Shown: piece after piece, positions 1 through 32,000 of the stretch
Numbering within the stretch: position 1 is the first letter of the stretch
Layout: each line of letters begins with the position of its first letter
Assembly (NCBI GenBank): GCA_048886185.1
Contig: JBHLKY010000008.1
Coordinates: forward strand, 60,001-92,000
Reading direction: 5' to 3'
DNA from: Candidatus Hermodarchaeota archaeon
GTDB lineage: Archaea; Asgardarchaeota; Heimdallarchaeia; Hodarchaeales; Hodarchaeaceae
Length of the DNA: 32,000 nucleotides
Position numbers and translations under genes: made by a program
The notes under the pieces: model-generated
Told to the model about the DNA's origin: nothing
The model's input: only the letters and a program-made list of their open reading frames with translations
Databases searched by the model: none

Positions 1-145
1 AAACACGATATTCATCACCATTGATTGAGAGTAATTGTTCACCATAAACGGATTTACCAGGTACTCTGTTTCGTGTTACTAGTCGAGATTTTTCATCAGT
101 TATAGCTTGAAATAACCCTTCAATATATGTTTTTGTTAACTTCAT
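1..145 (-). CDS. flpA: Fibrillarin-like rRNA/tRNA 2'-O-methyltransferase, N-terminal 48 codons (runs off the window edge)
   Basis: Not in the ORF track. Manual translation from ATG at 145 gives MKLTKTYIEGLFQAITDEKSRLVTRNRVPGKSVYGEQLLSINGDEYRV, which matches the fibrillarin N-terminal 'T.N.VPG.SVYGE.L....EYR.W' motif. It lies directly downstream of nop5, the usual operon order. Confidence 0.88.
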   Translation of the reverse strand, partial: MKLTKTYIEGLFQAITDEKSRLVTRNRVPGKSVYGEQLLSINGDEYRV

Positions 146-167
146 TCTTCTTTCTCTCACGAATTGG

Positions 168-1442
168 TTATTTTCTTCCCTTATCTGTTATTCTTGGCCT
201 TCTACGCTTTTTCTGACCCGTGAAATCCTTTCCTCCTCTTTTGAATGTTGGTTTACGTTTTCTTTTCTTTTGAAGACGCTTTTGTTCTAACTGTTGTTCT
301 GATGGCTCTGGAAATGAGGATTTAATATCTTCAACTTTTTTTTCGAGTTCCTTTAAAAGAGTAGTTCCAATAAATTCGCCACTAAAGAAATCTACTCTAG
401 CTGCGATTGTTAATTTCGCAGCTAAAGCTCGCGCAATCTTCCCACGTTGATGTTTTTTAGATGAATGAATGTAAGAAGATTGAAAAATGACTCCATGCTT
501 AGGTGGATCCTCTCCTGATCGAAGGTGCCGAAATAATGCTTTCTCAGCCCCCAAAACCTGAATAGTCCCTGAAGAACTTTTAGCTAAGTTTTCAAGACTC
601 CCAGCAAGAGCTATTAACCGTGCACCAAGGAGACTTCCAACAATACACTGAATATTGGGAGCCACTTCTTTCATACTTTCCTCAATATATGTTTCTAAAT
701 CGTCTTTTATTTTGAGAATTTCGACCCCAAAACGTGCTAGTTGAGAGATGGGACTCATATCATAATTTGAAATCTCAGCTCCAAGTGATTGCTTTGCTGC
801 TTGTAGAATTAGTTCACGTCTATTCTCAGATAAGTGAGATAATAGATCATCATCTAAGCTGGATCTAATCGCTCCACCTGTTTTAGAAATCAGTTTAATA
901 TATTGAGGATTGTCTCTAACTAGCTCCTGTAATTCAGGAAAATGAATTCCATACCACTCGGATAATCGAGCGTATATCAAATTCAGGATGGAATTCACGT
1001 CATCAATACTCTTGATTGCCTGCGCGATGTAAACATCTCGTGCTTCGACTTTTTCCCTCAGGAGTAACCGTGTTCGTTCCATTGCCTTTTCTCGGAGAAG
1101 TTGAGACACTGTAGTAGAAGTCCCCGTCTCCTGATTATTGAGAATAAAATCAGTTATTAAAGCGCGAAGTGGTGATAACTCCCCTGCAACAGCGAATCTG
1201 GCGTTATCAAACCCTTTTTGACGTAAAAAATCTACTATGTGGGAATTATCAGAAATAATTTCTTCTTGGGTTTGATCAAGAAGTTCCACAATCTTATCTC
1301 CTTTTTGATCAAGAAAATTCTCCAAGTTTTCATTGGTTATGGTGGTTTCCTCATCAAACCTTATAGATTCAATAATCCTAGAAGATTCTTCAGTTTTTTC
1401 TCCAAGGAGAATTCCAGTTGCCACAAATAAAACACATTTCAA
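168..1442 (-). CDS. nop5: Nop5/Nop56-58 box C/D sRNP core protein
   Basis: Nop domain motifs: EWYGIHFPEL, APNI..IVGSLLGARLIALAGSLENLAK..SGTIQVLGAEKALFRHL, PPKHGVIFQ, RGKIARALAAK. K/R-rich C-terminal tail. TTG start. Confidence 0.97.
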   Translation of the reverse strand: MKCVLFVATGILLGEKTEESSRIIESIRFDEETTITNENLENFLDQKGDKIVELLDQTQEEIISDNSHIVDFLRQKGFDNARFAVAGELSPLRALITDFILNNQETGTSTTVSQLLREKAMERTRLLLREKVEARDVYIAQAIKSIDDVNSILNLIYARLSEWYGIHFPELQELVRDNPQYIKLISKTGGAIRSSLDDDLLSHLSENRRELILQAAKQSLGAEISNYDMSPISQLARFGVEILKIKDDLETYIEESMKEVAPNIQCIVGSLLGARLIALAGSLENLAKSSSGTIQVLGAEKALFRHLRSGEDPPKHGVIFQSSYIHSSKKHQRGKIARALAAKLTIAARVDFFSGEFIGTTLLKELEKKVEDIKSSFPEPSEQQLEQKRLQKKRKRKPTFKRGGKDFTGQKKRRRPRITDKGRK

Positions 1443-1727
1443 TTTAAAACACCTGATTCTAAGAATTAAGCAAGATGATCAAGACATATAACTGTTTCTT
1501 TTTTAACTGTTTAATGCTTTCTTGGTTTTATTAAGAATGGGAGCAAGAACAGGTACTTTCTCATATTATACCTATTGTCTCCTTTTGTAAATCTTAGCCA
1601 AAAAAATTCACTGTTTCTAAAGAAATAAAAAAAGTTAACAGTTCAGAGAAAGCATTTAAGAAATGGTAGAAATAGATTAAGAAATGAAGAAATTGGTTTG
1701 AAATAAAAATAGTGAGCGAAAACATCA

Positions 1728-1910
1728 ATGACCCGTCAAAAACCTATAAGTATTAAAATTCCAGATCAAATATTGATATTAATTGATAATTTTGTACGTC
1801 TCGAACAGTACGAATCTCGGTCTCATTTTTTACGAGTGGCTATTGAAGAACTTTTGAAACAGGAGCTTGGGACATGGGAAAAATTAGTCAACCAAATAAG
1901 CGATAAGTGA
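1728..1910 (+). CDS. Ribbon-helix-helix (CopG/Arc/MetJ-like) transcriptional regulator
   Basis: Beta-ribbon ISIKIP, helix DQILILIDNFV, then SRSHFLRVAIEELL, the typical RHH pattern; 60 aa. Confidence 0.8.
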   Translation: MTRQKPISIKIPDQILILIDNFVRLEQYESRSHFLRVAIEELLKQELGTWEKLVNQISDK

Positions 1911-1931
1911 GGAGAGAGGTAGTAATTTAAG

Positions 1932-2528
1932 ATGTTCTCCTTCACGCAAACTGAAAAAAGAGATTTGATAATTGGAACATCAATATTTGTTTTAGTTGTA
2001 TTGTCTACTGCAATTAATGATTTCAATACAATTTCAGAACTGCTAATTCTAAGCATACTTATCATCCCTCTTTGGTTTTTTCATGAATTGGCACACAAAT
2101 TTGTAGCTCAAGGTAATGGATTAACCTCGTTCTTTCGACTCGATCCAAATATGGCGATTTTTTCTTTATTCTCAGTAATTCTACCAATAAAAATCATCGC
2201 GCCAGGAGTTGTATATTCTTCTGGTGAACATCAATTGGACACAGCAGGTCGCATTTCAATAGCAGGACCACTGACAAACATGCTTATTGCAGGTGTTTTT
2301 TTACTTCTCTCATCTTTTATGCCACCCGATTGGACTATGGTTGTTTTTTTGTATGTAAGTTGGTTCTCTCTTAATGTGGCTTTGTTCAATATGTTACCAT
2401 TCTCGGTACTCGATGGTGCCAAGGTTCTCAGATGGAATCAGGAAGTTTTTGCTTTTATATTTTCCTTAGTCATAATTTTATGGTTATTTCACCCATTAGG
2501 AATTTTAGGATGGATAATTATTGTATAA
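1932..2528 (+). CDS. Site-2 (M50 family) intramembrane zinc metalloprotease
   Basis: HExxH (FFHELAH), ISIAGPLTN and NMLPFSVLDG (NxxPxxxLDG) motifs; several hydrophobic helices. Confidence 0.92.
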   Translation: MFSFTQTEKRDLIIGTSIFVLVVLSTAINDFNTISELLILSILIIPLWFFHELAHKFVAQGNGLTSFFRLDPNMAIFSLFSVILPIKIIAPGVVYSSGEHQLDTAGRISIAGPLTNMLIAGVFLLLSSFMPPDWTMVVFLYVSWFSLNVALFNMLPFSVLDGAKVLRWNQEVFAFIFSLVIILWLFHPLGILGWIIIV

Positions 2529-2937
2529 GCTTACATATCAAGAGCAAATAGCTCTGATAATCGGTATAATTTCGGTGATACTAATTGTTTTAGAGGTATT
2601 ATTTTTTTCATCTAATTTGATGACTCACACATTCTTCCTAGGTGGAACAACGACTATTATTTCTTTAATAATCATTTTTATCTTTATCATTCAACCAATG
2701 AAAGGGAAAATTAGGACTTCTCCTTATAATCAATATTATGTTTCAGGATCACCATCTTTCCGTCCAACTATAATCCCTCCACCCACAAAAATTAAAAAAA
2801 CTACGATGAGAGGGGCATGTGAACATTGCGGAAAGAAAGAACTTATGGGGTTCACATGTAGTTACTGTGATGGCTATTTTTGCACTGAACACCGATTACC
2901 GGAGAAACATGCGTGTATTGGTATTAAAAGGTACTAA
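2521..2937 (+). CDS. Membrane-anchored AN1-type zinc-finger protein
   Basis: Two N-terminal hydrophobic helices, a Pro/basic linker, and C-terminal CEHC-x9-CSYC-x4-C-x2-H-x5-H-x-C (AN1 pattern). TTG start overlaps the end of the protease gene. Confidence 0.85.
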   Translation: MYKLTYQEQIALIIGIISVILIVLEVLFFSSNLMTHTFFLGGTTTIISLIIIFIFIIQPMKGKIRTSPYNQYYVSGSPSFRPTIIPPPTKIKKTTMRGACEHCGKKELMGFTCSYCDGYFCTEHRLPEKHACIGIKRY

Positions 2938-2940
2938 TTT

Positions 2941-4416
2941 TCAATCAGCAAAAGCATGTAAGAGTTCAGATGACACCAAATTCAGTAAACTAAGTAGAAG
3001 GAAAACATAAAATACCACCTGTGACAAAAACATACCCCCCAATTCTAATCCTCTAAACAAACCCAAACCAATGATTATTATATATACCAATTCGGCCAAA
3101 AAAACCTTATCTAAAGGAATTCTTTCCCTTATATTAATGGAGCTTCTTTTTTGATCATCTAGCAAATTAAATTTAGGTGTTCTCTCAAATTCTCCTCCTT
3201 TCCTGATCAATCCATGTATAGTACCTAGTCCCATTCTAACTACTAATCCAGCTCCCCAAAAAAGAAATAACGGGATTAGTAAAATGTCTCTAATTGGTCT
3301 TTTAGCTCGGATTACTGAGATTGCATATGCCAATATTCCTAATATAGCAACAATAGAATAGAAGATACCAAATATAGCAAATGAATTTCCATTAAATTCA
3401 GGAAAGAAAAGTAAAATTGAACTTGTTGTCGTATTGATTAAAATTAATAGAGGTACCAAATATTGAGTTAAGTGAATAGTCCCCTGAATCCGTGATTTTC
3501 CTCTAGAATATCGCCAAAAACTAACGAAATTTTTCCTTATGTTTTGAGAAAATCCTTTTGACCATCTACTTTGTTGTATGATCCAACAGCGGATTGTTGG
3601 AGGAATTTCTTGAGAGTTGGTAACACCACTTAAATAAATAATTTCATAATTATTAATCTGGGCACGGTAAGCTAAATCTAAATCTTCAGCTAGCGTTATT
3701 GAAGACCATCCCCCGGACTCCTCTATTGCTGAACGTCTCCATATTCCACCTGTTCCATTAAAAGTGATGAAGGCATTCCTTCTCTTTCGGCCAGGTTTTT
3801 CGACAAGAAAATGACAATCGAGTCCAATTGCCATAGCTCGGGTAAAAACAGAGAAACGAAGATTAGAATGATCCCAGCGGGTTTGAATTGCACCAATACG
3901 ATGATTATTCTTGAAATAATGAACACATTGTTTAATAAAAAGAGGGTTAACCTGAAAATCGGCGTCAAGAATTGCCACAAAATCAGAAACTCCGTGATTT
4001 AATCCATTCGCTAGTGCCCCTGCTTTATAACCTACTCTACTACTCCGACGAATCACCTTGATATTGAATCCCTGTTTCCGGAGAGATGAAATATTTGAAT
4101 CAATAAGTGACGATGTTTGGTCAGTGGAATCATCAAGAATTTGGATGTGTAGTTTATCACGAGGGTATAGAAGATTAGTAAGATTAGAGAGAGTACGTTG
4201 AATAACCCGAGATTCATTAAAAACAGGCAGCTGAATTGATACATTTGGTAACTCAGATTCTTTGTAATATTCGTTTATTTGAGGATCTTTCCACTTCCGT
4301 GAAGAAATCGCAAGAAGAAACATATTAGCTGGATATGGAAGAAGTAGAATTCCTGAAATGATATTAATGACAAGGAGGAAGATAAATAGATAGTCCAAAT
4401 CGCATCTAACCTTCAA
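2941..4416 (-). CDS. Processive membrane-integrated GT2 beta-glycan synthase (cellulose-synthase-like, CslA/CslC-type)
   Basis: IQLPVFNE, LDDSTD, GYKAGAL, DADF, FNGTGGIWR, AED, QQSRW (D,D,D,QxxRW signature) and FERTPKF motifs. One N-terminal and about 4-5 C-terminal TM helices. Confidence 0.92.
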   Translation of the reverse strand: MKVRCDLDYLFIFLLVINIISGILLLPYPANMFLLAISSRKWKDPQINEYYKESELPNVSIQLPVFNESRVIQRTLSNLTNLLYPRDKLHIQILDDSTDQTSSLIDSNISSLRKQGFNIKVIRRSSRVGYKAGALANGLNHGVSDFVAILDADFQVNPLFIKQCVHYFKNNHRIGAIQTRWDHSNLRFSVFTRAMAIGLDCHFLVEKPGRKRRNAFITFNGTGGIWRRSAIEESGGWSSITLAEDLDLAYRAQINNYEIIYLSGVTNSQEIPPTIRCWIIQQSRWSKGFSQNIRKNFVSFWRYSRGKSRIQGTIHLTQYLVPLLILINTTTSSILLFFPEFNGNSFAIFGIFYSIVAILGILAYAISVIRAKRPIRDILLIPLFLFWGAGLVVRMGLGTIHGLIRKGGEFERTPKFNLLDDQKRSSINIRERIPLDKVFLAELVYIIIIGLGLFRGLELGGMFLSQVVFYVFLLLSLLNLVSSELLHAFAD

Positions 4417-4535
4417 TGTTGGTGTAAATTTTAAGGACTTTGAATATCTATTGGTGGCAAGATTTTTCAGAAAGAATTGATTATTGATTATTCAGCATCT
4501 ACAAACCTTTGTTATATGCGATCCGGTGATTAAAG

Positions 4536-6074
4536 GTGAATTCGGCGAGTATTTCGACGCTTCAAATGAGTATCATCGATGTTAACTCGGAATATTTTGG
4601 AGTAGATCGACTTCTTTTAATGGAAAATGCGGGAAGAGGGTTAGCTGAGCTGGCTTGGGAGGTATATAATTCATCAAAAAGAACAAATATTGTAATTTTT
4701 GCAGGAAAAGGGGGAAATGGTGGAGATGGAATGGTGGCAGCCCGTCATTTATCACAAAAACTCCCTATTATTCTTTATTTAGTGGGGTCACCCAAAGATA
4801 TTTCAAAACGGTCCACGCTCCGAAATTGGAATGTTTTACTCAATATGACCGATACGGTAAGGCTTGAGAAAATTAATCAAATAAAAGACTTGGACTCATT
4901 AGAGATCAATCCTTCAACATTGATTGTCGACGCATTGCTTGGGACGGGGATTAAGGGGGAGATTCATGAACCTCTCATGAGTCTCTTAAATCATATAAAT
5001 GAAGCCCAAAAAAAAGGGGCTGTTGTAATTAGTGCTGACACCCCCACAGGGATTGATCCAAATACAGGACAAAAAGCAAATGTCTTTTTAACCCCACAAT
5101 GGACAGGGGTATTTCACAAACAAAAGCAAGGTTTAAACCCCAAAAATGCTGGAAAAATTCGAGTGTTACCCATTGGGATAGCAGCTGAAGCCGAAAAAAT
5201 CATTGGACCAGGTGATTTATTGGCTCTAAAAAAGCGTTCTTCCTGGTCAAAAAAAGGTGATAATGGAAGAGTTTTAGTCATTGGGGGAAGTGAAACTTAT
5301 TCTGGAGCCCCTGCGCTTGCTGCTATGGGGGCAGTTCAGTCAGGAGTGGATCTAGTTTCAATATTGGCCCCTCGAAAGATCAGCACCGCAATTCGCTCTT
5401 ATTCGCCAGAGTTCATTGTTTATGATTACGCTTCTCCTCATTTAACTAAAGAATTTCTTCCAGAAGAGTTAATTAAGCAAAATGATGTGATTATCCTAGG
5501 ACCTGGACTAGGTACAAATTCTAAGACCCGAGAAGCAGTCTCCAAAGTACTAGCTGCAACCAAACAATTCGAAAAAACAATTATTATAGACGCTGATGCA
5601 CTTAAACTTCTTAACTTGTCAGAAGTCTCTTCAGAAACCATTCTAACACCTCATGCTGGAGAGTTTGCAAGGCTTACAGATATATCCCTTCCGGGGAATT
5701 CTCGAGAGTTTCAAAAACGTTGTAAATTAGTTCGAGAGGTTTCATTAAAATTTCCAAACATTTGGGTAATCAAGGGGCATTGGGATATTGTAACAGATAA
5801 TTCTGGGACATTGAAAATTAACAAAACTGGGACACCTAAGATGACACGAGGGGGGACTGGGGATGTATTGGCTGGTTTAATTGCAGGATTTGTACCTCAG
5901 ACGAAGAAGTCATATCATGCTGCTTGTATAGGAACGTACATTAATGGTCGAGCAGGAGAGCTAGCAGAAAAGGATTTTAATCTCTCAAATCTACTCCATC
6001 AAATTCCTAAAGCAATACAAGAAAGTCTGGACTTCATTCAAAGTGATAGTATACCTAGAATTGCACCCCAGTAA
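4536..6074 (+). CDS. nnr: Bifunctional NAD(P)H-hydrate epimerase/dehydratase (NnrE-NnrD fusion)
   Basis: LMENAG, GKGGNGGDG, DALLGTG and DTPTG in the epimerase half; HKGxxG-like KKGDNGRVLVIGGS, GPGLG, DADAL, LTPHAGEF and GGTGDVLAG in the dehydratase half. Confidence 0.95.
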   Translation: MNSASISTLQMSIIDVNSEYFGVDRLLLMENAGRGLAELAWEVYNSSKRTNIVIFAGKGGNGGDGMVAARHLSQKLPIILYLVGSPKDISKRSTLRNWNVLLNMTDTVRLEKINQIKDLDSLEINPSTLIVDALLGTGIKGEIHEPLMSLLNHINEAQKKGAVVISADTPTGIDPNTGQKANVFLTPQWTGVFHKQKQGLNPKNAGKIRVLPIGIAAEAEKIIGPGDLLALKKRSSWSKKGDNGRVLVIGGSETYSGAPALAAMGAVQSGVDLVSILAPRKISTAIRSYSPEFIVYDYASPHLTKEFLPEELIKQNDVIILGPGLGTNSKTREAVSKVLAATKQFEKTIIIDADALKLLNLSEVSSETILTPHAGEFARLTDISLPGNSREFQKRCKLVREVSLKFPNIWVIKGHWDIVTDNSGTLKINKTGTPKMTRGGTGDVLAGLIAGFVPQTKKSYHAACIGTYINGRAGELAEKDFNLSNLLHQIPKAIQESLDFIQSDSIPRIAPQ

Positions 6075-6648
6075 CTTCAAACGCATCGATCTCTTCAAGA
6101 ATCCCATAAATTTTGTGGATTGATTGGTAGACATATTCCTCTTTTTTCGCCCCAGTACACACAAGCTTCCCCGACTGAAAGAGAAGAAGAACAACCTTCG
6201 GGTCCTGCATACGATAGATAAGGCCAGGGAATTGTTCAGGTTCATACATAGAATGTTCTAATAATAAGGCAGCGAGTTCTAAGTTGATCCGTTTTCCTAA
6301 GGTGCCTGAGGCAACAATGTTTTGAACAGTAATTGTGGCTTCATGCTTAACATTATGGCCAGCTTGCCTGAGCAATTCGGAAATAACTTCCACTGCTTCT
6401 TCAATCATGGGAACGGATTTTGCTCCAGTAACTACTAATTTTCCAGAAGAAAAAACTAGGATAGAAACTTTAGGCTTCTTGATCTTGACCACAACCCCTG
6501 GAAATTGTTCTGGAATATATGAAACCTGCACATCTCCCGGCAGACGGCTGGCAGCTTTCTCTAACTTAATTTTGCATCTTAGGTCAACCGAGGCGACAAC
6601 ATTTTGAACCTCTGCAAACAAATCATCTCTATCTGAATCGTTAGACAC
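6055..6648 (-). CDS. tbp: TATA-box binding protein
   Basis: Two TBP repeats (VQNVVAS...YIPEQFPGVV...LVFSSGKLVVTGAK; VQNIVASG...YEPEQFPGLIYR...FQSGKLVCTGAK). Start moved from the track's 6693 to GTG at 6648, which follows a GGTGAGG Shine-Dalgarno-like motif. Confidence 0.97.
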   Translation of the reverse strand: MSNDSDRDDLFAEVQNVVASVDLRCKIKLEKAASRLPGDVQVSYIPEQFPGVVVKIKKPKVSILVFSSGKLVVTGAKSVPMIEEAVEVISELLRQAGHNVKHEATITVQNIVASGTLGKRINLELAALLLEHSMYEPEQFPGLIYRMQDPKVVLLLFQSGKLVCTGAKKEEYVYQSIHKIYGILEEIDAFEVTGVQF

Positions 6649-6734
6649 GAACCTCACCAAAATGAATTCATTATAAAAATACAATTTCCACATAATATTA
6701 GGAACAGGGATTACTTCGACAAAAGGAAGTGAAG

Positions 6735-6742
6735 TTTATAAA
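6735..6742. promoter_or_regulatory. Palindromic TATA box TTTATAAA in the tbp/tfb divergent intergenic region (probably the tbp promoter)
   Basis: Perfect archaeal TATA consensus about 87 nt upstream of the tbp start. A second TATA-like TTTAAAAG lies at 6965-6972, about 37 nt before tfb. Confidence 0.4.
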
Positions 6743-7008
6743 CTATTTAAAGGCTGCATGATATTTTTTCACAAAATTTAGCTGTTATCACTATAATTTA
6801 ATTATTAAGATGCTTCGATATTCACTATTTCGAATGAATCAACCCTTAAAAGATAGATGTGGTAATTAGATGTATGGAAAGAAGAAACTTGCCATTGAAA
6901 TCATTGCTTAACAGTTAAGAAAGGAGTCATCTCCTGCCCCAAAAAATTTTCAGTGCAATAGACATTTAAAAGCTTTTACATAGTCAAAAAACAAACTCTT
7001 GGAAATAA

Positions 7009-7983
7009 GTGTTCAAGCTCTCGGAGGGCCCTTTTTTGCCATCTATTTCACCCCAAGAACCCAAATGTCCTGAATGCGGTAGTAAAGATATTGTGATGGA
7101 CTTTACTAAAGGGACATCTATTTGTTCTTCTTGTGGATTGGTATTGGATATGCAAATTGATATGGGACCTGAATGGAGAGCCTATGATTCTAGTGAGCTC
7201 GCAGAACGTTCCCGTACAGGAAGCCCCATTACCCCCCTCAAAGCAGAAATGGGTTTGCGGACTCAGATAGGCAATATCAGGAAAGATATTTCAGGTAAAA
7301 CGCTCCCTTTTTCCTCGCAAACAAAATACCGCCGTTTATCACGAATTGACAACCGTACACGTAAATCAGAAATTCGTAACCTCAGATTTGCTTTAAAAGA
7401 ACTGAAACGAATTAAAAGTCAGCTAGAACTCCCTGAAGATGTTGCAGAAATGGGAGCAATGATTTATCGTAAGGCATTGAAAAAAAACCTAATTCGGGGT
7501 CGCTCGATTGATGGTATGATCTCAGCCAGTCTCTATTTGGCATGTCGCAGAAAAAAGTTACCACAAACGTTAAAGGACATCGCTTCGGTTTCTAATATTT
7601 CATCGAAAGAACTTGGCCGCTGTATTCGGATTATTCTTCAAAAGCTTGACCTGAAGGTTTTTCCAAGCGACTATTCTGCATTAGTTCATCGGCTAGGTAT
7701 CAATCTTCGTGTTACAATGAAAGCACGAAGACAAGCAGTAACAATTCTTAATATAGCACGGGATCAGGGAGCTACCGTGGGAAAGAATCCTATGAGTCTT
7801 GCTGCTGCAGCCCTTTATATTTCCACAATCCAGACTGGTGAGAGGCGGACTCAACAGGAAATTGCTAATATAGCTAAAATTACCCCTGTTACAATAAGAA
7901 ACCGATTTAAGGAACTGGTGAAAATTCTGGATGCAGAGTCCAAGAAGACGGGGAATGATTCTCTTCGAACATTGCTTATTTAA
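7009..7983 (+). CDS. tfb: Transcription initiation factor IIB (TFB)
   Basis: Zn ribbon CPECG...CSSCG, B-reader IDMGPEWRAY, cyclin repeats (IYRKA...LIRGRSID; GKNPMSLAAAALY) and C-terminal HTH TQQEIA...TIRNRFKEL. Confidence 0.97.
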   Translation: MFKLSEGPFLPSISPQEPKCPECGSKDIVMDFTKGTSICSSCGLVLDMQIDMGPEWRAYDSSELAERSRTGSPITPLKAEMGLRTQIGNIRKDISGKTLPFSSQTKYRRLSRIDNRTRKSEIRNLRFALKELKRIKSQLELPEDVAEMGAMIYRKALKKNLIRGRSIDGMISASLYLACRRKKLPQTLKDIASVSNISSKELGRCIRIILQKLDLKVFPSDYSALVHRLGINLRVTMKARRQAVTILNIARDQGATVGKNPMSLAAAALYISTIQTGERRTQQEIANIAKITPVTIRNRFKELVKILDAESKKTGNDSLRTLLI

Positions 7984-7993
7984 GACATTTTGA

Positions 7994-8713
7994 TCAAATT
8001 ACTTCTTGCACAGAAGAAATCAACCCATCTTTGATATGAAAAATTCGTTCTGATTGATTAGCAATATTTCCATCATGAGTAACCAAAATTAGTGTTTGAT
8101 TTTCATTTTTATTGACTTCCTTTAATAATCTGATTATCGATAACCCTGTTTCTGTATCTAAATCTCCTGTAGGCTCATCTGCTAACAAAATTAAAGGATG
8201 ATTTGCTAATGCACGAGCTATGGCTACTCTTTGACGCTCCCCACCGCTCAATTCATCGGGTTTGTGATTCTTCCTTTCAAGTAAATCAACTTTCCCTAAT
8301 AATTCTAATGCTCTTTCATTTCTTTCAGCTTTCGATTTCCCTGCTATCAGCATTGGAAGTTCGACGTTCTCTAGTGCAGTTAAAACAGGTAGTAAATTGT
8401 AGAACTGGAAAATAAAACCCACGCTCTTTCGACGAATTTCAGTAAGTTCACGTTCGGAAGCACTTGAGATCTCTTTCCCTTCAAGAAGCACTTTTCCTGA
8501 GGTAGGACTATCTAAAGAACCAATAATATTTAGTAAGGTTGTTTTACCACACCCAGAAGGGCCTTGGATAGCAACCATCTCCCCTCGTTTTATTTTCATA
8601 TTTATCCCCCTTAATGCTTCGACCTTCACTTCTCCAAGAATATATGATTTTTTTAGATCAACGCATTCTACGATAACTTCACTACCATTAGGGGTCTTTA
8701 CCTCTTCTACCAC
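7994..8713 (-). CDS. ABC transporter ATP-binding protein, LolD/MacB-like
   Basis: Walker A GPSGCGKT, Q-loop IFQFYNLL, signature LSGGERQ, Walker B LLADEPTGDLD, H-loop LVTHD. Confidence 0.93.
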   Translation of the reverse strand: MVEEVKTPNGSEVIVECVDLKKSYILGEVKVEALRGINMKIKRGEMVAIQGPSGCGKTTLLNIIGSLDSPTSGKVLLEGKEISSASERELTEIRRKSVGFIFQFYNLLPVLTALENVELPMLIAGKSKAERNERALELLGKVDLLERKNHKPDELSGGERQRVAIARALANHPLILLADEPTGDLDTETGLSIIRLLKEVNKNENQTLILVTHDGNIANQSERIFHIKDGLISSVQEVI

Positions 8714-8956
8714 TATTGATTCCTCTTTAAATGTTTTTTAATTCATTAATTAAGAAAATTATGTTTCTGATCTGCATTTGTCCCTTATCGTGGAAATAGT
8801 TTCTTGTGTCACTCTTGTATTCTTTCTTATATTGCTCTTTGAATGATAAAGATGCTCGATATTCAGTTTATACGTCATTGTATATAAGTTCTCTTTTGGT
8901 TTTGTGGAAGTGAATCTTAGATTATACTTAATATACAAAATTGATTTTTCTTTCTA

Positions 8957-9391
8957 TTGATGCACAATCGCAATATGATAAGTAAGTTTTTGGATAATCC
9001 AATTTCAATTCTAATATTGAAATTATTGACAAAAAAGCAGTTAACGATACCTCAAATTACTAAATCTTTACATAAAATGGATACTGATATACCAACAGTA
9101 ATTGCAGTTTTAGGTGAGTGTTATCATTTTGGATTGGTAGAAAGGGTGAAAATCCAAGGTATAGAATCACCCGTTCAGAATCATTTCTCTCCAGAGATGG
9201 TCACAACACCTTTAGGAATACCATTACATGAATATGTTTCTCTTTGGGAAGAAGTTCTCCAGCATCCTGATCAACTGAATTCCAAGCAAATGCACGATTG
9301 GATCTTTTCAGTTCCTAGTTATCTTCGTAACGAATTAGAAAATCTAACAGAAGAGGAAATTCGTGTTATACTGTTGAAAAGAGCTTTTTAG
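8957..9391 (+). CDS. Putative winged-helix (ArsR-like) DNA-binding protein
   Basis: N-terminal pattern FLDNPISILILKLL..KQLTIPQI...V.AVLGECYHFGLVE resembles wHTH regulators; the C-terminal part is not recognised. Confidence 0.55.
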   Translation: MMHNRNMISKFLDNPISILILKLLTKKQLTIPQITKSLHKMDTDIPTVIAVLGECYHFGLVERVKIQGIESPVQNHFSPEMVTTPLGIPLHEYVSLWEEVLQHPDQLNSKQMHDWIFSVPSYLRNELENLTEEEIRVILLKRAF

Positions 9392-9717
9392 TTTATCCTT
9401 ATTATTTACTTGTTTCATTATTAATACTAGTAGTTATCTCAACTAGAATCATTCCTGTATTAGGAAAAAATGCTCTTTTTTCCTTCATTTTTGGCATGAA
9501 TGTCATAGAAAACTTGAGATAATCATATTAAATATGAGTAAATCATAAACTTCCTGATTTCTTAGCATTATAATTCCGAAGGTGATTATTTCCGGCGAGA
9601 AATTACTAAAAAATACCAAAAAGTTTTTCAAGACGATTCAAAAGAGCTTCTACTCGGATTCTACATATTATCTTTTCTTTATTGGGCGATATTCTGTTCA
9701 CAAAGGGAAATGGTTAA

Positions 9718-11412
9718 ATGTATCGTCAAAATACAGTATTGAATGACTTTGTAAATTTCTTGAAAGCACGAGGGCGGTTCCGTGAAATTGAATTCATAGA
9801 AAACAGTGTACATGCAACCCCACGGATTCCTGACTTACCAAGTCTGGTTTTTTATATCGAAGAAGATCGTCAGGAACAATATTATACTTTGGAAATTCAT
9901 GGTAATGAATCAACAGTTATGAATCGAGAGATCCAAGAATTTTTTCATTTAAATCAATTGGGATTAAAGACAATAAAGGTCAAATTCTACCTTACCACAG
10001 AGGGTGGTGATTCCCTTATTGTTGAAACTGAAGGGATTGGCTCACCATTTGATACCTTGGTAGATCAAATTAATAGTCTTTTTGACACACAACAATATTC
10101 TATCAATTCGACTCAAAAAACACTTATTTTCAGCTCTAATGTGACTAATTCTAATATTAGACAGTTACATTCAGCTCAAATCGCTGAAAAACAAACTCGA
10201 ATACAATCAAAATCCCCAAAGAACTCATTAATTGAACCAAAAATTGAATTGAGAAGAAATACTCATGAGACTCCTTATCACCTCAAACAAACTCATCAAA
10301 ATAACGAAATTTCACGAGAAAACAATAATGATCAATTGACAGATATAATAACCTCTCCTGAAGAAGTAATACTTTCAAATATAGAAAAGAGGAGAAACAA
10401 ATCCTTGTCATTTTCCACTGATAAACCAAAATCTCCAGATCAAATTATCTCAAGTCTTCCATCAGAAGGACAAGAACTCTTTGATTTTAAAAAAGAACCT
10501 AGCAGTAAATCTTCACAGGAAGATGACCTTTTTGAGCATGAGAGCTCAATTGAAGATTTAGAAAAAGATCTTTTTCATCCTAAACCACCTCAGAAAGACT
10601 ATTCAAGAAATATCAAGCCATATCTTAAACAAACGACATCATTATTCAGACGAGATAATTGGGAAGAAGATTTACCAACCGAACTCGAGATGGAAATCCT
10701 CGAACGTACATATATGCGAATAAAACATCGAACTAAACCAGAAATTCTGGCCAAAGACCTGAATATTCCCATTGATGATGCAGAAATCTATCTACGCTCT
10801 CTTATCGCGAAAGGACTACTTCGCACTCAGGTGGGCTGGTATATAATTAAGAAAAGCCATTTACCATTTTTTAAGAAGACCTTTAGTGATGGGGAGAAAA
10901 AAAAGAAGAAGAAAAAATCTCCTCGTATCTCTCGAGTAGGTGAAGGACTAACACAGGAAGAAATATCTACAATAAAAGCAATTAAATCTCGACCCAATTT
11001 AAAGGCTCAATCAAATCTCCTAACACGACCAACTGGTTTAAAGCAAAGTGTTCTGAAAGAAGTATTACGGAATTTGGTTGAGAAAGGTATTCTACGTGTC
11101 TCATATGGCTGGTATATACTCAAAGATAAGCATATATTAGAGCACAAAAGAGGCCCTATCACTGAAAACGCCCCTGAAACGAAATATAAAATTCCAAAAA
11201 ACTTAGATCTCACTCAGTTTGAAGAAAAGGTGATCCAAGCTCTTTTACAACGACCCCATTACAAAGCACAATCAAATCTACTTGCACCTGATTTAAAAAT
11301 GCCAAAAGAACAGATTAAACAAGTTTTACGAGATTTAGTTGAAAAAAATATTTGTAATGTAAAATTTGGTTGGTACTGCCTTAAGGATCCAAAACAATTT
11401 CAGAAAGCTTGA
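9718..11412 (+). CDS. Hypothetical protein: N-terminal globular domain, low-complexity linker, three tandem winged-helix repeats
   Basis: Long ORF with three ~64-aa repeats (about 10663-10860, 10942-11133, 11203-11394), each ending L..L..KG/N..-x5-GWY.(I/L)K. Repeats 2 and 3 share KAQSNLL. Confidence 0.7.
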   Translation: MYRQNTVLNDFVNFLKARGRFREIEFIENSVHATPRIPDLPSLVFYIEEDRQEQYYTLEIHGNESTVMNREIQEFFHLNQLGLKTIKVKFYLTTEGGDSLIVETEGIGSPFDTLVDQINSLFDTQQYSINSTQKTLIFSSNVTNSNIRQLHSAQIAEKQTRIQSKSPKNSLIEPKIELRRNTHETPYHLKQTHQNNEISRENNNDQLTDIITSPEEVILSNIEKRRNKSLSFSTDKPKSPDQIISSLPSEGQELFDFKKEPSSKSSQEDDLFEHESSIEDLEKDLFHPKPPQKDYSRNIKPYLKQTTSLFRRDNWEEDLPTELEMEILERTYMRIKHRTKPEILAKDLNIPIDDAEIYLRSLIAKGLLRTQVGWYIIKKSHLPFFKKTFSDGEKKKKKKKSPRISRVGEGLTQEEISTIKAIKSRPNLKAQSNLLTRPTGLKQSVLKEVLRNLVEKGILRVSYGWYILKDKHILEHKRGPITENAPETKYKIPKNLDLTQFEEKVIQALLQRPHYKAQSNLLAPDLKMPKEQIKQVLRDLVEKNICNVKFGWYCLKDPKQFQKA

Positions 11413-11692
11413 GGTATAGGTATTTTTATTACCTCTGTTCCTTAAGTAATTCATCTAGGGGAATTTTCTTTTCATAATTCTTTTTTTTTATGATTTTTTT
11501 TATGTAGTTCCTCTGAAATCCTTCTTAACAGTCCTTTCTGAGTATCTACAAAGAAAAAAGGATAGAATTATACAAAGGTTGGAAATCCATAGGACAAACA
11601 ATATAAAAGAAGTTGCTTCAATTAACCCAAAATAGAAAACTCTTCTCAAATATACCCATACCAGAAAAAAAGAGAATAGAAGACGGAATCTT

Positions 11693-12469
11693 ATGACAAG
11701 TGAAACACATTCAAGCCCAGCAGTCGGTTATCCCCTCAAAGTGAAAACACCAGAGGAGACATCCGCTAAACTAAAGCACAAAACAATGCCAAAACGATTT
11801 CACAACGATAAACTTATGTTAATGACTTTGGGTATAGCTACAATTATAACCTTCCTAATTTATACACTCCCAGATTGGGTGTTTATAGAAATTCCCACAC
11901 GAGATATAATACACACAATACTGAATCTCATCGGCATAGAAAACTACATGATTCCCACTGCTGATCCAAGTTCTGTTATCCCTGAATTTCTACGAGGAGG
12001 TTCCTTTCCATTCCTAGAAGCAACACCACAAACTCCAGGGATCAAAATACCTTATACTGATCCCCTTCCAGATGGAGATTACTGGATTGTTAAAGCGTGC
12101 ACTGGAATGCAGGCGGGAAGTCTTCTTATTGCCATTATTATGATAACAGAAGCTCCTTGGATTGCTAAAATCCGTGCTAGTTTTGCTTTTCTTGTTGTAC
12201 TCTTTTTTGGGAACGCGTTACGCATTGCATTTCATCTTTGGTGCGTTCATTTTCTCATAACACAGTTTCAGATGGATCCAAACGAAGCTTTTTACTGGGC
12301 ACATGATGTTTCATCAAAAATCATCGGGTTTTTTGGTACAATCCTATTTGCGTTCGTCATCGAGCGATTCGGGAAGGTTCCTATCATAGATCAATTCGCT
12401 GATTGGCTAGATTGGATGTGGTGGCGACTAACAACGATTAAATCAAAAATCCTCAGCTTCAGGGAGTAG
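11693..12469 (+). CDS. Archaeosortase/exosortase family protein
   Basis: IVKACTG (catalytic Cys; A/ECxG motif), GNALRI (N..R), WAHD (His) and about 4-5 TM helices, the Cys-Arg-His layout of the exosortase/archaeosortase family. Confidence 0.8.
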   Translation: MTSETHSSPAVGYPLKVKTPEETSAKLKHKTMPKRFHNDKLMLMTLGIATIITFLIYTLPDWVFIEIPTRDIIHTILNLIGIENYMIPTADPSSVIPEFLRGGSFPFLEATPQTPGIKIPYTDPLPDGDYWIVKACTGMQAGSLLIAIIMITEAPWIAKIRASFAFLVVLFFGNALRIAFHLWCVHFLITQFQMDPNEAFYWAHDVSSKIIGFFGTILFAFVIERFGKVPIIDQFADWLDWMWWRLTTIKSKILSFRE

Positions 12470-12610
12470 AAAAAGTCGGGTCAGGTGAACTCAAAAAATT
12501 TGAAATTATGATGTGCTAAAGATTGCATGAAACGTCATTATATAAAACTTCATAAGTATGAAATGAGTTTGGATAATACAAGTACATTTTTAATTATATG
12601 CTAGAAGAGA

Positions 12611-12805
12611 GTGTCTATAATGAGTGTTCGAAAATCCAAGCGTCGAGATGAATCTCCAATGCCTGCAACTGGAGCTGGATTGATAAGATTCTATTCCGAA
12701 TCAGATTCTCCGGGGTTAAAGATGGGACCGTACTGGACTGTTGTGATAGCGGTTGTATTTGTAGCCATAATCTTGATCTTGAATTTGCTCATACTCAACG
12801 CGTAG
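12611..12805 (+). CDS. secG: Protein translocase subunit Sec61beta (archaeal SecG)
   Basis: GAGLIRFY..SDSPGLKMGP followed by a single C-terminal TM helix. An alternative ATG start lies at 12620. Confidence 0.9.
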   Translation: MSIMSVRKSKRRDESPMPATGAGLIRFYSESDSPGLKMGPYWTVVIAVVFVAIILILNLLILNA

Positions 12806-12895
12806 ATCATTTTTTACGCTTATCATATCATTTTCTAATTTATTAATTGGGGAAACTAAAAAATTAGTTTTGAGTAAGATACAGAAAAATAATCA

Positions 12896-13801
12896 GTGAA
12901 TAGGTGGAAACTTATGGTAAAAGATATTCCAATTTCCAGGATTATGACCAAGAGAGAAGATGTTGTAACGATGACCATTCCTGGGAATAGGGACATTCTA
13001 TTGGATTCGATCCGTACAACTGGTTTAAGTGTATACCCTGTCTTGAAAAAAAATTCAGATGAACTTGCTGGAATTGTTTCACGATCTGATCTTTTTAGAA
13101 ATCCCGACGAGACTCAATTATCACTCTTAATGGTTCGTGATGTCATTACACTTAAGCCCAGTGATAAAGCGATTACTGCGGCGCGGATATTTATTAGAGA
13201 AGTCTTTCAACGAATCCCCGTTGTAGATGAAAAAGATGGTAAATCTCTCGTTGGAATAGTTTCCCGTAATGATATTGTACGTAAAGTTATTGTACCAGCA
13301 AGAATTCAATTTGACATTGACAAATATTTTTCTCCAAACATCACTACTATATGGGAAGGAACACCCCTTCAAGCTGCAGCGACTATTCTTCGTTTGAGTC
13401 ATCAAAAAGGTATTCCTGTGATAAATGAAACACAAATGGTTGGAATAATTACTCAACATGACTTTCTTAAAGTGGCTGAAATCCTTGATTCGCAATCGAA
13501 AAGCCGCACAGGCCATGGAGCAGAAAATGATAGCTCATCTTGGGACAGTGAATCTGTTTTAATAATAGGGGCCAAAACTTTGACATTACCTAGTAATATG
13601 ACAGTAAGCGAGATCATGGAACGAAATGTAGAAGTTTGTTATAAAGGAAACAGTATTAACGAGATTTCACGAAAAATGAGCGGAAAAAAATTCGACCAAC
13701 TGCCTGTTGTGAGTGCAGATGGTAAATTACTTGGAATTATCAATCAAAAAGATGTCATTAGAGCCTATGTTGACAGTTATTTTGAAGATTCTCTTACCTA
13801 A
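12896..13801 (+). CDS. CBS-domain protein (four CBS repeats)
   Basis: Four CBS units (ISRIMTKRE...GIVSRSDL; RIPVVD...GIVSRNDI; GIPVI...GIITQHDF; VSEIM...QLPVV...GIINQKDV) and the W.SESVL linker typical of archaeal CBS proteins. Confidence 0.9.
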   Translation: MNRWKLMVKDIPISRIMTKREDVVTMTIPGNRDILLDSIRTTGLSVYPVLKKNSDELAGIVSRSDLFRNPDETQLSLLMVRDVITLKPSDKAITAARIFIREVFQRIPVVDEKDGKSLVGIVSRNDIVRKVIVPARIQFDIDKYFSPNITTIWEGTPLQAAATILRLSHQKGIPVINETQMVGIITQHDFLKVAEILDSQSKSRTGHGAENDSSSWDSESVLIIGAKTLTLPSNMTVSEIMERNVEVCYKGNSINEISRKMSGKKFDQLPVVSADGKLLGIINQKDVIRAYVDSYFEDSLT

Positions 13802-13896
13802 TTATATTATTTAATACTTTTTCCAGTAATTGTTTATATTTAAACCAAAGATATTTTTTGGAACACAGATTTTAACGTCAGAAGTGAAATATCAAA

Positions 13897-14736
13897 TTGT
13901 TACATACAATTGCTATTCCAGATTCGTCTGTTATTGATTGTAGTGATCTACGCTCAAAAACAGAGAAAATTTTTCAATTTGCACGAATAGCTGCCATTTT
14001 TAAAATTCAAGATATTTTGATCTATCATGACCCTTTTCTAAAACCTTCTCAAGCAAACAAAGAAAGACGCATTGTTACTAGAATTCTACAATACATTGAA
14101 TGTCCTCAGTATTTACGGAAAAGATTGTTTCCGCTTTCTCGTGATACTTCTGCTGTTGGGGTTCTCTCCCCCTTAGCAACACCTCATCATACACGCTCTA
14201 AGGAATTAAAACCGAATGAAATCAGAGAAGCTGCTATTTTTATTAACCAGAAGCGTATCGTTGCTGATGTTGGCGGACCCCAGCTCCTTGAGGTAATTTC
14301 TTCTCTAAAAATGTCTTTAATGAACAAAACTATACGTGTAACGACAAAAATTTATAAAACTGAGGAGGGATTTAAAGCAAACATCCTTCCTAGGCCTCCT
14401 AAATCACTTTATTGGGGATTTAAAGTCCATTCTTCGGCAACAACTATAGGAAAATTTCTTATTAATCGATCAGAATTTAAAATTGCCACTTCTAAATCAT
14501 GTCAACCTATCTCATCAATCTCTACTGATATTAAAAATAAAGCTAACCTTTTAGTCGCTTTTGGTGGGCCCTATCAAGGAATTCCCGAGATGCTTAAAGC
14601 TGAAGGAAAAAAAGTCAGTGATGTGTTTAACTGTTGTTATAATATTCTACAAAATTTTGGGACACGCTCATTAAGATTGGAGGAAGCAATGATGATTACT
14701 TTGAGTAAGCTTGAAGATCGACTTAGTTATAGATGA
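13897..14736 (+). CDS. SPOUT-class RNA methyltransferase, DUF171/SPOUT1 (C9orf114-like)
   Basis: IAIPDS, FQFARIAAIF, LQYIECPQYLRKRLFP, YWGFKV, LLVAFGGP, FGTRSLRLEEA motifs. Confidence 0.88.
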   Translation: MLHTIAIPDSSVIDCSDLRSKTEKIFQFARIAAIFKIQDILIYHDPFLKPSQANKERRIVTRILQYIECPQYLRKRLFPLSRDTSAVGVLSPLATPHHTRSKELKPNEIREAAIFINQKRIVADVGGPQLLEVISSLKMSLMNKTIRVTTKIYKTEEGFKANILPRPPKSLYWGFKVHSSATTIGKFLINRSEFKIATSKSCQPISSISTDIKNKANLLVAFGGPYQGIPEMLKAEGKKVSDVFNCCYNILQNFGTRSLRLEEAMMITLSKLEDRLSYR

Positions 14737-14740
14737 TTCA

Positions 14741-14908
14741 CTATTTAGCAGCTTTTCTATTAAAATATCTGAATAGTAGTATCAAGATCACAAACGATCC
14801 AAATAGCACAAGTAAAAATGGGAGTTCTGATAGGATAGTTGTTGAGGTGGGAATAGAACTACCAATAAAAAAGCTATTAATTTTTGAAAAAGAATAAAAA
14901 ATAGACAT
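14741..14908 (-). CDS. Putative 55-aa single-pass membrane protein (below the ORF-track cutoff)
   Basis: ATG at 14908 to TAG at 14741-14743 gives MSIFYSFSKINSFFIGSSIPTSTTILSELPFLLVLFGSFVILILLFRYFNRKAAK. GAGGAG lies 12 nt upstream. It has a 16-residue hydrophobic stretch followed by a basic tail. Confidence 0.55.
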   Translation of the reverse strand: MSIFYSFSKINSFFIGSSIPTSTTILSELPFLLVLFGSFVILILLFRYFNRKAAK

Positions 14909-15301
14909 CTTATATGGTTTCTCCTCTTTATCAGAATTACTTTGATAACATATCTTTTAAATTTAATCTAAAATAAATTTCCTTGAAAAATGCAGCTCTC
15001 GACTTGAATTATTGGAAATTTAATAGCTGTATTATTAAACACTATTGAGGTGGAAAGACACCCAGATTACAATTTTCAACTTATTGTGACTATAATCAAG
15101 ATCGAATTTGGTCACTTTAGGGAAAAGAGGAGAAATTATTTTCCTCTGAATAATTCAGGAATAGTGCAAGATATTATTTAGTATAGAATGAATTCCTTGG
15201 TTACCTTGTCAGCTCCTTTATGAATGACTCCAAAATCTTAAATAAATCAGTATAAATGGAAGAATTGAATTATAGAAATGTTAATATCTCATTAATTGAC
15301 T

Positions 15302-15434
15302 GCGGGGGTTCCCTAGCCAGGTCAACGGGGACAGTCTGCGGTTATTTCCATTAAAAATAAAAATGATCGTTGTGTCTAGACTCAAGATCTGTTCGCATAG
15401 GCGTTCGTGAGTTCAAATCTCACCCCCCGCACCA
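15302..15434 (+). tRNA. tRNA-Leu(CAA) with a 45-nt intron at non-canonical position 30/31; CCA encoded
   Basis: Acceptor GCGGGGG/CCCCCGC, D-stem CCC/GGG, T-arm GTGAG-TTCAAAT-CTCAC, long variable arm, ACCA end. The anticodon arm ACAGA-CTCAAGA-TCTGT forms only after removing 15335-15379. Confidence 0.95.
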
Positions 15435-15537
15435 GATGACTTGCACTCCCCCCTTTACATCAATAGTTATGTTTCCCCTCAAGATGAGTAACTTCATTAA
15501 GTATGACACATATCAGAGTATTTTCTGAGGTCTTCCC

Positions 15538-16185
15538 ATGAGCACAGAGAACATAATTCCTGGAATTACACCAACTCGTATGCAACTATTAGAATTAAAG
15601 CAAAGACTAGAACTCGCAAACAAAGGTTACGAGCTCTTGAGTGAAAAATTAGAGGCATTGACTGGAGAATTGTTCTCAACGGTCATGTTATACAAACAGA
15701 AACGTGAGAAAGTTCAAAAAACAATCAAAGAATCTCAAAATCAGTTAAATCAGTTAATAATTCAATTAGGAGAGAATACAGTCCGACATATAGCTATAGG
15801 TTATCCACGAAAGTATCAAATAGAGAGTATGAGTCGAAGATTAATGGGAATTTCAGTTCCAGTCTTCCAGGTACACAAAGAGAAAGAATTCAAAGAGAAT
15901 TTAATCTATTATTCTCTTCTTGACACTTCTGCAAGATTTGATTCAGCTCTACCTATCTTTGAGATTACTTTAGAAGCAATAATGAATTTAGTTGAGATCC
16001 AATCTACATTAAATAGACTTGCCAGAGAAATTATTGAAACAAAACGTCGTGTGAATGCTTTAAACTATATTATCATCCCTCGCATTGAAGCAACAGTGAG
16101 ATGGATTAAATTAACACTTGCAGAGCGAGAGAGAGAGGCTTTTGTGAGATTAAAAAAGGTAAAGAGGAAACTTTCGAAAAGATAA
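15538..16185 (+). CDS. atpD: A/V-type ATP synthase subunit D (central stalk), stand-alone
   Basis: PTRMQLLELKQRL.LA.KGY.LL.EK at the N-terminus; TKRRVNALNYIIIPR...I...L.ERERE.F.RLKKVK at the C-terminus. Confidence 0.92.
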   Translation: MSTENIIPGITPTRMQLLELKQRLELANKGYELLSEKLEALTGELFSTVMLYKQKREKVQKTIKESQNQLNQLIIQLGENTVRHIAIGYPRKYQIESMSRRLMGISVPVFQVHKEKEFKENLIYYSLLDTSARFDSALPIFEITLEAIMNLVEIQSTLNRLAREIIETKRRVNALNYIIIPRIEATVRWIKLTLAEREREAFVRLKKVKRKLSKR

Positions 16186-16202
16186 ACAGAAAGCATCTCT
16201 TA

Positions 16203-16946
16203 TTAGTCACGAATACGTCCACGTCGAGGCCCAGTTCGGCGTGCAGCAATTAACCCTACTTTTCTTCCTGGGGGAGCATTCCGTGACACAGTTGTGGGCC
16301 GGCCAGGGCGTTGATGAGCTCCTCCTCCAAAAGGATGTGACGCAATGTTCATAGCCACTCCTCGAACAACGGGGAATGCTTTGTGCCCTTTTGCACGCAT
16401 AAATGCCCTTTTTAGTCCGGCTTTGATAAAGGGGCGATCCGGCCGCCCACCTGCTGAAATAACTCCAATCATTGCGCGAGCATTCTGGTTAATCGTCTTT
16501 GTTCGTCTAGATGGTAATTGAACCGAGCATCCTTCTTTCGACTGGCTTCTTACAAGTCCATGAGTTCCAGAAGCCCGACATAATGCACCTCCATCTCCAG
16601 GACGCATTTCAACATTACAGATCCATATTCCTTCAGGAATTTTATGTACAGGTAAGATATTTCCAATTTCTAAAGCTGCATTGACTCCTTGTTCACATTT
16701 TTGTCCCACATGAACCCCCTCTGGAGCTGGGAGAAAACACTCACTTCCATCGTCATATTTAACAAACATCACGGGAACACCCCTGCCACGCTCATGAATA
16801 AAATCAATGATTGTATATTCGATTTTGTCATTCCGTTCTTTTTCTGTAGATGGGAGATATCTTGCTTTTCCTCGCTTTCGATGGGCTAAAGATCGAAAGG
16901 TTGGTGATCCTCGGCCACGACGCTGGACTAATATTCGTTTTCCCAT
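16203..16946 (-). CDS. rpl2: 50S ribosomal protein uL2
   Basis: MGKRILVQRRGRG, NVEMRPGDGG, VRGVAMN...HPFGGG, PPGRKVGLIAARRTG. Confidence 0.98.
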   Translation of the reverse strand: MGKRILVQRRGRGSPTFRSLAHRKRGKARYLPSTEKERNDKIEYTIIDFIHERGRGVPVMFVKYDDGSECFLPAPEGVHVGQKCEQGVNAALEIGNILPVHKIPEGIWICNVEMRPGDGGALCRASGTHGLVRSQSKEGCSVQLPSRRTKTINQNARAMIGVISAGGRPDRPFIKAGLKRAFMRAKGHKAFPVVRGVAMNIASHPFGGGAHQRPGRPTTVSRNAPPGRKVGLIAARRTGPRRGRIRD

Positions 16947-16956
16947 TGTTTACACC

Positions 16957-17232
16957 TTAGATGATACCAAACTCGGTTGCTAGATCTAACGCACTATAAT
17001 TGGGAGAAAGCTTTATGAAGGCCTTTTTCTTACCACGCGGGGTTATAAGAGTGTTAATCTTCGTAATTTTGACTTTATAGAGTTCTTCAAACGCATTTTT
17101 AATTTCATTTTTTGTCGCCCGACGGTCGACAATGAAGACCAACGCATTTTCATGAACACTGTCCATTTTATTGAAGGCTGCTTCGGTAATTAATGGATAT
17201 TTGATTATATCCTGAGGATGTCTGAATTTCAC
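16957..17232 (-). CDS. rpl23: 50S ribosomal protein uL23
   Basis: IIKYPLITE, N.LVFIVD.RATK.EIK.A.EELY.VK..KINTLITP.GKKKAFIKL; GTG start. Confidence 0.97.
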   Translation of the reverse strand: MKFRHPQDIIKYPLITEAAFNKMDSVHENALVFIVDRRATKNEIKNAFEELYKVKITKINTLITPRGKKKAFIKLSPNYSALDLATEFGII

Positions 17233-17270
17233 TTTGTTTACACCTCTTTTATCCAGATTAATTTGAATGA

Positions 17271-18077
17271 CTAATTGGATTCCTGCTCACGTAAGAATTC
17301 AATGGCTGATTTTGTCCACAGTGTTAATCTTCCAGGATGAGTCCCAGGAGCAAGGTGCTCAATGTTTAACTGGCCAACAATTACAACATCAACACCTGGT
17401 AGATTTCTTGCTGCAGCACTAATTCCATAATCATGTCCTACAACGACTAAAACTGATTTTCCCCGCTTATATTTTCTGCCTCGTCTTTTACCTTTACCTG
17501 GACGAATCTGAGAATTACGCCTTTTAGCTTTAGCTAAATCGTAAGATAAACCTAAATGATTAAAAACAATCTGAACTTCGGTGGTTTTCTTTAATGATTC
17601 GAGTTCATCACTTACAACTAGTGGTAAATACTTAATATCCTCAATAATGTGACCGCGTGATTCAACTAAAATTGGATTAGCTGTTGCAGCTATCGCTGAC
17701 ATCTTTGCAATGAATTTCTCCTTCTTGTTTATTTTCTCAGTTAAATTCTGAACACTTTTAGGTGGGTGTGTTCGACGACCCCCTACTGCGAAAGGAATGA
17801 ATGCTCCGCGATTTGCTGAACGGGTATGTGACCCTTTTACTCTTGGGATACGAGCTGCCCCACGGCCAACTCCCCAGCTCTCTGCAGACGTCCTTTTTCC
17901 AGCTAGAGGATCAACACCATATGGTATCTGACGATTTCGACGGCTAGCTAATACAGACCGCTTTATCACATCAGGGCGAAAGGGAGTTGAGAATATCGAG
18001 CTTATATTGATCTTATCGATTTCCTTTCCCTTCAAGTTATAAACGGGTACATCAGATGAACTCAATTTTCTCGCCAA
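17271..18077 (-). CDS. rpl4: 50S ribosomal protein uL4
   Basis: FRPDVIKR, AESWG.GRG.ARIPRV, GGRR.HPP, RPGKGK.RGRKY, APGTHPGRLTLWT; TTG start. Confidence 0.98.
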   Translation of the reverse strand: MARKLSSSDVPVYNLKGKEIDKINISSIFSTPFRPDVIKRSVLASRRNRQIPYGVDPLAGKRTSAESWGVGRGAARIPRVKGSHTRSANRGAFIPFAVGGRRTHPPKSVQNLTEKINKKEKFIAKMSAIAATANPILVESRGHIIEDIKYLPLVVSDELESLKKTTEVQIVFNHLGLSYDLAKAKRRNSQIRPGKGKRRGRKYKRGKSVLVVVGHDYGISAAARNLPGVDVVIVGQLNIEHLAPGTHPGRLTLWTKSAIEFLREQESN

Positions 18078-18083
18078 TTATAC

Positions 18084-19088
18084 TTAATTCTTTGCCATGG
18101 TACTAATATAGGTGATCTGAAGATCTTCCATCTCTGTAAGTTTTGGTCTAATTGGATCTCTTAATCGTATCAGTCGTTTAACCGATCCAGGAACGCTTCC
18201 ACGAAGAATACAATGTTTTCCAACTTTTCCATATCTTTTGAACCCACTTACAGGAGTAACTTCCTCGCCATCTTCACCTATTTTGAGAATTTGTTTATTA
18301 TATTCTGTTCGGGCAAAATAACCTAGCTGACCAGCTCGGGGGACTGTCCACATTACTCGAGCAGGATGCCAGGGGCCAATACATCCAACTACTCGTCGGC
18401 CCTTTCGTTTTTTTCGAGGGAGAATTTTAACTCCATGTCGCTTAACTGGTCCTGCAAAACCTTTCCCTTTTGTTGTGGCAATTACATCAATAAAATCACT
18501 AGGTTTGTAAACATCTTCAATAGAAATTTTACGATCTAAAATATCTACTGCATAATTAAATGCCTCACTAATTGCACCTCCCACTTTAATTTCCAAAATA
18601 TCAGGAACCTTTTGTGAAAAGCCAGCCTCTTTAGGAGTAGTATGAGCTAATACGCGAATTTCTTTTACTTCATCAAGGTTTTTTCGCACATCAGTGATTT
18701 GTTGAACCTTGTTCCCTTTTTCTTTAGGAATTTTTATACGCAAACTTAGATCTTTCTCAATGTTATCTCCCCATATTTGGGTCATAACTTGAAGTTTCTT
18801 TGTAATTCTATCTCCTTTATAAATCCGTATTCCAAAAATGGCTATTGGTGGTGTTTCAAGTACAGTTACAGGTACAAATTGTTCTTGTTTAAAGAATGGG
18901 GATCTTCTATCAGTGTTAACCATTGCTAGATGTGTCATTCCAGCTTTATACCCAGCATATCCTAACAATTTTGGAGACGAATCTGTTGATTCTGGCCATG
19001 TCCTCCATCGTGCTGTGTGTCTTCTTGCTTTTTTCCTTCTATATCCTAGAGAACCCCGATGGGGAGCATGTTTTTTCCTATGACCCAT
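18084..19088 (-). CDS. rpl3: 50S ribosomal protein uL3
   Basis: MGHRK.HAP.RGSLG, GYKAGMTH, PVTVLETPP, TKGKGFAGPVKRHG, GCIGPWHP.RV..TVPRAGQLG, GSVPG..KRLI.LR.PIR. Confidence 0.98.
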   Translation of the reverse strand: MGHRKKHAPHRGSLGYRRKKARRHTARWRTWPESTDSSPKLLGYAGYKAGMTHLAMVNTDRRSPFFKQEQFVPVTVLETPPIAIFGIRIYKGDRITKKLQVMTQIWGDNIEKDLSLRIKIPKEKGNKVQQITDVRKNLDEVKEIRVLAHTTPKEAGFSQKVPDILEIKVGGAISEAFNYAVDILDRKISIEDVYKPSDFIDVIATTKGKGFAGPVKRHGVKILPRKKRKGRRVVGCIGPWHPARVMWTVPRAGQLGYFARTEYNKQILKIGEDGEEVTPVSGFKRYGKVGKHCILRGSVPGSVKRLIRLRDPIRPKLTEMEDLQITYISTMAKN

Positions 19089-19556
19089 ACTTACAGCCTC
19101 CTGGTAATTTTTTAGTATAAATGAGCTCTAGCAAACAGAATTGTTTGTGATGTTTAGTACACGTCGTTGTCGTCAGTTTTCGATAACTGATTTAAATCCT
19201 ACGTACTCTTTTGTTCATTCCTCGTGACTTTGAATATATATGCTATAATGTCATTTGAGGAAAAATCCTTGAAAGGCATTATTTCTATTTGATTTCTTTA
19301 TGAAATCATCAATATAACAAAAATTGATATTGTATAACTGTTCATAGACGTTATACTTCTTAGTTTATTATTATTTTGACAATTATTCTTTTTACATTGA
19401 AAATTTTGACGAATATCGTATATCTGACAGTATTTAACTTAAATAGCAAAAGAAACTACGGCTGGACACGAGGGCTCTGATTGTATAAATGGTGAAGAGA
19501 GCCCGAAAATAGGCTATAATAAAATTGATAACTTATATGGGTGGTAAGTAATCAAT

Positions 19557-20195
19557 ATGGCTGATAACCTCGATTCAATGGATGACGAAATTTCTGTTCC
19601 TTTAGTATATTTTGATATGGAAGGTTCATCGATAACGATCAAAGATCGTATTGCCCATGAAATCTTCGACAATGGCTATTTTGGTCAATGGACTTCAGAG
19701 GATTCTCTTGTCCTAGAGCCAGAAGAAATTCTTCTCCTTATGGATCGAAAAAGAATAGAAATCTTGAACTCCAAAACAAGTAGAAAAATCACCTCTTCCG
19801 AGATTGTAACTTATTTCACTAAAAAAAATAAAGATTTTTGGAGCCGGTACCTTGTTTACAAAGATCTTCGAAATAGAGGTTATGTTGTTCGTATGGGAAC
19901 CCAAATAACCGCACCTTTTCGAATCTATTCACGAGGAGGAAAACCGGGAGAGTCAATTAGCAAGAAGGTCATCTTTCCTCTTACAGAGGGAGAATTTCTT
20001 GATCTTGATTTTTTGGATCAATTAGTGAATCAATCAAAAATTGATAGGAAAATTTTATTACTCTCAGTAGTTGATCACCTTGGTGATGTTACCTACTATC
20101 AAGCATCACAGTTAGAACTAGAACCTAATGAGTTAGAATATGAATACCGCGATGAGCTTACCCCAAATAATGAAAATATTGAGGAGGAAAACTAA
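19557..20195 (+). CDS. tRNA-splicing endonuclease subunit, probably the non-catalytic structural (beta-type) subunit
   Basis: EndA fold motifs L.LEPEE.L.L, YLVYKDLRNRGYVV, FRIY.RG and RK.LL.SVVD..GDVTYY. The position of the catalytic His is occupied by Ile134, and the GxK(Y/F)G motif is replaced by GTQIT. Confidence 0.85.
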   Translation: MADNLDSMDDEISVPLVYFDMEGSSITIKDRIAHEIFDNGYFGQWTSEDSLVLEPEEILLLMDRKRIEILNSKTSRKITSSEIVTYFTKKNKDFWSRYLVYKDLRNRGYVVRMGTQITAPFRIYSRGGKPGESISKKVIFPLTEGEFLDLDFLDQLVNQSKIDRKILLLSVVDHLGDVTYYQASQLELEPNELEYEYRDELTPNNENIEEEN

Positions 20196-22084
20196 TGGAA
20201 GAGAGGAGATATTCATTAATCGCTGAAGACACTTTTTATATCCCTGATACATCAGCTATAATTAACGGGGGATTAAGAAATCTTCTCGATTCAAACAAAA
20301 TTGAATCTGACTCCAAGATAATTATTCATGCATCATTAATTGCTGAACTTGAACATCAAGCGAATATGGGTAGAGAAAGTGGCATTGAAGGATTGAATGA
20401 ACTGACGGAAATTCGTCGACGATGTGGTGAGTTGAATATTTTCTTAGAATATGGAGGACGAAGACCATATCTATCTGAGATAAAAAGAGCTCGATCAGGT
20501 GAAATTGATGCCATCATACGTGATTTTACTTTAAGTAAAGCTGGTATTCTTATCACATCAGACAAAATTCAACAACTTGTAGCAAAGTCAATCGGAATCA
20601 AGGTAATTTATATCCCAGAAAAAAAAACTCAGTATGAAAAAACTCTCACCATCGAAAAATATTTTGATCCAGAAACAATGAGTATTCATTTAAAACAAGG
20701 AGCCCCGGTTTATGTGAAACGGGGAACACCTGGAAACATTTTGTTTGAAAAATTTTCTGATGAAATACTCTCCAAAGAATCTCTAAAACAATTGGTGAAA
20801 GAAATTGTCGAGAAAGCTCAACTATTTGAGGATACTTTTATAGAAATTGAACGACAAGCTTCAACAATTGTACAATACAAGAATATTCGAATTGTCATTT
20901 GTAAACCTCCTTTTGCCGATGGCTGGGAAATTACTGCAGTTCGTCCCCTAGTAAATCTAGCAATTGAAGATTATCATCTTAGTTCAAGCCTTTACAAACG
21001 ATTGAAAAACAAAGCGGAAGGAATCCTCGTTGCTGGCAGTCCTGGAGCTGGAAAAACTACATTTACGAGAGCACTTGCACTTTTTTATCAAACAAAATCA
21101 AAGGTTATTAAAACCATTGAATCACCTCGTGATTTAGATCTAATGGTAGAAATTACACAGTATTCAAAGAATTTTGGAACTAGGTCTGAACTCCATGATA
21201 TTCTATTACTCTCTAGGCCAGACTACACGATCTTTGATGAAATAAGAGATACTGAGGATTTTAAACTATATACAGATCTTCGCATGGCGGGAATCGGTTT
21301 AGTTGGAGTAATTCATTCAAGTACTGCTATTGATGCCATACAACGTTTCATTGGGAGATTAGAATTAGGTATGATTCCAAGTGTTCTTGATACTATTATC
21401 TTTATTGAGGCTGGAAGAATTTCTCAAGTACTGGAGGTTAGGATGACAGTTAAAGTTCCTGAAGGTCTTGTTGTTAGTGATTTAGCTCGCCCTGTGGTGG
21501 AGGTACGAGATTTTGAGACTGGAAAAACAGCATATGAAATGTACACTTTTGGGGAGCAGACAGTTGTAATTCCACTTAAAGATGAGGATCTGTTTCCCAA
21601 AGTCGATGCTCGTGCTATTCAAGACATAACAGATGCTATAGAAAAACATACTAATCACCCTGTTGTTTTAATTCCAAAAGATCGATATGGAAGAAGATTT
21701 GAAATTCAATGTGCTCAGAATGATATTCCTGCGATTCTCGGAAGAGGAGGAGAAAACATTCATATGCTAGAAAGTAGATTCCAAATAAAATTAGATGTTA
21801 ACAAATCAGAAAAAAATTCGAGTGCATTTGACTATGCCATTCTGACAGATAATATGCTTTCTTTTCGAAAAAAATATCTTTATATAAACTTTCCAAAAAG
21901 AATGAGAAACAAGAATATTCAGTTCTTTAGTGAAAACAATCTATATAATAATAAAAAACCATTTTTTGAAGGTACAACATCCAGATCAGGGAAAATTAAG
22001 CTGTCAACCCATAATGAAGCATATATTATCTTCATGGAAAAACTAGAAACAAATCAAGAAAGAATTTACTGGAAACAGAGCTAA
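20195..22084 (+). CDS. PINc/VapC-family ATPase (PINA-like: PIN + P-loop ATPase + KH domain)
   Basis: PIN DTSAII...ELEHQAN.GRE.G..GL.EL, Walker A GSPGAGKTT, TIESPRDL, TIFDE, LVGVIHS, and KH GxxG (ILGRGGENI). Confidence 0.92.
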   Translation: MEERRYSLIAEDTFYIPDTSAIINGGLRNLLDSNKIESDSKIIIHASLIAELEHQANMGRESGIEGLNELTEIRRRCGELNIFLEYGGRRPYLSEIKRARSGEIDAIIRDFTLSKAGILITSDKIQQLVAKSIGIKVIYIPEKKTQYEKTLTIEKYFDPETMSIHLKQGAPVYVKRGTPGNILFEKFSDEILSKESLKQLVKEIVEKAQLFEDTFIEIERQASTIVQYKNIRIVICKPPFADGWEITAVRPLVNLAIEDYHLSSSLYKRLKNKAEGILVAGSPGAGKTTFTRALALFYQTKSKVIKTIESPRDLDLMVEITQYSKNFGTRSELHDILLLSRPDYTIFDEIRDTEDFKLYTDLRMAGIGLVGVIHSSTAIDAIQRFIGRLELGMIPSVLDTIIFIEAGRISQVLEVRMTVKVPEGLVVSDLARPVVEVRDFETGKTAYEMYTFGEQTVVIPLKDEDLFPKVDARAIQDITDAIEKHTNHPVVLIPKDRYGRRFEIQCAQNDIPAILGRGGENIHMLESRFQIKLDVNKSEKNSSAFDYAILTDNMLSFRKKYLYINFPKRMRNKNIQFFSENNLYNNKKPFFEGTTSRSGKIKLSTHNEAYIIFMEKLETNQERIYWKQS

Positions 22085-22100
22085 TAACTATTAAATCTCT

Positions 22101-22799
22101 TTAGAACTTGGTGATCCTCCCCGAATCATGCCCAACAATCACTTTGTCAGCTGTCCGACTGAACAACCCATTTTCAATAACTCCTGGAAACATATTAAGT
22201 TGTTTTTCTAGTGATTGAACTTCGTCAGGAGTGAGACAGTGATTACCCAAATCGATATCTACAATATAATTATGATTATCTGAAATTATTGGGCCAAGTT
22301 TACTTTTAGCTAAGCGTAAAGAAACTTTACCAAAAGATTCCAAGCGCTTTATGGTATGTTTCCACCCAAAAGGAAGAATTTCAACTGCAATAGGGAACAT
22401 TGGAAGTTGCGGGATTACTTTCTCAGCACTAACAACCAATATAAATTCAGCTGAAGCTTCTCTTAGTATTTTTTCCCTTGTTAATGCTCCTCCACCACCT
22501 TTAACACACTGTTTTTCTGGGTTAACTCTATCTGCTCCATCAATTGTAATATCTAATCCCTTTGAAGGCAGATCAATAATATTAAAATTTTTATTATCGA
22601 TATTTTGTAATTTAATAAGAGAATCTAAGGAAGAAGGTACAAGATTTAAATTATTAATGCCGCTTTCTGGAAGAAGATTTATCAACCATTGGATGGTCGT
22701 CCCACTTCCAATTCCAACGTTTTGATTAGGGGAAAGAAAATCGAGAGCTGCTCGTGCAGCTACAACTTTTGAGGTCTCTTTTAGATCCTTATTTGGTAT
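22101..22799 (-). CDS. rpiA: Ribose-5-phosphate isomerase A (true start upstream of the track call, probably ATA at 22799)
   Basis: DGAD, KGGGGALTREK, VEILPF, DN.NY and GVIENGLF motifs. The conserved N-terminus (K..AA.AALDF...VGIGSGTT) is encoded in frame at 22686-22799, upstream of the track's TTG. Confidence 0.9.
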   Translation of the reverse strand: MPNKDLKETSKVVAARAALDFLSPNQNVGIGSGTTIQWLINLLPESGINNLNLVPSSLDSLIKLQNIDNKNFNIIDLPSKGLDITIDGADRVNPEKQCVKGGGGALTREKILREASAEFILVVSAEKVIPQLPMFPIAVEILPFGWKHTIKRLESFGKVSLRLAKSKLGPIISDNHNYIVDIDLGNHCLTPDEVQSLEKQLNMFPGVIENGLFSRTADKVIVGHDSGRITKF

Positions 22800-22817
22800 T
22801 AATGATCCCTCTAAGGC

Positions 22818-24521
22818 CTATTCTTCCTTGAAAATTTCTCGAAGCCTTCGCAATTCCTTTAACATCTCTCCACGTAATTCAGCAATACTCGTTGATCTAG
22901 CATCTGCTATCAAATCAAGCGGGGAATCAGTTGAAGCTCCAGAAGCTGGTGGAGGAGGAGCTTGGGGAGTAGGAGCCGAGATAGGTACAGTACCTGGAGA
23001 TGGAGGAATAGGTGGAGGTGCACGGGATGGTGGGGGTGGTGGGACAGAAGGAGTTCTAGATGGTGCGGGAGGGGGTGCAGCTACTTCGGCAACAGAAGAA
23101 GGAACTGCTTTGACTGCTGGTGTAACTTCTGGGGTTTCCCCTAGTGCAACATCAAATAAGGCCTCTACTTCATCATCACCAGAAACAAGAGGCCCCGCTT
23201 TTTGAATTTTAGCCATTCTTGATTTAATTGTCTGATTCCGCTCTTGGTACAGTTTAATTATTGCCTCATATACTCTGGGGCGAAATTTATCTGCTCTGAC
23301 CGCTTCCTTGAACTGATTGACCATAGCTTCCTGGGATTCACTTAATATCTCCAGATAAGCTATCATCTCACTAGGAGTTGCTTCAATATCAGGTAACCGA
23401 TCAACACTTTCTAACAAAGCCTCTGGACCACTGATTTCCTCAGTTTCAAAGTACAGAATCGAACAAATGAATGAAAGGGAGGAAATTACAAGAATAATTC
23501 CATACATATAATAAATGTCCCAAGTCACCTCAAAAAGTGTATTTCCAAGGAGTTCTCCGACAACTGACGAAATTTCGGGTGATTCTGGTAGGACAAGAAC
23601 AGCAGAAATAATAATCGAGATTACTCCCAAAAAAAGTGTAATCAACCATATATATCGTAGCTTAGTAATAAATTCATTTGATTGTTTTGTACCCGCTAGA
23701 ATTGAGCACATTAAAATAAAAAGAAGACCACCATATGCCATGAAAGCATACCAATCAGTATTAAGAACCACTGATTGATCAATTATTTCAAAATACACTA
23801 GATATGATCCTATTAAAAGTACAAACCCAATTAGTGCAACTAGGATCCATATAAATCGTAATTTATGGAGAACTCTACCAAAATTTGTACTTGCTGTGAA
23901 CAGGATTGGTATTACTCCTAAATACAGCACTATTAAACCATTCAGAAAGAATATGTCCCAAGTAAAGCCAGGTAGGTCTAAATATCCCCCATAGATAATT
24001 AAACTTAAAATTTGTAGTGAAAGACCAACTAGTACAAATAACACGAAGAGGAATTTAAAATTCCATAATCGTTCACGATTTTCGACACCAAACAAAATTA
24101 ATGACAAACCAAATATTATTAGAATTGCTGCAATAACGAAATAATCAAACCAGGTGTGATATGGATCAAAAATAGATAAATAATCTCCATAGACTAGGTT
24201 TGAATATATCAACATCAAAAATCCAATTCCAACAAGCAAAAGAACATGAAAATATAATTTCTTAACGCTTTTCTTTCCCCTAGTGTCTAATACAGCCAGT
24301 GATGGGAATAAACCGACTATTGATAAGAAAAATCCAAAAGCAGTTAAGACACGATAATCAAGTCCATAAAATAATCGATTCCATCTTATAGGATCTGCAG
24401 CAGTATCTACTGAGGAGGCTACTCCTGTGAAATATAGCAGAGCAATGAATAGACTCAATACCCCAATACCAGCGATGGTGAGAAGTACTTTTGATGATCT
24501 TGTAACTGTTTTTCTCAACAA
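22818..24521 (-). CDS. Polytopic (~10 TM) membrane protein with cytoplasmic helical hairpin, polyproline tract and conserved C-terminal helix (paralog 1)
   Basis: Ten hydrophobic segments, a Pro-rich segment at about 22947-23078, and clear paralogy to 25103-26782. The likely start is the second TTG (24518), matching MRKTV and the GGAG spacing of the paralog. Confidence 0.85.
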   Translation of the reverse strand: MLRKTVTRSSKVLLTIAGIGVLSLFIALLYFTGVASSVDTAADPIRWNRLFYGLDYRVLTAFGFFLSIVGLFPSLAVLDTRGKKSVKKLYFHVLLLVGIGFLMLIYSNLVYGDYLSIFDPYHTWFDYFVIAAILIIFGLSLILFGVENRERLWNFKFLFVLFVLVGLSLQILSLIIYGGYLDLPGFTWDIFFLNGLIVLYLGVIPILFTASTNFGRVLHKLRFIWILVALIGFVLLIGSYLVYFEIIDQSVVLNTDWYAFMAYGGLLFILMCSILAGTKQSNEFITKLRYIWLITLFLGVISIIISAVLVLPESPEISSVVGELLGNTLFEVTWDIYYMYGIILVISSLSFICSILYFETEEISGPEALLESVDRLPDIEATPSEMIAYLEILSESQEAMVNQFKEAVRADKFRPRVYEAIIKLYQERNQTIKSRMAKIQKAGPLVSGDDEVEALFDVALGETPEVTPAVKAVPSSVAEVAAPPPAPSRTPSVPPPPPSRAPPPIPPSPGTVPISAPTPQAPPPPASGASTDSPLDLIADARSTSIAELRGEMLKELRRLREIFKEE

Positions 24522-24563
24522 AATGATCTCCTAATCATCAATATTATAAAACCCATTATTATG

Positions 24564-24600
24564 ATTATATCAAATGTTTACTTAAAAAGTCTAGTGAAAT
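24564..24600 (-). promoter_or_regulatory. Conserved upstream element of paralog 1 (TATA-like TTTTTAAG plus flanking motifs)
   Basis: The 20-bp + strand sequence cttaaaaagtctagtgaaat (24581-24600) and attatatcaaa (24564-24574) recur with identical spacing upstream of paralog 2. Confidence 0.65.
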
Positions 24601-25102
24601 TCTTTTTCTTCTTATAAATCAGGAATAAATAATGAAATTCTTCTTCTAAACGATCGGGGACGAAAATAAGTATATAATTATGAAATAAAAAAACGAGTTA
24701 ACTCTTTTGAGCTTGTTACTCCGTTTTCTAAATTCATTAAGAATATTTAGAGTCATGATTGGGCTTACAAAGATCATCAAAATAGTGTTATGATGTATCA
24801 ATGGGAACAAAAATTACCACACAGCCCCGATTTGATTCCTCAGAGATAGCAAGATTAATCGATGAACAAATCTAATACTTTTCCCACTCCCACAGGAAAT
24901 GAAATACATTGAAATTTTTTAAAATTTAGCAGTAAATTAACTAAAAATGGTGGAAGAAAACTGATACCCTCGCTTAAGATTGTTTAGTAAGTAATGTAAC
25001 CCTTTAAGCTTGATACAAAGTTTTCCTATTAGACTCAAGCCTGATGAATTGGTATGCGAATATCAGAACGAATTAGTAGTGAATAACAACTTTTTAAAGA
25101 AG

Positions 25103-26782
25103 CTAGTCTTCTTTAAATATTTCTCGTAATCTTGATAACTCCTTTAACATCTCGCCACGTAATTCAGCTATACTTGTAGACCTAGCATCAGCCATTAAAT
25201 CAAGAGATGATTGCACTGGAGGAGCTGTTGATGGCACAGGTATAGGAGGGGGTGTTCCTGGAGATGATGGAGGGATTGGGGGGCCGCTAGGAGGCATAGG
25301 AGGAGATGGTGAAGGTGTTGTTATTGGTGGGGCGCTTGGAGGTGGGGTGGGAATTGGGGTTACTTTTTTATCTGGAATGGAAGGAGCTTCTTCGCTTAAT
25401 GCAGCATCGAATAAAAATTTGGCACTACTTGGAACTTTCTCTCTATAATCATTGATCTTTGTTTTTATTAATTTATTTAGATCTTGATATTGTTTAGTTA
25501 TTGCCTCAAATGTTCGTCCTCGAAATCTATCCTGTCTAAACGCCTCTTTGAAATATTTAATCATCTCTACTTGGGACCTATTCACAATCTCTAAATAAGC
25601 TAACATCTCGCTTGGCGTGGTATCGATACCAGGTAATTTATCGTCTTCAACAGCTATAAGTGCTCCAATATCAACACTTATTTCTTCAGATTCGAAAAAA
25701 ACAATTGAACAAATGAATATGATAGAAATAAAAGTCATTATTATTCCATTAACATAATATACATCCCAAGTCATTCCTATTAACATTAGCATTCCATAAG
25801 TGTTTGGAAAATCGGAAATTGTCATTAGAGGGAGTGTTTCAAGTTGAGGGATATCAATGTATTCAGATGTAGGAAGAACGAGAACGAAAGAAATCAGTAA
25901 TTGGATAGTTCCCACAAAAAGAAGCAATATCATTAAAAAACGGAGCTTATAAATAAATTCATAAGCTTGATCTGAAGCTGAAATTAGCAATAGACCAATT
26001 AAAATTGCAAGACTTCCAAATAATAAGAAATCATAATAATTCATGAACTCAAATACTGTTATGGGCAGAATTTCATTTAAAGCCAAGGTAGGAATAATAT
26101 AAGCAATAATTCCAATTAATGCGATCAGGATAAATATAAAACGTAAGCGATGAATAATTGCACGGAAGTTCGAACTGGCGCTAATCAAGAGGGGAATCAT
26201 GCCAATAAATAGTATAACACCTCCAAATAGATAAAAGGTGAGCCACATACTTTTTTCGATGTCAATGAAGGCTAATAAATCGAAATACGTTAATAAACTG
26301 GCAATCTCAAAGAGGATTCCAGCAAAAAAAATGAGGAAAAAAATAATTCTAAATCTCCATAACCTTGTGCGATCATGAGTAGCCAATAAAATCGTTGAAA
26401 AACTAAAAATTATTAATACTGCACCCAGAATATAATAATCAAACCATGTATGGCTAGGAGTTATTGGTGTAAGAATATGGGGAACTAAGGTTGAATAAAT
26501 CAAGAAAATAAACCCAATTCCAGTTAGAAGTAGTAAATGAGGATAAAATTTTTTTACTGCTTTTTTTCCACTTGCATCCAATGACGTTAAGACGGGAAAA
26601 AATCCAATTAGAGATAAATAAAAGCCGAAAGCTAATAATATACCATAATTAAATCCATAAAAAAGTCCGCCTTCTATGCCTCCAGCACCTGAAAAGTATA
26701 TTATACCAAGAATTATGGTTAATATCCCAATACCAGCGATGGTGAGAAGTATATTTGATGATCTTACAACTGTTTTTCTCAA
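25103..26782 (-). CDS. Polytopic (~10 TM) membrane protein with cytoplasmic helical hairpin, polyproline tract and conserved C-terminal helix (paralog 2)
   Basis: Same architecture as 22818-24521: shared N-terminus (MRKTV.RSS..LLTIAGIG), TPSEM.AYLEI and ADARSTSIAELRGEMLKEL.RLREIFKE. Confidence 0.85.
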   Translation of the reverse strand: MRKTVVRSSNILLTIAGIGILTIILGIIYFSGAGGIEGGLFYGFNYGILLAFGFYLSLIGFFPVLTSLDASGKKAVKKFYPHLLLLTGIGFIFLIYSTLVPHILTPITPSHTWFDYYILGAVLIIFSFSTILLATHDRTRLWRFRIIFFLIFFAGILFEIASLLTYFDLLAFIDIEKSMWLTFYLFGGVILFIGMIPLLISASSNFRAIIHRLRFIFILIALIGIIAYIIPTLALNEILPITVFEFMNYYDFLLFGSLAILIGLLLISASDQAYEFIYKLRFLMILLLFVGTIQLLISFVLVLPTSEYIDIPQLETLPLMTISDFPNTYGMLMLIGMTWDVYYVNGIIMTFISIIFICSIVFFESEEISVDIGALIAVEDDKLPGIDTTPSEMLAYLEIVNRSQVEMIKYFKEAFRQDRFRGRTFEAITKQYQDLNKLIKTKINDYREKVPSSAKFLFDAALSEEAPSIPDKKVTPIPTPPPSAPPITTPSPSPPMPPSGPPIPPSSPGTPPPIPVPSTAPPVQSSLDLMADARSTSIAELRGEMLKELSRLREIFKED

Positions 26783-26827
26783 CTATTAGATCTCCTTATC
26801 ACCAATTCGGAAAAATCCATCATAAAA

Positions 26828-26864
26828 ATTATATCAAAAGCTACCTTAAAAAGTCTAGTGAAAT
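26828..26864 (-). promoter_or_regulatory. Conserved upstream element of paralog 2
   Basis: Identical copies of cttaaaaagtctagtgaaat (26845-26864) and attatatcaaa (26828-26838), about 63 nt upstream of the start. Confidence 0.65.
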
Positions 26865-27231
26865 CCAAGAAACATCTCAAGTCATAATTTACCAACAAAA
26901 AGTTTTTCTCATGACAATCCAACTTTTTAATTTACCGATTCTGATGTCATTTTAAAAATAATTTCTAAATTTCTGGTTTAATGCTAAAAAAGCTAAATTC
27001 TTCTTTAAGCTGAAGTTAGGAGAAAAAACGGGTGAAGATAATTATATTTCCGTCTTTTCGTTTAATTAATGACCAATACGACTTTTTTCTTTAAAAAATC
27101 ATTATTGGTGTGATCGTAGAAAGCTTAGAAAAGAAAACATAAATAATATTCGAGAAATGACTCTCCTCGCCTAAAAATATACTTAATAGCAATTATATAG
27201 TCTTTCATCCAAACGAAAGACAGCTTCAGTT

Positions 27232-27349
27232 GCCGAGGTATTCTAGTCCGGTAGGAAGCATGCCTGGAAAGTTTGATAAAAGGATTCCTTTCTCTACTCT
27301 AGGTAGCATGTGCTCTTTGAGCTCGAGAGTTCAAATCTCTCCCTCGGCG
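27232..27349 (+). tRNA. tRNA-Ser(GGA) with a 35-nt canonical intron at 37/38 (27270-27304); CCA not encoded
   Basis: Acceptor GCCGAGG/CCTCGGC, anticodon arm CATGC-CTGGAA|A-GCATG, variable arm GCTC-TTT-GAGC, T-arm GAGAG-TTCAAAT-CTCTC, G73. BHB central helix CTGG/CTAG. Confidence 0.95.
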
Positions 27350-27350
27350 C

Positions 27351-27357
27351 TTTTTTT
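27351..27357 (+). terminator. Oligo-T terminator after tRNA-Ser
   Basis: T7 run immediately after the tRNA 3' end. Confidence 0.55.
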
Positions 27358-27539
27358 ATTACAAAATCTTAATTAATAAGCCTCAATGAATGATTATCTT
27401 TCAGGATCTGCCCTACAAAAGATAATATATACCCTCGAAACTCCCTTAGGATAAGAGTAGAATAACAATACTCGGATTTTCACTTAGTAGTATACATTTG
27501 ATACTTTATTCGTATGATAAATCAAAGTAGGAACTCAAC

Positions 27540-27992
27540 ATGGAGTACAACCATCAATTAAGGATTGCAGGGGCCGATTGTCGAGGTGATTGGCTAGTAA
27601 GCTATGCACTCACTCAAATCAAAGGTGTGGGCTATCGATTATCATCCCAGATCTGTGAAAAAGCTGATCTTGATCCAGAAATGCGGTGTGGTTTTTTAAC
27701 AGAAGAAGAAATTCAGCTAATAGAAGATATTTTGATGAACTGTACAGCTTTTGGGATACCCCCCTGGATGTTAAATCGGCAGAAAGACCTCATAACAGGT
27801 GAAGACATTCATTTAATTAGCAACGACTTAATTGATATTCTTCGAATAGATATTGAACGTGAAAAGAAAACACGTTCTTATCGAGGGATTCGCCATTATT
27901 TGGGATTACCTGTCCGTGGACAACGGACGAAAACATCGGGTCGAGGTGGAGCTACAATAGGTGTATCAAAAAAGAAGTTAATGAAGAAATGA
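27540..27992 (+). CDS. rps13: 30S ribosomal protein uS13
   Basis: LRIAG.D..G...V.YALT.IKGVG, PPWMLNRQKD..TGED.HL, SYRGIRH.LGLPVRGQRTKT.GR.G.T.GV.KKK. Confidence 0.98.
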   Translation: MEYNHQLRIAGADCRGDWLVSYALTQIKGVGYRLSSQICEKADLDPEMRCGFLTEEEIQLIEDILMNCTAFGIPPWMLNRQKDLITGEDIHLISNDLIDILRIDIEREKKTRSYRGIRHYLGLPVRGQRTKTSGRGGATIGVSKKKLMKK

Positions 27993-28002
27993 GGTTTTTA
28001 TA

Positions 28003-28563
28003 ATGGGTGATCCACGTAGATTAAGAAAAAAACTTGTTGGGCCCCGCCACCCATTCAATAAATCCCGTATTGAAGAAGAAATGAAATATTTAGGTGATTT
28101 CGGGCTTAGAAATAAGAAAGAAATCTGGAAAGCTCGAACTATCCTTGGAAATTTTAGAGCTAGAGCAAGGGTATCATTGGCTCTTCCTGAACATCAACGT
28201 GAAGAAGAACGCCATATTCTTGTAAGAAAGCTTTTTCGGATGGGTATCATGTCAAATGAAGAAGGATTAATAGATGATGTTCTTTCCCTCACGATAGAAC
28301 AATTTCTTAAAAGACGACTCCAATCAATTGTTCATGAACTTGGTTTAGCTAAAAGTCCTTGGCAAGCTCGACAAATGATCACTCATGGACATATCGCAAT
28401 AAGAGGTAAGAAAGTAACTTCTCCAAGTTATCACGTTTTACGTGGAGAAGAAGAACTTATTACTTATGCTTCAAGTTCCTCATATAATGACCCAGCTCAC
28501 CCCGCACTCACTGTTCCCTCTTCTAAATCTCCTAAAACTACTACCAGTACTCCCCGCGAATAA
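28003..28563 (+). CDS. rps4: 30S ribosomal protein uS4
   Basis: MGDP...RKK..GPRHP, FGLRNKKEIW, FL.RRLQSIV...G.A.S..QARQ.ITHGHI. Confidence 0.97.
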   Translation: MGDPRRLRKKLVGPRHPFNKSRIEEEMKYLGDFGLRNKKEIWKARTILGNFRARARVSLALPEHQREEERHILVRKLFRMGIMSNEEGLIDDVLSLTIEQFLKRRLQSIVHELGLAKSPWQARQMITHGHIAIRGKKVTSPSYHVLRGEEELITYASSSSYNDPAHPALTVPSSKSPKTTTSTPRE

Positions 28564-28579
28564 TTAAAATCTTTTAAAC

Positions 28580-28990
28580 GTGAATAAAATGTCACAAAGA
28601 AATCAAAATCCTCTAATGGCTATAGCTCACATTCTAAGCTCATATAATAACACAATAATTACTCTCACTGATATGACTGGTGCAGAGACAATTGCTAAAT
28701 CTTCAGGGGGACAGGTTGTCAGAGCTGACAGAAACCAATCATCTCCCTACGCAGCAATGAAGGTTGGGCATGCAATCGCAAGTATAGCAAAAGAAAGAGG
28801 GATTAAAAAAGTTGTAGTGAGAGTTCGTGCACCAGGAGGGTCTGGTGCACGTAATCCAGGTCCAGGCGCTCAAGCCGCGATTCGAGCTATAGCTCGGTCG
28901 GGTTTACAAATTACTAGGATTGAGGAAGTAACACCCATCCCCCATGATAGCACAAGGGCTCGTGGAGGCCGCCGTGGTCGCCGCGTATAA
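28580..28990 (+). CDS. rps11: 30S ribosomal protein uS11
   Basis: [20 protein letters not shown]...[50 protein letters not shown]. An alternative ATG start lies at 28589. Confidence 0.98.
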
Positions 28991-29087
28991 TGTAACTTCC
29001 ATTTTTCTTATTTATTTCCAAGTTATTGCTAGTTACTCATAGGGTAGTAGAGAAACTGATTTTTGGGTTCAGAACTGCTCTTTATTC

Positions 29088-30071
29088 TTATGATCCTTTC
29101 CACATTGAAGGGTAAATTTTCTTTTTCATAAAAACTGTATTCGTATAAGCGCAGATCCCATTTGCTAATTCTAGTATATCCTTAGACTGTAAGGCTCCAT
29201 GAGCAAATGCAACGAGTTCATCTTTCATAGTTAGGATAGCAACAAGTGAATTTTTTTTAACACCCTCAGTTACTCGTACAACTCCTGGAATTGTTAATGC
29301 CGCCCCATGACATATGGCGTCAACAGCAGAATCACGGATATATATTTTTGGTAGATTCTGGCATATAACTTCAAATGGTTGAATTATTTCTCGAATAAAT
29401 TCCTCACTTCCTTCCATTTTGTAATAATACCAAGCATCCGATAAATCTTGAAGCGTGAAACAATTCTGTTCTGAAAATGGTCCAGTTCTAATACGACGTA
29501 ATTCTTGCATATGTGCCCCTGTACCTAGGAGGAGGCCAATATCATGGCATAATTTGCGAATATATGTCCCAGCTTCACAATTTATATGAAGTAATGAGTA
29601 TTGAGAATCATGATGTTCATACAAGTCCAGGGCGTAGATTTTCCGAACACGAAGTCTTCTTTTTACGTTACTCCTTAACGGAGGAGTCTGATAGATTTTA
29701 CCTTGAAAATTACCAAGAACAGAAAGGAGCTTTTCTCGAGAGACAGGAGCATGAGACTTCAGGATACAAATGTACTCTTTCCCTGAATGCAAAAGAACAC
29801 GTAAAGCACGTGTTGCTCGTCCTAACGCAACTGGTAAACATCCAGTTACAGCAGGATCTAGTGTCCCACCATGACCCGCTTTTTCTACTCCTAGGATACG
29901 TTTAACCCAAGCTGTTACTTCATGTGAGGTAGGATTTGCTGGTTTATCAAGATTAATAATCCCAAGATCCATAAGCTCATCTATACTTCGTTTCTGAGGG
30001 GATTTGCCAACATCAGGATCGCTTAGATAATGTGGAACTTTATCGTAGACCTTATAGTTAACTTGTTCCAT
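29088..30071 (-). CDS. cbf5: H/ACA RNA-guided pseudouridine synthase Cbf5
   Basis: INLDKP..PTSHEV..WVKRIL, GHGGTLDP (catalytic Asp), YQ.PPLRS.VKRRLR.R, CEAGTYIRKLCHDIG..LG.GAHMQELRR; C-terminal PUA domain. Confidence 0.97.
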   Translation of the reverse strand: MEQVNYKVYDKVPHYLSDPDVGKSPQKRSIDELMDLGIINLDKPANPTSHEVTAWVKRILGVEKAGHGGTLDPAVTGCLPVALGRATRALRVLLHSGKEYICILKSHAPVSREKLLSVLGNFQGKIYQTPPLRSNVKRRLRVRKIYALDLYEHHDSQYSLLHINCEAGTYIRKLCHDIGLLLGTGAHMQELRRIRTGPFSEQNCFTLQDLSDAWYYYKMEGSEEFIREIIQPFEVICQNLPKIYIRDSAVDAICHGAALTIPGVVRVTEGVKKNSLVAILTMKDELVAFAHGALQSKDILELANGICAYTNTVFMKKKIYPSMWKGS

Positions 30072-30111
30072 TTCACCCTCACCTATTCAACACAATGGTT
30101 GAATTGATCCA

Positions 30112-30390
30112 TTAAAGTGTTATCCTTAACGGGGTTTTTATTTCATTTACAATATTTGCTTTATCGATTGCTTTAGCAATATCTTCATCTTTCGCTCCAC
30201 GTTTTATTGAGACACTGAGATCTAATGTGCGAAGATGTTTGATATTGCACCTACGTCGTTTTACTGGAGAAATTCCAGCACCTGAAATGAGAGCGAAATT
30301 TTGGTCAACTAAATCTACAATAACTGCTTTCATTAGCGCCTCGCGACCAGCAGTCTTAACGATGACTCTACCAACTTCTATCGCGGCCAT
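30112..30390 (-). CDS. rpl14e: 50S ribosomal protein eL14
   Basis: M.AIEVGRV.VKTAGREA..K.VIVD..D.NF.LI.G....VKRRRCNI.HL. Confidence 0.96.
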   Translation of the reverse strand: MAAIEVGRVIVKTAGREALMKAVIVDLVDQNFALISGAGISPVKRRRCNIKHLRTLDLSVSIKRGAKDEDIAKAIDKANIVNEIKTPLRITL

Positions 30391-30747
30391 CTTTGATTCC
30401 TTCTATAAATATCGCATCTTTGTTGAGACTTGTATATAATCAAGCAAAAATCACTTGAAGAAGTGTGCATGAACGGAATAATGCAAATATTTCTGCTTCT
30501 ATTCGTTTGTAGCCTTTTTAAACAATGCCTCAAATAAGTTCCCTCGCGCGCCAACATTCAAAGAGATGACCTCACATTCATTTTCAAAAAATGTTTGATA
30601 TAGCCAAAATCATTCTTCAATCCCATGAGGCTACCAAGAAAAGAATAAAAACCTTGAAATTTAATTTCATTAAATCTCCGCCATACTTTTACCCATACAA
30701 ATTTCACACCGCTAAAGTTAAAACCATAAGTGGAAGTAACTAATCAG

Positions 30748-30884
30748 GCCGCTGTGGCTTAGTTGGTAGAGCGACAGACTCGTAAGGTGATTCTCTATCT
30801 AGAGAGAAACCCAAGAAATCTGTTGGCCGTGGGTTCAAGATATAAGTTCCTAATGGATCGTATATGAAATTCCCACCAGCGGCT
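30748..30884 (+). tRNA. tRNA-Thr(CGT) with two introns: 37/38 (30785-30817, 33 nt) and 59/60 (30840-30870, 31 nt)
   Basis: Acceptor GCCGCTG/CAGCGGC, D-arm GCTT...AGAGC, anticodon arm ACAGA-CTCGTA|A-TCTGT. The T-arm GTGGG-TTCAAG|T-CCCAC forms after removing the second insert. Both inserts form BHB motifs. Confidence 0.95.
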
Positions 30885-30980
30885 TTTATAGTTCAAATGA
30901 TTTTGTTAAATAAAAATCCAAAAACCTTTTTGGATAAACATTACAATGGGTTTTCTAAGGACAATAAACTTTGGATAAAA

Positions 30981-31841
30981 TTACCAATTCATCTGAATAA
31001 AATCCTGATAGATATTTAATGGATTATCACTGAAATATTTAATCATTTCATTCATCTTCTCCATTCCCAATTGATAATCTCGTTGGATTAATTGCTTTAA
31101 TTCTGAAGACGTAACAAGAGATTTTAGTTTCATGTAATAGTCCTTAAGTCGTTGTTTCCATTCCTCTCTAGTTCTACGATCTAGTCTATAAATTATAGGT
31201 GTCTCTATTTCAGTGACAGTGAGCTTGTTAACGGAAGTATAATGCCAAAATACAAGAGGAAATGAATACCCCGTTTCATTAAGGGTGCTGGGAAGTATTT
31301 CAGTCTTATAGCCCTTTAATCCACAGAAAGCATCCGTAAGATTCAAATTAAAACATGTATTAATAGTTTTTGTAAGTAACATATTAGTAATATAGCGATC
31401 TACCGGTACGTTTGTGTTTTGTTCCCAGAAACGATATGATTGATAGCGGCTGGTAGAGATTAAATCTATTCCTGGATTATCAACAAAATTTTCAAGTATT
31501 TCCTTAACACTGAAGGGAGCGTGTTGAAGATCTGCATCGAAAGTGATTAATATGTTAAATCTCTCTCTTGCTTCCCGAAATAGAGTGAGAATTGACCTAC
31601 CATAGCCAAGAGGGCCATCATTGTGACGAATATATTTCAACGGATATATTAGAGCCAACTTCTTGTAGATTTCTTGAGACCGATCAGTACTTCCATCATC
31701 AACTAACAATACTCGGATATCATATTTTCTACAGTCTTTATCAAGAAATTCATAAAGAGAACTAAGACATTCAGATAGATAGGCTTGTTCGTTATATAAT
31801 GGTATGCCAATTAATATTTTTGGAATCAAGAATTCCTCCAA
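30981..31841 (-). CDS. Soluble GT2 glycosyltransferase (polyprenol-phosphate mannose synthase-like fold)
   Basis: IGIPLYNE, VDDGSTD, GYG.S, TFDADLQH (DxD), D...GLKGY; no obvious TM segment. Confidence 0.85.
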   Translation of the reverse strand: MEEFLIPKILIGIPLYNEQAYLSECLSSLYEFLDKDCRKYDIRVLLVDDGSTDRSQEIYKKLALIYPLKYIRHNDGPLGYGRSILTLFREARERFNILITFDADLQHAPFSVKEILENFVDNPGIDLISTSRYQSYRFWEQNTNVPVDRYITNMLLTKTINTCFNLNLTDAFCGLKGYKTEILPSTLNETGYSFPLVFWHYTSVNKLTVTEIETPIIYRLDRRTREEWKQRLKDYYMKLKSLVTSSELKQLIQRDYQLGMEKMNEMIKYFSDNPLNIYQDFIQMNW

Positions 31842-32000
31842 TTAGTAAATTTGCATAAATAATGAGATTATAATTGGTTCAATGTTTTTTCCATTAATTC
31901 ACATTTAAAATGGGTTCCTATCCTTCTAAGTGTATTATTTCATTATTTCTTTTTTTGTCCCCAGAAAGTTAAACATAATTATTCCTATAGTTTTGACCAT

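Follow-up and report, generated by a model that had tools for sequence, protein, structure and literature searches.

Tandem ten-TM proteins of an Asgard archaeon belong to an undescribed family with a putative C-terminal docking helix

Two adjacent genes on the minus strand of the window, i.e. the 32,000-nucleotide stretch of a Candidatus Hermodarchaeota archaeon contig that was analysed, encode paralogous membrane proteins, P0001 and P0002, belonging to a protein family that is seen only in Asgard archaea and is newly recognised here as undescribed. The best reading of these proteins, with about an even chance of being correct, is that of a tether anchored in the membrane, which would offer a helical docking motif to a putative conserved cytoplasmic partner. 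P0001 (22818..24521, minus strand) is 567 aa in length, its start probably being the second TTG, at 24518, which gives MRKTV... as in homologs, and P0002 (25103..26782, minus strand) is 559 aa in length. A full-length pairwise comparison puts their identity at 44%, and P0002 orthologs occur in the tandem arrangement in at least five genomes of the genus. The first-pass annotation had described two adjacent paralogs of these lengths with approximately 10 TM helices each, which is borne out by the open reading frames and by the AlphaFold2 (AF2) model of P0001 (10 TM helices, pLDDT ~90). Both proteins share a common layout in which the 10 TM helices are followed by a cytoplasmic helical hairpin, a disordered Pro-rich spacer and a C-terminal helix.

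The TM domain (aa 1-362 of P0001, 23436..24521, minus strand; aa 1-372 of P0002, 25667..26782, minus strand) consists in P0001 of five homologous 2-TM hairpin repeats, each with a short basic interfacial helix in front, and has an AF2 pLDDT of 89.9 and a pTM of 0.88. When the P0001 repeat units were compared by hhalign, seven of their ten pairings reached probabilities of 88-98% and the remaining three stayed below 25%, and serial duplication of a 2-TM hairpin is proposed as the source of the ten-TM anchor in P0001 and P0002. Lysine and arginine are concentrated in the loops predicted to be inside (3, 5, 2, 2, 2 vs 2, 0, 0, 0, 0 outside), and the positive-inside rule therefore gives an N-in/C-in topology with a cytoplasmic tail, in agreement with the earlier placement of the tail. 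Structure comparison of the P0001 TM domain matched no known membrane fold, neither transporter nor enzyme, and the homolog alignment contains no conserved charged residues in the membrane core, as would suit an anchor or a scaffold.

Searches of Pfam and NCBIfam matched these proteins to no family. As to phyletic distribution, a check that the first-pass annotation had proposed, every named homolog is from an Asgard MAG, and all are labelled 'hypothetical'. The hairpin, spacer and C-terminal helix are common to all main family architectures, combined with 10 TM helices here, one TM helix in ~300-aa proteins of other Heimdallarchaeia families (e.g. Heimdallarchaeum), the form seen in most Heimdallarchaeia, and none in ~190-260-aa proteins of other classes. 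Across the family the hairpin measures ~65 aa and the Pro/Thr/Ser/Ala-rich spacer 70-150 aa, and the terminal helix, which is N-capped and amphipathic, has ~22 residues, or 33 in this multi-TM subfamily. In 16 of the 22 loci compared, from at least six genome families, the family gene lies directly upstream of rpiA and near genes for a PIN-PilT-KH ATPase and endA, and because this neighbourhood is shared the family members are positional orthologs. Within the window, rpiA (22101..22817, minus strand) is directly downstream of P0001, co-directional with it and tightly coupled, beginning at or beside the P0001 stop codon; this neighbour is conserved across Asgard classes and is taken as context only. 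The neighbourhoods consist of housekeeping genes (rpiA, tRNA endonuclease, ribosomal proteins, purine synthesis, aminoacyl-tRNA synthetases), from which no functional link emerges, and in the loci examined there were no actin, profilin, gelsolin or ESCRT genes beside family members. The terminal motif is portable between protein contexts: the soluble protein P0056 begins with three copies of it in tandem, and a ~155-aa Zn-ribbon family found in three genera contains a copy internally. A soluble paralog, P0053, is encoded in this same genome, and a tail-core profile HMM run against all open reading frames of the genome had significant matches only to P0001, P0002 and P0053.

The strongest conservation lies in the C-terminal helix (P0001 aa 534-567, 22821..22922, minus strand; P0002 aa 526-559, 25106..25207, minus strand), which in P0001 is invariant within the genus and has at aa 543-564 a pan-Asgard core of [ST][ST][IV][AS]xLRxEMLKELxRL[KR]xΦΦ. 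The first-pass annotation had reported that the terminal 35-mer is identical at 31 of 35 positions between the paralogs with many synonymous differences, and had proposed selection on it; both points held, and the effect is stronger than was stated. There are 15 synonymous differences in the 31 identical codons, and over the last 32 codons of 20 species-level genomes of the genus all 32 amino acids are fixed (100% identity) at a third-position identity of 52%, with every degenerate codon varying among the 20 genomes. Further, the 33-mer SPLDLIADARSTSIAELRGEMLKELRRLREIFKEE is essentially invariant in ~40 homologs of 46-66% overall identity, and the same 26-mer is present in the very divergent multi-TM relatives P0062-P0068. 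Since amino acids are fixed while third positions and degenerate codons vary, this conservation is the result of purifying selection at the protein level, and DNA/RNA constraint or chance is excluded. Selection this extreme is as expected of a binding motif, and the helix is accordingly described here as a putative docking motif. A role that does not involve protein binding, either as an in-plane membrane-binding amphipathic helix or as an overlapping nucleic-acid element, is very improbable. The amphipathic character of the helix would suit the former, and the position of the rpiA start makes it conceivable that the 3' end contains a translational-coupling element; however, the codon variation excludes such a constraint over the motif, Rfam found nothing in the two genes, and the charged residues R550, E552, E556, R559 and K/R561, which stand beside the hydrophobic stripe, are fixed at positions where lipid-binding helices vary freely.

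Over positions 546-564 the periodicity of conservation is that of a continuous alpha-helix, with 13 of 19 positions class-conserved on an arc from 280° to 140° (a conserved surface of ~220°) and four variable positions grouped opposite it, at ~214°. AF2 likewise models a single helix at 534-566, with moderate confidence (pLDDT 60-81), and taken together the pattern would be that of a helix buried over approximately two-thirds of its surface. Weak matches to the OAR (aristaless) motif (PF03826) of animal paired-like homeodomain proteins, which is also a C-terminal helix and shares S-S-I-A-x-L-R, were found in 12 of 21 tails (best E 0.014, at most 15 bits vs a cut-off of 20.1, 11 residues), and given the sub-threshold scores, the short length and the unrelated hosts and organisms, these were treated as chance resemblance.

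Between membrane and helix, the AF2 model of the P0001 tail has helices at 383-409 and 415-442, disorder at 444-533 and the terminal helix at 534-566. The hairpin (P0001 aa ~380-445, 23187..23384, minus strand; P0002 aa ~387-452, 25427..25624, minus strand) is highly conserved in P0001, where it can be aligned with that of the single-TM orthologs and includes the conserved residues T382, E385, M386, Y389-I392, F404, K405, A407, R409, D411, F413, R414 and E419. The spacer (P0001 aa ~460-533, 22923..23144, minus strand) is rich in Pro, Ser, Ala and Thr and disordered (pLDDT <50), and its length and sequence differ between orthologs while the disorder is kept, as expected of a reach element more than of a specific ligand.

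The constant pairing of hairpin and helix in all main architectures raises the alternative, an oligomerising helix having already been offered by the first-pass annotation, that the helix is a self-association element. It could form a homo-oligomer, either a coiled coil or a bundle, or it could dock on the family's own hairpin, giving autoinhibition in cis or a submembrane lattice in trans. Hairpin plus helix would make a natural three-helix bundle, comparable to the bundle by which ESCRT-III is autoinhibited, and conservation of ~2/3 of the helix circumference resembles a helical-bundle core. In P0056 the three motif copies, which could form an intramolecular three-helix bundle, stand beside a segment judged by eye to be hairpin-like ('G-V-T-S-x3-W-x3-K-x-L'). 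However, the ~155-aa Zn-ribbon family has the motif with no evident hairpin, and the structural neighbours of the full-length AF2 model align to the hairpin only (60-70 residues), never to a hairpin-plus-helix bundle, which suggests that hairpin and helix are not packed together in the model. Simple oligomerisation helices also usually accept many substitutions, and none were accepted here in 20 species. Self-association is considered unlikely, although, as a point against the tether reading, the ~220° of conservation and the strict co-occurrence with the hairpin would also suit self-assembly, by coiled coil or own-hairpin docking.

An ESCRT function, in which the helix would be a MIM1-type motif for the Vps4 MIT domain or another ESCRT helix receptor and the family would act as ESCRT membrane adaptors in the manner of CdvA, is considered unlikely; a MIM1-like helix was the other alternative given in the first-pass annotation. 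As in ESCRT-III, the motif sits at the extreme C-terminus behind a flexible Pro-containing linker, and the register M553-x3-L557-x2-L560-[KR]561 has the MIM1 consensus spacing LxxxLxxL[KR]. The end of this genome's ESCRT-IIIB, ...QELQKELEKIKKG, and the tail ...GEMLKELRRLREI are similar by eye at 8 of 10 positions, the ESCRT-IIIB MIM is also invariant in the genus, and MIT domains were found in 374 of 400 Asgard genomes, among them nearly all of the motif-bearing ones. However, there is no Snf7 match in the family, the tail has charges opposite to those of the eukaryotic MIM1 consensus (Arg at L1-3, Glu at L2-1), its conserved surface (~220°, 19+ residues) exceeds the MIM1 face, and the tail-core profile did not retrieve the ESCRT-IIIB C-terminus from the genome. 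Across the genus, identity is only 73-90% for the MIT domain vs 100% for the tail, and none of the loci examined placed a family member beside ESCRT genes. In structure comparison the hairpin came closest to ESCRT-I steadiness-box hairpins (Z ~10, rmsd 1.0-2.1 Å), but in a flat match list of generic hairpins. CdvA of Thermoproteota, composed of a PRC barrel, a helical hairpin/coiled coil, a disordered linker and a C-terminal E3B peptide through which ESCRT-III/CdvB is brought to the membrane, resembles the family in its membrane-associating N-terminal part, hairpin, flexible linker and short conserved C-terminal peptide, and the principle of a terminal peptide as recruiter is common to both. 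One ortholog has a weak Pfam CdvA coiled-coil match in its hairpin (E 5.7e-4), but this is one of 24 members and below the cut-off. The family also differs from CdvA in having no PRC barrel, in attaching to the membrane through integral TM helices and in ending with a 22-33-residue helix in place of a short strand-forming peptide; to our knowledge, Asgard ESCRT-III is without the winged helix that E3B binds.

The first-pass annotation had favoured an actin model, with the Pro-rich tract as recruiter of profilin-actin and the helix as a WH2-like G-actin binder, making the proteins WASP/VASP/formin-like tethers or nucleators at the membrane. The layout is indeed comparable to that of WASP/WAVE/Ena-VASP proteins (a helical part at the N-terminus, then a Pro-rich region, an amphipathic C-terminal helix and a slightly acidic end), most clearly in the soluble orthologs with GPP-rich GPPRAPPGGGPP repeats, and the triple motif of P0056 recalls tandem WH2 nucleators. 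The string 'DARS..L...LR.G' may resemble the start of the WAVE WH2, but 'DARS' is confined to the multi-TM subfamily. Actin and profilin genes are present in this genome, actin is conserved enough to account for a frozen ligand, and a Heimdallarchaeal profilin is reported to bind polyproline (PMC8410842). However, the proposed WH2-like helix with an LKKT-like LREI was not supported: Pfam WH2 matched neither the full proteins nor 21 diverse tails, even at E<=10, and the LKKT-equivalent reads L-x-E-L, with the Glu 95% conserved and the conserved basic pair absent. In a WH2 the helix is short and the LKKT after it is extended, whereas here the helical period runs unbroken through the LKKT-equivalent segment and AF2 gives a continuous helix. 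The poly-Pro tract also fared poorly as a profilin ligand, as runs of at least five Pro occur in 7 of 42 multi-TM members and are absent in the other 35, and spacer Pro content is 8-13% in some orthologs. With family members also having no actin, profilin or gelsolin gene neighbours, the actin model appears decidedly unlikely.

Under the favoured tether reading, the TM part would fix the protein in the membrane, with P0001 and P0002 as lineage-specific membrane-expanded members, and the hairpin would form a folded base, possibly dimerising. The spacer would project the terminal helix far from the membrane, plausibly by an estimated tens of nanometres if extended, and the helix would dock in a groove or helical bundle of the conserved partner and so recruit it to the membrane. 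We infer binding of a partner in trans, with the spacer as reach element, and rank ESCRT/Vps4-type helix receptors first among the candidates, actin second and the protein's own hairpin third, each individually unlikely. In sequence and fold the family is unrelated to the tethers ZipA, the FtsZ C-terminal linker with its C-terminal peptide, or the TonB/TolA Pro-rich rods, whose partners are FtsZ, FtsA or outer-membrane receptors, but it has in common with them an anchor or polymer, a variable Pro- or P/Q-rich spacer and a small conserved terminal binder.

Two adjacent, co-directional paralogs, P0001 (567 aa; 22818-24521, minus strand) and P0002 (559 aa; 25103-26782, minus strand), are separated by 581 bp, and each ORF begins at a TTG behind a GGAG sequence, although the true start of P0001 is most likely the second TTG (24518), which would yield the MRKTV... 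N-terminus of its homologs. The two share 44% identity over their full length, and neither matched any family in Pfam or NCBIfam. Approximately 50 homologs of P0001 were recovered. All those with a name come from Asgard MAGs, under Heimdall-, Hod-, 'Thor-' or 'Prometh-archaeota' labels; overall identity to P0001 is 46-66%, yet a stretch of 33 residues at the C-terminus (SPLDLIADARSTSIAELRGEMLKELRRLREIFKEE) is essentially invariant. Between the tails of P0001 and P0002, 15 of 31 identical codons differ synonymously, and across 32 tail codons in 20 species-level genomes of the genus the protein is 100% identical, third positions are 52% identical and all degenerate codons vary. Retention of the protein sequence despite this third-position variation argues that constraint acts on each residue of the peptide and not on the DNA, and a constraint at the DNA or RNA level was ruled out by the synonymous variation. 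In a loose comparison, the conservation is of histone-like stringency.

Among 21 diverse tails, numbered as in P0001, L549 and M553 are invariant, conservation reaches at least 90% at R550, L554, E556, L557, R559 and L560, and positions 546, 561, 563 and 564 are kept by residue class. An S/T-rich N-cap with a capping-box pattern (S-T-S-I-A-E) stands ahead of the helix. The 13 conserved positions span 280°-140° of a helical wheel, on which the four variable positions (548, 551, 558 and 562) group at approximately 214°. Judged from this pattern, the tail is a single continuous predicted helix of approximately 5.5 turns with some two thirds of its surface apparently buried. When the PDB was searched by sequence with the tail, the designed toroidal repeat protein dTor_3x33L was the sole match (E ~1e-6), a score built from three weak repeats and judged to reflect a chance likeness of idealised helices. 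Considered by eye, a UIM-like (A-x3-S) reading of the motif was rejected, the key UIM Ser position being a conserved Glu, as was a Lifeact-like one; profile support was nil for both.

The tail extends well beyond the two paralogs. An exhaustive search with 38 residues of the tail against 1.84 billion representatives returned only 17 proteins in three groups, namely the close family, a set of very divergent multi-TM relatives (P0062-P0068) in which ARSTSIAELRGEMLKELRRLRDIFKED is kept after long Pro/Gly-rich tracts, and P0056, a soluble protein of 344 aa (L049:8001-9035, NCBI GCA_048885365.1) whose N-terminus repeats the motif (KTSIAxLRxEMLTExxxLRExFK) three times in tandem, at a spacing of approximately 15 residues, ahead of a helical domain. 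The P0056 gene adjoins a RadA/Rad51-like gene. In a scan of 400 Asgard genomes, a near-identical tail was found on an ORF of approximately 560 aa in all 21 genomes of the genus, five of which, including that of the window, contain two tandem copies. In other families of the same class, a tail of approximately 65% identity (FAKSTSIAALRxEMLKELxRLKxFMSE) ends single-pass proteins of approximately 300 aa, present in 30/31, 3/3 and 7/12 genomes of three families, Ca. Heimdallarchaeum endolithica and aukensis among them, and in other classes weaker versions end proteins of approximately 190-260 aa. The largest family, missed by a single-sequence query, was picked up with a 27-residue core profile: 28 of its 31 sampled genomes have the motif, at the ends of soluble proteins of approximately 210-260 aa with GPPRAPPGGGPP-type spacers, and one further genome family bearing the motif was checked via synteny.

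Within the window's own genome, the core profile found only P0001, P0002, a soluble paralog of the cytoplasmic module and a decayed copy. The soluble paralog, P0053 (251 aa; contig C2:109796-110551, L004:1797-2549), has a hairpin-like N-terminus, a PTS-rich spacer and a diverged tail ...RATGIAILRKQMLTELKKIRSVV, and scores 38.9 bits against a profile whose alignment includes P0053 itself as a row. The decayed copy (contig C24, ~50190-51124; L006:1692-2124) has a frameshift and an in-frame stop. The motif also occurs internally in a Zn-ribbon family of approximately 155 aa in three genera (L112-L114; genomes G149, G158 and G260), as LRD[EQ]MLxELxxLK[ED][IL]I at residues ~45-65 ahead of a Cys-rich, Zn-ribbon-like C-terminal half. 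The tail motif behaves as a portable module. No named match lies outside Asgard and none has a functional annotation, and the family, detected in the majority of sampled Asgard genome families, is confined to the phylum as far as the searches reach.

Gene order connects the different architectures. In a comparison of 22 loci by ORF clustering (20 from outside the genus, the window and the P0066 locus), the tail gene lies directly upstream of rpiA in 16, usually co-directionally with gaps of 4-120 nt, with a PIN-PilT-KH ATPase nearby in 12 and a tRNA endonuclease in 11. The window's counterparts of these neighbours are a PIN + PilT-like ATPase + KH protein of 629 aa (20195-22084, plus strand) and a tRNA-splicing endonuclease subunit (19557-20195, plus strand), and the block of ATPase, endonuclease subunit, rpiA and tail gene is kept across Asgard classes. 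Because the tail gene keeps its place upstream of rpiA, the single-pass proteins are positional orthologs of the 10-TM proteins. The hairpins of the two can also be aligned (...IEKxKxxxxxxALxDAxxKKxISxxIFxRL... in single-pass proteins, ...LEILSKSQENMVNQFKEAVRADKFRPRVYE... in 10-TM proteins). The constant module is the hairpin, spacer and terminal helix, and the anchor is the evolving part. In lineages where the tail gene lies away from rpiA, its neighbours are genes for purine synthesis, S25e, AlaRS, LysRS, NUDIX and a GTPase, all housekeeping and offering no functional link. At one such locus (L091:8205-9134, genome G090, family f7), the next gene, co-directional, encodes a 309-aa Arf-family GTPase (PF00025, E 1.4e-18). 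The observation made in the first-pass annotation is real and wider than was first described, the family being Asgard-only as seen, syntenic and unannotated, and no description of it was found in the literature searched on Asgard WH2, polyproline, profilin, MIM and ESCRT.

An AlphaFold2 model of P0001, with a 42-sequence alignment as input, confidently placed ten TM helices (pLDDT ~90), followed by a hairpin (383-409/415-442), a short helix (449-459), disorder to 533 and a terminal helix (534-566); the TM domain alone was modelled with a pLDDT of 89.9 and a pTM of 0.88. Lys and Arg alternate between loops (3, 5, 2, 2 and 2 per loop on one side; 2, 0, 0, 0 and 0 on the other), which places both termini in the cytoplasm. 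When the TM domain was treated as five 2-helix units, seven of ten unit pairs aligned with an hhalign probability of 88-98% (E down to 1e-14) and the remaining three with less than 25%, and on this similarity the domain is read as five tandem 2-TM hairpin repeats, each preceded by a short basic interfacial helix. No membrane protein family sharing the fold was found by Foldseek or by an exhaustive VIA search, for which the top match was a designed helical repeat protein (Z 7.4). Foldseek on PDB gave E>0.1 for the TM domain and the atlas TM-scores were ≤0.35; shape searches of PDB and the ESM atlas were at noise level for both the full and the TM-only models; an ESM-atlas feature search with the cytoplasmic module gave no usable match. 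The domain represents a clean case of a membrane protein arising from serial TM-hairpin duplication, with no counterpart recognised among solved structures in these searches. Most of its invariant positions are Gly, Trp, Tyr or Pro located at the ends of helices, and none is a charged residue in the membrane core, a pattern that would fit anchoring or scaffolding more readily than transport.

The Pro-rich tract had initially been taken as a profilin ligand and the terminal helix as WH2-like, which together would make the family a link between membrane and actin. The genome does encode actin and profilin, both unlinked to the tail family. PF02205 was unmatched by P0001 and P0002 (E≤1) and by 21 diverse tails (E≤10), noting that HMMER filters may discard very weak WH2 matches. 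The proposed LKKT-like site reads L554-K/x-E556-L557, in which Glu556, with 95% conservation, stands instead of a basic residue, and K occupies position 555 in only 71% of tails, the others having T, N or A. In place of the short amphipathic helix of 2-3 turns and the extended segment of a WH2, helical periodicity persists over 546-564, within the single helix predicted by AlphaFold2. The 'DARS' stretch recalls the WAVE WH2; it is limited to the multi-TM subfamily. The canonical WH2 form is contradicted. The profilin-binding role fared no better, as runs of at least five Pro occur in only 7/42 multi-TM members, the longest run in P0002 is 3, and the Pro content of the spacer is 13% in ortholog L092 and 8% in L100, some spacers being Pro-poor and even acidic. 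The spacer is kept as a disordered, putative reach element rather than as a poly-Pro ligand, and a membrane-actin link by way of these two elements appears very improbable.

A second reading, in which the terminal helix would be a MIT-binding motif of the MIM1 type, finds partial agreement in its position as a C-terminal helix behind a flexible linker and in its L-x3-L-x2-L-[KR] register. Against the MIM1 consensus, (D/E)xxLxxRLxxL(K/R), M553, L557, L560 and R/K561 fit, but R550 and E556 exchange the acidic and Arg positions, inverting the charges relative to eukaryotic motifs, and the conserved surface of the tail exceeds a MIM1 face. The C-terminal end of ESCRT-IIIB from the same genome, itself invariant in the genus, resembles the tail by eye (QELQKELEKIKKG against GEMLKELRRLREI); however, the core HMM of the tail, run against the genome's 13,260 ORFs, misses it. 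Within the genus, the MIT domain is only 73-90% identical, whereas the tail is unchanging. Since a MIT domain is present in 374 of 400 Asgard genomes, its co-occurrence with the motif is uninformative and phyletic profiling cannot discriminate. The Vps4 MIT domain (aa 1-80) and the tail (45 aa), entered as alignments of 19 and 21 rows respectively in a complex prediction run without controls, scored 0.12 and 0.04, the mark being 0.32, a result that counts neither for nor against binding. A MIM1-type motif is considered quite unlikely.

A possible similarity to ESCRT components was examined for the hairpin, for which the top VIA matches were Vps23/TSG101 steadiness-box hairpins (2f66_A, Z 10.1, rmsd 2.1 Å over 65 aa; 6vme_B, Z 9.8; 2caz_D, Z 9.6, rmsd 1.0 Å over 60 residues), albeit in a flat list (Z 8.4-10.1) in which dozens of unrelated hairpins, including those of ESCRT-III and the cytoplasmic domain of Asgard ribophorin I, have nearly equal Z. 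Across 24 family members, matches to PF09454 and PF18822 were all below cut-off, comprising CdvA in one member (E 5.7e-4; 20 bits, cut-off 30) and Vps23_core in one member (E 0.037).

Most economically, the proteins would act as tethers anchored in the membrane that offer a helical docking motif to a conserved partner in the cytoplasm, a proposal to which an even chance is given. The family is defined by a stringently conserved, portable helix at the C-terminus, carried by a disordered tether, and its membrane anchor ranges from none to ten helices. The partner of the helix, whatever its identity, is likely to be a central conserved component. Self-association of the tail is the main generic rival to such docking and is considered unlikely. 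A more specific form of the docking proposal, put forward only tentatively and on balance doubtful, is that the invariant helix is an Asgard-only recruitment code joining membranes to eukaryote-like machinery (ESCRT/Vps4 or actin), in which anchors of 0, 1 or 10 TM helices and a long Pro-rich tether would form the membrane link. If true, this code would be the pre-eukaryotic equivalent of CdvA, WASP-family proteins, TANGO1 and similar adaptors. The 10-TM hairpin-repeat version, from a lineage in which homologs bear labels of the Hodarchaeales type, would then be a specialised scaffold shaping membranes for the machinery in question. How Asgard actin, ESCRT and small GTPases connect to membranes is a question for eukaryogenesis; to our knowledge few candidate Asgard membrane adaptors have been put forward, and none of this kind is named in the Asgard literature searched. 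The family is a useful lead through its wide detection among the Asgard genome families sampled, its place in a conserved housekeeping gene block and its portable conserved helix, and since the motif is a short, synthesisable bait of 22-33 residues, the partner is directly findable by pull-down or in-silico screen.

Several look-alikes and local features were also observed. Three tandem bPH_2 (PF03703) membrane proteins in the window's genome (contig C7:195080-197156; L005:1081-3157) have motif-like helices at their C-termini (…GEMLAELREIKRILTD, …LQKEILDELRHIKEILSKR and …IQREIINELREIKQLLKNE); the tail profile retrieved two of them, at a non-significant 11.2 and 5.7 bits. A Sec23/24-like protein, L115, matches the motif at 28.7 bits, and the COPII/TANGO1-type lead that it offered was dropped as a one-off, its orthologs being without the motif. 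Sec23/Sec24-like proteins of approximately 555-586 aa, with a Zn finger, trunk and beta-sandwich, the latter two exceeding Pfam cut-offs, were seen in 4 of the 31 family f20 genomes sampled (L116-L119; G146, G144, G160 and G278), and in one such f20 protein the motif is present by chance. Upstream of paralog 2, a tRNA gene (27232-27349, plus strand, 45.7 bits) was the only Rfam match in the spacer; at 118 nt it presumably contains an intron. The start of rpiA directly follows the stop of paralog 1 (22686-22820, minus strand), and its conserved N-terminus (…LEGSLI…) lies in an open frame, that of the upstream TAG, with no ATG, GTG or TTG ahead of the GxGSGTT motif. In three more genomes of the genus (L010, L012 and L020), rpiA is likewise without a canonical start, in a different frame, which suggests a non-canonical start or a coupling of termination and reinitiation.
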